Assembly: GCA_001029775.1 (NCBI GenBank)
Contig: CP011215.1
Coordinates: 490,303 to 554,302, forward strand
Direction of reading: 5' to 3'
Length of the DNA stretch: 64,000 nt
Source: Candidatus Campbellbacteria bacterium GW2011_OD1_34_28
Lineage (GTDB): Bacteria; Patescibacteriota; Minisyncoccia; Phycocordibacterales; UBA12079
A program made the position numbers and the translations under genes. Shown one piece after another: positions 1-64,000 of the stretch. The notes under the pieces were generated by a model that was given only the letters and a program-made list of their open reading frames with translations, made no database searches and was not told the DNA's origin. How positions within the stretch are numbered: position 1 is the first letter of the stretch; each line of letters opens with the position of its first letter.

Positions 1-117
1 TCCATTTATGGAAACAGCAAAGTTTTTGATTAATTATTATGAAATACCGCCAGACAGATAATTTTGCAAAATTATCTGTCTGGCAAGTGCAAAGTAGTAA
101 GGAGTAAGTATTAAGTT

Positions 118-1389
118 ATGAAAAAGATTTTTAAAAAAGCAATAGTTTACATATTGATGCTCGAAGCCCGAGCGGTTCTTTGGAAGTACAAACCAAAGAT
201 TGTTGCTGTAACAGGAAGTGTCGGAAAGACAACCACCAAAGATACTATATATACTGTTTTAAGCTCTGCATTTTTTGTAAGAAAAAGCGAAAAAAGTTTT
301 AACAGTGAAATCGGAGTGCCTCTCAGTATTTTGGGTGTTCAAAATGGAGGGAATAATCCTGTTATTTGGCTTAAAAATATTTTTGAGGGATTGGTTTTGA
401 TTTTGTTTAAAAATCATTATCCGATGTGGTTGGTTTTGGAAGTAGGCGCTGATAAACCTGGAGATATAGAATATATTGCAAAATGGCTGAAACCAGATAT
501 CGCTGTAATAACTCGTTTTGCAGAGATTCCTGCTCATGTTGAATATTTTGAATCTCCAAAAGATGTGATTGAAGAAAAGAAAAAACTGGTTGAGTATATG
601 CAGAAAGATGGATTTTTGATTTTAAATTTTGACGACAAACAAGTTTTTGAAATAAAAGAAGAATACAACAGAAAGACTGTGACATATGGTATGGAAGATG
701 GCGCAGATATCAAAGGATCAAATAATTTGTTCTTGTACGAAGATAAAAAAGTTGTTGGGATCACTTTCAAAGCCAATCAAAACGGAACAAGTATCCCTGT
801 AAACATAAAAGGATCTTTGGGAGTTCAACATATTTATCCTGCGCTCTCTGCTTTTGCTGTGGGATTTTCTCAAGGACTTAATTTGGTTTCAATGTCGCAA
901 GCACTTTCTTCCGATCACAAATCACAACCAGGAAGAATGAAATTGATTGATGGAATAAATAACTCAACTATCATTGATGACTCATATAATTCTTCGCCTC
1001 TGGCTGTTCGTTGGGCACTAAGGACTGTAAAAGAAATTGAAACTAGTGGTAGAAAAATTGCTGTCCTTGGGGACATGATGGAGTTGGGAAAATATACTTC
1101 GGATGAACACAAAAAAATAGGAAATCTGACAGCCGATGTTTGTGATGTATTGATAGCGGTAGGATTGCGTTCGAAAAGCACGATTGAGGGTGCAGTGGAA
1201 TCTGGAATGAATGAAAAAAATATTTTGCATTTTGAAGACTCTGTTTTGGCAGGGGAATATATGAAAAATTTTGTTAAAGAGGGAGATGTTATTTTGGTAA
1301 AAGGTTCTCGTTGGGCGATGCGAATGGAGAGGGTAGTTGAGAGAATAATGGAGCATCCTGAAAAAGCAGACGAGTTGTTAGTTAGATAA
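118..1389 (+). CDS. murF: UDP-N-acetylmuramoyl-tripeptide--D-alanyl-D-alanine ligase
   Basis: 423-aa ORF; Mur-ligase ATP loop VTGSVGKTTTKD; MurF-like C-terminal region. Confidence 0.85.
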   Translation: MKKIFKKAIVYILMLEARAVLWKYKPKIVAVTGSVGKTTTKDTIYTVLSSAFFVRKSEKSFNSEIGVPLSILGVQNGGNNPVIWLKNIFEGLVLILFKNHYPMWLVLEVGADKPGDIEYIAKWLKPDIAVITRFAEIPAHVEYFESPKDVIEEKKKLVEYMQKDGFLILNFDDKQVFEIKEEYNRKTVTYGMEDGADIKGSNNLFLYEDKKVVGITFKANQNGTSIPVNIKGSLGVQHIYPALSAFAVGFSQGLNLVSMSQALSSDHKSQPGRMKLIDGINNSTIIDDSYNSSPLAVRWALRTVKEIETSGRKIAVLGDMMELGKYTSDEHKKIGNLTADVCDVLIAVGLRSKSTIEGAVESGMNEKNILHFEDSVLAGEYMKNFVKEGDVILVKGSRWAMRMERVVERIMEHPEKADELLVR

Positions 1390-1410
1390 AAAGCAGGTTT
1401 TTTGAGAAAA

Positions 1411-1450
1411 AGGCCGATTTTTGGAAAAAGCCCAAAAATCGGCCTTTTAT
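1411..1450 (+). terminator. intrinsic terminator after murF
   Basis: hairpin AGGCCGATTTTTGG/CCAAAAATCGGCCTT followed by T-run. Confidence 0.6.
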
Positions 1451-1560
1451 TGACCAAAAAACTTGACTTTTGAAAACTAATGTTTTATATTCAGAAGAGG
1501 AGTGTTCATTCATAAAACCCAATTTTTTCAACGATATTTTATTGTTCTAGGAGGAAAAAA

Positions 1561-2175
1561 ATGAAACGAATGTTTGAAGGAACCATGTCAATATTGCTTG
1601 CCATCGCCACTCTTTGGCTGATGTCGGATTTGTATCGACAAAGGATCGAGGGGAGAAAGGCAGAAAAGGCTGGTGTTGTTCAGTTGGAGGGAAAAACTGA
1701 GCAGACCCAACAAGGTCCAAAAATCCACGAAGTGGCGAAGGGGAACACTTTGTTTTCCATCGCTCAGCGCTACGCGGTTTCCGTTGAAGCACTGAAAAAA
1801 GCCAACGGATTTTCTCACAGTCGCGATACTTTGTATCCGCGACAACTTCTCGTCATTCCAAAAACAAAGTATGTGGACGAACAGGTTCTTGCTTCTTGGT
1901 ATGGACCAGGATTCCATGGACGGAAAATGGCGAATGGCAAACGGTTTGATCAAAACGATCCAACCGTCGCCGCACACAAAACTTTGCCCCTCGGGACGAA
2001 GTTGCGCGTGACCAGTAAGGACACGGGCAAAAGTATTATTGTTGAAGTTCAGGATCGTGGCCCCTATATTTGGGGTCGTGAACTTGATCTGTCTATGGCG
2101 GCGATGAGGAGAATCGAACCGTTACAGAAAGGGGTTGTTGAGGTGCAGATCGAGACAATTTATCCCAGAGGATAA
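1561..2175 (+). CDS. LysM domain + RlpA-like double-psi beta-barrel protein (septal lytic transglycosylase family)
   Basis: N-terminal TM; LysM (GNTLFSIAQRYAVSVEALKKANG); RlpA motif WYGPGFHGRKMANGKRFD...TAAHKTLPLGTKLRVT...VQDRGPY; GC clearly higher than neighbours; strong RBS AGGAGG. Confidence 0.7.
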   Translation: MKRMFEGTMSILLAIATLWLMSDLYRQRIEGRKAEKAGVVQLEGKTEQTQQGPKIHEVAKGNTLFSIAQRYAVSVEALKKANGFSHSRDTLYPRQLLVIPKTKYVDEQVLASWYGPGFHGRKMANGKRFDQNDPTVAAHKTLPLGTKLRVTSKDTGKSIIVEVQDRGPYIWGRELDLSMAAMRRIEPLQKGVVEVQIETIYPRG

Positions 2176-2195
2176 ATCGAAGTCTCGGTTTGTTA

Positions 2196-2230
2196 AAAAG
2201 CTCTGCGCTTGCGCAGAGCTTTTATTTTTT
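2196..2230 (+). terminator. intrinsic terminator
   Basis: AAAAGCTCTGCGC-TTGC-GCGCAGAGCTTTT + T-run. Confidence 0.65.
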
Positions 2231-2324
2231 CGTCGTTTTTAGATATCTTTTTTATTTTATAAAATAAAAAATTGAAAGTTTTAACGACCGTGGGTTAAAC
2301 ATATTAACTTGGTTGGTAAATTTT

Positions 2325-2400
2325 GTGCATTAAGAAACGATCGTTTCTTAATGCACAAAAGAAAATAGCTTTTATTTGCTATAGCAAATAAAAGCTATTT
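2325..2400. repeat. two adjacent perfect palindromes (32 nt and 38 nt)
   Basis: GTGCATTAAGAAACGATCGTTTCTTAATGCAC and AAATAGCTTTTATTTGCTATAGCAAATAAAAGCTATTT. Confidence 0.6.
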
Positions 2401-2566
2401 TTATAAAATTTATGTACCACAGGTTAAAGACAAAAAGTCTGTTGATAAAAAGGTAGAGGGCATTTGAATTATTTTTTAACTGGCAAATTTATCGTATTTA
2501 TGGTTATATTTTGTTAGATTAGTGTAGGAATCCAGCGTTAACCAATTTAGGGAGGTAAACAAACAT

Positions 2567-2764
2567 ATGGCTCTGATAATGATTCCGATTGAAGTTCCTG
2601 ATGAGGATGATTGTAAACACCCAAATGGTGAAGTCTGCCGACTTTTTCATTGGGGTCACGAAGATGAGCCTTTTTGTCGAGGATGGAAGGGCGAATTTAA
2701 GATTCAGAATTTCAAAAAACATTCTATGTGTAGAAACTCAACAATCAGAGCGAGGTTAGGATGA
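2567..2764 (+). CDS. small Cys-rich protein (paralog 1 of tandem pair)
   Basis: 65-aa ORF with RBS GGGAGG; motif C-x-H-x3-G-x2-C-x-LF-x-WG...C-x-GW shared with the next ORF. Confidence 0.4.
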   Translation: MALIMIPIEVPDEDDCKHPNGEVCRLFHWGHEDEPFCRGWKGEFKIQNFKKHSMCRNSTIRARLG

Positions 2765-2994
2765 AGATTCATGCAGAAGTAAATATTCCCTCGAGAAATA
2801 CTTGCCGGCATTCAAGTGGGCAGTTGTGTTGTCTTTTTAATCACGGAATTAATGGGCACCCTACTTGTTGGGGATGGAACAATTTGCCGATCATCGATCT
2901 GAAAAAGACCGTAGAGTGTTTGACCTACGGAGTCGAATCGTACAGACCGCGTGGTTTTTTAGACAAACATTATTCAAAACATCACGGTCAATAA
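2761..2994 (+). CDS. small Cys-rich protein (paralog 2, overlaps upstream stop by 4 nt)
   Basis: 77-aa ORF; same Cys/Gly/Trp motif as 2567..2764; followed by a strong terminator. Confidence 0.4.
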   Translation: MKIHAEVNIPSRNTCRHSSGQLCCLFNHGINGHPTCWGWNNLPIIDLKKTVECLTYGVESYRPRGFLDKHYSKHHGQ

Positions 2995-3001
2995 AATCAG
3001 T

Positions 3002-3040
3002 CCCGTGTCGTCTGCAAGCGACACGGGGCTTTATTTTTTT
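3002..3040 (+). terminator. intrinsic terminator
   Basis: CCCGTGTCG...CGACACGGG hairpin + TTTATTTTTTT. Confidence 0.7.
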
Positions 3041-3533
3041 AATCTATTCTTAAATAAATTTTTCTACCGGTTTCTTTTTCAAGATTACGCGCCAGATTGA
3101 GGCCTTCTTTTGATGTAGGCCAAGCAAATACTTTTAAATCTTTTGTTTTTTCAAATCTGCTGATTGCTTCTAATGTCATTTCTTTAGCATATCCTTTGTT
3201 CCTATATTCAGGAGCAGTGACAATTGCACATAAATACAAAGCATCGTATTCCGTATTTGGTTTTGTTTGTTCAAAAAGCTCTTTTTCGTTTATTTCTTTT
3301 GCAAGAAATTTGTCCATTATTTCTGTTGATGTTGGTATTGTAACAACCCATGAAATCAAATTTTCTTTTTCATCTATTTTATACAACAAAGAATCATCAC
3401 TTAACTTTTTAAGTTTTTTCCGACTTTCTTCATTAATAGGCATTTGGTTTGGGTCTTCTGCGGACTTGAAAATAGACTCGGCAATTTCTCGTGCCTGTTT
3501 AATAATTTTTTCGCTGGGTGAATTGGTTATCAT
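3039..3533 (-). CDS. putative GNAT-family acetyltransferase
   Basis: 164 aa; C-terminal segment LCAIVTAPEYRNKGYAKEM resembles GNAT acetyl-CoA binding motif; weak. Confidence 0.4.
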   Translation of the reverse strand: MITNSPSEKIIKQAREIAESIFKSAEDPNQMPINEESRKKLKKLSDDSLLYKIDEKENLISWVVTIPTSTEIMDKFLAKEINEKELFEQTKPNTEYDALYLCAIVTAPEYRNKGYAKEMTLEAISRFEKTKDLKVFAWPTSKEGLNLARNLEKETGRKIYLRID

Positions 3534-3674
3534 TTTGTAAGTTTTATTTTAATGACGATATAATATCACATGATAATAAATAGTCACTTTTTAAATATTG
3601 CATTGAAAAAGTTAAGTTTTCTGTTAATATTCTAATTATTAAATATTATGGTCCCGTTTTTTCTAATAACTAAA

Positions 3675-3718
3675 ACCTGCCTGCCGTGTCGTTGCTTTTC
3701 TTTCAGAAAAGAGGCAGG
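3675..3718. repeat. 44-nt exact repeat, copy 1 (hairpin-forming; second copy at 46239..46282)
   Basis: ACCTGCCTGCCGTGTCGTTGCTTTTCTTTCAGAAAAGAGGCAGG identical at both loci; outer CCTGCC/GGCAGG stem and inner CTTTTC/GAAAAG stem. Confidence 0.8.
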
Positions 3719-3741
3719 ACTAATGGCTATAAACTTAATAC

Positions 3742-3813
3742 GGCCCTATCGTCTAACGGTTAGGACATCGCCTTCTCAAGGCGGGAATCAGAGTTCGATT
3801 CTCTGTAGGGTCA
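3742..3813 (+). tRNA. tRNA-Glu (anticodon CTC)
   Basis: hand-folded cloverleaf: acceptor GGCCCTA/TAGGGTC, anticodon loop TTCTCAA, T-loop TTCGATT; no encoded CCA. Confidence 0.85.
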
Positions 3814-3827
3814 CAAATCGCAAAAAA

Positions 3828-3864
3828 GAAACGCCAGTTCGAAAGAACTGGCGTTTCTTTTTTA
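3828..3864 (+). terminator. intrinsic terminator after tRNA-Glu
   Basis: AAACGCCAGTTC-GAAA-GAACTGGCGTTT + TTTTTT. Confidence 0.7.
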
Positions 3865-4028
3865 GAAAAGCAAACTGCTTTGCTTTTCGGCGATTTGTGA
3901 AGCCGGAGGCATAATTTTTCGAGCATCACGAGAAAAATAGCCGAGGCGAGGTCGACAAGTACTTAGATATTTTAGAACCCGAAGGGTTTTTAAATATTTA
4001 GTAACTTGTGACCACACAGATTTAGTCA
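3865..4028 (+). repeat. tRNA 3'-flank structured repeat element (Glu-CTC copy)
   Basis: GCAAACTGCTTTGC hairpin, GATTTGTGA (inverted copy of tRNA 3' end/trailer), core GAAGCCGGAGGC, variable hairpin, ACTTAGATATTTT...AAATATTTAGT hairpin, terminal TTGTGACCACACAGA; very similar to 44340..44565. Confidence 0.6.
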
Positions 4029-4115
4029 GTATTGAATACTTGGAAATACTGTCTATATAGTTTTTGACTCAATGGCTCAACGAGTTGAGCCGTTGATATA
4101 TGATACAATTTTAAA

Positions 4116-4919
4116 ATGATTGGAAAAAATTATTATATTTATGTTCTTGCTTTGTTTGTCTTGGCAACTATTTTTTTATTTGGTTTGAAAGAAGAAAAAA
4201 ATTTTGAAAATATGACAACTATTGAAGAAATTGAAGCTCGTATCTCAGGCATAGGTATAAAAAATGAAAACAGAGGTTTTTGGTGGAATAGTGGGGATGG
4301 CTATAATATTTTTGTTCCTGCTGATGAATCTGTGACAATTATAAAGACGGGAGTAGCTCCTGTTGAAAGAGACCTCGTCGCGAGAAAATATTTTGATGAA
4401 GAAGGTTCTTTGGCTGATTTGGTTCTTATGAATCGTCATTTTATTTTCAATATAGAAAATTCTTCAACCAGTACCTCTGATAAAAAATTTTATGATTATG
4501 TTCAATCTTATGAAAATGGTGATGAAAAATGTTCGGTAATAGTAAATCCTGATTTTATGTCATATCCAAAAATTATTGATATGGGATACAGTATGTCGGT
4601 AGTTTGTGGAAATGATTTTGAAAAAGCGAAAGATGAACAGGCCCCTCTTATTGATTCTCTCGGTTTAAAAAATACGAAAAATGTTGTGATTTTGAAAAAC
4701 AGAATGGGAGATTTTTTGAAAGTTGGAATATCGAGTGTTAGAAGTGGGGGATATGCAATTTTAAAAAAAGAAGGAGAAAATTATCGGGTATTATTTAAGG
4801 GACAAGAGGACCCTTTTTGCAATCTGATTAAAGAAGAAAATATTCCAGAAAATATTTTAAAAAGTTTTGGCATCAACGGTTGTTTTATAGATGGTGCAGA
4901 ACATAAATTTTTTGAGTAA
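4116..4919 (+). CDS. hypothetical membrane-anchored/secreted protein
   Basis: 267 aa; N-terminal hydrophobic helix; no recognisable motif. Confidence 0.45.
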   Translation: MIGKNYYIYVLALFVLATIFLFGLKEEKNFENMTTIEEIEARISGIGIKNENRGFWWNSGDGYNIFVPADESVTIIKTGVAPVERDLVARKYFDEEGSLADLVLMNRHFIFNIENSSTSTSDKKFYDYVQSYENGDEKCSVIVNPDFMSYPKIIDMGYSMSVVCGNDFEKAKDEQAPLIDSLGLKNTKNVVILKNRMGDFLKVGISSVRSGGYAILKKEGENYRVLFKGQEDPFCNLIKEENIPENILKSFGINGCFIDGAEHKFFE

Positions 4920-4962
4920 ATTAATTTCAAGGAAAAACAAACCACTCACTACCAATTACAAA

Positions 4963-7900
4963 CTAGTCTAGTTTCTTAACACTATCCACAATCAAACTAG
5001 TTTCGCCATTTCGTTTGGAGATTTTTCCTTTTAGAGCGATTGTTGTGTCTTCTAAAATAATATCTTTGAATTGCTCGTATGTTTTTGGAAAGACAACAGT
5101 TTCCATCGTTCCTGTAAAATCAGAAATTCGCACAAATGCCATTTTTGAAGAACCTTTTTTGGTCAAAATTTCTTTTACTTCATCTACAAGTCCCGCCACA
5201 GCAGTTGTTGTCCCTTCGGGAACAGTTTCGGAAATACTTTTTATATTTTTTCCATCTTTCCCCAAAATATTTCTGTATTTATCCAACGGATGTCCCGAGA
5301 TATACAATCCCAACAATTCTTTTTCCCATGCCAATTTTTCTTTCATCTCGGCAGGGTCAGTCTTTTTTAACTTAAGTTGTGGAACATTACTGTCTTCTTG
5401 CATCAATCCAAACAAAGAGTCTTGATCTTTGTGTTGATGAGCTTTCTCTTTGTTGTATGCCAACAAGTCTTCCATGTTTGCAAGAATTTCTCCTCTTTCT
5501 CCAAAATTATCCATCGCTCCGCATTTTGTCAGCGCTTCTAGTGATTTCTTATTCAAATTTCTGTCTTGTATTCTTTCTAGGAAATCAGCGAGCGATTTAA
5601 ACTTTCCATTTTTTGTTCGCTCTTCAATAATCACATTGGCAATTCCTTCGCCAAAATTTTTGATTGTTTGTAATCCAAAACGAATTGCTTCACTTGGAAG
5701 ACCTGTTTCCAAGTCGGTGGTTTCTACAATAGTAAAGTCGGTAAAACTTTCGTTTATGTTAGGAGAAAGAACTGGGATTTTTAGTCTTTTACATTCACCA
5801 ATTATTTCGGCTACTTTTTCTGTGTCTCCCGAGTCCGCCATCAACAAGGCTGTCATATATTCAATAGGGAAGTTTGCCTTCATGTATGAAGTTTCGTAAG
5901 CCACTCGTCCATAACTGGCGGCGTGCGCTTTGTTAAATCCATAAGCGGCAAAGGTTTCAATCTTTGCCCAAAGCTCGTTGATTGTTTTTTCGCTCACACC
6001 GTTTGCTAAACATCCTTTGTAAAATTTTTCTTTTTGTTCTTGCATCAATTCTGGAATCTTCTTTCCGATTGCTTTTCTAAATTTGTCTACTTCCAACCAA
6101 GAATACCCCGCCAATTCAATCGCGGTTAAAAGAATGTCATCTTGATAGGTGATTACTCCAAAAGATTTATCCAAAATCTTTTCTAGCTTTGGATGTAGAT
6201 ATTTTATTTTTCTTGGATCATTTTTTCTCTCAATATACTCTGGGATAAATTCCATCGGACCTGGACGATACAAGGCAACAGCGGCGTTGATGTCGTTGAT
6301 GCTTGATGGTTTCATATCCATAATTACTTTTGTCATACCTCCACCTGACAACTGAAAACATCCAACAGTGTGTCCTTTGGCAAGCATTTCGTAAGTCTTT
6401 TCGTTGTTTAAATCTACATTATCCAAATCAACACTGATACCGCGGAATTTTTTTACCAATTCAACAGAGTTGGAAAGTATAGAAAGATTTTTGATTCCCA
6501 AGATATCAAATTTTGGTAGGTTTACGACACCGTCACGGTCTCCTGTATACATATCGTATTGAGTAATAATCTGTTCATCTTTATCAAACTGAACAGGACT
6601 GTAATCGTCTATACGAGTAGGGGAAATCAGCACACCAGCAGCGTGAGTAGAAATGTGTCTGGCACAACCTTCAATTTTTTTTGCATATTTAATTATCTCT
6701 TGAACATCTTTGTTTTCTTTATGAAGTTTTCTCAGATCTTCTTCCATCTCGAGAGCCCTTTCTATCGTCATTGGGAAACCCTGTGAACCCATCGGGATTA
6801 ATTTTGCTATCTGATCCCCCAATGTATAGGGGTGTCCCAAAGCACGGGTCACATCTCGCACCGCTCCGCGAGCTGCCATCGTACCGAATGTTCCTATCTG
6901 AGCAACCGCTTTTCCACCATATTTGCTCTTTAGATAGGCAATCACATCATCTCTACGAATGTCGGCAATATCCACGTCGATATCAGGAATACCAGGTCTT
7001 TGTGGATTCATAAATCTTTCAAAAGGTAGTTTTAATTCAAGAGGATTTACTTTCGTAATAAAGTTTAAATAAGAGACAAGACTTCCAGCAGCCGAACCTC
7101 TGGTGTTTGTATAAATACCCACACTTCTTGCGTGTTGAATTAAATCTGCCACGATTAAAAAGTAAGACGAGTAGCCTTTGTTTTTGATGATCTCCAATTC
7201 ATATTCAATACGATCAACAAGTTCTTGTGTTTTTTCTAAGCCTCTTTTTTCTATACCTGCATAGGTTTCTTTTTTTAGTTGTGTGTCATAAGTTTCGCCA
7301 TCTGGTATTGCGATGCTGGGAAAGGTCCAAGAGTCTAGGTCCAATTCCAAATAACACATCTTTAATATTTTTTCTATGTTTTCTATTGCATCGGGTGTGT
7401 CCTTAAAATATTCTTCTGCTTGTTTTGGAGTGATAAAAGAAAAATCGTCGTTTTCTCCACCAAAAGATTTTCCTGCCGATGTTTGTACCGACATTAAAAT
7501 GTTTCTTGCTCGACTGTCTTGTTTATCCAGATAATATACATCATGAGAGGCAACTAACGGGATATCCAATTTTTTTCCAAGATTGATTATTTTTTCTTTC
7601 AGTTCAAGAGACCCTTCTATTTCTGGGTGATGGGTGATTTCTAAATAAAAATTTTTAAATCTCTCCTGATACCATTTTGCGATTTCTTCTGCTTTCGTAA
7701 AGTTGTTTACTTTGAGAGCTTGAGAAATTTCTCCACTAAAATGAGGAGAGATACAAATCATTCCGGCGCTGTGATTTTCTATCAGCTCTTTGTCTATTCT
7801 GGGTTTGTAATAAAAACCTTCCAAATTGGATTTTGTTACCAGCTTGATCAAGTTTTTATAACCGCTTTCGTTTTTGGCAAGCATCACGAGACGACTTCTG

Positions 7901-8187
7901 CGGTTGTCTATTCCGGGTTCTTTGTCATGTCTGGTTCTAGTTGCTACATAAAAATCAACTCCAAGAATAGGAGTGATTCCTGCTTTTTTGCAGGCTTTGT
8001 AAAATTCTATCGTGCCGTACATATTTCCGTCGTCGGTCAAAGCCAAAGCTGTCATATTATTTTCTTTTGCTTTTTTAATTAAATCGGGAATCTGAGGAAG
8101 CGCATTCAAAAGACTATAGTGGCTGTGGGTGTGGAGATGGGTGAATTTTGACATAGGTCTATTATAAATTAAAAATTGAAATCTCAA
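4963..8187 (-). CDS. dnaE: DNA polymerase III alpha subunit
   Basis: 1074 aa; N-terminal PHP domain HLHTHSHYSLL; polymerase core and C-terminal OB domain. Confidence 0.9.
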   Translation of the reverse strand: MRFQFLIYNRPMSKFTHLHTHSHYSLLNALPQIPDLIKKAKENNMTALALTDDGNMYGTIEFYKACKKAGITPILGVDFYVATRTRHDKEPGIDNRRSRLVMLAKNESGYKNLIKLVTKSNLEGFYYKPRIDKELIENHSAGMICISPHFSGEISQALKVNNFTKAEEIAKWYQERFKNFYLEITHHPEIEGSLELKEKIINLGKKLDIPLVASHDVYYLDKQDSRARNILMSVQTSAGKSFGGENDDFSFITPKQAEEYFKDTPDAIENIEKILKMCYLELDLDSWTFPSIAIPDGETYDTQLKKETYAGIEKRGLEKTQELVDRIEYELEIIKNKGYSSYFLIVADLIQHARSVGIYTNTRGSAAGSLVSYLNFITKVNPLELKLPFERFMNPQRPGIPDIDVDIADIRRDDVIAYLKSKYGGKAVAQIGTFGTMAARGAVRDVTRALGHPYTLGDQIAKLIPMGSQGFPMTIERALEMEEDLRKLHKENKDVQEIIKYAKKIEGCARHISTHAAGVLISPTRIDDYSPVQFDKDEQIITQYDMYTGDRDGVVNLPKFDILGIKNLSILSNSVELVKKFRGISVDLDNVDLNNEKTYEMLAKGHTVGCFQLSGGGMTKVIMDMKPSSINDINAAVALYRPGPMEFIPEYIERKNDPRKIKYLHPKLEKILDKSFGVITYQDDILLTAIELAGYSWLEVDKFRKAIGKKIPELMQEQKEKFYKGCLANGVSEKTINELWAKIETFAAYGFNKAHAASYGRVAYETSYMKANFPIEYMTALLMADSGDTEKVAEIIGECKRLKIPVLSPNINESFTDFTIVETTDLETGLPSEAIRFGLQTIKNFGEGIANVIIEERTKNGKFKSLADFLERIQDRNLNKKSLEALTKCGAMDNFGERGEILANMEDLLAYNKEKAHQHKDQDSLFGLMQEDSNVPQLKLKKTDPAEMKEKLAWEKELLGLYISGHPLDKYRNILGKDGKNIKSISETVPEGTTTAVAGLVDEVKEILTKKGSSKMAFVRISDFTGTMETVVFPKTYEQFKDIILEDTTIALKGKISKRNGETSLIVDSVKKLD

Positions 8188-8269
8188 AATTTAAAGTCTT
8201 GTTTTGTTTTTTAATATTTAGTATATTTAATGATAAGGAAGTTGAAAATCTCTTCTAAATGCCAGAAAT

Positions 8270-8497
8270 AAGAGATGAGAGGGTAAATGCCCAGACCGAA
8301 TGCTAAGTACTCTGTTGATTGATGCCATTATGTAGAGAATGCTACTAGTGGCTTATATCATTGGAGACTAACGACGCATCGGACGATACCAAAGTTAGGT
8401 ACTGCTTTTTTCTTCGGATAGAGCAATCTGGCCCAATAACTTTGGATTGATGTCGTGGTACACTTCCTTTCTTTTGTAGACCGTCCTCTCGGGGACG
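8270..8497 (+). ncRNA. candidate structured small RNA (unclassified) with intrinsic terminator
   Basis: GC-richer, non-coding in all frames, in the divergent dnaE/rnhB intergenic region; ends with GACCGTCCTCTCGGGGACGGTTTTTTT; no RNase P, SRP or tmRNA motifs seen. Confidence 0.3.
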
Positions 8498-8597
8498 GTT
8501 TTTTTATTGTATGATTTTCAATGTTTAAATTTATTTCTTAAATCGCATCATAATTTAGTTTGGCTTATATTCATAGAAATAGTTATAATTTATCTCA

Positions 8598-9209
8598 ATG
8601 ACCAATTGTCGATATCTAATTGGAATAGACGAAGTGGGTAGAGGACCTGTTGCTGGCCCTGTGGCTGTTGGAGCGGTTTTGTTTTATGCAGAAAACAAAA
8701 CTGTCATGGAAGAAAGATTTTCTAACTTTAAAGATTCAAAAAAACTTTCTCCCAAAAAAAGAAATGAATGGTTTGAAAATATTAAAAAAGCAAAACATGA
8801 GGGACTATTAGATTACAAAGTTGTTTTTGTTGATAATAAAAAAATAGACGAGTTTGGAATTGCTCCATCAATCAGGTCTTGTATAAAAAATTCTTTACAA
8901 TCTCTGTGTAAGACGTCGGACGTCTTACATAAAGATTGTCTGGTGTTGTTGGATGGGGGATTAAGAGCACCAGAGGAATTTGTAAATCAAAAAACTATTA
9001 TTAAGGGGGATGAAAAAGAAATGGTAATTGCTCTTTCTTCAATCGTGGCAAAAGTCACCCGTGACAGTCTGATGTGCAAGTTAGCAAAAGAATACCCCCA
9101 ATATGGTTTGGAAAATCACAAGGGTTACGGAACAAAAGCACATATGACCGCAATAAAAAATAACGGTATCTCTGAAATTCATCGAAAAACTTATCTAAAG
9201 AATATTTAA
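8598..9209 (+). CDS. rnhB: ribonuclease HII
   Basis: IGIDEVGRGPVAGPVAVGAVL motif. Confidence 0.85.
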   Translation: MTNCRYLIGIDEVGRGPVAGPVAVGAVLFYAENKTVMEERFSNFKDSKKLSPKKRNEWFENIKKAKHEGLLDYKVVFVDNKKIDEFGIAPSIRSCIKNSLQSLCKTSDVLHKDCLVLLDGGLRAPEEFVNQKTIIKGDEKEMVIALSSIVAKVTRDSLMCKLAKEYPQYGLENHKGYGTKAHMTAIKNNGISEIHRKTYLKNI

Positions 9210-9289
9210 TATATGTCTTTACAAAATAAATAATATGATTTATAGTTTTGTGAGGATTTCTTATTTAACTCATATTTAGGAGGCACGTC

Positions 9290-9688
9290 ATGCACGATGA
9301 TTTGAAAGGGTTGGCCGAAGGATTCGGCGAGCTGTCGGGGTTTCTTGATTCTATTTTCGGTGGAAGCGAGGAAAAGGGAAGTAAGGAAGACTTGACTGAC
9401 GACGCTCTGGACAAGCTCCGCACCCTGATTGGTACCAACAATGTGATTCTCAAAAAGTTGGTCGCCGGTCTGCTTTTGGAATACTTTGTCGGCAAGCTGT
9501 CGTTTCAAGAGTTGGAATATTTTCTCCACTCTCGTGACAAGGACATTCAGATCGAGGCCGGCAAGGCCATTCTGGACTTCCACTGGAGGTCTCTCAATGT
9601 TAACATCCTACGCGAACTTCTCGCTCTTGAGGACGAAGAGATCAAACGAAAAATCAACGACTATCTCTCTTCAATGAAGAAGAAGTGA
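9290..9688 (+). CDS. hypothetical protein (GC-rich compositional outlier)
   Basis: 132 aa; RBS AGGAGG; own terminator; GC and codon third positions much higher than neighbours. Confidence 0.5.
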   Translation: MHDDLKGLAEGFGELSGFLDSIFGGSEEKGSKEDLTDDALDKLRTLIGTNNVILKKLVAGLLLEYFVGKLSFQELEYFLHSRDKDIQIEAGKAILDFHWRSLNVNILRELLALEDEEIKRKINDYLSSMKKK

Positions 9689-9699
9689 GTGTGGTCAAA

Positions 9700-9737
9700 A
9701 CAGCCCTTGGCAAAGCAATTTGCCAGGGGCTGTATTA
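9700..9737 (+). terminator. intrinsic terminator
   Basis: CAGCCCTTGGCAAA...TTTGCCAGGGGCTG hairpin. Confidence 0.6.
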
Positions 9738-9803
9738 AATTGAGTTTAGTCTGTTGCTTTTTCTGTAATAATGTAGTAAATTTATATCTGTTAATTTTAA
9801 AAA

Positions 9804-9838
9804 AGCTGTTAGCTGTTAGCTATCAGCTATTAGCTTCA
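9804..9838 (+). promoter_or_regulatory. five tandem AGCTNNT heptamers just upstream of rpmF
   Basis: AGCTGTT AGCTGTT AGCTATC AGCTATT AGCTTCA; ends 6 nt before the rpmF ATG; similar arrays at 11240 and 46218. Confidence 0.4.
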
Positions 9839-9843
9839 AAAAT

Positions 9844-10152
9844 ATGTCAGTAAGAATGAGACACACAAAGGGTCACACCCGTAATAGAAGATCACATCAT
9901 GCGCTAACAGCGCCTCGTATTTCTAGTTGCCCAGATTGTGGAGCTTCACATTTGAGACACAGAGTTTGTGAGACTTGTGGAAAATATAGAGGAAAGCAAG
10001 TTGTAGATGTTGTAGCAAAGATTGAAAAGAAAAATACTAGATTAAAAGACAAAGCTAGAAAAATGGGAATTGACCCAGGAGAAGCGAAAGAAAAAGAAGA
10101 AAAGAAAGAAAAGAAGGAAACTCCAAAAAAGAAAACAACTACTAAAAAATAA
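9844..10152 (+). CDS. rpmF: 50S ribosomal protein L32 with Lys-rich C-terminal extension
   Basis: N-terminus [17 protein letters not shown] and C-x2-C...C-x2-C zinc ribbon typical of bL32. Confidence 0.8.
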
Positions 10153-10164
10153 AATAAAATAAAA

Positions 10165-10196
10165 AACTGAGACATCCAATGTCTCAGTTTTTTATT
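10165..10196 (+). terminator. intrinsic terminator
   Basis: CTGAGACAT-CCA-ATGTCTCAG + TTTTTTATTTT. Confidence 0.7.
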
Positions 10197-10280
10197 TTGA
10201 CAAAGTTTTCCACTTCCGCTTTTAAAAATTTTGTGTTATTTTATAGAAAATAGTAAATAATCTAAATTTTAAATTTTGTC

Positions 10281-11201
10281 ATGTCAAACAGGCACCTTTC
10301 AAGAACAATAGTTTTACAATCGCTCTTCGAGTGGGATTTCTCTTCGAAAGATAATTCCGAAGTAGATTCAATTCTTGAATATAATACAAGAGAATTTTCA
10401 ACTGGAATGTGTGATTTTGAGTTTTCACAAAAGCTTATCAAGATTGTTGTTGAAAAAAAACCTGTGATTGATGACATTATTCAAAAAGCAGCTCCTCAAT
10501 GGCCGATAGAAAAAATATCGGTTGTAGATAGAAACATATTAAGAATCGGTCTTGCCGAATTGCTTTTTGCTGATAGAAAAGAAATCCCGCCAAAAGTAGC
10601 TATCAACGAAGCAATTGAATTGGCGAAAAATTTTGGCGGTGAAAATAGCGGCCGTTTTATAAGCGGTGTTTTGGGAACTATTTACAAAGAAATGGGCGAG
10701 CCCGATAAGGACCAATTTGGAAAAAAGAAAAAGAAAATAGAAGATATCCCCTATGACCAAATGTTGGTCGAGAAAAAATGTGGTGCTGTTGTTTACTCTA
10801 TAAAAAATGACGAAATCCATTTTGCCTTGGTTCATGACATTTTTGGACACTGGACTCTTTCAAAAGGAAGTGGTTTAGAAGGAGAAGATCCAGAAAAATG
10901 TACAGCGAGAGTCGTTAAAAAAGAAATGGGTGTTGATATAAGTGTAGAGGACAAATTGGGTGATAACGAATACATTGCTTATGACCCAGAAAAAGGAAAG
11001 ACAAGAAGACAGGTTCTTTATTATTTGGCAAAGACAGAATACGCACCACTTGTTTTGGAGGACGGAGAAGATGCTGGTGGTTTGGATCAAGTAAAATGGT
11101 TCAAGATGTCAGAGATACCAGATTTGAATTTTTATGATGATATTCTTCCTATTGTTACAAAAGCGATTGAAATTTTGAAGAACAAAAAAACTATCGCTTA
11201 A
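10281..11201 (+). CDS. nusB: NusB antitermination domain fused to NUDIX hydrolase domain
   Basis: N-terminal ~140 aa NusB-like (RNILRIGLAELLF); Lys-rich linker; C-terminal Nudix box GSGLEGEDPEKCTARVVKKEMGV. Confidence 0.7.
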   Translation: MSNRHLSRTIVLQSLFEWDFSSKDNSEVDSILEYNTREFSTGMCDFEFSQKLIKIVVEKKPVIDDIIQKAAPQWPIEKISVVDRNILRIGLAELLFADRKEIPPKVAINEAIELAKNFGGENSGRFISGVLGTIYKEMGEPDKDQFGKKKKKIEDIPYDQMLVEKKCGAVVYSIKNDEIHFALVHDIFGHWTLSKGSGLEGEDPEKCTARVVKKEMGVDISVEDKLGDNEYIAYDPEKGKTRRQVLYYLAKTEYAPLVLEDGEDAGGLDQVKWFKMSEIPDLNFYDDILPIVTKAIEILKNKKTIA

Positions 11202-11239
11202 TTTAAAAAATGCTTTGCTAATTTATTTGAAAAAATGTA

Positions 11240-11269
11240 AGCTATTGGTGGCTGTAGCTATTAGCTTGT
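11240..11269 (+). promoter_or_regulatory. AGCTNNT heptamer repeats upstream of rnc
   Basis: AGCTATT GGTGGCT GT AGCTATT AGCTTGT, ending 10 nt before the rnc ATG. Confidence 0.35.
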
Positions 11270-11278
11270 AATAAATAT

Positions 11279-11971
11279 ATGGATTTTTCAAAATTTGAGA
11301 AAAAAATAGAGGTTGAGTTTAAAGATAAAGATTTGCTTAAAAAAGCTTTTACTCATCGTTCTTATATAAATGAACATGGTGGTTCTTACTGGGATCACAA
11401 TGAAAGATTGGAGTATCTAGGAGATGCTGTTTTGGAATTGGTTGTTTCTAGACATCTATATGACAAATTTCCAGAAGAAAAAGAGGGGATACTTACTTCA
11501 TATCGTTCGGCTTTGGTTAATACAGTAACTATTTCTGATTCAGCTAGAAATTTGGACATGAATAGTTATCTTTTGTTATCAAAAGGAGAATCAAAAGATA
11601 CAGGTAGAGCCAGAAATTCTATTTTAGCGAATGCTTTTGAAGCTTTGATCGGAGCAATTTATTTAGACCAAGGATACGACACAGCTGAGCAGTTTATTGC
11701 GAATAATTTATTCCATCTAACAGATAATGTTATAAAAAATAGATCTTGGCAGGATTCAAAAAGTTTTTTCCAAGAAAAAGCACAAGATATTGTAAAAATT
11801 ACACCGTCTTATCAAGTGCTTGATGAGACAGGACCTGATCACGATAGAAAATTTAAGGTAGGTGCTTTTTTGGGTGAGGATAAGGCTGGGGAAGGTGTTG
11901 GAGCTTCTAAACAAATTGCCGAACAGGAAGCAGCAAAAGATGCTCTTAAAAATAAAGGTTGGGATAATTAA
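11279..11971 (+). CDS. rnc: ribonuclease III
   Basis: RNase III signature ERLEYLGDAVLELVVS; C-terminal dsRBD. Confidence 0.85.
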   Translation: MDFSKFEKKIEVEFKDKDLLKKAFTHRSYINEHGGSYWDHNERLEYLGDAVLELVVSRHLYDKFPEEKEGILTSYRSALVNTVTISDSARNLDMNSYLLLSKGESKDTGRARNSILANAFEALIGAIYLDQGYDTAEQFIANNLFHLTDNVIKNRSWQDSKSFFQEKAQDIVKITPSYQVLDETGPDHDRKFKVGAFLGEDKAGEGVGASKQIAEQEAAKDALKNKGWDN

Positions 11972-12000
11972 TCCAAATTTACTAAACTCTAAGCACTAAA

Positions 12001-12027
12001 CCCTGCCTGCCGGCAGGCAGGTTTAAA
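12001..12027 (+). terminator. perfect 21-nt palindrome terminator
   Basis: CCCTGCCTGCCGGCAGGCAGG + TTTAAATT; shares CCTGCCTGCC with the 44-nt repeat. Confidence 0.55.
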
Positions 12028-12089
12028 TTCTAAACAAGTCCAAATAATCAAAATTCAAAATACAAAGAATTGTTCACTGACCGTTTTTT

Positions 12090-12143
12090 GTATTTGTATC
12101 GCATTAGTATTATTCGTATCATTCGTATATTGGTATGTCTATC
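12090..12143 (+). repeat. AT-rich intergenic repeat, TATCATTCGTAT family, copy A
   Basis: TGTATCGCATTAGTATTATTCGTATCATTCGTATATTGGTATGTCTAT; matches rc of 16284..16345 over ~48 nt with few mismatches; related to 43296..43410. Confidence 0.6.
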
Positions 12144-12247
12144 TACAAGATTTGATTATTTTTTTATATTGATGTAAAGTTAAATTCCAGAGAAGTTCTC
12201 AAACATTTTTTATTTTTTTTTATCCAACTTTTCGCAAGGAGGCGATT

Positions 12248-12709
12248 ATGGAACAGACAAGTATTGTTGGAAGTGAAAACGGCCTCCGGCACAAGGTTTC
12301 AGTCCCCAATACTTTGGGGTTGAACGGACGGCTTGTAGAGGCGTTAGATCTCGGATTGAGGGGTCGGGATGAGACCATAGATTCAATTCAAAAATTCGGC
12401 GAAGAGATGGCCGATGTTGCTCGTCTTCGGGCGAGGTTGCCTTTGGTTATTGCTTTGGCAATCGTTGAACAGGTTCGTTACCCTGTTGTTTACAAAATTT
12501 CAATGGAAGACCCGTCTTTTCGGGAACTATTTCATCTGGATCATTTTGTGACAGATAAGCCCGGTGGTTTATTTGGGAAAACCCTTGAGATTTTCAATCT
12601 TATCAAAGGAGAGTCCATCAAGGGATATTCTTTGCCTGTGTGTCTCGTCTGTGGAGGAGGTTCTCCTTATATCAGTGTGGATATTGCTGGCATTTTGAAT
12701 ATTGGATAA
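12248..12709 (+). CDS. hypothetical protein (GC-rich compositional outlier)
   Basis: 153 aa; RBS AAGGAGG; own terminator; GC clearly higher than neighbours. Confidence 0.5.
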   Translation: MEQTSIVGSENGLRHKVSVPNTLGLNGRLVEALDLGLRGRDETIDSIQKFGEEMADVARLRARLPLVIALAIVEQVRYPVVYKISMEDPSFRELFHLDHFVTDKPGGLFGKTLEIFNLIKGESIKGYSLPVCLVCGGGSPYISVDIAGILNIG

Positions 12710-12715
12710 AAAAAC

Positions 12716-12746
12716 AAAAACCCGTCGCATCGAGCGACGGGTTTTA
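12716..12746 (+). terminator. intrinsic terminator
   Basis: AAAAACCCGTCGC-ATCGA-GCGACGGGTTTT. Confidence 0.7.
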
Positions 12747-12837
12747 AAATTTCTTAAACATTATAATCCTAATACCTCAAATTATATCCGAATACTACGA
12801 ATCTTCTCCATCAAGACTTCTAATCACAAAATGTCGT

Positions 12838-12926
12838 GGATTGCTTCGCTTCGCTCGCAAAGACGAATTTCCTTCGGAAATTCGTCAGTGTTGGTTCGTC
12901 TTTGCGAGCGAAGCGAAGCAATCCAG
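12838..12926. repeat. perfect 29-bp inverted repeat with nested 11-bp hairpin; carries GAGCGAAGCGAAG motif
   Basis: GGATTGCTTCGCTTCGCTCGCAAAGACGAA ... TTCGTCTTTGCGAGCGAAGCGAAGCAATCC; centre GACGAATTTCC-TTCG-GGAAATTCGTC; lies between convergent 12248 ORF and dprA. Confidence 0.7.
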
Positions 12927-13007
12927 AATCGTATTTCGTAATTTAAAATTTAAGAATTAATTAAAATTTTTATTTGTAGAATTCAGATTATATTTATTTT
13001 CTGCTTA

Positions 13008-13913
13008 CTACAAACTACTCACTAAACAAATTTCTCCACCCACTTCCTTAATCACACCTTTTATCTCTAATAAAGAAATAACAGAGTTCAATTCTGAAAT
13101 CGGTATCAAAGATTTTTGTGCTATCTCGTCTCGTGAAAGCGGTTCGTTTAATAAAAGTAAAATCTCTTTTTCTTCCTCGGAAAAATTTTCTAGCAATAAT
13201 ATTTTTTGCCCACTTTCTTTTTCAGAAGAGATTCCGAGTATTTCCAAAAGATCATCAGTGCATGTAATAGGGACAGCTCCTTGTCTTAACAATTTGTTTG
13301 ATCCTTTTGCCCCATCTATAAAAATTGAGGCAGGAACAACAGCAATTTCTTTATTATAATCAAGACCCATTCGGGCGGTTATCAATGTCCCCGATTTTTC
13401 TCCAGCTTCTATAACTAAAATAACATCGGATAAACCAGCCATAATTCTATTTCTCTGAGGAAAGCTCCACTGTGTTGCTTTGAAATTGTTTTCAAATTCT
13501 GACAACAAACATCCTCCCGAATTTACAATTTCTTCTGCCAAACTTTTGTTGATAGATGGATAGATGACAGAATTGTCCAGTCCAGAACCAGGTACTGCAA
13601 TAGTTTTTAAATTATTTTTCAATGCACTTCTGTGTGCGATGGAATCAATTCCAACCGCCAATCCGGATATTATTGTTATGTTGTGTCCCTTTAGCCCAGA
13701 AATTATTTTTTCGCAAACTTCTTTTCCGTATGATGTGTATTTTCGTGAGCCTATTACGGTTACAAATTTTGTATCATCCCAATTTGGTATTTCACCTTTT
13801 ACAAAAATTTGTTTTGGAGGCTGGGGAATTTCAAGAAGCTTTTCAGGGAAATATTCTTTTGATAGTTTTTTTATTTCATAATCCATAAAATGATTATAAC
13901 AAGACAAAAACAT
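13008..13913 (-). CDS. dprA: DNA processing protein DprA (Smf)
   Basis: Rossmann-like DprA core VIGSRKYTSYGKEVCEKI...SGLAVGIDSIAHRSAL; C-terminal winged helix. Confidence 0.8.
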   Translation of the reverse strand: MFLSCYNHFMDYEIKKLSKEYFPEKLLEIPQPPKQIFVKGEIPNWDDTKFVTVIGSRKYTSYGKEVCEKIISGLKGHNITIISGLAVGIDSIAHRSALKNNLKTIAVPGSGLDNSVIYPSINKSLAEEIVNSGGCLLSEFENNFKATQWSFPQRNRIMAGLSDVILVIEAGEKSGTLITARMGLDYNKEIAVVPASIFIDGAKGSNKLLRQGAVPITCTDDLLEILGISSEKESGQKILLLENFSEEEKEILLLLNEPLSRDEIAQKSLIPISELNSVISLLEIKGVIKEVGGEICLVSSL

Positions 13914-14113
13914 TCAGACACCCTGATAGATGCCGGAATGTTGATAATGCTTTTTTTCTTATCTTTTTTCTGCTACGATATTATCAATGTTATTAAATGG
14001 TTTAATTGAAAAAAAGTCTACTTCAAACAGCCCAGCTGTAGCGTAGGGTTGGTTGAATATATGGCTGGGCGGAAAATACTAAGGACTAATTACTAAAAAC
14101 TAAAAACTAAACT

Positions 14114-15379
14114 ATGTTAGATATAAAATTCATAAGAGAAAATAAAGATTTAATTGATATGGCTGCTAAGAAAAAGCATATCAATTTTGATGTGGAAAAA
14201 CTTATTTTGGCGGATGATAAAAGAAGAGACATTGTTGGGAAAATAGACGCTCTTCGAGCAGAACAAAATATTTTAAGCGACAAGATACCTTTGATTACCG
14301 ATAGTGCAGAAAGAAACACTGTTGTTGAACAATCAAAAGAAATAAAAGCAAAATTACAGGCACTAGAAGACAGTTCAAAAGAAATCATAAAAGAGTGGAA
14401 ACTTTTGATGTTACAAGTTCCAAATATTCCCGATATGTCTGTTCCTGACGGAGACAGTGATGCTGACAATCAAGAAATAAAAGCATGGGGCGAAAAAACA
14501 AAATTTGATTTTGAGCCAAAGTCACATGTGGATATTATGCAAAATCTTGATATGGTAGATTTTGAAAGAGGAGCAAAGGTGCACGGGTTTCGAGGGTATT
14601 ATTTGAAAAACGACGGGGCAAGATTGTCTTGGGCAATTTGGAATTATGCCAATGAATTTTTTGGAGCAAAAGGCTTTATTCCAATACTTCCTCCTGCAAT
14701 TGTAAAAAAAGAAAATCTTTATGGAACAGGACACCTGCCAAATGATGCGGAAGATGTTTACAATACCCAAGACGAAGATTATTTGATTGGAACAGCAGAA
14801 GTACCTGTTACTGGATATCACTCGGGAGAAGTTTTGTCACAAGCAGAATTACCTAAAAAATATTTGGGATTTTCTCCTTGTTTCAGAAGGGAAGCAGGGT
14901 CTTATGGAAAAGATACAAAAGGACTTATTCGTGTTCACGAATTTTATAAGGTGGAACAGGTGATTTTATGTGAGGCTAGTCATCAAGAATCTGTAAAATG
15001 GCACGAATGGATAAATAGAAATACAGAAGAATTTATTGAATCTTTGGGGATTCCTTATCATACAGTAATAAACTGCGGAGGTGATTTGGGACAAGGTCAG
15101 GTAAAAAAATATGATATTGAATTGTGGGTGCCAATGGAAGAAAAGTACAGAGAGATTTCTTCGGCCTCATATTTCCACGATTTTCAAGCCAGGAGATTTA
15201 ATATTAGATACAAAAATAATGAGGGCAAAGTGGAATATATTCACACCTTAAATTCTACAGCGATTCCGACACCCCGAATTTTGGTTTCTTTGGTTGAAAA
15301 TTTTCAACAGGCAGATGGATCAATTAAGATTCCTGAACCTTTGAGAAAGTACATGAACAAAGATACAATCAGTTTATAA
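14114..15379 (+). CDS. serS: seryl-tRNA synthetase
   Basis: N-terminal coiled-coil tRNA-binding arm; class II core motifs. Confidence 0.9.
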   Translation: MLDIKFIRENKDLIDMAAKKKHINFDVEKLILADDKRRDIVGKIDALRAEQNILSDKIPLITDSAERNTVVEQSKEIKAKLQALEDSSKEIIKEWKLLMLQVPNIPDMSVPDGDSDADNQEIKAWGEKTKFDFEPKSHVDIMQNLDMVDFERGAKVHGFRGYYLKNDGARLSWAIWNYANEFFGAKGFIPILPPAIVKKENLYGTGHLPNDAEDVYNTQDEDYLIGTAEVPVTGYHSGEVLSQAELPKKYLGFSPCFRREAGSYGKDTKGLIRVHEFYKVEQVILCEASHQESVKWHEWINRNTEEFIESLGIPYHTVINCGGDLGQGQVKKYDIELWVPMEEKYREISSASYFHDFQARRFNIRYKNNEGKVEYIHTLNSTAIPTPRILVSLVENFQQADGSIKIPEPLRKYMNKDTISL

Positions 15380-15382
15380 AAT

Positions 15383-15430
15383 AAAAACAACTCTTAAATT
15401 TTTATAAAAATTTAAGAGTTGTTTTTATTT
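15383..15430 (+). terminator. intrinsic terminator
   Basis: AAAACAACTCTTAAATTTT-TATAA-AAATTTAAGAGTTGTTTTTATTTT. Confidence 0.7.
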
Positions 15431-15464
15431 TATCGCTATCAACCACTCATTATCAATTATTTAC

Positions 15465-16283
15465 TTGCTACCAGTTACTTGCTACTTTATACTATTTCCA
15501 ATGGCCAAGTACACATCATCACAATTTACACAAAGAAAGAGAAAAGATTTTTTGATAAAAACAGGCTTGCTTCTCGTTTTTGTTGTTGTGGTTTTTCTTT
15601 GTATCTCAGAAATTTTCAAATTTAATTTTGCAAACATAAAAGAGGTAAATATTAGTGGAAATAAAATTGTAAAAACTTCGGATATTCAAAATATTGTTCT
15701 AGAAAACTTGGAGGGGAATTACTTTTGGAAATTTTTTCCTAAAAGAAATATTTTAATTTACCCACGAGAAAATTTAACTGCAGAATTGTTTGAAAAAAAA
15801 CCAAGAATTAAAGAAATTGATTTAAAATTGAAAGATTTTAATAATTTGATTGTGAAAATAAAAGAGAGAGATCCTTTTGCTTTTTGGTGTCAGGAAAATG
15901 AATTGATTGATGAATGTTTTGTAGTAGACAGTGAGGGTTTGATTTTTGACAAAGAAAGAGGAGAGGACTTGTTCAAATACTATGTAGACTTGAACGATAA
16001 AAAAATAATTGGTAAAAGCGTTTTTGAATTTGAAAAATTTAAAGAAATTGATTCAATAATTAAGTTTGTTACCAATTTAAAATTGGAACCATATAAGTTG
16101 GTTCAAAAAGAAAACAAGCTTGAAATACATATATTAGATGGAAGCAAAATTATTTTTAACAAAGATCAGTCTGCCCAAGAAGTTATTACAAATTTGCAGT
16201 CTGTTATGAATATGAAAGATTTTGATATAACAAAAATCGGGTATGTAGATTTTTCTTTTGGGAATAAAGTTTTTTACAAATAA
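15465..16283 (+). CDS. FtsQ/DivIB-like cell-division protein (POTRA domain); probable true start near 15501
   Basis: single TM then POTRA-like IKEVNISGNKIVKTSDIQNIV. Confidence 0.5.
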   Translation: MLPVTCYFILFPMAKYTSSQFTQRKRKDFLIKTGLLLVFVVVVFLCISEIFKFNFANIKEVNISGNKIVKTSDIQNIVLENLEGNYFWKFFPKRNILIYPRENLTAELFEKKPRIKEIDLKLKDFNNLIVKIKERDPFAFWCQENELIDECFVVDSEGLIFDKERGEDLFKYYVDLNDKKIIGKSVFEFEKFKEIDSIIKFVTNLKLEPYKLVQKENKLEIHILDGSKIIFNKDQSAQEVITNLQSVMNMKDFDITKIGYVDFSFGNKVFYK

Positions 16284-16345
16284 AAATATAAACATACCAA
16301 TATACAAATGATACTAATAATACAAATGCGATACGAATAATATGG
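16284..16345 (-). repeat. AT-rich intergenic repeat, TATCATTCGTAT family, copy B (reverse orientation)
   Basis: rc = CGTATCGCATTTGTATTATTAGTATCATTTGTATATTGGTATGTTTAT, close match to copy A. Confidence 0.6.
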
Positions 16346-16369
16346 CAAAGAATTTCTGGAATAAAATTA

Positions 16370-16420
16370 AAAAAGCGTTCAATTCTGATTTTTAAAATCA
16401 AAATTGAACGCTTTTTATTA
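16370..16420. terminator. bidirectional terminator between convergent genes
   Basis: AAAAGCGTTCAATT...AATTGAACGCTTTTTATT. Confidence 0.6.
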
Positions 16421-16421
16421 T

Positions 16422-16757
16422 TTATAAATGACAGTCGTCATCCATATATTCTTTAAATGTTTTTACAAATCTAAAGCCCATTTTTTCTAAATTAGAATCA
16501 AATTTTGTCGTGCAAAAATACATGGCCCTTGTTTTTTTGTGCCCGTTGATATCGAAAAGCCAACCCCATGCTACCATTTTATTGCTTTCATGCATTTTAA
16601 AATTTTTATCATCTACGCCACGTCCTATTCCTGCTACGCGAAATATACAATCATCATTTGTGACGATATCGTCAGGCTTAAAACCACAAATTTTTTTGCA
16701 TTTCTCTGGGTCAGTATCGACATCAATAAGCTGTCTCTGAAAGGTTGTTATTTTCAA
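16422..16757 (-). CDS. hypothetical protein
   Basis: 111-aa ORF; no motif recognised. Confidence 0.4.
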   Translation of the reverse strand: MKITTFQRQLIDVDTDPEKCKKICGFKPDDIVTNDDCIFRVAGIGRGVDDKNFKMHESNKMVAWGWLFDINGHKKTRAMYFCTTKFDSNLEKMGFRFVKTFKEYMDDDCHL

Positions 16758-16800
16758 GGTATACCTCTTTCTGATTTTTATTTGAAAACTGTATCTAAAA

Positions 16801-17832
16801 GTGATAGTATCAAAAAACTATAATCAATACAATATGTCAAAGAATTTTTGGAATAAAATTAAAAAAAGACCATTTTTTGTTTTGGCTCCGATGGCCGATG
16901 TTACAGATGTTTCTTTTAGACAAGTCGTGGCCAAATATGGAAAGCCAGATGTTTTCTGGACAGAATTTGTCGCTTGTGACGGTCTTTGTTCTGTGGGGCA
17001 AGAAAAGTTGGTAAAAAATTTGTTGCAATTTAGCGAAAAAGAGCGACCGATAGTGGCACAACTTTTTGGTTCCAATCCAGAAAATTTTGAAAAGTCTGCG
17101 AGACTTATAAAAAAACTTGGATTTGATGGAATTGATATCAATATGGGTTGCCCACAAAAAAATATTTTGAAACAAGGTGCTGGTGCAGAACTGATAAAAA
17201 GTACAAAGCTCGCAAAAGAAATAATAAGAGCGACAAAAAAAGGAGCGGGCGGTTTGCCTGTTTCTGTAAAAACTAGAATTGGATATAACAAAAATGAAAT
17301 AGAAACTTGGATACCAGCTATTTTAGAAGAAGAACCTGTGGTGCTAACAATACACGGACGAACAAAAAAAGAGATGTCAAAAGTTTCTGCTCATTGGGAT
17401 ATTATAAGAGATGTCGTTGATATAAGAGACAGGATGAAAAGCAAAACTTTGGTGATAGGAAACGGAGATATTTTTTCTTTTAAAGATGGTCTAGAAAAAG
17501 CAAAGATGAGTGGTGTAGATGGAATAATGGTGGGCCGAGGCATTTTTGGTAACCCTTGGTTTTTTTCTGGAAAAAATCCAACAATAAAAGAAAAAATGAA
17601 AGTAGCTTTGGAACACACAAAATTGTTTGAAAAAATATTTGGTGAAACGAGAGAAAATAAAAAGATATTTGGCGGTCGCGCAAGAAATTTTGCTTTGATG
17701 AAAAAACATTACAAAGCCTATATAAATGGTTTTGATGGAGCGAAAGAATTGCGAATAAAATTGATGGATGCTGATTCTTTAAAAGAAGTAGGGGATATAA
17801 TTGTTCAAAAAATAAAAACTCTTGAAAAATAA
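16801..17832 (+). CDS. tRNA-dihydrouridine synthase (Dus family); probable start at 16831
   Basis: FVLAPMADVTDVSFRQ and TIM-barrel FMN-binding motifs. Confidence 0.8.
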   Translation: MIVSKNYNQYNMSKNFWNKIKKRPFFVLAPMADVTDVSFRQVVAKYGKPDVFWTEFVACDGLCSVGQEKLVKNLLQFSEKERPIVAQLFGSNPENFEKSARLIKKLGFDGIDINMGCPQKNILKQGAGAELIKSTKLAKEIIRATKKGAGGLPVSVKTRIGYNKNEIETWIPAILEEEPVVLTIHGRTKKEMSKVSAHWDIIRDVVDIRDRMKSKTLVIGNGDIFSFKDGLEKAKMSGVDGIMVGRGIFGNPWFFSGKNPTIKEKMKVALEHTKLFEKIFGETRENKKIFGGRARNFALMKKHYKAYINGFDGAKELRIKLMDADSLKEVGDIIVQKIKTLEK

Positions 17833-17891
17833 TTCTGTTGCTGATATATTGTTTTGAGGAATTTTAGTTAAATTTTGAAAAAGGTGGTGTT

Positions 17892-18083
17892 ATGACGAAT
17901 GAAATAATTTTGGAAAAGGATCACCCCGCAGGAACCCGTCTGGTTGTAGGAGGTTTTTCTCTTGTTTTGGGGTGTATGGGCGCGGACATTCATCTGAAAG
18001 CAAAAAAGCAGATTGAAGCTACTCCCGAAGGTACTCCTAATCGTGAAGAAGCACTTCGTCTCATCAATCGTTATTGCAACTAA
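17892..18083 (+). CDS. small hypothetical protein (GC-richer)
   Basis: 63 aa; RBS AAGGTGG; own terminator 18092..18130. Confidence 0.4.
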   Translation: MTNEIILEKDHPAGTRLVVGGFSLVLGCMGADIHLKAKKQIEATPEGTPNREEALRLINRYCN

Positions 18084-18091
18084 TATCAATA

Positions 18092-18130
18092 GGGCAAGGA
18101 AACCGGAGGTTTTCTTGCCCTATATTTATT
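18092..18130 (+). terminator. intrinsic terminator
   Basis: GGGCAAGGAAACCGGAGGTTTTCTTGCCC + T-rich. Confidence 0.6.
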
Positions 18131-18174
18131 TTGAGAGTATTATTCTTTCAGATTAAAAATTAATTTATTTTTTT

Positions 18175-18465
18175 ATGGTGAAAACAATTTCAAGAGAAGA
18201 ATTTAAACAAAGATTGGATTTGGGAGAATACATTTTAATTGATGTCAGAACTGAAGCAGAAAATTTGCTTGCGAATATTCCCGAGTCATTAATACTAGAT
18301 ATTAGCCAGCCTGATTTTGCTCAGAAAATTTTATCACTAGATAAAGATAAGAAATATTTGATATATTGTGCAAGCGGGAATAGATCATCTTATGCACTTT
18401 CATTTATGGAACAATCAGGTTTTAAAGAAGTATATGAATTGGAGGGTGGAATAATGAATTGGTAA
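18175..18465 (+). CDS. rhodanese-domain sulfurtransferase
   Basis: active-site loop YCASGNRS. Confidence 0.75.
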   Translation: MVKTISREEFKQRLDLGEYILIDVRTEAENLLANIPESLILDISQPDFAQKILSLDKDKKYLIYCASGNRSSYALSFMEQSGFKEVYELEGGIMNW

Positions 18466-18471
18466 TAATTG

Positions 18472-18507
18472 CTTGGGGGCTCGACCTCCAAGTTTTTATT
18501 TTTTTAT
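18472..18507 (+). terminator. intrinsic terminator
   Basis: CTTGGGGGCTCGACCTCCAAG + TTTTTATTTTTTT. Confidence 0.65.
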
Positions 18508-18587
18508 ATAAATTTGAATTTTAGAAATAATCTGATATTATCGGTATCAGAAATGTTTTTATAAATTTTTTCTGTGGGAGAAACATT

Positions 18588-18770
18588 ATGGGTGCTGGTG
18601 AAAATTGTGGTTTTACTCCGATGGACGAAGGGAGTGAAGATGAATCGCCACGTAAAAAACCGTTAGGAATTCCGTTAACGCCGGATATAAAGCGTTTTAG
18701 AGAAGAAATAATAGAACCATGGAAAAAAGCCGGCAGAGATGCCGGTGAAGAAGGGAAATATCCCTGTTAA
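18588..18770 (+). CDS. small hypothetical acidic protein
   Basis: 60 aa; own terminator 18778..18810. Confidence 0.35.
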   Translation: MGAGENCGFTPMDEGSEDESPRKKPLGIPLTPDIKRFREEIIEPWKKAGRDAGEEGKYPC

Positions 18771-18875
18771 TTTTTTAAAGCTCTGTCTTACGACAGGGCT
18801 TTACTGTTTTTAATAAATATTGTATTGTTTTATCTAGAAAATATATCTTTTAAACCAAGTATATAAGAGGGAAAT

Positions 18876-19247
18876 ATGAAGAGTTTATTTTTGGGAATAT
18901 TTTTTGCTTTGTTTATATCGGGGTGTTCAGAAAGAGTAATTTCTGGCCACGGATATTCTAGGACAGTTTTTCAATGTCGTCTTTATGATGGAACAATTAT
19001 TTATGTTGATAATCTTGAAGAGTGCAAGCAAGATAACAAAATAACAGAGGAAGTGATCGCAGGAGAACCATTGTCGATTCATGAAAGTCACGAAGAATCT
19101 CTTTCAAAAGAAGTAGAAGATATAAAAGAACAATATCAAACAGAGGGATGTAATAGTTTCAGAAATTCTGACCCCAAAGGGTGGTGTCGCAGTAGTTGTC
19201 GCAAGGCATACAGCGACACCGGTTTCTGTATGTTATTTGACCCTTAA
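18876..19247 (+). CDS. Cys-rich lipoprotein
   Basis: lipobox LFISGC after signal peptide; own terminator 19247..19276. Confidence 0.55.
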   Translation: MKSLFLGIFFALFISGCSERVISGHGYSRTVFQCRLYDGTIIYVDNLEECKQDNKITEEVIAGEPLSIHESHEESLSKEVEDIKEQYQTEGCNSFRNSDPKGWCRSSCRKAYSDTGFCMLFDP

Positions 19248-19326
19248 AAAAAGGCCGAGCAATCGGCCTTTTACTTATTCACCTTATTCCTTTTGTGTTT
19301 ATATTTAATATCTTATAATTATAAAT

Positions 19327-19641
19327 ATGAAAAATTTTATAAAAATATTATCTTTGGGAGTATTTATGTTTCCGGCAATGGCCCTTGCCGCAGCTCCTAC
19401 AAGTTTACAAGATTTAATAGGAAGATTTCAGGAAATTATCAATATGCTGGTTCCTTTGGCAATGGGATTGGCGGTCTTGGCTTTTATATGGGGCCTTGTC
19501 GTTTATATTTATAACGGAAGTAACCCCGCAAAGAGGAGTGAGGGGTATATGTTTATGGTGTATGGAATCATCGCTTTGTTTGTAATGACAACGATGTGGG
19601 GATTGGTAGCAATTCTTAATGGTACAATTTTAGGTGCATAA
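19327..19641 (+). CDS. VirB2/TrbC-like small membrane protein, paralog 1
   Basis: signal peptide (AMALA|AAP) then two hydrophobic helices with FIWGL and YGIIALFVM motifs shared by the next two ORFs. Confidence 0.5.
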   Translation: MKNFIKILSLGVFMFPAMALAAAPTSLQDLIGRFQEIINMLVPLAMGLAVLAFIWGLVVYIYNGSNPAKRSEGYMFMVYGIIALFVMTTMWGLVAILNGTILGA

Positions 19642-19743
19642 TCGGGTGTAAAACATTATCCACACTTGCCTATCGTTTAGAATTGTTTAGTTTGGTATTA
19701 TTAAGGTAAATTTATAAATTAATATTAATAAATAGTAAAAATT

Positions 19744-20088
19744 ATGAAAAAGTTTTTAGTTATGGGTGGTGTGTCATTGTTGATGCCAGCAGTTGTATTA
19801 GCTGCGGATCTTACAACAATTTTGACAAAGGTTCAACAAATTATTGGTTTGATTGTTCCTATCGTTATTTCTCTTGCTGTTATACTTTTCCTTTGGGGAC
19901 TTATTGGTTTCATCACAAAAGCAGGAGCAGACCAAAAAGCAGCTAGAGAACAAATGATCTGGGGGATCATCATTTTGTTCGTGATGGTGTCTATCTGGGG
20001 ATTGGTGGCTTTGATCCAAAATACATTTGGAATAAGAGGTACAGAAGGAACTGTAACAAATCCGTTGGATAAAATTGAGAACTTCTAA
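19744..20088 (+). CDS. VirB2/TrbC-like small membrane protein, paralog 2
   Basis: signal peptide (VVLA|ADL); FLWGL and WGIIILFVM motifs. Confidence 0.5.
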   Translation: MKKFLVMGGVSLLMPAVVLAADLTTILTKVQQIIGLIVPIVISLAVILFLWGLIGFITKAGADQKAAREQMIWGIIILFVMVSIWGLVALIQNTFGIRGTEGTVTNPLDKIENF

Positions 20089-20093
20089 TTTTT

Positions 20094-20372
20094 ATGGGAG
20101 CAACATCACAATTTGTATCTAATATGAACGAATTTATCATAATACCACTTATTGGATTATTGATAAGTTTGGCAACACTGATATTTGTTTGGGGACTGGT
20201 TGAGTTTATACATGGATCGGGAAGTAACCCAGCAGCCAGAGAGACAGGGAAAAAACATATGATGTGGGGAATTATTGGATTGTTTATAATGGTTTTTGCG
20301 AAAGCAATTATTTCTTTGTTCATAAATTCTTTTGGAATTGATACTGCTCCGATAGATAACGCCTTGCTTTAA
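20094..20372 (+). CDS. VirB2/TrbC-like small membrane protein, paralog 3 (no signal peptide)
   Basis: FVWGL and WGIIGLFIM motifs; begins 6 nt after paralog 2. Confidence 0.45.
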   Translation: MGATSQFVSNMNEFIIIPLIGLLISLATLIFVWGLVEFIHGSGSNPAARETGKKHMMWGIIGLFIMVFAKAIISLFINSFGIDTAPIDNALL

Positions 20373-20390
20373 ATCAGGACTATTTAAACA

Positions 20391-20425
20391 AAAAACCACC
20401 GATAAATTTATCGGTGGTTTTTTGT
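20391..20425 (+). terminator. intrinsic terminator
   Basis: AAAAACCACCGATAAATTTATCGGTGGTTTTTTG. Confidence 0.75.
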
Positions 20426-20506
20426 TTGAAATTATTTAATAAATTTGGTACTATTATGCTCAAATCAATTTTGACTTTTGATTTTTAACTTTTAAATTTC
20501 TATAAT

Positions 20507-20640
20507 GCCGAGGTGGCGAATTGGATTAAAAACAAACTGCTTTGTTTTTAATCCGGTTCTGAGCGAAGCGAAGAAATTTCCGTTATCGAGTGAAGCGAGA
20601 TAGGAAATAGGTGGAAGACGCACTAGCCTCTGGTTAAATG
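20507..20640 (+). pseudogene. disrupted tRNA-Leu copy with repeat-module insertion
   Basis: starts GCCGAGGTGGCGAATTGG like the real tRNA-Leu; then AAACAAACTGCTTTGTTT hairpin plus GAGCGAAGCGAAG/GTGAAGCGAG insert; resumes AGACGCACTAGCCT. Confidence 0.55.
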
Positions 20641-20659
20641 AAGCAGGATTGAAAAATAG

Positions 20660-20741
20660 GTAATATAATGCCGAGGTGGCGAAATTGGTAGACGCACTAG
20701 CCTTAGGAGCTAGCGGGGCAACCCATGGAGGTTCAAGTCCT
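20660..20741 (+). tRNA. tRNA-Leu (anticodon TAG), class II
   Basis: acceptor GCCGAGG/CCTCGGC, anticodon loop CTTAGGA, long variable arm, T-loop TTCAAGT. Confidence 0.85.
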
Positions 20742-20746
20742 CTCCT

Positions 20747-20786
20747 CGGCACAAAAACCAGACCTGAAAGCGACAGCTTTCAGGTC
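20747..20786 (+). terminator. intrinsic terminator
   Basis: CCAGACCTGAAAGC...GCTTTCAGGTCTTTGG + TTTTTG. Confidence 0.65.
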
Positions 20787-20790
20787 TTTG

Positions 20791-20966
20791 GTTTTTGTAG
20801 CCAGAGGAGAGGACTTGAACGGCGGAGGCGGTATACAAGACGAGCGAAGCGAGGGCTTGTCGCCGAGCCGCGTCCAGCAGTACTTAGGCTTTCGGAATCC
20901 GTAGCGAAGCGAAGGATGAGCGAAAGACTTAGTAACTGCGGGACAAGTCCTAACTTTTTAGCACAA
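20791..20966 (+). repeat. tRNA 3'-flank structured repeat element (Leu-TAG copy)
   Basis: GAGGAGAGGACTTGAAC (inverted copy of tRNA-Leu 3' end), core GAACGGCGGAGGCGG, hairpin with GAGCGAAGCGAGG, arm GCCGAGCCGCGTCCAGCAGTACTTAGGC ... AGACTTAGTAACTGCGGGAC, degenerate terminal CAAGTCCT. Confidence 0.6.
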
Positions 20967-20974
20967 AAACTTAG

Positions 20975-21010
20975 ACCCAGAAGCACCAGCTTCTGGGTCT
21001 TTGGTTTTTG
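20975..21010 (+). terminator. intrinsic terminator
   Basis: CCCAGAAGC-ACCA-GCTTCTGGG + TCTTTGGTTTTTG. Confidence 0.6.
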
Positions 21011-21087
21011 TAGTCACAAAACATTTGCTAAATCATTAATTTGTGAAATAATTATAATAATTAAAAATTAATTTAATTCAAAAAAAA

Positions 21088-21648
21088 ATGACTACTATTT
21101 TATTTATTATTTTGGGAATAATTGCCGTTATTGCAGGATGGATTGCAATGACCTATAACGGTTTTATTACTTTAAAAAACAGAACAGAAGAAGCGTGGGC
21201 AGACATTGATGTTCAACTAAAGAGGAGATATGATCTTATTCCAAATTTGGTTAACACAGTAAAGGGATACATGACTCACGAGGCAAGTACTTTTGAAAAG
21301 ATTACCGAGGCTCGTTCAAACGCAATGAATGCACAAGGAGTTGAGGCAAAAGCACAATCAGAAAATATGTTATCAGGCGCTTTGAAATCTCTTTTTGCTG
21401 TTGCCGAAAGTTACCCAGACTTGAAAGCCAATCAAAACTTTTTGGAATTACAAAAAGAATTGTCAGACACGGAAAACAAAATTCAATCAGCAAGAAGATT
21501 TTACAACGGCAATGTGAGAGATTTGAATACAAAGATAGAATCTTTTCCATCAAATGTAATTGCAAATATGTTCAAATTTGTTAAGAGAGAATTCTTTGAG
21601 TTGGAAGAGGGATCGGAAGAAAAAGAACCCGTAGAAGTAAAATTCTAA
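21088..21648 (+). CDS. LemA family protein
   Basis: N-terminal TM then conserved LemA region NGFITLKNRTEEAWADIDVQLKRRYDLIPNLV. Confidence 0.8.
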   Translation: MTTILFIILGIIAVIAGWIAMTYNGFITLKNRTEEAWADIDVQLKRRYDLIPNLVNTVKGYMTHEASTFEKITEARSNAMNAQGVEAKAQSENMLSGALKSLFAVAESYPDLKANQNFLELQKELSDTENKIQSARRFYNGNVRDLNTKIESFPSNVIANMFKFVKREFFELEEGSEEKEPVEVKF

Positions 21649-21662
21649 CAATTAAATAAAGC

Positions 21663-23456
21663 ATGCAAAATAAAAGCATTAAATCATATTTAATTTTTGG
21701 CTTGCTGTTTTTTCTTTTCGCAGCTCCTATAAATGCAGAGGAACAAAATAGAAGTTATCTCTATGATTCTTTTAAGGTAGATATTGTCATAAACAAAGAT
21801 TCTACTTTGGATATCACCGAGAGGCAGACCTTTAATTATAAAGGTAGATATAACAAAGGATGGCGTTCTATTCCTCTAGATAAAATTTCTGATATTACAG
21901 ATGTAAAAGTTATCGACGGAGCTACTGGTCTGGAATTAATCCATTCTTCTAAAATTTTAGAAAAAACTGATCCTGATAGTTGGGGTAAATATACATTTTA
22001 CAAACAAAATGGTGCTATAAATATCGAGTGGTATTACGATTTGGCTGATACTTCTCATGAATGGATTATTGAATATAAGGTTTATGGTGGTATTGGTTTT
22101 TATAATGATCATGATGAAGTTTACTGGAATCTATTCACAGATTTCGACGTACCAATTAATCATTTAGAAGTTTTAATTACCTTACCCTCTAATAATTTCT
22201 CAGAAGATGATATAACAGAAACTTTTTACAGTGATGCTGGGGGTCAATATTATTTGAAGAAGATGGAGGGTTCTGGGGTATTTTACTCTAAAGAAAATAT
22301 ACCCGTAAAAGCAGATGTAACTGTCGCTGTTGGTTGGCCAAAGGGTTTAATAAATCAAAGTTCATTTTGGTTGGGTTGGATAAAAATAAATATTCTCCTT
22401 ATCGTCTCGAGTCTTATTATTTTCCTTTGTTTAATAACTGGCTTTGTTTATTGGTATAGGAGTGAAAGAATGAATCAAGGTAGGGGAACAATCATTCCAC
22501 AATATGAACCACCTCAAAATCTACGTCCTGCTATGGCTGAAATAATTTGCAGAGAGGGTATAACCCCAAAGGCATGGCCTGCTACAATCGTCGATCTCGC
22601 AGTAAGAGGTTATATAACTATAACGGATAACACTAAAAAATTTCTTATATTCAAGACTCCTGATTTTGTCTTAGAGAAAAAGAAGAATTTTTTGAATGAA
22701 GATGGATTAGAAGATTATGAAAGAGAATATCTAACTATATTATTTTCATACGGAAAAGAAGGAAAGTTTTCTACAAGAGAAATGAATAAATCTTCTGATA
22801 CTATAAAGAGAGATATGTACAAGAAAATAAAGAAATTGGAGGAACATTTAATTAAAGAAACAGAAATTGATACAGGCGCTTTTGAGAAACTTCTTTCAAA
22901 AGAGAAAAAAATGTTTAGATGGATTATATTTTTAATTGTTTTCATCGCTTTTTCCGCGGAATATTCTATTTATCTTGTCACTGAACATTTACTTTCTACT
23001 AGTTTATTTTTGGTAATTAGTGCTGTGATTATTTTAATCTTTTTTATCAAGTATGAGGCTCGTTTAAATAAAAAAGGACAAATTTTGAAGGAAGATTGGC
23101 TTGGCTTTAAAATTTTCTTGGAAACCACAGGAAAAGATAGAATGCAAAATTTAACTCCAGAAATTTTTGAAAAATATTTACCATATGCCATGATTTTTGG
23201 GATAGAAAAACAATGGGCGAAAAAATTTGAAGGTATACACATGGTTCCTCCTGTTTGGTACCACAATACTGGTGCTATGATTGCTAGCAGTAGTTCGCTT
23301 GGTAACAGCGCTTCCAACTTTTCTCCTTCTGCTTTCTCTTCTTCTTTCTCGTCTGCTTTTTCGTCTGCCTTTTCTAGTTCAGCTGGTGGAGGTGGTGCTG
23401 GAGGTGGCGGGGGTGCCGGAGGCGGTGGAGGAGGTGGTGGAGGAGGCGCCAGCTAG
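21663..23456 (+). CDS. DUF2207-like membrane protein with Ser/Gly-rich C-terminal tail
   Basis: signal peptide, central TM segments, motif QYEPPQNLRPAMAEII, C-terminal SSFSSAFSS...GGGGAGGGGG tail; downstream of LemA. Confidence 0.65.
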   Translation: MQNKSIKSYLIFGLLFFLFAAPINAEEQNRSYLYDSFKVDIVINKDSTLDITERQTFNYKGRYNKGWRSIPLDKISDITDVKVIDGATGLELIHSSKILEKTDPDSWGKYTFYKQNGAINIEWYYDLADTSHEWIIEYKVYGGIGFYNDHDEVYWNLFTDFDVPINHLEVLITLPSNNFSEDDITETFYSDAGGQYYLKKMEGSGVFYSKENIPVKADVTVAVGWPKGLINQSSFWLGWIKINILLIVSSLIIFLCLITGFVYWYRSERMNQGRGTIIPQYEPPQNLRPAMAEIICREGITPKAWPATIVDLAVRGYITITDNTKKFLIFKTPDFVLEKKKNFLNEDGLEDYEREYLTILFSYGKEGKFSTREMNKSSDTIKRDMYKKIKKLEEHLIKETEIDTGAFEKLLSKEKKMFRWIIFLIVFIAFSAEYSIYLVTEHLLSTSLFLVISAVIILIFFIKYEARLNKKGQILKEDWLGFKIFLETTGKDRMQNLTPEIFEKYLPYAMIFGIEKQWAKKFEGIHMVPPVWYHNTGAMIASSSSLGNSASNFSPSAFSSSFSSAFSSAFSSSAGGGGAGGGGGAGGGGGGGGGGAS

Positions 23457-23488
23457 GATATTTTTTAAATTATAATATACTCTTACAT

Positions 23489-24394
23489 ATGGCAACACTT
23501 TATACTCATCAAGATTCAAATATTAGGAAAACATGGTTTTTAATGACCGTGTTTTTCGTCATTATAATTTGTCTTGGTTGGGCGTTTAGTTATTATTTTG
23601 AAAATCCGGCAATTTTATCATTTGCAATTATATTCAGTATTTTGATGAATATTACCAGCTATTGGTATTCTGATAAAATTGCACTGAAAATGTCAGGAGC
23701 AATTCCGGCTGACGAAATAAAATTTCAAGATCTTCACAACATTGTTGAAAATCTTTCCATCACAGCGGGCCTTCCAAAACCAAGAGTTTATATAATAAGC
23801 GACCCTTCTCCAAATGCTTTTGCAACAGGTAGAAACGCAAAAAATTCTGCCGTTGCTGTTACCACAGGTCTTTTAGATATTTTGGAAAAGAGCGAACTAG
23901 AAGGTGTGATTGCGCATGAACTCTCCCACATAGGAAACAGAGATATTTTGGTTTCTACTGTTGTTGTGGTACTGGTTGGCTTTATTGCCTTGCTGTCGGA
24001 TATGTTTTTAAGAATGGCTATTCATGGTGGGGGCAGAAGCAATGATTCTGGGAACAAGGGCAAGGCTATTATCCTCGTAATTGGGCTAATTTTGGCCATT
24101 TTAGCACCTATTGCATCTACTTTGATACAATTAGCAATATCTAGAAAAAGGGAGTTTCTGGCCGATGCGTCGGGGGCTCTCTTAACTCGTTATCCAGAAG
24201 GCTTGGCAAATGCTTTAAAGAAAATATCCGCCAATCCAAATCAGTTACAAAAAGTAAGCAAGGCGACTGCTCATATGTTTATTGCGAACCCATTTAAAGG
24301 GAAAAACATCTCTAATCTATTTATGACACATCCCCCGGTAGAAGAAAGAATTAAAGCATTATTAGGTAAAAATAATCCGAATGACCCGAATTAA
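23489..24394 (+). CDS. htpX: M48-family zinc metalloprotease HtpX
   Basis: HELSHIGNRD (HExxH) plus TM helices. Confidence 0.8.
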   Translation: MATLYTHQDSNIRKTWFLMTVFFVIIICLGWAFSYYFENPAILSFAIIFSILMNITSYWYSDKIALKMSGAIPADEIKFQDLHNIVENLSITAGLPKPRVYIISDPSPNAFATGRNAKNSAVAVTTGLLDILEKSELEGVIAHELSHIGNRDILVSTVVVVLVGFIALLSDMFLRMAIHGGGRSNDSGNKGKAIILVIGLILAILAPIASTLIQLAISRKREFLADASGALLTRYPEGLANALKKISANPNQLQKVSKATAHMFIANPFKGKNISNLFMTHPPVEERIKALLGKNNPNDPN

Positions 24395-24459
24395 ATCCTA
24401 ATTCCCCGAATTATCGAATCATCCGAATTTTATCACTTGTAATTCGTATTCGTAATTAT

Positions 24460-25404
24460 TTGGGGCATTCGGATATAATTTGTAGATTCGGATTATATCT
24501 TATGAAAGAAAATACCCATCTTTATTTTGCGGAAAAGGTTTTTGATTGTTTAGAAAATAAAAATCTTAGAAAAATTTTAAAAGAAAATTTTGATTATTAT
24601 GTTTTAGGAAGTGTTTTTCCTGATATTTTTTATCATAATAAAAAAACATCTGAAATATCCCAGATTATCCACGGAAGGGAATTGGAAAAAACCAATGAAT
24701 TGATATTTGATTTCTTAAATTATGCGAAAGAAAAGCAGGATGAAAAAAGTTTGGCCTTTACATTGGGATATATTTCTCACTATGTTTTGGATTCAAAATT
24801 GCATCCAATTGTTTATTTTTTGACAGGAAATTATTATGACAAAGATCAAACAAAAAGATTTTCTGCAATGTTACGTCACCGTCAATTAGAGACATTTTGG
24901 GATAAAAAACTAACAAAAGGATTTTCTCTTTGTAAAAAAGTAAAAATATCTTCGTTAAATGATCTAAGTCTGACGAATATAATTTTTGAAAAATACGAAA
25001 TAAATAAAAAGACTTTCATCTCTATTTTTAAGCAGTGCAAAATAAATAATAGGTTGTTTAGAAGTTATACGACTTATCTATTGTTTATTTTTTTGATTAA
25101 AGTCGGTTTATACAAAAACAAAACTGTTGATGGATTTTTTTTGTTCACCAAAAACAAAAATCTAGAAAACATAAGTAATGATTTAAGTTACAGAGATTTA
25201 ATTACAGGTGAACACAAAAAAGAAAATCTTTTGGATTTGATGAAAAAAACAGAGTTTTATTCAAAGGATTTGTTGGAATCAGCGTATGAATATTATTTGG
25301 GGAAAATAAGCATATTGGAATTGGAGAGAACAATTCCAGGCGTCAGTCTGGATACTGGTAAAATAGATTTTTCTGTCGAAAGTATTGTCTATACTAAATA
25401 TTGA
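24460..25404 (+). CDS. hypothetical protein, possible metal-dependent hydrolase (zinc phospholipase C-like His/Asp pattern); probable start near 24503
   Basis: H..YFAEK, GSVFPDIFYH and GYISHYVLDSKLHP motifs; weak. Confidence 0.3.
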   Translation: MGHSDIICRFGLYLMKENTHLYFAEKVFDCLENKNLRKILKENFDYYVLGSVFPDIFYHNKKTSEISQIIHGRELEKTNELIFDFLNYAKEKQDEKSLAFTLGYISHYVLDSKLHPIVYFLTGNYYDKDQTKRFSAMLRHRQLETFWDKKLTKGFSLCKKVKISSLNDLSLTNIIFEKYEINKKTFISIFKQCKINNRLFRSYTTYLLFIFLIKVGLYKNKTVDGFFLFTKNKNLENISNDLSYRDLITGEHKKENLLDLMKKTEFYSKDLLESAYEYYLGKISILELERTIPGVSLDTGKIDFSVESIVYTKY

Positions 25405-25406
25405 TT

Positions 25407-25940
25407 TTATTCAACAAAAGTAAAAGATGAGACAATTTGAAGAAGGTCTTTTTTGATTATTTTGTCTTCCATATTCCAAGCAACAAACAAAAATTCATAA
25501 TTGTCTTTTGATGTAGTATAAACTTCACCATCGTTATAATTCATACCTTTTTGGTTTGCAACAAGGATCTCTTCTTTTGAAAATGGATCCATTCCACTTG
25601 GAGGAGCGAGACTGTCATCGCTATTTTCTACTTTTGCGATATTAACCAAAATTTCTTTTTGAGAACTGTTTGTTAGTTGGATTGTTTGGATAACACCTCC
25701 TGGTTGATCTCCATCGTTCCATTTGAAATCTTTTATTTTGTAATTTTTAGGATAATCAAATTTGAATCCATATTCTTGGTTTTGATATGTTCTTGTCTCA
25801 ATAATAGTTTTTTGTTCTTTCTGGATAGGGACATTTTCAGCAGTGGCTTTTTCAATGTTTTTGTTTTTAACAAATAAAAATGCAACAAAAGATGCCAATA
25901 TCAAAGCTATTATGGAAATAAGAATTATAAATTTTTGCAT
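25407..25940 (-). CDS. hypothetical membrane-anchored protein
   Basis: 177 aa with N-terminal TM helix. Confidence 0.45.
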   Translation of the reverse strand: MQKFIILISIIALILASFVAFLFVKNKNIEKATAENVPIQKEQKTIIETRTYQNQEYGFKFDYPKNYKIKDFKWNDGDQPGGVIQTIQLTNSSQKEILVNIAKVENSDDSLAPPSGMDPFSKEEILVANQKGMNYNDGEVYTTSKDNYEFLFVAWNMEDKIIKKDLLQIVSSFTFVE

Positions 25941-26016
25941 GGGTTAGATTTTAACATATTTTGATTCTTTTTATAAATTTTTTTTCCTGCGATATAATTA
26001 TTTTTTGTAAAAATAA

Positions 26017-26628
26017 TTATAAAGCTATTGTAGAAAGAACTGCTTGAAGATCAGTATCCTTTTTTTGTACCTCTATCGTAGGATAGCCGTATTTTTCGGC
26101 TTCTGCTCTAAGTTTATGACTAAAATCCAGCACCCACTCTATTTCTTTTGGTTTGAGGTCATCTGAATATTTTTTTGCATCATCCCAAAGTCCACGATTG
26201 TATATAACATCTTTTATTCTGTCTGCATCTTCATCCACTAAAAATACAGACGTAATTTCTTTGTTATTAGAAAAGTCTTTGGCTACTAGATGCGGTAATA
26301 TACCAACCCCTTCCATCACAAACCCTTTTTTCCATGTGTAATCATTTTCAATAAATTTTTTAATACCAACCCATACTGCCTCACTTTGTTCTAATTCTAT
26401 ATCTGCTATTTCTGAAGCAGAAAATTCAGTCAGAAATTTTTGAGCGTCATAACCTTCAATATTGAATAGTTTTGGATAATCTTCTCTTCGAGCAACGAGA
26501 CGCATGGTTTCTCGTATTTGGTCGGTAGAAATCCAAGGTAGATTCAAATGTTTTGCAACCAAAGCAGCCATAGTTGATTTACCAGTTGTGGGCGCTCCTC
26601 CTATAAGAATAATTTTTTTTGTTTTCAT
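26017..26628 (-). CDS. P-loop NTPase, nucleotide-kinase-like
   Basis: Walker A IGGAPTTGKST at the N-terminus. Confidence 0.55.
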   Translation of the reverse strand: MKTKKIILIGGAPTTGKSTMAALVAKHLNLPWISTDQIRETMRLVARREDYPKLFNIEGYDAQKFLTEFSASEIADIELEQSEAVWVGIKKFIENDYTWKKGFVMEGVGILPHLVAKDFSNNKEITSVFLVDEDADRIKDVIYNRGLWDDAKKYSDDLKPKEIEWVLDFSHKLRAEAEKYGYPTIEVQKKDTDLQAVLSTIAL

Positions 26629-26644
26629 GGTTTGAATTATTATT

Positions 26645-26844
26645 TTGCGGAGGGTACGAGATTCGGCGCCAGTTCTAAATAAAATTTTCGTCCTGCAGAC
26701 TTAATTTTATTAAGAACTCGCTGCCCCCGCTCACTCGTGTTCGTCGCTTCGCTCCTCCATACTCGCTCGGTTCGAATCTCTTCCCCTCGGTGTAACGACA
26801 CAAAACAAAAACAGTGCATTGGTACTGTTTTTGTTTTGGTCGTG
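26645..26844 (-). repeat. tRNA 3'-flank structured repeat element (Ser-GGA copy)
   Basis: minus strand: terminator, GAGGGGAAGAGATTCGAAC (inverted tRNA-Ser 3' end), CGAGCGAG...GGAGCGAAGCGACG core, hairpin GCGAGTTCTTAATAAAATT/AATTTTATTTAGAACTGGCGC, terminal direct repeat CGAATCTCGTACCCTCCGCA. Confidence 0.6.
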
Positions 26845-26929
26845 CGGAGGGTACGAGATTCGAACTCGTGAAGGCTTTCACCTTGCCGCCTTTCCAAGAC
26901 GGTGCACTCGACCGCTATGCGAACCCTCC
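26845..26929 (-). tRNA. tRNA-Ser (anticodon GGA), class II
   Basis: acceptor GGAGGGT/ACCCTCC, anticodon loop TTGGAAA, long variable arm, T-loop TTCGAAT. Confidence 0.85.
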
Positions 26930-26959
26930 AATGAGAGTGATTATAACAAAATAAAAAAA

Positions 26960-27003
26960 ATAGCCCAGCATGGATTGTCTTGCAACAATCTTTGCTGGGC
27001 TTT
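26960..27003. terminator. bidirectional terminator
   Basis: AGCCCAGCA...TGCTGGGCT with T-runs on both strands. Confidence 0.6.
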
Positions 27004-27005
27004 TT

Positions 27006-27287
27006 TTACTTGATCTCTGCCGTGATTTTGGCGGTGAGTTTTTTCAGATAATTTTTTGCCTTGGTGTCATAATGCTCTGGTATTGATTGATTCATCAACG
27101 CTATGGCGATGACGATCTCGTCGATTTTGTCACTGGGGAGTTTGCTCTCCCGAAGAATCGTACCGTATTTACGCATGTCGGCTTCTGCCTGAGCCGTCGG
27201 CAGATGTTCGATCTGTTCGCGCATTTTGCCGAGAATGACCTCGTGAAATGGTTGTTTTTTGCCATTTTTTTTCTCACTCATTTGCAT
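27006..27287 (-). CDS. small hypothetical protein (GC-rich; second gene of two-gene operon)
   Basis: 93 aa; overlaps the upstream ORF by 10 nt; GC clearly above neighbours. Confidence 0.45.
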   Translation of the reverse strand: MQMSEKKNGKKQPFHEVILGKMREQIEHLPTAQAEADMRKYGTILRESKLPSDKIDEIVIAIALMNQSIPEHYDTKAKNYLKKLTAKITAEIK

Positions 27288-27586
27288 TCCTCCTTTACCA
27301 GATTAGAAAGTGCAGAAATTGCCTCTGACAACTCGTTGATTGTTTGCAACGCATCGTCGTTTCTGAATGGTTGTATCTTGATTCTCATCTCGACTAATTT
27401 TGAAATAATAATTTCAATACTCTTTGTGTCTTTGGGCGGACACTCAGATAAATACCGACATACTCTTGCCACTAACTCTCTGTTTTTGGGAGCACAGGTA
27501 GCAAAAATTATGCCGTTGACATCTTTCTCCATATCACCAAGCATAATCTGGTATATGGGTGCTAAACTGTCTTTTCGGCACATCAA
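27278..27586 (-). CDS. small hypothetical protein (GC-rich; first gene of two-gene operon)
   Basis: 102-aa ORF. Confidence 0.45.
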   Translation of the reverse strand: MMCRKDSLAPIYQIMLGDMEKDVNGIIFATCAPKNRELVARVCRYLSECPPKDTKSIEIIISKLVEMRIKIQPFRNDDALQTINELSEAISALSNLVKEECK

Positions 27587-27729
27587 AACCTCCTTGTCAA
27601 AAAATGGTTAATCTTGAATTTCTGACAAAATACTACATTTTTTGAATAAAAAAGACAAGGGATTTGACTTTAAGGCAAGTTTCCTGTTAAATCTTGCTAG
27701 AAAGATTAATTTAAAAGAGGAATATACTA

Positions 27730-28269
27730 ATGAATATTTATAAGGTAATAGCCAATTGTTTAAGTGCTTCAAGATTTTTAATTCCCATAATTCTTTTTGG
27801 ACCGCTAGGTTCTGTGGTTCAAAAAATTGTTGTTGTCATTGTTTTGATTTCCACGGATTTTGTGGACGGATGGTTTGCCAGAAAAGGAGGATCTCCTGCT
27901 CGTTTGGGGGAAATTCTTGATCATACATCTGACAAAGTTGCTTCGCTATCTGTTGGAATTTTTATTTTGTTAAATAATTTTGTTGTTTTCCCTGTAATAT
28001 TTACGGCTCTTGTTTCAGAAACCTTAATATTTTTGTTGTCAGCTTTGTTGGTTAGATTAAATGGTAACTTGATTATTACCAAGATCGGCAGAACAAAAAT
28101 GTTGTTTTTTTGTGCAGGGTTTGTTTTTATTTTTTTAAATCAAATCGATCCGAGACAAATTTTTGAAACGTTGATTTTTGTAAGTTTAGTAATAGGAATT
28201 TTGTTATCAATCATTTTAAATTTTTTTTACTCAACAAAAATTTTACAGCTTGCCATCTGTGGCAAGTAA
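27730..28269 (+). CDS. CDP-alcohol phosphatidyltransferase family protein (PgsA-like)
   Basis: motif DFVDGWFARKGGSPARLGEILDHTSDKV (D-G-x2-AR...G-x3-D-x3-D); multiple TM helices. Confidence 0.7.
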   Translation: MNIYKVIANCLSASRFLIPIILFGPLGSVVQKIVVVIVLISTDFVDGWFARKGGSPARLGEILDHTSDKVASLSVGIFILLNNFVVFPVIFTALVSETLIFLLSALLVRLNGNLIITKIGRTKMLFFCAGFVFIFLNQIDPRQIFETLIFVSLVIGILLSIILNFFYSTKILQLAICGK

Positions 28270-28300
28270 AAAGCGGTGTAAGACACCGCTTTTTTTATTT
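28268..28300 (+). terminator. intrinsic terminator
   Basis: AAAAGCGGTGTAAGACACCGCTTTTTTT. Confidence 0.75.
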
Positions 28301-28416
28301 TTTAAATTTACATTTTATGAAAAATATTTTCTAAATCTTTATCCACAAATAGATTTGAAAAAAAGAGAGTAGAATTTTAGTAAATTCATTATTAATTTAT
28401 TAAAAAAGTCTTCAAA

Positions 28417-30699
28417 ATGGTAAAAAAAGTTCAAAAAGTTGGAAAAACATCCGATTTTATTAAAAAAGTACAAAAAAGAGACGGAACAGTTGTTTCTTTC
28501 AACGAAGAAAAAATTGTAAATGCTGTTTACAAGGCAATGCTTGTAACAAAAGAAGGATCTGAAAAAGATGCAAGATATATTGCTCACAAGGTTTATGTAG
28601 ATTTGTTGAAAATCGCTAAATTACATAAGACTTTTATTCCTACTATTGAGGGGATTCAAGACTCCGTGGAATCCGAGCTCATTTTGGGAGATTATGTAAA
28701 GACTGCAAAAGCATATATTCTTTACAGAAGAGAAAGAGAAAAATTGAGACAACAGGGGGTTAAGGTACCTGAAAAGGTAAAAATATTGACAGAGGAAAGT
28801 AAAAAGTATTTTAAAAATCCTTTGGCAGAATTTGTTTATTATCGATCTTATTCAAAATGGATAGAAGGAGAAGGTAGAAGAGAGACTTGGGTTGAGACAG
28901 TGGATAGATATATGGGTTTTATGCAAAAAAATCTTGGAAATAGTCTAAAACCTGCAGAATATAAAAAAATAAAAGAATTTATTTTGAGTCAAAAAACAAT
29001 GCCCTCAATGAGATTGATGTGGAGTGCTGGCAATGCTGCAGAAAAGTCTAATGTAACTGGTTACAACTGTTCTTTTATTGCACCTTCAAAACCAGAAGAT
29101 TTTGGAGAAATAATGTATCTATCAATGTGCGGTGCAGGGGTTGGTTTTAGTGCAGAAAGTCATAGCGTTCAAAAATTTCCTCAGATTCAAAAACAAACAG
29201 GAAAGAAGAGACCTTCTTATTTAGTTCCTGACAGTAAAGAGGGTTGGGCTGACGCTTTCGTCTTGGCGGTAAAAACATGGATGGCGGGAGAGGATATCGA
29301 CTTTGATTATTCACAGGTTAGACCAAAGGGGGCAAAACTTAAAACAATGGGTGGAAAAAGTTCGGGACCAGAACCTCTTATGGAATTGATGAGTTTTGCA
29401 AAAGAAAAGATTTTAAGAAAACAGGGGAGAAGATTGAGCAACTTGGATGTCCACGATATTGTTTGCAAGATTGGAGAAATTGTTGTTTCTGGAGGAGTGA
29501 GAAGGACTGCTTTGATATCGTTGTCTGATTTGGACGACAAAGATATGAGATCTGCAAAATTTGGACAATTTTATATTACAGAACCACAAAGAAGTATGGC
29601 AAATAATTCTGCCATCTATAATGAAAAACCAACAAATGTTGAATTTATGGATGAGTGGATAGCCTTGATGAAAAGCGGTTCGGGAGAAAGAGGCATCTTT
29701 AATAGAGGGTCTTTAAAAAACCAAATGCCTGATAGAAGATGGAAGGTTTTTGAAAAAGATTTGGATAGTTGTGGGACAAATCCTTGTGGTGAAATTGTCT
29801 TGAAATCCAAACAATTTTGTAATTTGTCTGAAATAGTTGCTCGTGCGGAAGACACAGAAGCTATTCTTATGGAGAAAGCAAGAATTGCAGCAATTTTGGG
29901 AACTTATCAGTCAACACTGACCAACTTTGGATATCTTTCAAAAGAATGGAAAAAGAATTGTGAGGACGAAAGATTGCTCGGAGTATCAATTACAGGACAG
30001 TGGGATTGTAAGATTTTGAAAGATAATGCAAAACTTTTGCAAAAATTAAAAAATGAAGTTATCAAAACCAACAAAGACTATGCAAAAAGATTTAAAATAA
30101 ATCAGTCTACTTGTACGACTTGTGTAAAACCTTCTGGAACAGTTTCTCAATTGGTAGACGCTTCATCAGGAATGCATCCTCGGCACTCAGAATATTATAT
30201 TAGAAGAGTGAGAATTTCTGCGACAGATAGTTTGTTCAAGATGCTAAAAGATCAAGGAGTTTTGTATCATCCAGAAGTAGGGCAGTCATATGAGAATGCC
30301 AATACTTATGTTTTGGAATTTCCCGTTAAGGCGCCTGCAAAATCTGTTTTCAAAAATGATTTAACAGCAATAGAGCAGTTGGAACACTGGAAATTGGTAA
30401 AAACAAATTATACAGAACACAATCCGTCAGTAACAATTTCTGTTGGTGAAGGTGAATGGATTGAAGTGGGGAATTGGGTTTATTCAAATTGGGATATCGT
30501 CGGGGGGCTTTCGTTTTTACCAAGATCAAACCATGTTTACAAGCTGGCTCCGTATGAAGAAATTGATAAAAAAAGATATGATGAGATGTTGAAGCGATTT
30601 AAAAATATTGATTTCTCAAAGATTGTGACTTATGAAAGAGCCGATGAAACTGAAGGAGCAAAAGAATTGGCTTGTATGGGGGGAGTGTGCGAACTTTAA
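28417..30699 (+). CDS. nrdJ: ribonucleotide reductase, likely class II (B12-dependent)
   Basis: N-terminal ATP-cone (VQKRDGTVVSFNEEKIVNAV); RNR catalytic barrel with active-site Cys; C-terminal CMGGVCEL. Confidence 0.7.
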   Translation: MVKKVQKVGKTSDFIKKVQKRDGTVVSFNEEKIVNAVYKAMLVTKEGSEKDARYIAHKVYVDLLKIAKLHKTFIPTIEGIQDSVESELILGDYVKTAKAYILYRREREKLRQQGVKVPEKVKILTEESKKYFKNPLAEFVYYRSYSKWIEGEGRRETWVETVDRYMGFMQKNLGNSLKPAEYKKIKEFILSQKTMPSMRLMWSAGNAAEKSNVTGYNCSFIAPSKPEDFGEIMYLSMCGAGVGFSAESHSVQKFPQIQKQTGKKRPSYLVPDSKEGWADAFVLAVKTWMAGEDIDFDYSQVRPKGAKLKTMGGKSSGPEPLMELMSFAKEKILRKQGRRLSNLDVHDIVCKIGEIVVSGGVRRTALISLSDLDDKDMRSAKFGQFYITEPQRSMANNSAIYNEKPTNVEFMDEWIALMKSGSGERGIFNRGSLKNQMPDRRWKVFEKDLDSCGTNPCGEIVLKSKQFCNLSEIVARAEDTEAILMEKARIAAILGTYQSTLTNFGYLSKEWKKNCEDERLLGVSITGQWDCKILKDNAKLLQKLKNEVIKTNKDYAKRFKINQSTCTTCVKPSGTVSQLVDASSGMHPRHSEYYIRRVRISATDSLFKMLKDQGVLYHPEVGQSYENANTYVLEFPVKAPAKSVFKNDLTAIEQLEHWKLVKTNYTEHNPSVTISVGEGEWIEVGNWVYSNWDIVGGLSFLPRSNHVYKLAPYEEIDKKRYDEMLKRFKNIDFSKIVTYERADETEGAKELACMGGVCEL

Positions 30700-30883
30700 T
30701 AATCAAATTTAAATTTGATTATTAAAGTTCAAGTAGTAAGGTATAAGTAATAAGGTGTAAGCAAAGCAAAAACTTGGGGGGAAATCTCCAGGTTTTTGTT
30801 TTGACAATTTGTTAGAAAAATGTTAAAAATACTGTTAGAAAAAGGACAGCGGGTGTCCTTGTAATTTAAGCAAAGAGGAAATC

Positions 30884-31033
30884 ATGACACTTGAAAAAAG
30901 GTTGCAGAATGGTAAAAGGGTTGTTTCGTTTAAACCCAGTATGGATCTCTTGAACAAGGGTTTCAAGCCAATTTCGCCTCCGGCGATTATGAAGAGTCGC
31001 GGTCGTATCAGTCAAGACAAGAAAGGACGCTGA
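30884..31033 (+). CDS. candidate 49-aa basic sORF or structured leader upstream of rplU
   Basis: GC-rich; RBS AGAGGA; MTLEKRLQNGKRVVSFKPSMDLLNKGFKPISPPAIMKSRGRISQDKKGR; own terminator 31042..31072. Confidence 0.25.
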   Translation: MTLEKRLQNGKRVVSFKPSMDLLNKGFKPISPPAIMKSRGRISQDKKGR

Positions 31034-31041
31034 ACGACAGC

Positions 31042-31072
31042 AAAAAGGGGACCTTGTAAGGCCCCCTTTAAT
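31042..31072 (+). terminator. intrinsic terminator/attenuator ahead of rplU
   Basis: AAAAAGGGGACCTTGTAAGGCCCCCTTTAATTT. Confidence 0.55.
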
Positions 31073-31123
31073 TTGTCTATAATTAGTTGAAATTTTTAAA
31101 TAATAGTGTAATATATAGTAATT

Positions 31124-31435
31124 ATGAAATTCGCAGTAATAGAAACAGGAGGAAAGCAATACAAAGTCTCAGAAGGAGATGTTGTTAAAATTGAAAAGCT
31201 TTCTGATTATAAAAAAGACGGTAAAGTAACTTTTGATAAAGTACTTCTTATTGATGATGGTAAAACAACAGAAGTAGGAGCGCCATATATCAAAGGAGCA
31301 AAAATTTCCGCTGTCTTCGAAGAAGAAGGAAAAGGAAAAAAAGTTCACATTGTAAAATTTAAATCAAAGAGTAACTATTCAAAGAAGATTGGTCACAGAC
31401 AACCATTTAACAAAATAAAGGTTGAAAAGATATAA
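31124..31435 (+). CDS. rplU: 50S ribosomal protein L21
   Basis: MKFAVIETGGKQYKVSEGDVVKIEKL. Confidence 0.85.
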   Translation: MKFAVIETGGKQYKVSEGDVVKIEKLSDYKKDGKVTFDKVLLIDDGKTTEVGAPYIKGAKISAVFEEEGKGKKVHIVKFKSKSNYSKKIGHRQPFNKIKVEKI

Positions 31436-31436
31436 A

Positions 31437-31466
31437 AAAAGCACCCCTAGGGGTGCTTTTTTAGTC
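31437..31466 (+). terminator. intrinsic terminator
   Basis: AAAAAAGCACCCCTAGGGGTGCTTTTTTAG. Confidence 0.75.
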
Positions 31467-31649
31467 GTAGATGTGTAAATATGCTTTGGCAATCTCCCTT
31501 TCCTCGGGAGGCATTTCTTTCATTTTATCAAGAAGATGAGATGTGTTTCCGGTGGAATTTCTTCCGCTAAGAAGACCAAGATGTCTTCTTTCACATACTG
31601 TATGCGGGTAGATTTTCTTGACTGTCTTTTCCGGTTTTTTAGGAGTCAT
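31461..31649 (-). CDS. small basic hypothetical protein
   Basis: 62-aa ORF; family not recognised. Confidence 0.3.
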   Translation of the reverse strand: MTPKKPEKTVKKIYPHTVCERRHLGLLSGRNSTGNTSHLLDKMKEMPPEEREIAKAYLHIYD

Positions 31650-31764
31650 TTTGATTTCTTCCTTTTAGCAAAATTTAAACTTTGTGAACGAATCTGAGAT
31701 AAATTTTAGCATATTTAAATAAATTTAAAATTGTTTGTTAGCAAGTCTTGAGTAGCAAATTTAA

Positions 31765-32313
31765 CTACTCTACGATTTGTAACTTAGGCCATTTCGAAAG
31801 CCATTGTTTTTTGTTTACTCGATTTATAAAATAATCACGCCCATCTCCAAAATTGGGGGTCATTCTTAGTTTAAGAGAAAATAAATCATCTAAACCGTGA
31901 GGAGCTATTATTTTTAAAGAATCGTCTGGCAACATTACAACTCCAATAGCTGTCGCTGTTTCTGGCCAATGTGTGATAGCATCTGTCGACGAAATATAAT
32001 CAGCCCCCTGATTGTTTATTTTCCCCATTCTTGCTTGATTGGTAACAGACCAATCAGCTTCTAATTTTTCTGAAAGAATCCTTTCGTATTTTTTTTCTGT
32101 CTCTTCTGATAAGTCATTTGGATCAAAATATATAACATCAATATCTGTCATATGTGGTTTGTTTTTAAAATTATGTAATGCATCCCAAACAGGGTTACGG
32201 ACAAATCCAGCTCCGATCAACCAATCAGGAAGATTTAATGTGCGAACAGTTCTTAAGATATCCATTCTCCAAGGATCGTTTTTTATTATATTGACGATAA
32301 AATCTTCGTTCAT
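31765..32313 (-). CDS. nucleotidyltransferase-family protein
   Basis: WLIGAGFVRNPVWDALH motif. Confidence 0.5.
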   Translation of the reverse strand: MNEDFIVNIIKNDPWRMDILRTVRTLNLPDWLIGAGFVRNPVWDALHNFKNKPHMTDIDVIYFDPNDLSEETEKKYERILSEKLEADWSVTNQARMGKINNQGADYISSTDAITHWPETATAIGVVMLPDDSLKIIAPHGLDDLFSLKLRMTPNFGDGRDYFINRVNKKQWLSKWPKLQIVE

Positions 32314-32329
32314 TTTTAAAAGTATATCA

Positions 32330-32470
32330 TTTATATTTTTTACGAAAAGCGTGGGGGCGCTTTTCTTTGACTATGATGACTCGACTTCCAGTTCTAATCG
32401 AAAATTTCGTCTTCACTTCGTTACAACTCATTTTCGATAAGAACTCGCTGTCCCGTCGCTCATATTTTTC
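32330..32470 (-). repeat. solo/degenerate copy of tRNA-flank repeat module (no adjacent tRNA)
   Basis: rc: GAGCGACGGGACAGCGAGTTCTTATCGAAAAT...ATTTTCGATTAGAACTGGAAGTCGAGTC; same hairpin module as the Ser copy. Confidence 0.45.
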
Positions 32471-32549
32471 TATATACAAAACACCTAGAATTTTTGTTAA
32501 TTTTGTAATATAATTCAAGATATTTTAAGTTTTTAACTTTTGATATTTG

Positions 32550-32621
32550 GGCGTAGTGGCGAAGTGGAAACGCTGTGGTCTGCAAAACCACCATGCGCCG
32601 GTTCGATTCCGGCCTACGCCT
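32550..32621 (+). tRNA. tRNA-Cys (anticodon GCA)
   Basis: acceptor GGCGTAG/CTACGCC, anticodon loop CTGCAAA, T-loop TTCGATT. Confidence 0.8.
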
Positions 32622-32627
32622 CAAAAT

Positions 32628-32709
32628 GCCTGGGTGGCGGAATTGGTATACGCGCACGACTTAAAATCGTGTCTCGCAAGAGATGCGGGTTCGACTCCCG
32701 CCCTAGGCA
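32628..32709 (+). tRNA. tRNA-Leu (anticodon TAA), class II
   Basis: acceptor GCCTGGG/CCTAGGC, anticodon loop CTTAAAA, long variable arm, T-loop TTCGACT. Confidence 0.85.
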
Positions 32710-32748
32710 CATTGAAATTTTTTGAAATTTCAATACAATAGTGTATTA

Positions 32749-32992
32749 TCCGCTCGTAGCTCAGCTGGATGAGAAGCGTTGAAGCTTCGAATCCGAGCGA
32801 AGCGAGGTGGAAGAGTATTCCTTTGAAATGTAAGAGTCGGATGCTAATACACTTAGCATGGACTTCAGAGGTTTTACACAAAAGTAAAAGTAGAGATATC
32901 CGCTCGTAGCTCAGCTTCTGCCAAAGGCAGACAGGGTCCGAGCAACAATCATTGAGACAGACAAGTCTGTAAAATCATCATGGATTTAGTAT
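32749..32992 (+). pseudogene. two truncated 5' copies of tRNA-Lys each followed by unrelated structured sequence
   Basis: TCCGCTCGTAGCTCAGCT(GG) occurs at 32749, 32899 and 32991; only the third continues into a full tRNA; copy 1 is followed by CTTCGAATCCGAGCGAAGCGAGG. Confidence 0.55.
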
Positions 32993-33065
32993 CCGCTCGT
33001 AGCTCAGCTGGTAGAGCATCCGACTCTTAATCGGCAGGTCGAAGGTTCGATCCCTTCCGAGCGGA
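32993..33065 (+). tRNA. tRNA-Lys (anticodon CTT)
   Basis: acceptor CCGCTCG/CGAGCGG, D-arm GCTCAGCTGGTAGAGC, anticodon loop CTCTTAA, T-loop TTCGATC. Confidence 0.8.
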
Positions 33066-33157
33066 CAAGTAGACCCGAAGGAGGGTAAACGAATTATTAG
33101 ATAATTTTATATTTCTCGTTTTGAATATATTTCAATTTTGAGATTTAAATTTTTAAC

Positions 33158-33307
33158 ATGTCACAAGATCAATTGATAAAACTGGCTTGTCAGAGTTGTA
33201 AAAGAATCAATTACTGGAGCAGAAAAAATAAAAAACTGGTTCAAAAAAAGATTGAATTGAAGAAAAGATGTAAATGGTGTGATAAGCAAACAGTTCACAA
33301 AGAAGTA
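33158..33307 (+). CDS. rpmG: 50S ribosomal protein L33
   Basis: 49-aa ORF absent from the ORF track: MSQDQLIKLACQSCKRINYWSRKNKKLVQKKIELKKRCKWCDKQTVHKK with two CxxC pairs. Confidence 0.7.
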
Positions 33308-33325
33308 AAAAAATAATTTCAAAAT

Positions 33326-33355
33326 TTAGTCGATACTTTATAAACTTTTAACTTT
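33326..33355 (-). repeat. short TTTATAAAGT-type repeat, reverse copy of 55137..55160
   Basis: rc GTTAAAAGTTTATAAAGT matches 55140..55160. Confidence 0.45.
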
Positions 33356-33374
33356 ATAAACTTTCGACTAATTT

Positions 33375-33447
33375 GGGCCTATAGTTTCAATTGGTAAAAC
33401 AGTGGTCTCCAAAACCATCGTTCGAGGTTCGAGTCCTCGTGGGCCCG
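33375..33447 (+). tRNA. tRNA-Trp (anticodon CCA)
   Basis: acceptor GGGCCTA/TGGGCCC, anticodon loop CTCCAAA, T-loop TTCGAGT. Confidence 0.85.
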
Positions 33448-33681
33448 CAAAAAGAAGACCCGCAAGGGTTTTTCTTTTTGTTGGGTCCACGAACAAAGCA
33501 ATCTAAATTGCTTTGTGTAGGACGAGAACGGCGGAGCGGTTTACAATTTTAGTAAAATTTTCCAACAAAGAAAATCTTACTAAAATTGTCGCGAGCCGCG
33601 TCCAGCGATACTTAGACTTTTTGAAACACGAAGTGTTTCAAAAAGACTTAGTAATCGCGGGACAGTCCTCGTGGGCCCGCA
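33448..33681 (+). repeat. tRNA 3'-flank structured repeat element (Trp copy)
   Basis: terminator hairpin, GTAGGACGAGAACGGCGGAGCGG core, variable hairpin, arm GCGAGCCGCGTCCAGCGATACTTAGAC + long hairpin TTTTTGAAACACGAAGTGTTTCAAAAAG + AGACTTAGTAATCGCGGGAC, direct repeat AGTCCTCGTGGGCCCGCA of the tRNA-Trp 3' end. Confidence 0.65.
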
Positions 33682-33683
33682 AT

Positions 33684-33718
33684 TTAAAAACTCTCCACAA
33701 AAGTGGAGAGTTTTTAAA
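33684..33718. terminator. bidirectional terminator
   Basis: AAAAACTCTCCAC-AAAA-GTGGAGAGTTTTT. Confidence 0.7.
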
Positions 33719-33720
33719 TT

Positions 33721-34047
33721 CTAGATCTTATGAGATATTTCATCAATACGTTGTCTATTTTTTTCACCTCTGTCAATTTCAAAATCAAAGAAGGGAATCC
33801 TTTTCATTCTTACCTTTGGTTTGATGAATTCTTTGAAGTCTCTTCTTTTTCTTTTTAAAAAATTAATTACAGATTCTTCACTTGTTTCAGGATAAACGGT
33901 AACAAAAATAGTGGCTCTTTTAAAGTCTTTTGAAACACTGGCATCGGTTACAGTTATTAGGGAAGTATAGTTTGATTCTTCCTGTAAAAATTGAGCCGCT
34001 TGATTTCTTATTAGTTCTTTTACTTTGTCCTGTCTTAAATCAGTCAT
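33721..34047 (-). CDS. rbfA: ribosome-binding factor A
   Basis: KH-like RbfA fold, RVQELIRNQ-type N-terminus, C-terminal basic tail. Confidence 0.8.
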   Translation of the reverse strand: MTDLRQDKVKELIRNQAAQFLQEESNYTSLITVTDASVSKDFKRATIFVTVYPETSEESVINFLKRKRRDFKEFIKPKVRMKRIPFFDFEIDRGEKNRQRIDEISHKI

Positions 34048-34056
34048 ATATAAATT

Positions 34057-35622
34057 TTATTCTTCTATTAGTATATACGCTTCTATATAATCTCCAGGTG
34101 CGAGATCTTTTTTGGCTTCAATCATTGATCCAAATTCGTCTCCTTCTCTAACCTCTTTTGCTTCTATTTTTTGAGTTTGAAGACCTAAAATTTTTCCTTT
34201 TTCTAATTCAAAATCTCTTCTCGATATTTTTATATTGGCATTTACAGAGATTGCACCTTCTGTTACTTTTCCTCCAATAACTTGTTTGTTTTTTGTTTTG
34301 TTAAATATTTTTAATATCTTTGCTTTTCCGATTATTTTTTCTGTTACAATTTTTGGAGTTTTATTTATAATTTGTTCTTCCAACCATTCTGTCAATTTAT
34401 AAATAATATCAAAGTTTTCAATTTTTATATTATTTTTTTCCGCCAAATCTTTTGCTCCTCGATCAACTTTTACGTTGAACCCGACGATCAGTGTGTTTTT
34501 GTCTCCACCCGCAGTTTGAATATCATTTTCTGTGATATTTCCAACGCCTGTATGGATTGTCTTTAAAATTATTCTGTCAGATTTTATTATGTCTTCTTTT
34601 TTTACAAGTTTTCCAATCTCATTTTGGATAGCTTCAATTGTTCCTAAAACATCTGCTTTGATTATCAAAGGCACAATAACCTTTGAGCTATCTTTTTCAG
34701 AAATATTTTTATCTTTGTTTTTTATTTCTGAACCTATAATTTCTTTGTATTCCTCAACCATTTTTTCTGCTTCTTTTTTTGAAGAAACTATTTTAAATTC
34801 TGCACCAACATTTGGAATTTCTTTAAAACCGACTATTTGAACAGGGCTTGAAAAAGTAGCCGTGCTAACTGTTTCTCCCAAGAAATTTTCCAGTGTTCTT
34901 ATTGAAGCAAATTTATCTTCGCTTGCTATAAAAGATCCAGTTTTCATCGAGCCATCTTTTATTATCAAGGTTGTGCAAACTCCTTTTTGGGCATCCAATT
35001 TTGTTTCCAAAATGTAACCTTCTGCGGGTTTTTCTGCGTCTCCTTGCAATTCTTCCATTTCTGCAATAAGTAGAACCATATCAAGAAGTTCTGGCACTCC
35101 TTGGCCTGTTTTGGCTGAAATAGGGGCCCATGGTATATCTCCTCCGTATCCTTCTATATAAATAGCATTTTCTATTAACTGTGTTTTTGTTTTTTCAATA
35201 TTTGCTCCAGGTTTATCAATTTTGTTGATTGCAACAATAAAAGGAATTCCTGATTTTTTAATTGATTCCAATGCTTCCAAAGTCTGAGGCTTTGGACCTT
35301 CTTCGGCTGAAATTATCAAAATTGCGATGTCAGCAATATTGGCTCCTCTGTGTCGCATTGCTGTGAAAGCAGCATGTCCAGGAGTATCCAAAAATGTTAT
35401 TTTTTTATCACCATTTTTTGATTTGTGAACAACTTCGTAAGCAGAGATGTGTTGGGTAATTCCACCAGCCTCACCTGCAACAACATTTGATTTTCTAATG
35501 TAGTCCAAAAGAGCTGATTTTCCATGATCAATATGACCCATCACAGCTATGATAGGAGGTCTTTCTATTGTATTTTCACTGTGTGTTTTATTTTCCATGT
35601 TGATAAATTTATTACGAAACAA
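34057..35622 (-). CDS. infB: translation initiation factor IF-2 (short N-terminus)
   Basis: G domain AVMGHIDHGKSALLD, DTPGH, NKID; C-terminal IF2 domains. Confidence 0.85.
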   Translation of the reverse strand: MFRNKFINMENKTHSENTIERPPIIAVMGHIDHGKSALLDYIRKSNVVAGEAGGITQHISAYEVVHKSKNGDKKITFLDTPGHAAFTAMRHRGANIADIAILIISAEEGPKPQTLEALESIKKSGIPFIVAINKIDKPGANIEKTKTQLIENAIYIEGYGGDIPWAPISAKTGQGVPELLDMVLLIAEMEELQGDAEKPAEGYILETKLDAQKGVCTTLIIKDGSMKTGSFIASEDKFASIRTLENFLGETVSTATFSSPVQIVGFKEIPNVGAEFKIVSSKKEAEKMVEEYKEIIGSEIKNKDKNISEKDSSKVIVPLIIKADVLGTIEAIQNEIGKLVKKEDIIKSDRIILKTIHTGVGNITENDIQTAGGDKNTLIVGFNVKVDRGAKDLAEKNNIKIENFDIIYKLTEWLEEQIINKTPKIVTEKIIGKAKILKIFNKTKNKQVIGGKVTEGAISVNANIKISRRDFELEKGKILGLQTQKIEAKEVREGDEFGSMIEAKKDLAPGDYIEAYILIEE

Positions 35623-35742
35623 TATCTAATTTCTAATTACTAATTTCTAATAAAATGTCCAATTCTTAAATTTTAAAATTTGATATTTAGATTTTTGTTG
35701 GGTATTGGATATTGGTAATTAGAAATTTTAAAAAATAATTTT

Positions 35743-36204
35743 TTATTTTCTTGCTTTTGCTTTTTCCAACACCTCTTTTTCTTCTTCTGTCATTTCGTAT
35801 TCACATTTCCAATTTATTATTGGTTTTGCAAAAACGCTTACTTTTTCTCTCGAGTAAAGAGAAGACAAAATCACTCCGTTTCCATCTTTGTCTACCAATG
35901 CAGTAGCAAAACTCTGATTTCCACCGATACCGTCTCCTTTGAAAGGATTAAATCTTATTGTTTCAATCCCTTGAATAGTATCTCTTATTTCATTATTTAT
36001 AGAAATAATATTTAATTCGGTCTTATCTTTAAATTTAATTAGTTCCGATGTGTCTTCTTCCAATTTTTTTAATCTATCATTTACGATCTTGTCGCTTTTT
36101 ACAGAAGGCAATTTTTTGAATTTTGTTTCAAGCAAAGCAACCCAAGCTATCAAAACAGCCACAATAAAAACCAATATGTAAATAATGAATTGATCGCTAG
36201 ACAT
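35743..36204 (-). CDS. hypothetical membrane-anchored protein
   Basis: N-terminal TM helix then coiled-coil-like region. Confidence 0.4.
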   Translation of the reverse strand: MSSDQFIIYILVFIVAVLIAWVALLETKFKKLPSVKSDKIVNDRLKKLEEDTSELIKFKDKTELNIISINNEIRDTIQGIETIRFNPFKGDGIGGNQSFATALVDKDGNGVILSSLYSREKVSVFAKPIINWKCEYEMTEEEKEVLEKAKARK

Positions 36205-36252
36205 AGATTTATCTCAAATTATATATAATAAATAGCCTTTTAGAGGCTTACT

Positions 36253-37218
36253 TTGAGAGATTATACCTTTTGTGACCCAAATAGTAAACCAATTTTAGTG
36301 TGTTATAATTTATCCCAAATGTTTGGATTTGGTGATAAAAAAATAATATTTGCTACTCACAGTAATCGTTTTCATACCGACGATGTTTTTGCTACGGCCG
36401 TCTTGATGTTGTTTCTAAAAGACAAGGAAATTGAGATAGTTAGAACCAGAGATGAAGAAATAATAAAATCTGCCGATTATGTTTACGATGTTGGTGGTAT
36501 TTACGACGAAAGTCTAAACCGGTTTGACCATCATCAAGAGGGAGGAGCGGGGACAAGAAAAAATGGAATCCCGTATTCATCTTTTGGTTTGGTTTGGAAA
36601 AAATTTGGTAAAGAACTTTGTGGTTCCCAAGAAGTTGCAGATTTTTTGGATAAAAAAATTGTTCAGTTTGTAGATGCAATGGATAACGGAATAAAAACTT
36701 TTAAAGAAGATGACGACGAGACAAAGACATATCTGTTCATAGATGCTGTTGATGCTTTCAATCCTTTTTGGCCAGAAGAAGAAAAATTTGATGAAAGATT
36801 TTTAGAAATTGTTGAATTTGCAAAAAGAATTTTGCAAAGAGAAATTGAAAGAGCAAAAAATCTAGAAGATGCAAAATCAATCTTGAAGAAAATTTATGAT
36901 GAGACAGATGACAAGAGAATTATTTATTTAGACAAAAATTATCCTTGGGAAAATATTTTGAACAAATATCCAGAACCTGTTTTTGTAGTAAAAAGTAGGG
37001 GTGAAGGAATGTGTTCTGTAAATTCAGTAAGAGACAATATATATTCTTTTGAAACTAGAAAATTATTTCCAGAAAGTTGGGCAGGGAAGAGTGGCAAGGG
37101 ATTGGCGGATATTACAGGCGTAGAAGATGCTATTTTTTGTCACAATAAACTTTTTATTTGTTCAGCAAAATCAAAAGATGGAGCAGTTAGACTTGCCCAA
37201 TTAGCCCTTGAAGAATAA
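36253..37218 (+). CDS. MYG1/UPF0160-family metal-dependent hydrolase (start probably 36319)
   Basis: IFATHSNRFHTDDVFATAVLMLF resembles the MYG1 N-terminal signature. Confidence 0.5.
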   Translation: MRDYTFCDPNSKPILVCYNLSQMFGFGDKKIIFATHSNRFHTDDVFATAVLMLFLKDKEIEIVRTRDEEIIKSADYVYDVGGIYDESLNRFDHHQEGGAGTRKNGIPYSSFGLVWKKFGKELCGSQEVADFLDKKIVQFVDAMDNGIKTFKEDDDETKTYLFIDAVDAFNPFWPEEEKFDERFLEIVEFAKRILQREIERAKNLEDAKSILKKIYDETDDKRIIYLDKNYPWENILNKYPEPVFVVKSRGEGMCSVNSVRDNIYSFETRKLFPESWAGKSGKGLADITGVEDAIFCHNKLFICSAKSKDGAVRLAQLALEE

Positions 37219-37233
37219 ATTTGATTCTAAAAC

Positions 37234-39723
37234 CTAGCCCAACTTATTTATCCAATACCTATATTGATCACTTTTGTCTTTATAATTTTTAAACAGATTA
37301 AAGCTGGCGGCGGCGTTTGATAATAGACAGATTCCTTTTCCGTTTTCATAAGCTTTACTGACCGCATTTTTCATATTGTTTACTTCAAAAATATTTCTAT
37401 TCTTTACATATTTAACCATTTCTTTTCCTGTTTCCGGAAAGATTATAAAGTTTTTTATCTCCGTTTTTGTTAGATATTTTGCAAAATTATCCAAAGGAAT
37501 ATTTCTGTTTAATCCGCCTAAAATTATTGTATTTACATTTTTTAGAGATTTTATTGATTCAATCGTTGCTTCTGGAATTGTTGCCAGTGAATCATCATAA
37601 AAGATTACACCTTTTTTTTCCATCACTTTTTCTAATCGCAGAGGTAAAGGCTTGAAGGTTTTTATAGAATCTTTTATTTTTTTGTCTGATAGCCCAAATT
37701 GTCTAGCGACGGTATAAGCAATAAAACAATTAAGTTGATTATGTTCTCCCTTCAATTCCGTCTTAAATTTTATTGGTGATTTTTTAAATTTTAATATTTG
37801 AGCTTTTGTTTTGTAATTATGATCGCTTGTATTGATGAATAAATTATTTTTGTTTTGGAAATTTGTGATGTTAAATTTTGCGTCTTTGTATTCATTAAAA
37901 TTTTCGTGATGATTAAGATGGTCGTGAAAAATATTAGTGAGGACTGCAATCTGGGGAGATTTTTCTAAGTGTTCACACTGAAAACTACTCATCTCATAAA
38001 TATAGACATTTTCTTTTTTGTTGTTCTTGTTTTCTAGAAAATTTAGTCCTGTTGTTCCTATATTCCCGATAAGGTATGAACCTTTTAAGATGTGATTAAT
38101 TAAACTTGATATAGTGCTCTTGCCTTTTGTCCCTGTAATTCCAATAACACTTCCTTTAATATTTTCCATAAAGAGGTTCGTGAGGCTTGATATTTTTGTG
38201 TTTTTTGATTTGATTTTTAATTTTATAGTTGGAATTCCGGGAGATTTATAAACAATTTTAAAATCAGCGGGAATTATTAGATTGTTATGAAAATTAATAT
38301 TACTTGGAAATCCTTCCCTCAAATGATCCTCGTCAAATATATGAATTTCTGTGTTTGGTCGTTTTTTAAAATATTCGTACAATGCCTTGCCTTCTGTTCC
38401 GAATCCGGCTATTGCAATTTTTTCTTTTAAAAATTTATTAGGAACCAGATGTTCTGTAGTTTCAGATGTTAAAATTTTGGAGTAATTGCTAGCTTTATCC
38501 GTATTTATTTTTTGTAAGATAGATGGAAGTTTTTTATATTTTTGTTTGGCTAAGTGAAGAGCGAGAAGTGTTTCTTCAATTGTCCCAACACAATCAAAAG
38601 GTTTGTTGTCTTTTTGTCCAACTAATTCTCTATACAAAGGTAATAGAGATTTATCTTTAAATAAATTTTTCCCAAAAATTTGTTCTGTGGTTTTTGAATC
38701 AATGAACGCATTTAATCCCGCAAATACAAAACCGCATTTAGCACATTTCCCACACCATTTTCCTGTTTTTAAACCAGGGTTACAACTTATAAATGAATTA
38801 AAATATTGTGGATATTCAACAAATTTTTTCATTATCTGAATATCATATAAATTTCTTAAAAGAGAAAAATAATTTATATCCGGGGATATGTATTTCTGTA
38901 TATATTCGTGTATTTGTTTTTCAAATTCAAAACTTTTTGAATATTGATGGTTTATTTCTACTCCCAAATATTTTAAGTTGCCTGTGTTAGCACTTCTTTC
39001 ATTCGATAATATTATGTATTTAAAACCATATATTTGAGCCACTAGCGTAGCACTAAATGCGTAAACTGAGGATATCGGGACATGCCCGTTGTAAGCACCT
39101 TTTTTGTTAAGGTTTGTTATTTCTTTGAAGTTTTTTTGTACATCTCTACCTAGAAATATTTTTTTATTATTTTTTGATGTTTTAATGACTTGTTTTGTTG
39201 CTTTATTTGGCTCTATCGCAAACCAAGTAAAATCAAAACCTTTTTCTCTGAGTATTTCTGCACTTACAATACTGTCTTTACCTCCTCCGATTGGAAGCAG
39301 GACGCTCTCTCTTTTGGGGGACATCCGATGCCCCCCAATTTTTAAGTGAGGTGCTTTTGGATCAATCTTTATGTTTATTAAATTTCTGAAATCAATTTTA
39401 TTTTTATAAAAAAATTCACCCAAACCTTTTTCGTAGAGATTTTCCCAGAACTTTATTTGGACTTTATCTAGATACCCAGCTTTTATTGTGATTTTTGGAG
39501 AGCAATATGCTTTGTAGAAACTGGGCAATTCTGCCATCCCTAAATTAAATACAGCTGATGCAATTTTTGATGTATTTTTAACCTTGCTTAAATCTATTTT
39601 TATTTCTGGATTAAAATAAATTTTGTCGTCAAAAGAATAATGAAAAACTATTCTATTTTTCTTTTTATTTATATTAAATCCGTGAAATATGAATTCTTTA
39701 TAGGTTTCTTTTGATTCAGACAT
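37234..39723 (-). CDS. murD: MurD (UDP-MurNAc-L-Ala--D-Glu ligase) fused to an N-terminal QueC/Dph6-like PP-loop ATP-pyrophosphatase domain
   Basis: C-terminal ~430 aa shows MurD motifs (KIVYKSPGIP, GITGTKGKSTI, YEMSSFQCE, DDSLATIPEAT, LSNAAASFNLFKNY); N-terminal ~400 aa has PP-loop PIGGGKDS and a C-x9-C-x2-C-x2-C zinc ribbon ~170 aa downstream. Confidence 0.7.
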   Translation of the reverse strand: MSESKETYKEFIFHGFNINKKKNRIVFHYSFDDKIYFNPEIKIDLSKVKNTSKIASAVFNLGMAELPSFYKAYCSPKITIKAGYLDKVQIKFWENLYEKGLGEFFYKNKIDFRNLINIKIDPKAPHLKIGGHRMSPKRESVLLPIGGGKDSIVSAEILREKGFDFTWFAIEPNKATKQVIKTSKNNKKIFLGRDVQKNFKEITNLNKKGAYNGHVPISSVYAFSATLVAQIYGFKYIILSNERSANTGNLKYLGVEINHQYSKSFEFEKQIHEYIQKYISPDINYFSLLRNLYDIQIMKKFVEYPQYFNSFISCNPGLKTGKWCGKCAKCGFVFAGLNAFIDSKTTEQIFGKNLFKDKSLLPLYRELVGQKDNKPFDCVGTIEETLLALHLAKQKYKKLPSILQKINTDKASNYSKILTSETTEHLVPNKFLKEKIAIAGFGTEGKALYEYFKKRPNTEIHIFDEDHLREGFPSNINFHNNLIIPADFKIVYKSPGIPTIKLKIKSKNTKISSLTNLFMENIKGSVIGITGTKGKSTISSLINHILKGSYLIGNIGTTGLNFLENKNNKKENVYIYEMSSFQCEHLEKSPQIAVLTNIFHDHLNHHENFNEYKDAKFNITNFQNKNNLFINTSDHNYKTKAQILKFKKSPIKFKTELKGEHNQLNCFIAYTVARQFGLSDKKIKDSIKTFKPLPLRLEKVMEKKGVIFYDDSLATIPEATIESIKSLKNVNTIILGGLNRNIPLDNFAKYLTKTEIKNFIIFPETGKEMVKYVKNRNIFEVNNMKNAVSKAYENGKGICLLSNAAASFNLFKNYKDKSDQYRYWINKLG

Positions 39724-39778
39724 AATTTTATGCGATAATTGTTGTAATTATATACCAGTAAAGAATAAAAGATAAATT

Positions 39779-40948
39779 ATGTTTTTTAAAAAGAAAGAAA
39801 GAAGGGTTTTTTTGGATCACGCTACAACTACGCCTGTTAGAAAAGAAGTCTTGAAAGTAATGGAACCTTATTGGAATGAAAAATTTGGAAATCCAGGTAC
39901 AATTCACAGGTTTGGGGTAGAAGCCAAAAAAGCACTAGATGAATCAAGAAAAAAGATTTCTCAGATTTTAAAATGTCACAGCGATGAAGTGATTTTTACT
40001 GCGAGTGGAACAGAATCAAACTCGTTGGCGATTTTTGGTTTCCTAGACAAACAAGAGGAAAATGGAGCCGATTTTAAAAAAATGCATATTATTACAACAA
40101 AGATGGAACATCCGTCTATTCTTGCTTGGTTTGCACGTTTTGAAAGAAAAGGTATAAAAGTTTCTTATATTGATATTGATAAAGAGGGGATTGTTGATTT
40201 AAAACAATTTAGAAAATTGCTTACTCCCGAGACAATTTTTGTTTCTGTAATGTGTGTAAACAACGAAATAGGAACAGTTCAGCCGATTTCAAAAATAGCA
40301 CATATTATAAAAGATTTTAATCGCGACAATAAAGCAAAAATAATTTTACATAGTGACGCTAGTCAGGCACCTTTGTATTTGAAATTGGATGTACATAGTT
40401 TGGGCGTGGATATGCTGACAATAGATGGACAAAAAATCTATGGACCAAAGGGGGTAGGGGCTTTGTTCAAAAAAAGAGGTATTGAAATCAATCCCTTGTT
40501 GGCAGGAGGCAGTCAAGAAATGGGACTTCGTGCAGGAACAGAAAATATTCCTTTGGTTGTTGGTTTGGCAAAAGCTTTTGAATTGGCGGAAAATGAAAGA
40601 GAAAAAGAATCAGAGAGATTGATAAAATTGAGAGACAAATTTATTGATAGAATTTTAATAGAAATCCCAGGATCAGTTTTGAACGGAAGTAAAACCGAAA
40701 GAATCCCAAGTAATGTAAATATTTCTATTCCTAATATTGATAGTGAATACATGATAATCAAGCTAGATGCAAAAGGAGTTGCTTGTTCTTCAAAGAGTGC
40801 GTGTATGGGAAGAATAAAAAGTGCTTCTTATGTGATAGAAGCATTGGGTAACGACATGGGCAATTCTTTGCGATTTAATTTGGGAAAAAGTACAACAGAA
40901 AAAGATATTGATTATGTTGTTGATATGATAAAACAAAGCATTAAGTAG
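39779..40948 (+). CDS. cysteine desulfurase (class V aminotransferase)
   Basis: PLP-fold; active-site region IDGQKIYGPKGVGALF; C-terminal catalytic Cys loop. Confidence 0.8.
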   Translation: MFFKKKERRVFLDHATTTPVRKEVLKVMEPYWNEKFGNPGTIHRFGVEAKKALDESRKKISQILKCHSDEVIFTASGTESNSLAIFGFLDKQEENGADFKKMHIITTKMEHPSILAWFARFERKGIKVSYIDIDKEGIVDLKQFRKLLTPETIFVSVMCVNNEIGTVQPISKIAHIIKDFNRDNKAKIILHSDASQAPLYLKLDVHSLGVDMLTIDGQKIYGPKGVGALFKKRGIEINPLLAGGSQEMGLRAGTENIPLVVGLAKAFELAENEREKESERLIKLRDKFIDRILIEIPGSVLNGSKTERIPSNVNISIPNIDSEYMIIKLDAKGVACSSKSACMGRIKSASYVIEALGNDMGNSLRFNLGKSTTEKDIDYVVDMIKQSIK

Positions 40949-40953
40949 TTTTT

Positions 40954-41307
40954 ATGAACAAAGAAAAAATTTTTAAAAATCATAGAGCCGAGCCGTATTT
41001 TACTTTTGTTAAAAAAGGAATAAAAACAGTAGAAGGTAGATTGAACAAAGGAAAATATAAAGAGATTCAACCCAAAGACCATATTGTTGTTTTTAATAAT
41101 GAGGAAACAGAAAGTTTTGAAGTTGTCGTCGTTGGCGTGAGAAATTATTTTTCTTTCAAAGAGTTGTTAGAAAAAGAGGGATTAAAAAAAGTTTTACCAA
41201 ATGCAGAAACTTTGGAAGAGGGAAGTAATATTTATCGAGAATTTTATTCAGAAGAAGATGAAAAAAATTTTGGCGTGGTGGCTATTGAAGTGGAAGTTGT
41301 TAAATAG
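40954..41307 (+). CDS. ASCH-domain protein
   Basis: EPYFTFVKKGIKTVEGR beta-barrel motif. Confidence 0.55.
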   Translation: MNKEKIFKNHRAEPYFTFVKKGIKTVEGRLNKGKYKEIQPKDHIVVFNNEETESFEVVVVGVRNYFSFKELLEKEGLKKVLPNAETLEEGSNIYREFYSEEDEKNFGVVAIEVEVVK

Positions 41308-41344
41308 TGTGAGGTGTTTGACACCTTGAATAAGAAAAGTAATA

Positions 41345-41372
41345 AAAAAAGCACCACATGGGTGGTGCTATA
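41345..41372. terminator. bidirectional terminator
   Basis: AAAAAAAGCACCACATGGGTGGTGCT. Confidence 0.65.
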
Positions 41373-41818
41373 TATGTGGATCCTGTGTTGCTAAGCAACT
41401 GGGATCCGAATGAGCTATAAAGGACTGGTTGAGAGCGAAAGTTTAGTTTTTATTTCTTCCTCTCTCACTTATATTGTAGCAAGCGGTCACTTTTTGTCAA
41501 GTATTTTTTGACGATTTTTTGTTGGGATTGGAGACAAAACCTCTCTTATTTTGCTAGTGGTAACAGAGGTAATATTTGAATGGAAACCTTCTGTAATTTT
41601 TCCGTGATGTCCTTCGCCAAAAAATACTTTTTTCTTTTTCATACAGGAATCTCCTCGTTGTTATCGTATTTTGGTTTATATTTACCTAAACAAAGATTAT
41701 CTGAAAAAAATTGTAAATACAAGTCTGCTTCAGTCTTATTGACACAAAAGGAAATTTTGCGTAACCTTGTTGAAGGTGTTTGTTATTGTAATAATACTAG
41801 GAAAAAAAGGAGATAAAA

Positions 41819-42037
41819 ATGAATAAAGGTAGCGCTGGATATGAAATAGCAAAATATTTACAGGATAAAGGAGGAAAAGATTCGTTTATTAATATCGTCG
41901 ATTCGCTTAAATGGGACACTGGATTCACAAATGCTGTGGTTCGAGACATGAAAGATCTTCGTAAAACGATTGAAGTCAAAGGTGGCATGGTTTATTTAAC
42001 AGATGTAGGTGTCGCCGAATTGGCAAGATTACAATAA
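41819..42037 (+). CDS. small hypothetical protein
   Basis: 72 aa; RBS AAAGGAG; terminator 42052..42080. Confidence 0.4.
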   Translation: MNKGSAGYEIAKYLQDKGGKDSFINIVDSLKWDTGFTNAVVRDMKDLRKTIEVKGGMVYLTDVGVAELARLQ

Positions 42038-42051
42038 AATGGTTTTTTGTA

Positions 42052-42080
42052 TAAAAAACCCTCCTTCTTGGAGGGTTTTT
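42052..42080. terminator. bidirectional terminator
   Basis: AAAAAACCCTCCTTCTTGGAGGGTTTTTA. Confidence 0.7.
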
Positions 42081-43290
42081 ATAATGCCAAATTTCCTTCT
42101 GCTCTGATCTTTCCCGTTTTGTTTGGTAGTAGAATCTTGTTATCTAAATATCTAAAATAACTCGCAATTCCTATCATCACGGCATTGTCAGTAGAGTGTT
42201 TTGCATCGGGTATCAAAATATTAATACTCAATTCTTTTTCCAATTTTTTAAATTCTTTTCGTATTTTTTTATTTGCGGTTACACCACCTCCCAAAATCAA
42301 TGTCTTTATATCATTTTTTGCGATAGCTTTTTTTGTTTTTAAAAGTAGTACATCTACAACTGCATCTTCAAATTCTGCACAAATTTCTTTTTTTATTTCG
42401 GGCGTCACTTTTTTAATATTTTTGACGGTATACAAAACAGCCGTTTTTAATCCGGAAAAAGAAAAATCAAAGTCGTTTGTATGAAGCATTGGACGAGGTA
42501 GAGTAAAGTTTTTAGTTTTTAGTTTTAAGTTTTTAGAGAATTCTTCGGAAAGTTTTGATATTTCAGGACCGCCTGGGTAGGGGAGGCCGAGCATTCTTGC
42601 TACTTTGTCATAAGCTTCACCGACAGCATCATCTCTGGTTTGACCGATCAATTTATAATCCATCCAATCCTTAATCAGCACTAACTCTGTATGACCTCCA
42701 CTTATCAATAAACCAAGAGCAGGAAACTCAACTCCTTTATACTTGCTACTTGTTACTTTTGACTTGAGGAGCGAAGCGACGAGGTGTCCTTCCATATGAT
42801 TAACAGGAATAAAAGGTTTGTCCCACGCCAGTGCCAAAGCTTTTGCAAAATTTATTCCTGTCCAAAGAGCCGGTTCCAACCCTGGTCCTTGTGTCACAGC
42901 GATTGCATCAATTTTGGGAATTTTGTGTGTTTTAACAAATTCTAACAACGGTTCGGCTATCTCAATTTCTCTTTCTAGTATTTTATGTATCTTATTTGTT
43001 GTTTGTTTGGAAATTGGAAATTGGAAATTGAAAATTTTATTTTTGGAATTGCTTACGGGATTTAATAGACCCCCTTTTTTTAATGTTGTTAAAAGAATCG
43101 GTAATAAATTCTTAGTGTGCTCCCTTTTTGCGAGAGCAGGGAAGACACCCCCATACTCTTTGTGGATATTTATTTGAGAAATAATAGTATCAGCAATAAT
43201 CTTGAACTGAGGTTTTTTTAATCCTCCTTTTGCTTCAATTATGCTAATTGCTGTTTCATCGCAACTTGTTTCTATTGCTAATATCTTCAT
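42079..43290 (-). CDS. tsaD: tRNA N6-adenosine threonylcarbamoyltransferase TsaD (Kae1/Gcp) with ~50-aa insertion
   Basis: MKILAIETSCDETA, HMEGH and GGVAAN-type motifs; insertion carries tandem GGAAATT heptamers (43010..43050). Confidence 0.8.
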   Translation of the reverse strand: MKILAIETSCDETAISIIEAKGGLKKPQFKIIADTIISQINIHKEYGGVFPALAKREHTKNLLPILLTTLKKGGLLNPVSNSKNKIFNFQFPISKQTTNKIHKILEREIEIAEPLLEFVKTHKIPKIDAIAVTQGPGLEPALWTGINFAKALALAWDKPFIPVNHMEGHLVASLLKSKVTSSKYKGVEFPALGLLISGGHTELVLIKDWMDYKLIGQTRDDAVGEAYDKVARMLGLPYPGGPEISKLSEEFSKNLKLKTKNFTLPRPMLHTNDFDFSFSGLKTAVLYTVKNIKKVTPEIKKEICAEFEDAVVDVLLLKTKKAIAKNDIKTLILGGGVTANKKIRKEFKKLEKELSINILIPDAKHSTDNAVMIGIASYFRYLDNKILLPNKTGKIRAEGNLAL

Positions 43291-43295
43291 AAAAT

Positions 43296-43410
43296 TAATA
43301 TACTAATATACGAATTATACTAATAATACAAATGAATACAAATTTTGGCGGTCCTTATTCGTAAATATTTGTATCATTCGTAACATTTGTATATTTGTAT
43401 GTTTACCTCG
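43296..43410. repeat. AT-rich intergenic repeat, TATCATTCGTA family, copy C (both orientations around a central spacer)
   Basis: ATATACGAATTATACTAATAATACAAATGAATACAAAT ... ATTTGTATCATTCGTAACATTTGTATATTTGTATG; arms similar to copy B and copy A. Confidence 0.55.
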
Positions 43411-43596
43411 GTTATGCACATTTCTTTTTTAGAAAAATGTTATATTCTTTTATATGGAAACAGTACGATATGTTTATATTTTTTCAGGCAGAAAAAAATA
43501 GACATTAAAATTTATTGGCTTGTTAGACACAGGCCTACACAAAAACAAAAATCCTCTCGCAATGAGAGGATTTTTGTTTTTGAGAACCAATAAAAT

Positions 43597-44328
43597 TTAA
43601 GATCTAAAGTCCAAAATAAAAGTTGATTGTATTATATAGTCTGAATTTTTTAACGTCTCTTTTGTTTTTTTTGCGTCGTTATCCTGAAGAGAATATTTTT
43701 CTATTAGTAATTCCGCCAAGCCATTAATTTTTCTACTTTGAATAATTTTATATTTAATATTTTCTTTTTTTAATATACCCTCAATTTCTGCTTCTGTACT
43801 AAAATAAAAATCTTTTCTTTCAAGAAGTTCCACTATTCCACTAAATAATTTATGAGAAGAAATTTGAAGTTCATCCGGATTTTTTTTATCCGCACCTTGA
43901 TGTTGAATAATTGCAATTCCTTTTGTTAGCCTCTTTATTTCAGAGATAATTTTAATTTGATCTTCTAACGAATTCCATGCCAAGACATATCTCGAAATGG
44001 TCATATCAAATTTTTTATTTTCTAATGGAATTTGTTTTGCATCACTTATAATTTTATAATCAGCAATGTTTTTGTCTAAGTCTAGGTTATCTAAGTCTAT
44101 TGCGGTAGTGTTAAAATCATATTCTGTCAAATTCAACATTAAATCTCGCAAAAGTTCTCCTTTGTGGCTTCCAATATCTAACAGCATATATTTCCCTTTT
44201 TTAAACTCATTTTTTATTATGTCAGAAAATAATTTTGAAGACTCTCCATAAATTAATTTTATGGTTTTATTGGTAGAAAATCCGTGAAATAACTTTTCAG
44301 AAAAAGCTCCTTGTATTTTTTGAAACAT
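43597..44328 (-). CDS. class I SAM-dependent methyltransferase
   Basis: motif I LLDIGSHKGELL. Confidence 0.55.
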   Translation of the reverse strand: MFQKIQGAFSEKLFHGFSTNKTIKLIYGESSKLFSDIIKNEFKKGKYMLLDIGSHKGELLRDLMLNLTEYDFNTTAIDLDNLDLDKNIADYKIISDAKQIPLENKKFDMTISRYVLAWNSLEDQIKIISEIKRLTKGIAIIQHQGADKKNPDELQISSHKLFSGIVELLERKDFYFSTEAEIEGILKKENIKYKIIQSRKINGLAELLIEKYSLQDNDAKKTKETLKNSDYIIQSTFILDFRS

Positions 44329-44339
44329 GATATGAGATT

Positions 44340-44565
44340 ATTTATAATCTAGAGGATTCTTATTTTGCTTGTTTAGGAATGCTTCGCATACTAAATCTGT
44401 GTGGACACAAATCACTAAATATTTTTTTCGCCCTTTGGGCTCAAAAATATCTAAGTGTTTGTCGTCCTCGGCTCGCGGTTTTTGTCTCTTTGTGAGAGAC
44501 AAAAACATTGCTCCGCCTTCACAAAGCTAAAAAAGCAAAGCAGTTTGCTTTTTCTTAACGCTTTG
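44340..44565 (-). repeat. tRNA 3'-flank structured repeat element (Glu-TTC copy)
   Basis: minus strand: GCAAACTGCTTTGC terminator, CTTTGTGAAGGCGGAGC core, hairpin GTTTTTGTCTCTC/GAGAGACAAAAAC, CGCGAGCCGAGGACGAC...ACTTAGATATTTTTG...AAAAATATTTAGT, terminal TTTGTGTCCACACAGA; close to the Glu-CTC copy. Confidence 0.6.
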
Positions 44566-44637
44566 TGACCCCACAGAGAATTGAACTCTGGTTAACAGAT
44601 TGAAAACCTGCTGTCCTAACCACTAGACGATGGGGCC
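44566..44637 (-). tRNA. tRNA-Glu (anticodon TTC)
   Basis: acceptor GGCCCCA/TGGGGTC, anticodon loop TTTTCAA, T-loop TTCAATT. Confidence 0.8.
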
Positions 44638-44724
44638 AACAATGAATTTCTAATAAGAAAATCACGTTCAAAATTATACCAACTTTTTTAAAAAATGCAA
44701 AAAAGTGTTAAACTATTTGCCGAT

Positions 44725-44811
44725 GGAAGTGTGGCTGAGTGGCTGAAGGCATCGCTTTCGAAAAGCGACATGCGGGAAACCGCATCAGGGGTTCGAATCC
44801 TCTCACTTCCG
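44725..44811 (+). tRNA. tRNA-Ser (anticodon CGA), class II
   Basis: acceptor GGAAGTG/CACTTCC, anticodon loop TTCGAAA, long variable arm, T-loop TTCGAAT. Confidence 0.85.
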
Positions 44812-44825
44812 CACAACTAAAACAA

Positions 44826-44856
44826 AAAAGTCCTCTCATTGCGAGAGGACTTTTTG
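44826..44856. terminator. bidirectional terminator; reverse-complement copy of the hairpin at 43546..43580
   Basis: AAAAGTCCTCTCATTGCGAGAGGACTTTTT. Confidence 0.7.
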
Positions 44857-44860
44857 TTTT

Positions 44861-45415
44861 TTAAATTGTTTTGTTTTTAAATTTAGAAACGTCTTGTTTT
44901 TCAATGAGTTCCATAAATTCTAGAATTTCACCTGTGTAAGAGGGAATAACTGAACCATTGTAATGATACAATTTTTCTTCTGTTGTTGTTCCTTCGTAAT
45001 AATGAGATGTATTTTTATTATTTCCTCCTAGGTTGTGAGCGATTGTTTCTATCGCTGTATCCCAAGATTCAAATTTTATTTTACATGATCCCCATCCAAA
45101 TGGGTTATAACCGCAAGCAAACTTTCCACCTGTGGATTCTTTGATAGCAATGGCTGGAACCAATCTCCAGTCAAGGTCATTTTTTTCTGCTTCGGTCACC
45201 ATTTTTTCACCGTAACCTTCCAAGGGCATACCTCGTTGGGCAAAATAAGCATCAATTTTTTCTGCACGCTCTATGTTGATTGATACAGAAGTCTCGACAG
45301 CTTTATCTTGCGATTTGCTCATTGTCTGTTGATAAAGAGCCATGAACGGGGAAACGATTGAGAAGATAGGAATAAATGTTAACCCTTGTGCATACCTAAT
45401 TATTTTATTTTCCAT
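44861..45415 (-). CDS. hypothetical secreted protein, possible GH73/FlgJ-like glucosaminidase
   Basis: N-terminal hydrophobic segment; AIAIKESTGGKFACGYNPFGW resembles a GH73 catalytic Glu region; weak. Confidence 0.3.
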   Translation of the reverse strand: MENKIIRYAQGLTFIPIFSIVSPFMALYQQTMSKSQDKAVETSVSINIERAEKIDAYFAQRGMPLEGYGEKMVTEAEKNDLDWRLVPAIAIKESTGGKFACGYNPFGWGSCKIKFESWDTAIETIAHNLGGNNKNTSHYYEGTTTEEKLYHYNGSVIPSYTGEILEFMELIEKQDVSKFKNKTI

Positions 45416-45748
45416 AATATAGCGGTTTCGCTCCGCAAACTCCTTAATGAAATATCAGGGCTTACTAAATAAAAGAAAAGTCCTATATAGGACCGCCAAG
45501 ATATTGCGTATATACTACTATGAACAATATAAAAAGTCAATGATTTTTGGCATTATTTTTGTATGAAATCATTAAAAAAACCAATAATATTAAGGCTTTT
45601 TTGGTATTATAAAAGAAGCTGATAGCGAAGACGAACCATCGTCGTCTTTGCGAACCGGAGGTGAAGCAATCCACTTTATTTCATGATTCAAAATAAATTA
45701 GGGTAAGTTTGTGGATATAAAAATTTAATCATTTGCTATAATTTATTT

Positions 45749-46207
45749 ATGAATAAAACACTTAAATTAATATCTGTGATTTTGATTTGTCACATGGCAG
45801 GTATTTTGGGAGCATTTTTTACGACACCACAAATAGATGGTTGGTACAGCATTCTGATAAAACCATCTTTTAACCCACCTAGTTGGATTTTTGGACCCGT
45901 ATGGCTGACTCTCTATACTTTGATGGGGATTTCTTTATTTTTAATTTGGCAAAATAAAGGAAACAAAAAAGCGGTAAATTGGTTTTATTTACAGCTTTTA
46001 TTAAATGCTAGCTGGTCCATTATTTTCTTCGGCGCTCATGAATTGTTTTTGGCTTTTATAATTATCTTGGCATTAATTCTTTCTGTTATAAAAACAATGT
46101 TGGAATTTTGGAAAATAAACAAAACATCTGTTTATTTACTTGTTCCATATTTATTGTGGATTTCTTTCGCAGGATTTTTGAACTACAGTATTTGGATACT
46201 CAACTAG
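45749..46207 (+). CDS. tspO: TspO/MBR family tryptophan-rich membrane protein
   Basis: five TM helices; Trp-rich motifs GWYSILIKPSFNPPSWIFGPVWLTLY. Confidence 0.75.
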   Translation: MNKTLKLISVILICHMAGILGAFFTTPQIDGWYSILIKPSFNPPSWIFGPVWLTLYTLMGISLFLIWQNKGNKKAVNWFYLQLLLNASWSIIFFGAHELFLAFIIILALILSVIKTMLEFWKINKTSVYLLVPYLLWISFAGFLNYSIWILN

Positions 46208-46217
46208 AAAAATGAAA

Positions 46218-46238
46218 AGCTGCTAGCTTGTAGCCAAT
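46218..46238 (+). promoter_or_regulatory. AGCTNNT heptamer triplet
   Basis: AGCTGCT AGCTTGT AGCCAAT directly preceding the 44-nt repeat. Confidence 0.3.
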
Positions 46239-46282
46239 ACCTGCCTGCCGTGTCGTTGCTTTTCTTTCAGAAAAGAGGCAGG
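46239..46282. repeat. 44-nt exact repeat, copy 2
   Basis: identical to 3675..3718. Confidence 0.8.
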
Positions 46283-46534
46283 GTTGATAGTGGTAATCAA
46301 AATGAGTTTACAGTTTACAGCAAAGACGGAAGAATTTTGGCAAAGCCAAAATTCTTCCGCACTTGCTACTTGATACTAGCTACTTTATACTTGGTTCAGT
46401 GTATTGGGCAAAAGTGTGCTGTTACCATCACGGCCAAAACTCTCCAGCGCGCATCTCTTTTATTTGCCTTTTTACACAAAACCCGCCATTCGGCGGGTTT
46501 TTTTACTTGCTACTTATTACTCAGCACTTTTTAC

Positions 46535-47461
46535 TTATTTTGTTCTTATATAAATATAAATATCTTCCAAAGCTTTTATAGCATCTCCCGAAGCAATATT
46601 GTTTTGATGATATAAACCGTCGGTACAATCTCCAGCTGCCCAAACACCCTCTGCAGAGGTTCTTTGTGTTTGATGATCAACAACGATAGATTTGTAGTCG
46701 TTCAGTTTGACCAATTCAGAAACAAATCCTGTTGTTGGTTCTGCACCAATTTCTACAAAGATTCCATTTGTAGAAACTTCTTTTTCTTCGCCTGTGTGAA
46801 TATCAATATATCTCAAACCAGTGACAAATTTTTCTCCTAATATTTCTTTTGTCTCGGCATTTGATATCAGTTTGAAATTTGGATGTGAGGAAACTTTTTT
46901 GACGGTTATTTCATCTGCTTTAAATTTTCCATTTTTGTGTAGCAGAGTGACGCTCTTGGCATATGCTAAAAGTTGGGAAGCGGTTTCAAATCCTGCATTA
47001 CCGCCACCAATAACCATTACATCTCTTCCTGTGTATAGAGGGCCATCACAGGTAGCACAGTAAGTAATTCCGCGATGTTCCAAGACATCAGCATTTTTTG
47101 CTTGTAATCTTCTTCGGTGACTTCCTGTTGTTACCAAGACTGTCTTTGCTTTGTATAAATTATTTTTTGTTTTTATTTCAAAGCCATCAACTTTATTTCC
47201 ACTTATCAGCTCTACTTTTTCACCTTCTTTAATATCAACAATATCGCCAGCATATTCTTTTAAGTGACTTTCCAGATTTTTTGATAGCTCTTGTCCCGAA
47301 ATAGATTTTGTTCCAACCCAGTTTTGAATATCATCGGACACAATACTTTGTCCGCCAAAAGAGTCTGCAATTAAAACAGTTTTTAATTTTTTTCTTGCAG
47401 CGTATATTCCTGCGCTGATTCCTGCGGGACCTCCGCCAATGATTGCCAGTTCGTATATCAT
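46535..47461 (-). CDS. trxB: thioredoxin reductase
   Basis: FAD motif IIGGGPAGISAGIYAAR; redox CATCDG; NADPH motif VIGGGNAGFE. Confidence 0.85.
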   Translation of the reverse strand: MIYELAIIGGGPAGISAGIYAARKKLKTVLIADSFGGQSIVSDDIQNWVGTKSISGQELSKNLESHLKEYAGDIVDIKEGEKVELISGNKVDGFEIKTKNNLYKAKTVLVTTGSHRRRLQAKNADVLEHRGITYCATCDGPLYTGRDVMVIGGGNAGFETASQLLAYAKSVTLLHKNGKFKADEITVKKVSSHPNFKLISNAETKEILGEKFVTGLRYIDIHTGEEKEVSTNGIFVEIGAEPTTGFVSELVKLNDYKSIVVDHQTQRTSAEGVWAAGDCTDGLYHQNNIASGDAIKALEDIYIYIRTK

Positions 47462-47630
47462 AGTTTTTAGTCGTTAGTTTTTAGTTTATAGATAATTTCA
47501 AATTTTAACAGTTTTTGTTTAATAAGTAAAAATTTATGTAGTTTGAAAAAGCAAAGAAAAAACCCGTATTAATAATTACGGATTTTTTCTTTAAATTGGC
47601 GATGAAATGTGCCAAATTTGGGTTAATTTT

Positions 47631-48827
47631 TTATTTATTTCTTCTTAAAAATGAAGGTATAGCATCCCAAGTATCTTCTTCCTCCTCTTGTGCTGGCGGT
47701 TGCTGTGTAGGAGTTGGGTTGATTGGTTTTTGTGGAGTTTTAATTTCTTCTTTCTTTGTTCCTATTGTGTTGTGAATTTTATTTTTTTTATCGTCTATAA
47801 TAACTTTTCCAATAGGGGATAATCCAAACCCTGTTGCAATAACAGTAATTTTTATTTCGTTCTTTTTCAATTTGTCGTCTTTGATTGTTCCAAATTTTAC
47901 CTTTGCATCTGGATCAATTGATTCTGTAATAATATTTGCTGCTGTTTGGATTTCGTCCATTCTCAAATCGTCACCACCTGCAATTGTAAACAAAACTCCT
48001 TTTGCTCCGTGAATTGAAACATCCAATAGGGGAGAGCTGATTGCTTTTTTAGCGGCTTCTTCGGCTCTTTTTTCTCCAGTTGCTTTTCCTACTCCCATAA
48101 GAGCAGAACCAGAGTTTTCCATGATGGCGCTGATGTCTGCAAAGTCCACGTTGATTCTTCCAGGGGATGTAATAAGGTCTGAAATGCCCTCTACGGCCTC
48201 TCTTAATACCTCATCGCTCATAGCAAAGGCACTATCCACTGTCATTCCTTTTGGAGCAATACTCAAGATGCGATCGTTAGGGATAATAATCACAGCATCT
48301 ACCGCTCTCTGTAAATCGTTTAATCCGGCTTCTGCCAATTTCATTCTTTGATTTCCTTCAAAAGAAAATGGTTTTGTTACAACAGCAACTGTTAGGATGC
48401 CAAGTTCTTTTGCCATCTTTGCAATCACAGGGCTAGCACCTGTTCCTGTTCCTCCCCCCAATCCTCCGGTGATAAAGACCATGTCAGATCCTTTCAAAGT
48501 TTCTTGAATTTCTTCACGAGTTTCTTCTGCCGCTCTTTGTCCCAAGTCTGCGTTCATTCCTGTACCAAGTCCACGAGTTAGATTTTTTCCGATATGAATT
48601 TTTTTGTTTGCAAGAGAGTGATGCAAATCTTGTGCATCTGTATTCATAACAATAAATTCAACTCTGTCTACTTTAGACTTGATCATATAGTTGGTTGCGT
48701 TTTTTCCAGAGCCTCCTACTCCAATCACTTTTATTCTGGCGAATGCTTCAACCTCGGGGTTTATTTTCGGCATATTAGTATAAAAATTATTTGTTAAATT
48801 AAAATAAAATACAGAGCGCTTTTTCAA
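47631..48827 (-). CDS. ftsZ: cell division protein FtsZ
   Basis: tubulin signature GGGTGTG; T7 loop. Confidence 0.9.
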
Positions 48828-48996
48828 GTCCGCACCGGTCTTTTAAACCATTTTTAAAAGTCATTACTATAATACCAAAAAGAAAAGCAAAATCAAAATT
48901 GATTAAAAGAGGCCTTTTTTGAATTTTATCCGAGATCCGACCTCGGGTAAATAAAAATCCCCCAGGCCGAAGCTTGGGGGTTGAAAGGGTTATATG

Positions 48997-49200
48997 TTAG
49001 AGAATCACCTGAATTCCCTTTGCCTCTAATTCTCTCCGAATTTTGAGAGGATCAGAGGTCTCTCCCACAACAACAAGAGGGTTGTTGGGGTGAGTGATGT
49101 TCCAGCCACGCTTGTCGTCCCTACGGACAACAGCGACTTCTTTCAGGTCGTACTTACGACCGTTCTCTGTTTGGAAAGTCATTTTTTTATCCTCTTTCAA
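48997..49200 (-). CDS. small hypothetical protein between ftsA and ftsZ (GC-rich outlier)
   Basis: 67-aa ORF with GC-rich third codon positions; own terminator hairpins at 48900..48990. Confidence 0.4.
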   Translation of the reverse strand: MKEDKKMTFQTENGRKYDLKEVAVVRRDDKRGWNITHPNNPLVVVGETSDPLKIRRELEAKGIQVIL

Positions 49201-49427
49201 TTTTTTTTAGGTTGTCCTCCCTATAGACAACCTTATTCTTATATTATTATATAACTATATAATACAAGTGTCAATAGAGTAAAAACCTTTTAAAAACAAG
49301 CTAAAATAGGGAAGTGAGATACAATAAGATTATATGTTGTTTGTGTCAATATAGCGTAATAATTCAAAACAAAAAACGGAAAATTTTGTTTCAACAAAAT
49401 TTTCCGTTTTTAATATTTAAATTGCAA

Positions 49428-50594
49428 TTATATTGAAAACATTCGAAGCCATCCAAACAATTTTTCTTTGATATTCTTGAATCCACGAGAGATTCCGCCT
49501 TCATCTTTTGAATTTAATCCCAAGACACACAATCCATAGGCGACAGTCCAAGTAGAGTCTTTTATTTTTGCATTTGTATTAGTAATTAGGTTAATAGAAG
49601 CAACTTTTGAAGGCAATTTCAAATATGCTTTTGCGATGTCTTCTATTGTGGTAATACCGGATCCACCCCCTGTCAAAATAATTCCCCCTGGTAACAGTCC
49701 ATTTCTACCGATTTTTTTAAGGTGTGCCTCGATTAGCTGGAAAATACCTGCCAATCTTGAAAAAATAATATCGTCTAATTTCTTTTTTGGGTAAGATGTA
49801 TTGCTGATTACTCCTGTTTTTATTTTTTCCGCTTCCTCCAAAGAAATCTTTAGACCCAAAGCAATGTCGTTTGTTATATTAGTTGATCCAATAGGGAATA
49901 TTTCTAAGGAAATAGGAGTGTTGTTTTCGTAAACTATTATTGAGACAGTTTCTGATCCTAAATTTGCCAAAACACAGCCCGGCATCTTTTGAGATTTTGT
50001 TAGGGTTACGATTCCTGCTGCTATCGGAGCAGCAACAATGTCTTCTACTTCAATACCAATTTCTTCAACCGCATTTATCAAATCTTCCAAATGTTGTTTT
50101 AGATATGTAATAAATAAAACTTCTATTTCCATTTTTTTCCCCTTTATTCCCTGTGGTCTGCCGAATACTTTTTGTCCATCTATTTTATATGAAAGGGGAA
50201 CACGATGAATAATTCTTTTGTTTAAAAGCTGAACATTGTTTTCTGCTGAACGGATTGCTTTTTGTATATCAAGTTCTGTTATTTCATAATCTCCTTTTGT
50301 TGAGATAGTAGAACCGACGGTAGTGATCCCTTCTAGAGAAACTCCTCCTATCGATAGGTATGCTTTTTTAATTTTTATACCCGAAGATCTTTCTGCTTGT
50401 TTAACCGCTCTTTCTAGACTTTTTGATACATCACTTTGATTTATGATATAGCCGTGACGAAGACCTTTTGATTCAGAAGAACCTCTCCCAATAATCCTTG
50501 GAATGTCTTTTGATTTCTCTTTTATCAATTCAGCAACAACCACCTTTATTTGGTGTGTTCCGATGTCTATTCCCACTGAATTTTTTTTAGACAC
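49428..50594 (-). CDS. ftsA: cell division protein FtsA
   Basis: actin-like ATPase VGIDIGTHQIKVVVAE; C-terminal amphipathic helix. Confidence 0.85.
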   Translation of the reverse strand: MSKKNSVGIDIGTHQIKVVVAELIKEKSKDIPRIIGRGSSESKGLRHGYIINQSDVSKSLERAVKQAERSSGIKIKKAYLSIGGVSLEGITTVGSTISTKGDYEITELDIQKAIRSAENNVQLLNKRIIHRVPLSYKIDGQKVFGRPQGIKGKKMEIEVLFITYLKQHLEDLINAVEEIGIEVEDIVAAPIAAGIVTLTKSQKMPGCVLANLGSETVSIIVYENNTPISLEIFPIGSTNITNDIALGLKISLEEAEKIKTGVISNTSYPKKKLDDIIFSRLAGIFQLIEAHLKKIGRNGLLPGGIILTGGGSGITTIEDIAKAYLKLPSKVASINLITNTNAKIKDSTWTVAYGLCVLGLNSKDEGGISRGFKNIKEKLFGWLRMFSI

Positions 50595-50649
50595 TTTTAA
50601 AAATCAATAATTAATAATTATTAAATCAGAAAATTATTTTTTGCAGAAA

Positions 50650-51042
50650 TTAAAGATTAAAAAATTTTCTAATTTTATCTTCTTGTTCCTCCATTCTACT
50701 ACTATGTTCAAAACCTTTCAAATGGATAAGTCCGTGTATAAATAGGAATCCTATAAAATCGGAAAATTCTCTCTCGTATTTTTTTGCTTGTTTTTCGGCT
50801 AGTTTATAATTTATAAAAATTTCTCCAGAATCTTCTGAAAGTGGAAAACTTAGAATATTTGTCGGGCTGTTTTTTCCTCGGTATTGTGTATTTAGTCTTT
50901 TTGATAATTTATCTCCAATAAACACCAAACTTAATTCATATTTTTTACCTAATGCCTTATTTTTGATATTTTCAAAAGGCAAGCTGGGAAGCTTGCCTTT
51001 TGTTTGGTTTTTTATATTGATTGTTTCTTCTGATTTTTTCAA
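50650..51042 (-). CDS. ybeY: rRNA maturation endoribonuclease YbeY
   Basis: HGLIHLKGFEH zinc-binding H-x3-H-x5-H. Confidence 0.8.
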   Translation of the reverse strand: MKKSEETINIKNQTKGKLPSLPFENIKNKALGKKYELSLVFIGDKLSKRLNTQYRGKNSPTNILSFPLSEDSGEIFINYKLAEKQAKKYEREFSDFIGFLFIHGLIHLKGFEHSSRMEEQEDKIRKFFNL

Positions 51043-51046
51043 AGTC

Positions 51047-51277
51047 TTACTTCTTTGCGGGAGCTTTTCCCATCTTAATCATTTGATCAATTTCAGCTTT
51101 TCTTGTTATTGATTTAAGAGTTCTCTTTTTTCTTGTGTATTTTGATTCATCTCTTTGGTGGTATCTGATAGAACGCACTCTAGCGATGATTCCCGAGCTC
51201 TTTACTTTCTTGCTGAATCTTCTAATCAAACCAAGGTTATTTTCGTTATTATTCTTTGTTAACTCAATGTTTATCAT
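51047..51277 (-). CDS. rpsU: probable 30S ribosomal protein S21
   Basis: LIRRFSKKVKSSGIIARVRSIRYHQ matches the bS21 RRF.K..G....R..Y pattern; start taken at internal Met. Confidence 0.45.
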   Translation of the reverse strand: MINIELTKNNNENNLGLIRRFSKKVKSSGIIARVRSIRYHQRDESKYTRKKRTLKSITRKAEIDQMIKMGKAPAKK

Positions 51278-51498
51278 GGCTGTTAGAATAACATAATTTA
51301 TTTTTTTATGCAAAGAAAAAACGCCTTCCCGGGGGAAGGCGTTGAAAGAAGGTTGTAATCGTTGGAAGTTTTCCTGATTATTTGTTTGGGAGGGAAGCCC
51401 AAACCCAATCGATTACATTAATAGTATACATTTAAATTTATCATTGTCAATCCCACACTTTTTGTTTTTGTAGAAACAATCCGCCTGTCTTTAATGGT

Positions 51499-52656
51499 TT
51501 AAACAAACTTTATTTTTTTCAAATATTGAGGAAGTTTGTTTATTTTTACAATTTCATAAGAAACATTATGTGTATTTTTGAAAATAACTTCGTCTTCAAG
51601 CGCTTCTTTTTGGCCGATTATTATCATATAAGGAACGCGTGTTTTTTTTGCGCTGATAAACTGATCGCTTAGCTTGTTTTTATATAGTTTTTGATGAACT
51701 GTGATTTTTTGTCTTCTCAAGATATCAATTACCTCAAAACTTTTTAGTTTTGCTTTGAATCCAAATTGAATCAAAAATATTTGAGGGGTGTTTATTTTGT
51801 TTGAGTAAGCAGGAGTAAATCCATTTTTCTTGTAAATCATAGAAAGACCAACTGCGGGTAGATTTCTTTTTCCGATGATTTTGTTTACTACATCATCATA
51901 TCTTCCTCCTCTTGCCAAGATTAATTCTGTAGAGTCTTCTCCTAATGTTTTAATTTCAAAGACTGTTTTTGAATAATGGTTGTCTTCTACAACAAGGTCA
52001 CTGTTGATTCGGTAGGGAAGACGCATGTCTTCTAGATATTCCAAAACCTCTTTAAAGTGTTGGCGGCTTTTTTCTGTTAAGTAGTTTATTGGTCGCGGAG
52101 CATTTTCTATCAATTCTCTGCAGTTTTCGTTTTCACAAGAGGTTGCTAAGAAATTTTTCTTATCAATTTTATATTTACAACTACAATTGAAAGAACCAGA
52201 ATGTTTTTTATAATAATTACCTACTTCCTCTATAAATTTGTTTAGAGAGTCTTTATCACCTGTACAATTTATATCTATAAAAAAATTTTTATAACCTTCT
52301 TCACTTAGAATTTTTGAAGCCGTATTTATAAGCATTGCTTCGGCGATACTATTTTGAACTCCGATAATATCAAGGCTTAAGACTTTGTGAGTTTTTAAAT
52401 TAGGAATTTGTTTTTTGTTTATCAAAATAGGACGATCAAAATAAAGCATTAGTGGTTGTGAGTTTGCACCTTTTCCACTCATTTTTCCATATGTTTTTAA
52501 TACATGGTGTTTTTCTTCAGGGTGAAGAGGAGTATTTTTGTTTGTGTAGGCGGTTGGGATTTCTTCAAATCTAAAACCATGGTGAAGTGCTATTTCGTCA
52601 GCTTTGTCTAATCTTTTTTTGAGGATTTTAATGTCCATATTTTTGTTAAAAAACAA
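51499..52656 (-). CDS. hisS: histidyl-tRNA synthetase (atypical N-terminus, Cys-rich insertion)
   Basis: LSLDIIGVQNSIAEAMLI, motif 3 GGRYDDVV, C-terminal anticodon-binding domain. Confidence 0.65.
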   Translation of the reverse strand: MFFNKNMDIKILKKRLDKADEIALHHGFRFEEIPTAYTNKNTPLHPEEKHHVLKTYGKMSGKGANSQPLMLYFDRPILINKKQIPNLKTHKVLSLDIIGVQNSIAEAMLINTASKILSEEGYKNFFIDINCTGDKDSLNKFIEEVGNYYKKHSGSFNCSCKYKIDKKNFLATSCENENCRELIENAPRPINYLTEKSRQHFKEVLEYLEDMRLPYRINSDLVVEDNHYSKTVFEIKTLGEDSTELILARGGRYDDVVNKIIGKRNLPAVGLSMIYKKNGFTPAYSNKINTPQIFLIQFGFKAKLKSFEVIDILRRQKITVHQKLYKNKLSDQFISAKKTRVPYMIIIGQKEALEDEVIFKNTHNVSYEIVKINKLPQYLKKIKFV

Positions 52657-52682
52657 TTTATTAATGATATTTAATTTGATGA

Positions 52683-53231
52683 TTAATAATCAAAATTTCC
52701 TGGCAATACATCTATCTTATTAATTGGCAGAAGTCTTAAGAAGGCTTTTCCTACTATCATATCTTTGGGCAATGCCCCCCAAAATCTTGAGTCCGAGCTA
52801 TTTCCTCGGTTGTCTCCCATAACAAAATATTCATTTTCTCCTAATTCAACCCGCGTGTTTTCCAGAGATCCTTTTTCAACATAATTTTCTTTTAGATTTA
52901 AACCTTCTGGTTTGTTGATATTGTAGATTGTTACCTTTCCGTTCTTAATTTCTACTGTTTCGTTTGGTAATCCGATAATTCTTTTTATAAAGAAACGACT
53001 TGGATCTTTGGGATATTTGAAAATTATTACTTCGCCTCTTTGAGGGTCTTCTATTCGGTAAGAAATTTCATCAACAATGAGATAGTGACCTGTTTCAAAT
53101 GTCGGACTCATCGATGCGCCATCAACAATAAATGGTTTTGCGACGTACATTCTGAAAGGAAGCACAATAAGTAAAGTAAGTAGTGAGAACTTTAAAACTT
53201 CTACAAAAAAGTTTTCTTTAGAATTATTCAT
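52683..53231 (-). CDS. lepB: signal peptidase I
   Basis: S26 catalytic Ser motif VDGASMSPT and Lys box GDNRGNSSDSR. Confidence 0.8.
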   Translation of the reverse strand: MNNSKENFFVEVLKFSLLTLLIVLPFRMYVAKPFIVDGASMSPTFETGHYLIVDEISYRIEDPQRGEVIIFKYPKDPSRFFIKRIIGLPNETVEIKNGKVTIYNINKPEGLNLKENYVEKGSLENTRVELGENEYFVMGDNRGNSSDSRFWGALPKDMIVGKAFLRLLPINKIDVLPGNFDY

Positions 53232-53385
53232 TGCAGATATCTTATCACAAACAAAAATTCAAATGCAAAGAAAAATTTATCGGAAAATTTTTTATTTCTC
53301 TCGTCAATAGGATTTTTTCTGGTGTTTTAAAAAATTTATGTGTTATAATTTATCGGAATTAATTATAAATTTAAAATTTTTTTAT

Positions 53386-53622
53386 ATGAACAAAGTAACA
53401 ATTTATACAACACCGACTTGTACTTATTGTTTGATGGCAAAAGATTTTTTTCAAAGCAACGATGTTGACTATGAAGAAGTTGATGTTGCTGGCAATCAAG
53501 AAAAAATACAAGAGCTGTTGGAGTTGACCGATGGTCAAATGGGAGTGCCTGTTATCGTAATTGATGGGGAAGTAGTCTTTGGTTTTGACAAAAGCAGAAT
53601 CGAAGAGCTTTTGGGAATTTAA
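53386..53622 (+). CDS. glutaredoxin/NrdH-like redoxin
   Basis: VTIYTTPTCTYC (CxxC) and GVPVIVIDGE. Confidence 0.7.
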   Translation: MNKVTIYTTPTCTYCLMAKDFFQSNDVDYEEVDVAGNQEKIQELLELTDGQMGVPVIVIDGEVVFGFDKSRIEELLGI

Positions 53623-53647
53623 AAACAACAATAAAATTTTAAATAAA

Positions 53648-53683
53648 AAACCCCGTATAAATTTTATTTACGGGTTTTTTTAT
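53648..53683 (+). terminator. intrinsic terminator
   Basis: AAAAAACCCCGTATAAATTTTATTTACGGGTTTTTTT. Confidence 0.75.
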
Positions 53684-53738
53684 TTATTAAACATTAAATT
53701 GAATAAAAAACATTATAATGATATCTTAGAGAATAAAT

Positions 53739-53810
53739 GCTCTCATAGTTAAATGGATATAACGACTCCGTCCTAAGGAGTAATTCTAGGTTCGATTCCT
53801 GGTGAGAGCA
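53739..53810 (+). tRNA. tRNA-Arg (anticodon CCT)
   Basis: acceptor GCTCTCA/TGAGAGC, anticodon loop GTCCTAA, T-loop TTCGATT. Confidence 0.85.
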
Positions 53811-54056
53811 CAAAATAAAAACAGGTGTAGCGAAAGCTCCGCCTGTTTTTATTTTGTGTTCTCACAGAAAGCAAACTGCTTTGCTTTCGTCAGGAATCGA
53901 ACGGTGGAGCATGTCGCACGCAAGTTATTTTCTCCCACAAAGAGAAAATAACGAGTACGACAGCGAACCGCGTCCAGCGATACTTGGGATTTTTTGAAAC
54001 ACGAAGTGTTTTGAAAAAGACTTAGTAATCGCGGGACGATTCCTGGTGAGAGCACA
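53811..54056 (+). repeat. tRNA 3'-flank structured repeat element (Arg copy; best-preserved)
   Basis: GCAAACTGCTTTGC hairpin; GTGTTCTCAC..TCAGGAATCGAAC = rc of tRNA 3' half; core GAACGGTGGAGC; variable hairpin; CGAACCGCGTCCAGCGATACTTGGG + long hairpin + AGACTTAGTAATCGCGGGAC; terminal direct repeat CGATTCCTGGTGAGAGCACA. Confidence 0.7.
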
Positions 54057-54106
54057 TATTAAAAACAAGTTTACTTTGATGTTTTTTTTGATATACTTTT
54101 GTTTAT

Positions 54107-54227
54107 GGATCCCGTTAGAGATAGCGAACGCATAGCGGGATAAACAACAGAATCAATTTATTAATATAATTTAAATAGATAGAACGTGTGATTATATAAA
54201 GTTCGCGTCCTATCTCTAACGGGATGG
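54107..54227 (+). promoter_or_regulatory. long-range inverted repeat whose 3' arm ends at the start codon of ORF 54224
   Basis: GGATCCCGTTAGAGATAGCGAACGC ... GTTCGCGTCCTATCTCTAACGGGATGG; at least 16 perfect bp across a ~70-nt loop; ATG at 54224. Confidence 0.45.
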
Positions 54228-54505
54228 AATATTTTGATCCAGAATTACAAAATTTGATGAGGGAAAATCTCAAAGTTGCTAATGAGAACAATGAATTGCT
54301 TCACAAAATTTGGAGAGATGTTCAATATAAGAGATTTCTCAAATTTTTTTATTGGGGAATAATAATTGCCATTACTTTTGGTGCATATTATTATATCCAA
54401 CCAATCATAGATTCAATTTCTGAAAATTATGGTAGTTTGAGAGGAGGACTTGATGTAGGTATCAAAAATTTTCAAAAAATAAATGATTTGATTCCCAAGA
54501 TTTAA
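54224..54505 (+). CDS. small hypothetical membrane protein
   Basis: 93 aa; central TM helix FFYWGIIIAITFGAYYYI. Confidence 0.4.
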   Translation: MEYFDPELQNLMRENLKVANENNELLHKIWRDVQYKRFLKFFYWGIIIAITFGAYYYIQPIIDSISENYGSLRGGLDVGIKNFQKINDLIPKI

Positions 54506-54531
54506 AAATTTAAATTTTTAACTTTAAATAT

Positions 54532-54604
54532 GTCGAGGTAGCTCAGTTGGTAGAGCATTCGCCTGAAGAGCGAAGGGTCGGCGGTTCGAGCCCGCCCCTC
54601 GACA
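54532..54604 (+). tRNA. tRNA-Phe (anticodon GAA)
   Basis: acceptor GTCGAGG/CCTCGAC, anticodon loop CTGAAGA, T-loop TTCGAGC. Confidence 0.85.
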
Positions 54605-54636
54605 CATATAAAAAATCAGCCTGAATAAGGCGTAAA

Positions 54637-54672
54637 AAAATGCAGAGGCCTTGCCTCTGCATTTTTTGTTTT
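54637..54672. terminator. bidirectional terminator
   Basis: AAAAAAATGCAGAGGCCTTGCCTCTGCATTTTTTG. Confidence 0.7.
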
Positions 54673-55126
54673 ATTGAAAAAGTTTTTCCACTACTTCTTT
54701 TACATCTCCTCCGTCTGCCTTATCTTTTAATTCTTTTATTATTGCTCCCATCAACATTCCCATCTTGGACTTATCCGTTAGCCCCATTTCATCTTTCTTA
54801 ACGATGGCAATTTTCAGGATCTCTTCTTTGCTCATTGTTGCTGGAAGATATTCACCTAATATTGCGAGCTCCTTTTCTTCGTTTTGTGCCAAATCCTCGC
54901 GATTTCCTTTTTTAAATAGTTCTATAGAATCTTTTCTTTGTTTAACCATTTTTTTGATCACATTAAGGGCATCTGCATCAGGTAGTTCTTCGCTCGGTTT
55001 TTTTCTTTGTGCAACTAATTCATTTGTGAATCCAGCAAGTAGACCTTTTAAAACGAGAGTTCTTACTTCGTCTCTTGCTTTCATAGATTCTTTTAACTGT
55101 TCTTTGATTTGATTTTGTATTGTCAT
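54671..55126 (-). CDS. GatB/YqeY-domain protein
   Basis: YqeY-like N-terminus MTIQNQIKEQLKESMKARD..RTLVLKGLL. Confidence 0.7.
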   Translation of the reverse strand: MTIQNQIKEQLKESMKARDEVRTLVLKGLLAGFTNELVAQRKKPSEELPDADALNVIKKMVKQRKDSIELFKKGNREDLAQNEEKELAILGEYLPATMSKEEILKIAIVKKDEMGLTDKSKMGMLMGAIIKELKDKADGGDVKEVVEKLFQ

Positions 55127-55136
55127 ATAAACAAGT

Positions 55137-55200
55137 ATAAAGTTAAAAGTTTATAAAGTCTATAAAGTTCATAAAGTTTTTAAAGTATAAAGTTAAAGTA
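55137..55200 (+). repeat. tandem TATAAAGT-type repeats
   Basis: AAAGTTAAAAGTTTATAAAGTCTATAAAGTTCATAAAGTTTTTAAAGTATAAAGTTAAAGTACATAAA. Confidence 0.5.
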
Positions 55201-55505
55201 CATAAAAAAATAATTTATAACCCTATATGTTCTTTACATTTGCAGTCATATAATCATAAGTAACAAAAGCTATTTGAATAGAAGTTTTCAAAAAAGAATA
55301 TCCTATTATAAGGGTACAAACAAAAAGAAATCCTAACAGGAAATCATAATGGTATTCTTTTTTAGAAGTTTTCTCGATCATTGTTTTTAAACAAGGTGTG
55401 ATACACACAAAGAGAAATTTTACACCATCTTTCTGAAAAGTAAAATGTGGAAAACCCAATATTTTTATTAAATAAACTAATAAAAAATTTTGTTATAATT
55501 GTTTT

Positions 55506-58178
55506 ATGATAAAAAAACAATTATGGCACCATCTTTCAATAAAAGAGATTGAAAAATATTTAAATACCGATTTAGATGTTGGTTTAAAATCTTCGGATAT
55601 TCAAAATATTCAAAAAAAGTTTGGAAGAAATTTGTTTGATAAGAAAAAAGATTTTGGATTGTTAGGAAAAATATTTTCTCAATTTAAAAGTCCTTTAATT
55701 TTTATTTTACTAGTTGCGGGAATTGCCACATTTTTTCTTAAAGAGTATTCCGACTCAATTGTTATTTTTTTGGCTTTACTTATAAATACAGCAATTGGGG
55801 CATTTCAAGAAAATAAAGCATCTAATGCCTTTGATAAACTAAGCGAGTTACAACAAAAACAAGCTACGGTTATTAGAGATGGAAAGAAAAGCGTGATTTT
55901 GGCAGAAGATTTGGTTCCTGGTGATTTGGTTGTGTTGAATTCTGGAATGTTTGTCCCTGCCGATTTAAGATTAATAGAAGAAAAAAATCTATTGATAAAT
56001 GAATCTGTTTTAACTGGAGAGTGGGCTGATGTTGTAAAAGAAACAAAGGTAACAACAAGTTCTTTGGCGGACAGGTCTTTGAACAAGCAAATTAACATGG
56101 TTTGGATGGGTACAACAGTTTCTTCTGGTAATGCATTAGGAGTTGTCGTAGAGATCGGAGATAAAACTGAAATTGGAAAAATTGCACAGAGTTTAAATTT
56201 GGTAAAGGAGGAAAAGACACCTATTAAAGAAAGTCTGGAAAAATTGGCAAGATTTTTATCAGTTTTGGTTTTGATTGTTTTAGTTGTTATTTTTTTCTTG
56301 GGACTCGCTCGCGGAGAATCTGTAACAGAAATGTTGATTGTTGCTATTGCAATGGCTGTTGCTGTAATGCCAGAGGGTTTGCCTATTGCTGTGACATCTG
56401 TCTTGGCGGTTGGAATGAGTAACATCTTAAAAAAAGGTGGTTTGGTTAGAAATTTGTTAGCAGCAGAAACTTTGGGTAGCACTACTTATATTCTGACAGA
56501 TAAAACAGGTACACTCACAGAAGCAAAAATGCATTTAGACAAAGTTTACACTTGGAATTTTATTAACGATGGAGGAGATCAAGACGATGAAGATTTGATA
56601 AAAATGGCAGTGTTGTCATCGGATGCTTTTATCGACGAAGGTAATCAAGCCCCAGATAATTTGATTGTGAGAGGTCGTCCTATCGAGAAAGCAATTATAT
56701 TGGCAGGAATAGAACACGGATTTACTCAAGATGATTTATTTAATGAGAGGGAAAGGTTGGATTTTCATTCTTTTGAATCCAAAAATGGTTTTAGTGCTTC
56801 ACTGAACAAAGATAAAAAAAGGAATAAATTGTATGTCAGCGGTATTCCAGAAATGATTTTGGAAAAATCAAAATTTATTTACCACAACGGTAAAGAGAAA
56901 AAAATGACAAAAAAAGCATTGGAACATTTTTTGAAAGTACAAAAACAAAAAAGTTTAGATGGCGTGCGTTTTATTGCTCTTTCTTATAAAAAAGTTGATT
57001 GGGAAAAAATTCCTAATTTAGAAAAGCAAGAAAACCAAGAAGATTTGAGCGATTTAGTTTTTGTCGGCCTTCTTGCTTTTTCTGATCCAATAAGAGCGGA
57101 TGTGAAAGAAGCAATAAAAAAAGCTCAAATGGCAGGAGCTCATGTTGTGATGGTAACAGGAGACAATCCCAATACTGCCTCAAAAATTGCAGAAGAGGTT
57201 GGTATTATAAAAAAGGGAGACAAAATTTTGACAGGCATAGAGATTGAGAAAATGAAAGACAACGAATTATTTGAAGAATTAAAAACCGTAAGAGTTTTTG
57301 CAAGGATGAATCCTTCTCAAAAATTAAGACTTTCAAAAATTTTACAAAAAAATGGAGAGGTGGTGGCAATGACAGGAGATGGTGTAAATGATGCCCCTGC
57401 TTTGCAAGGGGCGGATATTGGTATCGTAATGGAAAGTGGAACAGAAGTATCAAAAGAGGCATCGGATCTGATTTTGTTAGGTGGGGATTTTTCAACAATA
57501 ATTTTTGCGATAGAAGAAGGAAGAAGGTTGATCGATAATTTAAAAAAGATACTGGGATATTTATTATCTACAAGTTTTGCCGAATTTTTGATAATTGGCG
57601 GAGCTTTGCTGGTTGGGCTTCCTTTGCCCATTCTTCCGACTCAGATTCTTTGGTCAAATATAATTCAAGAAGGGTTAATGAATTTTGCTTTTGTTTTTGA
57701 ACCAGGTGAAAAAGATTTAATGAAAAGAAAACCTGGTTCAATGAAAAAAAATAATATCCTGACAAAAGAATTAAAGATGATGATTTTTACAGTTGGATTA
57801 TCTGCGGGAATATTTTTGCTTTTGGTTTATTTGTTTATTATGCAAACAAATATGACAATGGAAAAAATAAGAACAATAATGTTTGCTTCTGTTTCTTTGG
57901 GGACTGTCTTTTTCAGTATTTCTTTCAAATCTTTTCACTTAAGTTTTTGGAAAATAAATATCTTTTCCAATAAATATCTTATTTTTTCTTTGCTAATCAG
58001 CCTCTTATTCTTGGCTGTCGCTTTGTTTGTTCCTCCTGTGAGAGATATGCTTTCGTTAGTTAAATTGACGGGAGGAGAAATAATTTTGCTCGGAATTATA
58101 GGTATTTTCAATTTTGCCATAATTGAACTGTCTAAATATTTTGTGTTTAGAGGGGAGAGATTGTCTAATGCGGTATAG
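55506..58178 (+). CDS. cation-transporting P-type ATPase (P2-type)
   Basis: phosphorylation motif DKTGTLT, hinge TGDGVNDAPAL, ten predicted TM helices. Confidence 0.85.
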   Translation: MIKKQLWHHLSIKEIEKYLNTDLDVGLKSSDIQNIQKKFGRNLFDKKKDFGLLGKIFSQFKSPLIFILLVAGIATFFLKEYSDSIVIFLALLINTAIGAFQENKASNAFDKLSELQQKQATVIRDGKKSVILAEDLVPGDLVVLNSGMFVPADLRLIEEKNLLINESVLTGEWADVVKETKVTTSSLADRSLNKQINMVWMGTTVSSGNALGVVVEIGDKTEIGKIAQSLNLVKEEKTPIKESLEKLARFLSVLVLIVLVVIFFLGLARGESVTEMLIVAIAMAVAVMPEGLPIAVTSVLAVGMSNILKKGGLVRNLLAAETLGSTTYILTDKTGTLTEAKMHLDKVYTWNFINDGGDQDDEDLIKMAVLSSDAFIDEGNQAPDNLIVRGRPIEKAIILAGIEHGFTQDDLFNERERLDFHSFESKNGFSASLNKDKKRNKLYVSGIPEMILEKSKFIYHNGKEKKMTKKALEHFLKVQKQKSLDGVRFIALSYKKVDWEKIPNLEKQENQEDLSDLVFVGLLAFSDPIRADVKEAIKKAQMAGAHVVMVTGDNPNTASKIAEEVGIIKKGDKILTGIEIEKMKDNELFEELKTVRVFARMNPSQKLRLSKILQKNGEVVAMTGDGVNDAPALQGADIGIVMESGTEVSKEASDLILLGGDFSTIIFAIEEGRRLIDNLKKILGYLLSTSFAEFLIIGGALLVGLPLPILPTQILWSNIIQEGLMNFAFVFEPGEKDLMKRKPGSMKKNNILTKELKMMIFTVGLSAGIFLLLVYLFIMQTNMTMEKIRTIMFASVSLGTVFFSISFKSFHLSFWKINIFSNKYLIFSLLISLLFLAVALFVPPVRDMLSLVKLTGGEIILLGIIGIFNFAIIELSKYFVFRGERLSNAV

Positions 58179-58262
58179 GGACCAGAGGTGTGTGAAAAAA
58201 CCATATCCTCTAATTCCTAACTCTAAATACACTTTTTAATTAAAAATGTTATCATTGAATCA

Positions 58263-59321
58263 ATGGAAATTATTCTTACAGCACTCATTATTTTGTTGGT
58301 TTTAGCCGTTGCGGTGATGGCATATTTTTTGTACAAACTTTCTCTCAAAGGCAACGAAAAAAAAGATGACAACAGTTTTTTGTTGATTCAAAACCAATTA
58401 AATGAATTGACCAGAACTTTGGATTCAAGGATAGGGGAGTCATCAAAAATGATGAATGATTCAGTTAAAACACAATTTAGTGAATCACAAAAATTGATTA
58501 AAGAGATTACCCAAGAATTGTCCAGTGTCAAAGAAACCAGTCGTCAGGTAGTTGGTTTTGCTGATCAACTTAAAAATTTGCAGGACATTTTAAAAAATCC
58601 AAAACAAAGAGGTGTGCTAGGAGAGTATTATTTGGAGACAGTTTTAAAAAATGTTTTACCACCGGAAAGATTTCAAATGCAATACAAATTTGAAAACGGA
58701 GAAATAGTAGACGCGGTTGTTTTTTTGGATAAAAACAAATTTCTTCCCGTTGATTCAAAATTTTCTTTGGAAAATTATAATAAAATAGTTAGCACTAACG
58801 ACCCTCAAGAGAAAGAAAGATTGGAAAAAGTATTTAAACAAGATTTGAAAAACAGGATTGATGAAACAGCAAAATATATTCGTCCAAAAGAGGGAACAAT
58901 GGATTTTGCCTTTATGTTTATTCCATCAGAAGGAATTTATTATGATTTGCTCATTAATCAGGTAGGTGCAGTAAAGACTTCTACAATTGACCTGATAGAG
59001 TATGCATTCCAGCAAAAAAAGGTAATTATCGTCTCTCCTACGTCATTTTTGGCTTATTTACAGACTGTTTTGCAAGGATTAAGGTCTCTTCAGATTGAAG
59101 AAAAAGCTCAGGATATCATCAAGAGGGTGGGTCAATTGGATAAACATATGAACAATTTTGGTCAGTTTATGGAAAAATTAGGAAGCTCTCTATCAACGAC
59201 CGTAAATCATTTCAATCGTTCACATAAAGAATTTCAGCAAATAGACAAAGATGTTTTAAGAATTACAGGTGAATCATCAGGAGTTGAGTCTATTATTATT
59301 GATAAACCAGCTATTGATTAA
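58263..59321 (+). CDS. rmuC: DNA recombination protein RmuC
   Basis: N-terminal TM, coiled coil, RmuC motifs KQRGVLGEYYLETVL and FMFIPSEGIYYDL. Confidence 0.7.
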   Translation: MEIILTALIILLVLAVAVMAYFLYKLSLKGNEKKDDNSFLLIQNQLNELTRTLDSRIGESSKMMNDSVKTQFSESQKLIKEITQELSSVKETSRQVVGFADQLKNLQDILKNPKQRGVLGEYYLETVLKNVLPPERFQMQYKFENGEIVDAVVFLDKNKFLPVDSKFSLENYNKIVSTNDPQEKERLEKVFKQDLKNRIDETAKYIRPKEGTMDFAFMFIPSEGIYYDLLINQVGAVKTSTIDLIEYAFQQKKVIIVSPTSFLAYLQTVLQGLRSLQIEEKAQDIIKRVGQLDKHMNNFGQFMEKLGSSLSTTVNHFNRSHKEFQQIDKDVLRITGESSGVESIIIDKPAID

Positions 59322-59324
59322 TTT

Positions 59325-59573
59325 ATGTCTAATCATATAAGAGTATTTTTTTCAAAATTATTTTATTGTCCAGGATTTTTCTGGGGAATTTTTGTCGCAG
59401 GTAGTTATCTTATATTTACTCAATATGAATTCATCGGTTGGCAGTTGCTTTTGTTATGTGCGTTGATACTTTCTTGGATAAAAGAATTAGAAAGAAAAAA
59501 TATTTATGAAGAATGTTATGGAAGAAAGCTTTTCAAAAAATGTTTTAGAAAGAATGATAGACATGAAAAATAA
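59325..59573 (+). CDS. small hypothetical membrane protein
   Basis: 82 aa with two hydrophobic segments. Confidence 0.3.
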   Translation: MSNHIRVFFSKLFYCPGFFWGIFVAGSYLIFTQYEFIGWQLLLLCALILSWIKELERKNIYEECYGRKLFKKCFRKNDRHEK

Positions 59574-59633
59574 AAAACAGCCAGTCGGAGGGACTGGCTG
59601 TTTTGCTGTAATTATTCATCCGACTCAAATCTA

Positions 59634-60035
59634 CTAAAACATAAAACAAGAATCATCTTCAAAAATATTGAATGTTCTTTCATAGCCAGAAAGTCGTGCC
59701 GTTCGGCGTATGCAATACCCGTTGGCATTTTCTGAATCAATACAATAAGATATTTCAATATGAGGTTCTTCGTTGTCCTGGAGAGACCCTATGTAGTCAT
59801 ACGGGATCAAATCTCGCTCTATGAGTTTTTCAGCCAACCCCGGATGTCCATTTTTGGGCAAAAGATTACAATTCTCATCTATATAAATTTTTTCAACAAT
59901 GGTCTTTGCTCCAGTTTTTTTAATCTCGGCATATATTTTTTTGTCTATTCTTTTATTGAATAACCTCAAGATTAATATTAATACAAGTATAGCAAAAAAA
60001 ATTATAGCTATAGCCGTTATAATTTGTTGTGGCAT
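59634..60035 (-). CDS. hypothetical membrane-anchored protein
   Basis: N-terminal TM helix; 133 aa. Confidence 0.4.
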   Translation of the reverse strand: MPQQIITAIAIIFFAILVLILILRLFNKRIDKKIYAEIKKTGAKTIVEKIYIDENCNLLPKNGHPGLAEKLIERDLIPYDYIGSLQDNEEPHIEISYCIDSENANGYCIRRTARLSGYERTFNIFEDDSCFMF

Positions 60036-60190
60036 AAGACTTTTCCTCCTTTCAAAAAATTGATGTTTAACCCCATGTTTTTTCTGTTGATAAATATACT
60101 TAAAATTTAAAATAAAGTCTAGTTTTTAAAATCTTAGAGTTTTGATGGTCGTCAGAATTTTAAGATTTTGTTTCATTAAAAAATCGTAGC

Positions 60191-60814
60191 TTAGCTACGA
60201 TTTTTTAATGCGTTTTTAAGAGTGTCGTCGTCTGAATATTCCAACTCGCTTCCTGTAGACAATCCTTTGCCCAGTGTAGACATTTTGAAGGAGTATTTTT
60301 CTTGCAGAGGTTTCAATATCTGTTGAATATGATATATGGTATTTTCTCCTTCTGGGTTGAGACTTAACGCCAAGATAATTTCTTTCAATGTTCCTTTTTC
60401 CAACTCTCTCTCAATCAGTTTAAAAAGTTCTTTTGATCGTACCCAACTGGCACTGTTTTTTAAAATAGGCAAGTATCCTCCAAGAATAAAATATCTACCA
60501 TTATAAATATTATTTTTTTCTATATTTTCCATATCAGCGTCTTTTCCGACAATCATAAAGACAGAGTCGTCTCTGGTGGTGTCTCTGCAAATATCACATT
60601 GAGTTTTTGCCGTAGGATTTTTTGATTGAAAGTAACAAAAACAGATTTGACAGATATTTACTGATTTTTTTAGACTTAAAATATTTTCTGATAATTCTTT
60701 TAGGTATTGATCGTCTCGGGTAAGCAAAAAATACACAAATCTTTTTGATTGCCTTGGCCCTATTCCGGGGAATTTTGAAAAATATTCAGCTAATTTGTCT
60801 ATATTATTCGACAT
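60191..60814 (-). CDS. recR: recombination protein RecR
   Basis: HhH N-terminus, C4 zinc finger CQICFC...CDICRD, Toprim domain. Confidence 0.85.
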   Translation of the reverse strand: MSNNIDKLAEYFSKFPGIGPRQSKRFVYFLLTRDDQYLKELSENILSLKKSVNICQICFCYFQSKNPTAKTQCDICRDTTRDDSVFMIVGKDADMENIEKNNIYNGRYFILGGYLPILKNSASWVRSKELFKLIERELEKGTLKEIILALSLNPEGENTIYHIQQILKPLQEKYSFKMSTLGKGLSTGSELEYSDDDTLKNALKNRS

Positions 60815-60866
60815 AATAAAATTTTATTTTTTAAAATTTATATTTTGGAAATTGTTTAGAATTTTA

Positions 60867-62255
60867 TCAGAAGGCGTCATCGTCACCTACTTCTGTGAGA
60901 GCAAAATCGTCAAAGGCGTTGGTGTCAATTTCTTGGAAGGTTGCCTTCTTGTCATCAAAATTAAGAGTTATCCTGCCTGTTGGACCATTTCTGTGCTTTT
61001 CAATAAGTATTTCTGTAACATTAGATTTTTCACCGTCGTCATTTTTGTCTCTGTGAATAAACATAACCACATCGGCGTCTTGTTCAATAGATCCAGAGTC
61101 TCGGAGGTCTGAAAGTTTTGGTCTACCTCCGCGTGACTCAATAGCACGGCTTAGCTGTGAAAGAGCAATAACGGGTACATCTAACTCTCTCGCCAAATGT
61201 TTTAGTGATCTAGATATTTCTGTCACTTGTTGAACAACATTGTCGGATGATTTTGTCTGTGTCGGAGCCATCAACTGGAGATAGTCCACAATAATCAATT
61301 CCAAACCGTGTTGTCTTTTTAATTTTCTCGCCATAGAACGCATTTTAAGGATATTGTTTGCAGGCTGGTCATCTATAAAAATAGGGGCCTTTGAAAGATT
61401 GTTCAAAGATTCTCTAATCAAATCAAACTCCTCTTCTTTGTTCAATTTTCCTGTGCGAAGTTTCCACGCATCTACTTTTGAATCGGCGGCGAGCATTCTA
61501 TCAACTAATTGCTGAGAACTCATTTCCAAAGAAAAAATAGCCACAGGTTTTTTGTGTTCTATTGCTACTCTTCTTGCAATGTCCAAGGCAAAAGCGGTTT
61601 TACCCATAGAAGGACGAGCTGCCAAAATAATAAGATCTGATTTTTGAAAACCAGAAAGTTTGTTATCCAAACTTTTAAATCCAGAAGGAACACCTCTCAT
61701 CTTGTCTGTAGATTCGTGAAGACGACTAAGCCTCTCAAAGGCTTCGCCCAATGCATCCTTTATCTCAATAAATTTATTTGAAAGTAGTGATGTTGTTACT
61801 TCATAAATACTTTTTTCTGCTTTATCTAGTGATTCATCCAAATCGTCTACTTCGTTGTATCCCAATTCTGAGATTCTTTCAGAAGATTCAATTAATCTCC
61901 TTAACATATATTTTTTATGAACGATTTTGGCATAGTATTCAATGTTTGCAGAAGAAGGAACTGTGTTGACTAGCTCTGTCAGGTAATCACTCCCACCAAT
62001 CTGATCAAAGACTTGTTTGTTTTTTAATTTGTTTGAAAGAGTAAGGACATCAATCGGCTCTTTTTTTGAAAACAATTCAAGCATTGCTTTGAAAACAAGT
62101 CTATGCTTTTCGGCATAAAAACATTCAACTGAAATGAAATCCATAATTTCAAAAAGTGCGTCTGCTTTTAACATAACAGAACCTAAAAGAGCTTTTTCTG
62201 CATCAATATCTTGAGGAGGAATTCTTAATTTATGAGGATTATTTTTTTCTGCCAT
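60867..62255 (-). CDS. dnaB: replicative DNA helicase DnaB
   Basis: Walker A ARPSMGKTAFAL; DnaB N-terminal domain. Confidence 0.9.
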   Translation of the reverse strand: MAEKNNPHKLRIPPQDIDAEKALLGSVMLKADALFEIMDFISVECFYAEKHRLVFKAMLELFSKKEPIDVLTLSNKLKNKQVFDQIGGSDYLTELVNTVPSSANIEYYAKIVHKKYMLRRLIESSERISELGYNEVDDLDESLDKAEKSIYEVTTSLLSNKFIEIKDALGEAFERLSRLHESTDKMRGVPSGFKSLDNKLSGFQKSDLIILAARPSMGKTAFALDIARRVAIEHKKPVAIFSLEMSSQQLVDRMLAADSKVDAWKLRTGKLNKEEEFDLIRESLNNLSKAPIFIDDQPANNILKMRSMARKLKRQHGLELIIVDYLQLMAPTQTKSSDNVVQQVTEISRSLKHLARELDVPVIALSQLSRAIESRGGRPKLSDLRDSGSIEQDADVVMFIHRDKNDDGEKSNVTEILIEKHRNGPTGRITLNFDDKKATFQEIDTNAFDDFALTEVGDDDAF

Positions 62256-62605
62256 AGGGGAATTTTAACACGAGAGTTACTTTCAAAGAAAACCTCGTTT
62301 GGTTGAGAAGGTGGGGAAGTGTTGGGGATAAAGATACAGCATTCTGCTTCGCAGAATACTCAAAAAGAGTTAATTTAAGTAAAGTGATTTACAGGTCAAT
62401 ACTCATGTGTTATTTTAAAAAGAGATAAGTTGATTTCAACATTGTGATAAAGGAGGAACTATGAAAAAGGAATGTTCTTTCAGGGATATTTTAAACCGAT
62501 TTTTTATTTTTATAACAGCAACGGCCATATCTCTTTTTATTTTTGAGTTTTTTCTTCCTTTTCCCAAGTAAAAAAGTTGGCGGTCTGACCGCCAACTTTT
62601 TATTT

Positions 62606-63988
62606 TTAAATTTTGTGGATTTTTTGTCCGTCAGGAGTGTCTTTTATTTCAAACCCAAGTTTTTCTATTTCATTTCTCAAATGATCGGCTTCTGCGTAGT
62701 TTTTATTATCTCTTGCCTCTTTTCTTTTTTCCATCAGCATGACAATGTTGTGAGGAATTATTTCTTCAGAGAATATTTTTGGTGCCATAGATTTTGAATT
62801 TTTTAAATCTAATCCTAATACTCTATCAAAATCTAAAATCGTTGCTAATTTGTCTTTATTATTTAGATCAGATTTCAACAAATCAGACACGACAGCTAGA
62901 GCTTGTGCCGTATTAAAATCATCTTCCAATTTTTCTGTAAATTTTTTCTTGTAATCAATATTTATTTTCCCTTTGGGAGAAAAGATCTTTTTAAAGAGAG
63001 ATGTATTGTTATCAAGTTTTGCTACTTGCCCATATAAATTAATCAGACCTGTTTGAGAAGCTCTCAGCGCATCCCAAGTAAAATTTTGTTGGGAACGATA
63101 GTGTGCTTGCAAGAAAAAATATCGCAATGACAGTGGTCTATACCCTTTACTCTTTATATCAGAAACGCTAAAAGAAGTTCCTTGTGATTTTGACATTTTT
63201 CCACCATCAACCAAAAGATGTTCGTTGTGTATCCAATAATTTACAAATTTTGTATCGTTTGCTGATTCACTTTGTGCAATTTCGTTGGTATGGTGAACAG
63301 GAATATGTTCTACTCCTCCCATATGAATATCTACAGTATCTCCAATAAATTTTTTACTCATTGCAGAACATTCTATATGCCAACCAGGGAAACCTTGGCC
63401 CCAAGGAGATTTCCATGTTTGGATAGCATTTTCGTGAACTCCTTTTTTGAAAAACCAAAGAGCAAAATCGGAATTATTTTTCTTTTGTGCGTCAGTCACA
63501 TTTCCAGAACCTGCTCCTTGAATATTTTTTTCAAGAGACTGCCCTGAAAGTTGCGTGTAATTTTTTGCTTTTGATATATCAAAATAAATTGCCAAATCTG
63601 TTTGATAGGCGAAACCTTTATCAATCAATGTCTGTATCATACTTACAATTTCTGGAACTGTTTCTGTCGCTTTTGGACGATGGGTGGGGGAAAGGGTGTT
63701 TAGTTTTTTTACATCCTCTTCAAATATTTTTATGTATTTTTCAGAAATTTGTTGGGGGGTTAGGTTTTCTCTTTTTGCGCCTTTTTCCAGCTTGTCTTCG
63801 CCCTCATCCTCATCGCTTGTAAGATGTCCGACATCGGTATAATTGCGAACAAAGTTTACTTCGTAACCTAAATATCCAAATGTCCTAACAATGACATCAG
63901 ACATTACCATAGCGCGAATATTACCCAAGTGTTGTGTCCAATAAACAGTTGGTCCGCATTGATAAAAACCGACCCTTTTTTCTTCCAA
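62606..63988 (-). CDS. cysS: cysteinyl-tRNA synthetase
   Basis: CGPTVYWTQHLGNIRA (HIGH-type), GGKMSKSQGT (KMSKS), zinc-binding Cys. Confidence 0.85.
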   Translation of the reverse strand: MEEKRVGFYQCGPTVYWTQHLGNIRAMVMSDVIVRTFGYLGYEVNFVRNYTDVGHLTSDEDEGEDKLEKGAKRENLTPQQISEKYIKIFEEDVKKLNTLSPTHRPKATETVPEIVSMIQTLIDKGFAYQTDLAIYFDISKAKNYTQLSGQSLEKNIQGAGSGNVTDAQKKNNSDFALWFFKKGVHENAIQTWKSPWGQGFPGWHIECSAMSKKFIGDTVDIHMGGVEHIPVHHTNEIAQSESANDTKFVNYWIHNEHLLVDGGKMSKSQGTSFSVSDIKSKGYRPLSLRYFFLQAHYRSQQNFTWDALRASQTGLINLYGQVAKLDNNTSLFKKIFSPKGKINIDYKKKFTEKLEDDFNTAQALAVVSDLLKSDLNNKDKLATILDFDRVLGLDLKNSKSMAPKIFSEEIIPHNIVMLMEKRKEARDNKNYAEADHLRNEIEKLGFEIKDTPDGQKIHKI

Positions 63989-64000
63989 AGGTTTAAATTC

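Follow-up and report, generated by a model that had tools for sequence, protein, structure and literature searches.

A previously undescribed GC-rich, structured non-coding element directly behind tRNA genes of Patescibacteria

Fungal mitochondrial GIY-YIG and LAGLIDADG ORFs, as well as SegB in the tRNA region of phage T4, are cassettes that carry, or leave behind, a partial copy of the gene they invade. In Escherichia coli, the tyrT-linked 178-bp repeats (RtT RNA, RF00391) are located downstream of a tRNA, each containing its 3'-terminal ~19 nt. To our knowledge, no mobile element or RNA family joins a conserved core to two arms, one in each orientation, that derive from the tRNA beside it.

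In this study, we describe a previously undescribed GC-rich, highly structured non-coding element found directly behind many tRNA genes of Patescibacteria. The analysis started from 64,000 nt of Candidatus Campbellbacteria bacterium GW2011_OD1_34_28 (CP011215.1), hereafter the window, in which a repeat element had been noticed from the letters alone (the original prediction), best preserved after tRNA-Arg(CCT).

A family of elements behind tRNA genes

The element follows a modular order: the tRNA, a terminator-like hairpin, an inverted copy of the acceptor strand, hairpin P2, an inverted copy of the T-arm, a core of P3 and P4, and a direct tRNA copy beginning at C56. The size ranges from ~130 to 250 nt and the G+C content from 37 to 52%, compared with 34% G+C for the genome. 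The core consists of two hairpin domains, P3 with a tandem G-A motif and P4 with a nearly invariant ACUUAG/CUUAGUA loop, while P2 is often CUGC-looped. A covariance model, R1, was built from related copies with the Glu and Ser copies left out. It recovers all six copies claimed for the window, at scores of 105, 94, 88, 33, 32, and 26.5 bits (E from 2e-27 to 2e-5), with no further convincing match in the 64 kb. Across Patescibacteria, R1 identifies 109 non-overlapping copies from 75 loci, which had been gathered by two narrow pattern scans. The fixed modular order that was originally proposed is thus that of a real family, and 109 copies are enough for structure determination and a new Rfam entry. 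Individual motifs are also far in excess of chance: the 22-nt conserved arm occurs three times and the P2 motif four times, each against 0.00 expected.

Scanning wider genomes had been suggested as a check. Outside Patescibacteria, the pattern scan of genome contigs gave six matches, none matched by the model, and they are attributed to chance. Two core patterns gave no match in viral contigs, and an origin from phage att regions was dropped on the basis of the viral contigs scanned. With Rfam 15, the 11 tRNAs of the window match at gathering score and nothing else does; at E<=10 the region 53800-54080 gave only chance-level matches, all far below gathering scores. A literature search found no described family matching the element, in line with the earlier failure to assign it to one.

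More than half of the tRNA genes in the window (6 of 11) are occupied, and the other five carry no copy. Of the 109 R1 copies, 59 begin no more than 120 nt downstream of a tRNA on the same strand, and 18 sit 121-700 nt beyond one, possibly in arrays. Host tRNAs of the R1 copies span 28 isoacceptors, and the element is always oriented as its tRNA.

The window had been expected to hold six or more copies; six were confirmed, and a truncated Ser-type copy is the seventh (Table 1). This remnant lies in a segment rearranged relative to a related locus, L067. Mature host tRNAs were said to be intact, and all six are indeed contiguous, with 50-61 bits on RF00005. The statement that one architecture follows all six tRNAs stands only in part: the direct copies of Trp and Ser are complete, the Leu copy is interrupted, and no direct 3' copy was detected in either Glu copy. 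In the Glu subtype, the 5' arm pairs solely with the last 5 nt of the tRNA and the trailer (TCACAAAGC/GCTTTGTGA). Beyond the Leu(TAG) copy, the terminator recurs, together with the start of the inverted copy. The two terminators are direct, not inverted, duplicates, and a fold-back origin, with T1 reverse-complementary to the terminator downstream, was rejected.

Table 1. Parts of the Arg copy and other copies of the element in the window
Feature	Position	Strand	Basis
Host tRNA-Arg(CCT) with CA after the discriminator	53739..53812	+	ARAGORN; Rfam tRNA 60.4 bits; sequence
T1, locus-specific terminator-like hairpin (A-tract, stem-loop, T-tract)	53813..53855	+	sequence
B'b, inverted copy of acceptor 3' strand and discriminator-CA, TGTGTTCTCAC	53855..53865	+	sequence
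P2 hairpin, 9-bp stem, CUGC cap, GAAAGCAAA-CTGC-TTTGCTTTC	53867..53888	+	sequence, fold
B'a, inverted copy of T-stem 3' strand and T-loop, TCAGGAATCGAAC	53890..53902	+	sequence
P3, 4-bp CGGU/ACCG, tandem G-A motif (G-GA-GC / GC-GA), variable long hairpin, loop CACAAAG	53902..53970	+	fold
P4, long hairpin GUCC.GCGAU.ACUUGG ... CUUAGUA.AUCGC.GGGAC	53972..54037	+	fold, covariation
Direct tRNA copy, C56 to discriminator-CA, CGATTCCTGGTGAGAGCACA	54037..54056	+	sequence
Copy behind tRNA-Trp(CCA), complete architecture	33449..33681	+	R1 88 bits
Copy behind tRNA-Leu(TAG), without P2, direct copy interrupted	20753..20966	+	R1 94 bits
Copy behind tRNA-Ser(GGA), divergent 'Ser-type' core, complete 19-nt direct copy	26645..26843	-	R1 26.5 bits, E=2e-5
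Copy behind tRNA-Glu(CTC), divergent subtype	3815..4028	+	R1 33 bits
Copy behind tRNA-Glu(TTC), same subtype as Glu(CTC)	44389..44564	-	R1 32 bits
5'-truncated Ser-type remnant, without same-strand tRNA	about 32347..32455	-	alignment to L014 Ser-type copy

Arms, fold and strand

The tRNA-Arg(CCT) itself covers 53739-53810 and is followed by CA; the arms have their master copy in its final 20 nt, CA included (53793-53812, from T-loop C56). The direct copy at 54037-54056 is identical to it at 20 of 20 positions and pairs with B'a and B'b to form the closing helix P1. B'a ends at the complement of G53, and B'b has one C>T change that yields a G-U pair on this strand. The core spans 53902-54037, with the internal loop of P4 nearly invariant and its tip variable. 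The position of P2 corresponds to the point on a tRNA acceptor/T helix from which the D and anticodon arms would branch. The hairpin GCAAACTGCTTTGC, at first read as a terminator ahead of the element, is this P2 and lies inside the inverted copy; the locus-specific terminator-like hairpin, T1, is a separate one upstream. Another hairpin string quoted for the Arg copy belongs to the Trp copy, from which Arg differs at two bases. T1 is the centre of a long palindrome of tRNA 3' end, T1, and inverted copy, and in a co-transcript of the Arg locus it would fold as the core of a hairpin of >40 bp. The stems of T1 vary between loci despite alike cores.

Each of the 52 tRNA-adjacent copies tested has an inverted copy. 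The direct copy is complete (18-21 nt) in 17 of 51 such copies and restricted to the T-arm (7-12 nt) in 27 of 51, and its start is the fixed T-loop position C56. The cassette of P3 and P4, usually with P2 ahead, is flanked by sequence derived from the universally conserved T-loop (B-box), GGAATCGAAC on the left and C(G)ATTCC on the right. Outside these flanks, the T-stem and acceptor 3' strand of the host are reproduced in the arms, once inverted and once direct, so that arm sequence varies from locus to locus and the copies have only the T-loop-derived ~10 nt in common. This bears out the proposal that the terminal segments track the identity of the host tRNA. The accompanying claim that there are no terminal inverted repeats is wrong in form, since the inverted 5' and direct 3' copies amount to copy-specific terminal inverted repeats. 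The suggested release by RNase P/Z-type cleavage is weakened because the discriminator-CA of the tRNA mimic is base-paired and not free.

The stems covary, as the original prediction anticipated. In an alignment that was itself fitted to the model, 93.4% of cells are paired, compared with 27-38% when the partners are slid, and 24 of 27 pairs have changed on both sides. Such double changes affect 8 of 8 pairs in the closing helix P1a and 11 of 14 in P4, where 96.9% of cells are paired; P3 displays the compensatory variants CGGC/GCCG, CGAC/GUCG, CAGC/GCUG, and CGGU/ACCG. A CTGC-loop hairpin of at least 6 bp occurs in 35 of 85 distinct 5' regions, and the hairpins scored in 5' regions have 64 distinct stem sequences. 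Among the motifs considered, the element contains only a tandem G-A with a one-base bulge. Judged by eye, the sequence requirements of integron attC, hammerhead and other small ribozymes, group II domain V, the K-turn proper, and the sarcin-ricin loop are unmet.

The fold also has a strand. The tRNA-sense strand is the more stable one in 75 of 82 copies (p=3e-13), and GCGAAGC and GCGAAAGC, which are unusually stable DNA mini-hairpins, are 15-fold enriched with a strand bias of 39:1. On these numbers, a minus-strand gene was rejected; the overlapping ORF 53849-54055(-) is spurious, consistent with the earlier finding of no ORF and no CRISPR-like periodicity in the element. Elements of this kind confound annotation through such spurious ORFs and through partial tRNA copies. 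The conserved fold shows selection on the tRNA-sense strand, acting as transcript, RNA or single-stranded DNA. No promoter-like site was found on this strand between the terminator and the element, which leaves expression uncertain.

Neighbouring genes, occupancy and possible origins

No protein is consistently linked to the element among the loci examined. When the ORFs within 1.2 kb of all 109 copies were clustered, none was recurrent and the largest cluster had 5 members. A Pfam search of 30 neighbours or cluster representatives detected no transposase, integrase, reverse transcriptase or TnpB, and returned housekeeping genes, HU, YraN-like, ParB and similar proteins. Endonuclease cassettes occur in related loci. 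In L047, a GIY-YIG cassette (PF01541) has tRNA-Glu on one side and, on the other, 20 nt that directly repeat the 3' end of this tRNA from C56; others in L059 and L073 occupy D-loops with a duplicated 5' end, and a LAGLIDADG-like ORF abuts tRNA-Gly. The GIY-YIG profile has 5 matches in all loci (about 75) and none in the window. The insertion geometry of the element, with the host gene whole and a partial duplicate left, is that of the L047 cassette. Together with these cassettes, the element marks the D-loop and T-loop boxes of tRNA genes as invasion hot spots in the phylum.

Occupancy of orthologous tRNA loci is patchy. In loci picked via ribosomal protein L33, and not via the element, tRNA-Trp carries a copy only in the species of the window, and relatives have one behind tRNA-Leu(CAA) or tRNA-Tyr instead. 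Tandem arrays exist, some of them with small cargo ORFs, and solo copies are found away from tRNAs. The 5'-truncated remnants retain the 3' half of P4 and the T-arm copy, with break points clustered at the P4 tip and not spread out. The elements also mark rearrangement break points, the 3' end of the Trp element being an exact inversion breakpoint relative to L067. Cores behind Arg-TCT, Glu-CTC, Lys-CTT, and Lys-TTT are 96-99% identical, and the identity stops exactly at the T-loop-derived bases, the arms being local.

The mobility put forward in the original prediction receives indirect support: patchy occupancy, arrays, remnants, and near-identical cores point to it, but gene conversion between long-resident copies would explain the cores equally well. 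Comparing strains at tRNA loci gave a similarly divided result. Orthologous loci are patchy, whereas near-identical genomes, found via exact-protein look-ups, keep the same copies, and the fetched loci include no filled/empty pair of otherwise near-identical alleles.

Our preferred reading, which we hold tentatively, is a non-autonomous selfish element of tRNA-gene 3' ends that would be spread and homogenised by recombination. Copies may rarely reach new tRNA loci, and recombination or gene conversion seeded on the homology of core and T-loop would frequently homogenise them. Double-strand breaks might assist; free-standing GIY-YIG and LAGLIDADG genes enter the same tRNA genes and leave an identical duplication geometry. 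Local templated correction, acting between nearby repeats, could then hold the arms in agreement with the resident tRNA. With a functional tRNA and its terminator intact upstream, an insertion would be harmless to the host. We infer in this sense that the element targets the tRNA 3' end.

Several observations sit uneasily with a selfish element. An inverted copy together with a direct copy of the new host is not explained by any known insertion chemistry, and insertion was never seen directly, the fetched loci holding no filled/empty allele pair. Near-identical genomes keep the same copies, and gene conversion alone explains the identity of the cores. There is no mobility gene near the copies, endonuclease genes are present at about 5 of about 75 loci, and a promoter-like site on the sense strand between terminator and element is missing.

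A less likely alternative is a host-serving, cis-acting 3'-trailer RNA. It would be an old accessory of the tRNA unit, read through from the tRNA promoter, with the inverted arm forming a long processing or protective stem, its partner being the tRNA 3' end, the trailer or the direct copy, and the core binding a protein, and its distribution would reflect vertical inheritance and gene conversion. The rRNA processing stalks cut by RNase III provide a model for such a stem. Conservation of the fold and loops across distant lineages argues for this trailer RNA, as do the constant orientation and the sharp homology borders, which fit gene conversion. Elements without a direct acceptor copy still retain the inverted one, a hint of a cis role at the 3' end of the tRNA itself that suits host function better, and the Glu-subtype arm, which pairs only with tRNA tail and trailer, needs co-transcription for the pairing to matter. 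A host function is, however, difficult to reconcile with five unoccupied tRNAs out of 11 in the window and orthologous tRNA-Trp genes without a copy in other lineages. Tandem arrays, decayed remnants, and solo copies look like accumulated junk, and a strong terminator-like hairpin separates the tRNA from the element.

Somewhat more doubtful is a mobile element of a new kind, one that would home to the T-loop B-box of any tRNA gene and, on arrival, rewrite both arms, inverted and direct, with the invaded tRNA as source and through self-templated synthesis (snap-back or template-switch). The result would be a closing helix that is tRNA-like and specific to that tRNA, used for RNA excision by the tRNA/RNase III machinery or as a programmable module for a trans-acting nuclease. 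Explaining the origin of the arms could reveal a new recombination or templated-synthesis route.

We consider it improbable that the hairpins act in single-stranded DNA, like IS200/IS605-derived palindromes, REP/BIME or integron attC, and are moved in trans by an HUH enzyme or a tyrosine recombinase. The strand-specific structure, its tolerance of G-T pairs, and the enriched, strand-biased mini-hairpins would suit such an element, and so would the long palindrome centred on the terminator and the GTAG with which P2-less copies start after the T-tract. But no such enzyme is present in any locus examined, IS200/IS605 elements make no target duplication and have ends constant between copies, and RNA just as typically has tandem G-A motifs and GNRA-like caps.

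Less probable still is a retro-element, whose RNA copy would anneal its tRNA-like 3' end at a T-loop nick and be reverse-transcribed into it (target-primed reverse transcription), yielding a direct repeat and 5'-truncated copies. Remnants of the expected polarity, which keep the 3' end and T-arm repeat, the fixed start of the direct repeat, and RNA-level structural conservation all agree with this. No reverse transcriptase lies near any copy, however, the direct copy ends in genomic N-CA and not CCA, the break points of the remnants cluster at the P4 tip, and the inverted copy is left unexplained. For Patescibacteria, an absence of group II introns has been reported (PMC13011429).

We give very little credence to a guide RNA, in which the core would be a scaffold and the 18-20 nt tRNA-derived arm a guide, as in the omega RNAs of TnpB/IscB, sending a trans nuclease to element-free tRNA genes. 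Although the scaffold is followed by a ~20-nt copy-specific segment, and the matched DNA is preceded by the invariant T-loop GGTTC in the manner of a target motif, the inverted arm base-pairs with the putative guide, which also matches the intact tRNA of its own element, implying self-targeting. Only 7-12 nt of it remain in 27 of 51 copies, and the neighbourhood contains no gene for TnpB, IscB or Cas.

Scars of integrase-mediated integrative elements, deleted to their att-proximal ends (attL/attR), would account for the classic signature of direct tRNA 3'-end repeats from the T-loop and for arrays with small cargo ORFs, but are already largely refuted by one core behind 28 isoacceptors that covaries as a structure, with no integrase found among the neighbours and no matches in viral contigs.

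Tiny Patescibacteria genomes keep dozens of these elements, for which either selfish drive or function must pay. The elements can also be used as strain-level population-genetic markers for uncultured episymbionts.

Comparison with known systems

The element contains direct repeats of the tRNA 3' end, as attL and attR of integrative elements do. No tyrosine or serine recombinase is found among its neighbours, and the core is not confined to one fixed tRNA. These repeats, complete or T-arm-only, are a candidate target duplication. Against IS200/IS605, the duplication is present and the ends are variable, and the fetched loci contain no TnpA or TnpB. A MITE or other non-autonomous DNA transposon would have terminal inverted repeats common to all copies, whereas the arms here are copy-specific, and no transposase lies among the neighbours of the 109 copies.

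The omega RNAs of TnpB/IscB and the bridge RNAs of IS110 resemble the element in having a structured scaffold that adjoins short segments set by the neighbouring DNA. They differ in that the element has no associated protein gene, its variable segments are paired together, and its inverted and direct copies cover the same target stretch. TIGR-Tas arrays and bridge RNA were discarded as identities, with no 36-nt periodicity and no Nop-domain gene nearby.

The group I introns carried by patescibacterial tRNA genes share with the element the phylum, the association of a structured RNA with tRNA, and the frequent lack of endonuclease genes. They interrupt the anticodon loop (position 35/36) and self-splice, whereas the element is located at the T-loop/3' end, has a far smaller core, and leaves the tRNA uninterrupted. 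The host tRNAs are contiguous, and no Intron_gpI match appears even at E<=10.

Small GC-rich foldable elements of AT-rich genomes, including yeast mitochondrial GC clusters, Allomyces double-hairpin elements, REP/BIME, Rickettsia palindromic elements, and MITEs, are likewise short, non-coding, multi-copy, and hairpin-rich, and occur at rearrangement break points. Their ends are constant and their sites of many kinds, whereas the ends of this element match a single class of host gene, to which they are rewritten, and its interior possesses conserved loops and motifs typical of functional RNA. The E. coli tyrT repeats are alike in being placed 3' of a tRNA gene and containing the tRNA 3' end. 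They are restricted to a single locus and a single tRNA, without an inverted copy and without a core common to other tRNAs, and RF00391 has no match in the window or the element.

Free-standing homing-endonuclease cassettes share the site, which is in or beside a strongly conserved part of a gene, and the outcome, an intact gene with a displaced partial copy on the far side. The GIY-YIG cassettes of related loci even use the same junction, T-loop C56, in L047, and the D-loop in L059 and L073. Unlike them, the element has no ORF and encodes no endonuclease, and it also has the gene end copied in inverted orientation and a conserved, covarying fold.

Architecture of the tRNA-associated element

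The window has a G+C content of 33.8% and carries eleven tRNA genes. All six element copies claimed in the original prediction, the one behind tRNA-Arg(CCT) and five others, were recovered on reading the sequence, and the conserved element blocks occur far above chance expectation in the window. The parts of the Arg copy, which serves as reference, are listed in the table. Its hairpin P2 had been wrongly taken for a terminator, and the hairpin string quoted for this copy belongs to the Trp copy. The earlier statement that terminal inverted repeats are missing is formally incorrect, since the arms are such repeats. The two Glu copies are present but lack the full architecture ascribed to them: the pairing of their 5' arm is confined to the tail and trailer of the tRNA, and in neither was a direct 3' copy detected. 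The Arg element folded alone is predicted to form a closed multi-helix structure (-94.8 kcal/mol), and the predicted fold of a transcript of tRNA plus element reaches z = -14 against shuffled sequences.

Features of the Arg element and of GIY-YIG endonuclease cassettes at related loci (L numbers)
Feature	Locus	Position	Strand	Remark
tRNA-Arg(CCT)	window	53739-53810	+	then CA; sequence reading of 53600-54300
Terminator-like hairpin, symmetric A- and T-tracts	window	53813-53855	+	sequence reading
TGTGTTCTCAC, complement of acceptor 3' strand and discriminator-CA	window	53855-53865	+	sequence reading
P2, 9-bp hairpin with CTGC cap	window	53867-53888	+	sequence reading
TCAGGAATCGAAC, complement of T-stem 3' strand and T-loop	window	53890-53902	+	sequence reading
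Core domain P3 (hairpin)	window	53902-53970	+	sequence reading
Core domain P4 (hairpin)	window	53972-54037	+	sequence reading
Direct copy CGATTCCTGGTGAGAGCACA	window	54037-54056	+	20/20 identity to 53793-53812
GIY-YIG cassette	L047	2845-3260		flanked by tRNA-Glu and by a 20-nt direct repeat of the tRNA 3' end starting at C56
GIY-YIG cassette	L059	1350-1720		in D-loop; first 17 tRNA nt duplicated upstream
GIY-YIG cassette	L073	225-525		in D-loop; first 17 tRNA nt duplicated upstream
GIY-YIG cassette	L031	1115-1460		in D-loop; tRNA 5' end duplicated

The opposite strand of the Arg element holds a 68-aa ORF with a GTG start (53849-54055, minus), wholly within the element, which is almost certainly an artefact, though one that could lead gene callers astray. 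Directly downstream, at 54107-54228, there is another, separate inverted repeat, whose halves TCCCGTTAGAGATA and TATCTCTAACGGGA (extended by GCGAACGC / GCGTCC) flank about 70 AT-rich bases; it reaches into the start of the ORF 54224-54505. N-CA, never CCA, is found directly after the discriminator in all eleven tRNA genes of the window (e.g. 53810-53812, 33447-33449, 54604-54606) and may serve as a signal for 3' processing or be CCA in degenerate form; CCA is encoded in some related genomes (L003, L078). The P-type ATPase of the window is an identical protein in GCA_000990865.1 and GCA_003489565.1.

Family members, fold and strand

The copies belong to a single family that is widespread in Patescibacteria and linked to tRNA 3' ends. 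A scan of species-representative genomes with a 17-base core pattern gave matches at seven Patescibacteria loci, and a longer core pattern gave 67 metagenome loci. Six further matches of the short pattern in other phyla had no covariance-model match and were rejected as chance. The covariance model of the element core (R1) was seeded with 25 main-type cores, the Glu and Ser copies of the window being kept out of the seed. The three seed copies from the window score 88-105 bits, and the non-seed Glu and Ser copies 26-33 bits (E 3e-7 to 2e-5). Over 75 sources, the model found 109 non-overlapping copies, 59 of which start no more than 120 nt beyond the 3' end of a tRNA on the same strand. Another 18 lie 121-700 nt downstream of a tRNA, possibly in arrays, 15 touch a contig end, and 17 have no tRNA inside 700 nt, several of these being located behind tRNA fragments or farther along arrays. 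The element-bearing tRNAs represent 28 isoacceptors. No copy was present in the viral contigs searched with the core, and Rfam 15 holds no family matching the element.

Pair statistics come from a model-fitted alignment of 87 distinct sequences, in which standard pairs occupy 93.4% of cells, compared with 27-38% when the partners are slid, with both-side changes in 24 of 27 pairs. P3 starts with a 4-bp helix (variants CGGC/GCCG, CGAC/GUCG, CAGC/GCUG and CGGU/ACCG), followed by a bulged G, a tandem G-A/A-G and a hairpin of highly variable length. The basal stem of P4 covaries as well (GCGAU/AUCGC, GCAGU/ACUGC, GCGGU/ACCGC); its internal loop ACUUAG/CUUAGUA is nearly invariant and its tip variable. 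P2-type hairpins with a CTGC loop and a stem of 6 bp or more were found in 35 of the 85 distinct 5' regions, and the hairpins scored there comprise 64 distinct stem sequences. GCGAAGC frequently caps the variable hairpins; it is enriched 15-fold inside elements, with 39 sense-strand occurrences to one on the opposite strand. The tRNA-sense strand also folds better in 75 of 82 copies (means -53.4 versus -46.3 kcal/mol, p = 3e-13). The constraint therefore acts on the sense strand, as RNA or single-stranded DNA.

tRNA-derived arms, arrays and neighbouring cassettes

All 52 distinct tRNA-adjacent copies repeat the 3' part of the tRNA in inverted orientation (9-25 matched bases), and this inverted arm ends at the complement of G53. 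The direct copy begins at T-loop C56, which often doubles as the final base of P4. Among 51 copies its length is bimodal: 17 reach the discriminator-CA, 27 end after the T-stem (7-12 nt), and five are shorter than 6 nt. P2 departs from the inverted arm at the T-stem/acceptor boundary (positions 65/66), which is also a site of replacements or small insertions in several direct copies. Because the inverted acceptor arm runs directly on from the terminator T-tract, a single long, near-perfect palindrome stretches from the 3' end of the tRNA through the terminator into that arm. The direct copy ends in N-CA as in the gene, not in CCA; its source is therefore DNA or precursor sequence rather than mature tRNA. 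The arms of two elements are broken by a very small inserted palindrome, CCTGCCTGCC-GG(T)-AGGCAGG, which lies in the direct arm in L012 (815-850) and in the inverted arm of the tRNA-Tyr element in L048; it may be a second, still smaller mobile palindrome.

Occupancy was compared at loci chosen through ribosomal protein L33, independently of the element. Among them, the window's species alone had the element behind tRNA-Trp; in the Pacebacteria and Kaiserbacteria relatives, this tRNA directly adjoins miaA. Of the L33-chosen loci, those of Pacebacteria have an element 3' of tRNA-Leu(CAA) (42.8 bits), those of Kaiserbacteria a weaker match behind tRNA-Tyr (24.5 bits), and those of Nomurabacteria no model match. 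No filled/empty pairs of close alleles were found among the fetched loci. Three elements stand in series behind tRNA-Ile in L005, and exact tandem units of P2, inverted T-arm, core and direct T-arm occur in L021. Runs of 5'-truncated remnants, each retaining the P4 3' half and the T-arm copy, were seen in L015, L014, L028 and L073. The window differs from the related locus L067 by an inversion, with one break point at the final base of the Trp element and a truncated Ser-type remnant in the other break region. An NTP_transf_6 nucleotidyltransferase gene (31765-32313, minus; PF06042, E=2e-56) adjoins the Ser-type remnant (32347-32455, minus), and this segment has no BLAST match in L067, which is also inverted here. 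Pseudo tRNA 3' ends (GGTTCGAA, 11-20 unrelated nt and ...GCA, the rest of the tRNA absent) stand before solo elements or small cargo ORFs (L014 3840-3870 and 4320-4350, L027 ~860-890, L044 ~3880-3910); one such ORF, in L014, is 83 aa long and has a promoter-like site (TTGACA/TATTCT) of its own.

Cores from Arg-TCT, Glu-CTC, Lys-CTT and Lys-TTT loci are 96-99% identical. The identity is bounded exactly by the T-loop-derived GGAATCGAAC and CATTCC, with P2 less alike and terminator and arms wholly local. Borders this sharp imply one of two histories: the copies spread very recently and had their arms re-specified, or resident copies underwent gene conversion with one another as far as their homology extends.

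No protein family accompanying the copies was detected among the ORFs near them, and in the window the genes next to the copies are unrelated (GNAT acetyltransferase, LemA, kinase-like protein, methyltransferase, RbfA and glutaredoxin). Small GIY-YIG ORFs (PF01541, 74-100 aa) invade tRNA genes in a like style and leave the tRNA intact at all four cassettes. The three D-loop insertions lie immediately before G18G19, and in L047 the structured element comes after the cassette. LAGLIDADG-like ORFs adjoin tRNA-Gly in L028 and L036; a 221-aa ORF with the LAGLIDADG-like motif LGLGLYIGEGSK (L028 647-1312, L036 8384-9049) stops 2 nt short of tRNA-Gly(TCC). The related 238-aa L020 protein, the sole member of the LAGLIDADG-like cluster scanned, had no Pfam match. 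Endonuclease cassettes occur at only about 5 of 75 loci and were not found in the window. Upstream of tRNA-Lys(CTT), at 32740-33010 of the window, the first ~20 nt of this tRNA (TATCCGCTCGTAGCTCAGCT) are present three times. The first partial copy resembles a mini-tRNA minus the anticodon arm, and the spacer of the second opens with the hairpin TCTGCC-AAA-GGCAGA, like the start of the L073 cassette; these repeats are probably a remnant of D-loop endonuclease cassettes.

Interpretation and comparison with known systems

The evidence best supports a non-autonomous, selfish element that occupies the 3' ends of tRNA genes. It would spare the tRNA and its terminator, be flanked by T-loop-derived sequence and have its fold closed by copies of the host tRNA end; recombination would spread and homogenise the copies, perhaps assisted by endonucleases targeting the same conserved boxes. 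The copies presumably arrived by insertion, and transcription would proceed by read-through of the terminator-like hairpin; no sense-strand promoter was found between terminator and element. Any processing of the element RNA is likewise putative. P1 and P2 look like an acceptor/T-arm helix with a single side arm, and the element is not a clean RNase P/Z substrate because its discriminator-CA is paired. The 20-24-bp P1, or a hairpin of >40 bp with the tRNA end, would equally suit RNase III.

The main rival is a 3'-trailer RNA that serves the host, kept matched to each tRNA and homogenised by gene conversion; both the inverted acceptor arms kept without a direct partner and the Glu subtype, whose arm pairs only with the tRNA tail, speak for it. 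It seems unlikely that the element is of a new type, one using the invaded tRNA as template to remake its arms. Readings as a single-stranded DNA element, a retro-element, a guide RNA or an integrase scar each explain some features, but each is without its enzyme or at odds with others.

We found nothing equivalent to the element in the literature searched; the closest paper deals with Patescibacteria tRNAs whose anticodon loops contain group I introns. Parts of it resemble homing cassettes, with their partial gene duplication, GC-rich foldable mini-elements and tRNA-linked repeats. Unlike these known systems, it combines a covarying conserved core with both inverted and direct copies of the neighbouring tRNA 3' end.
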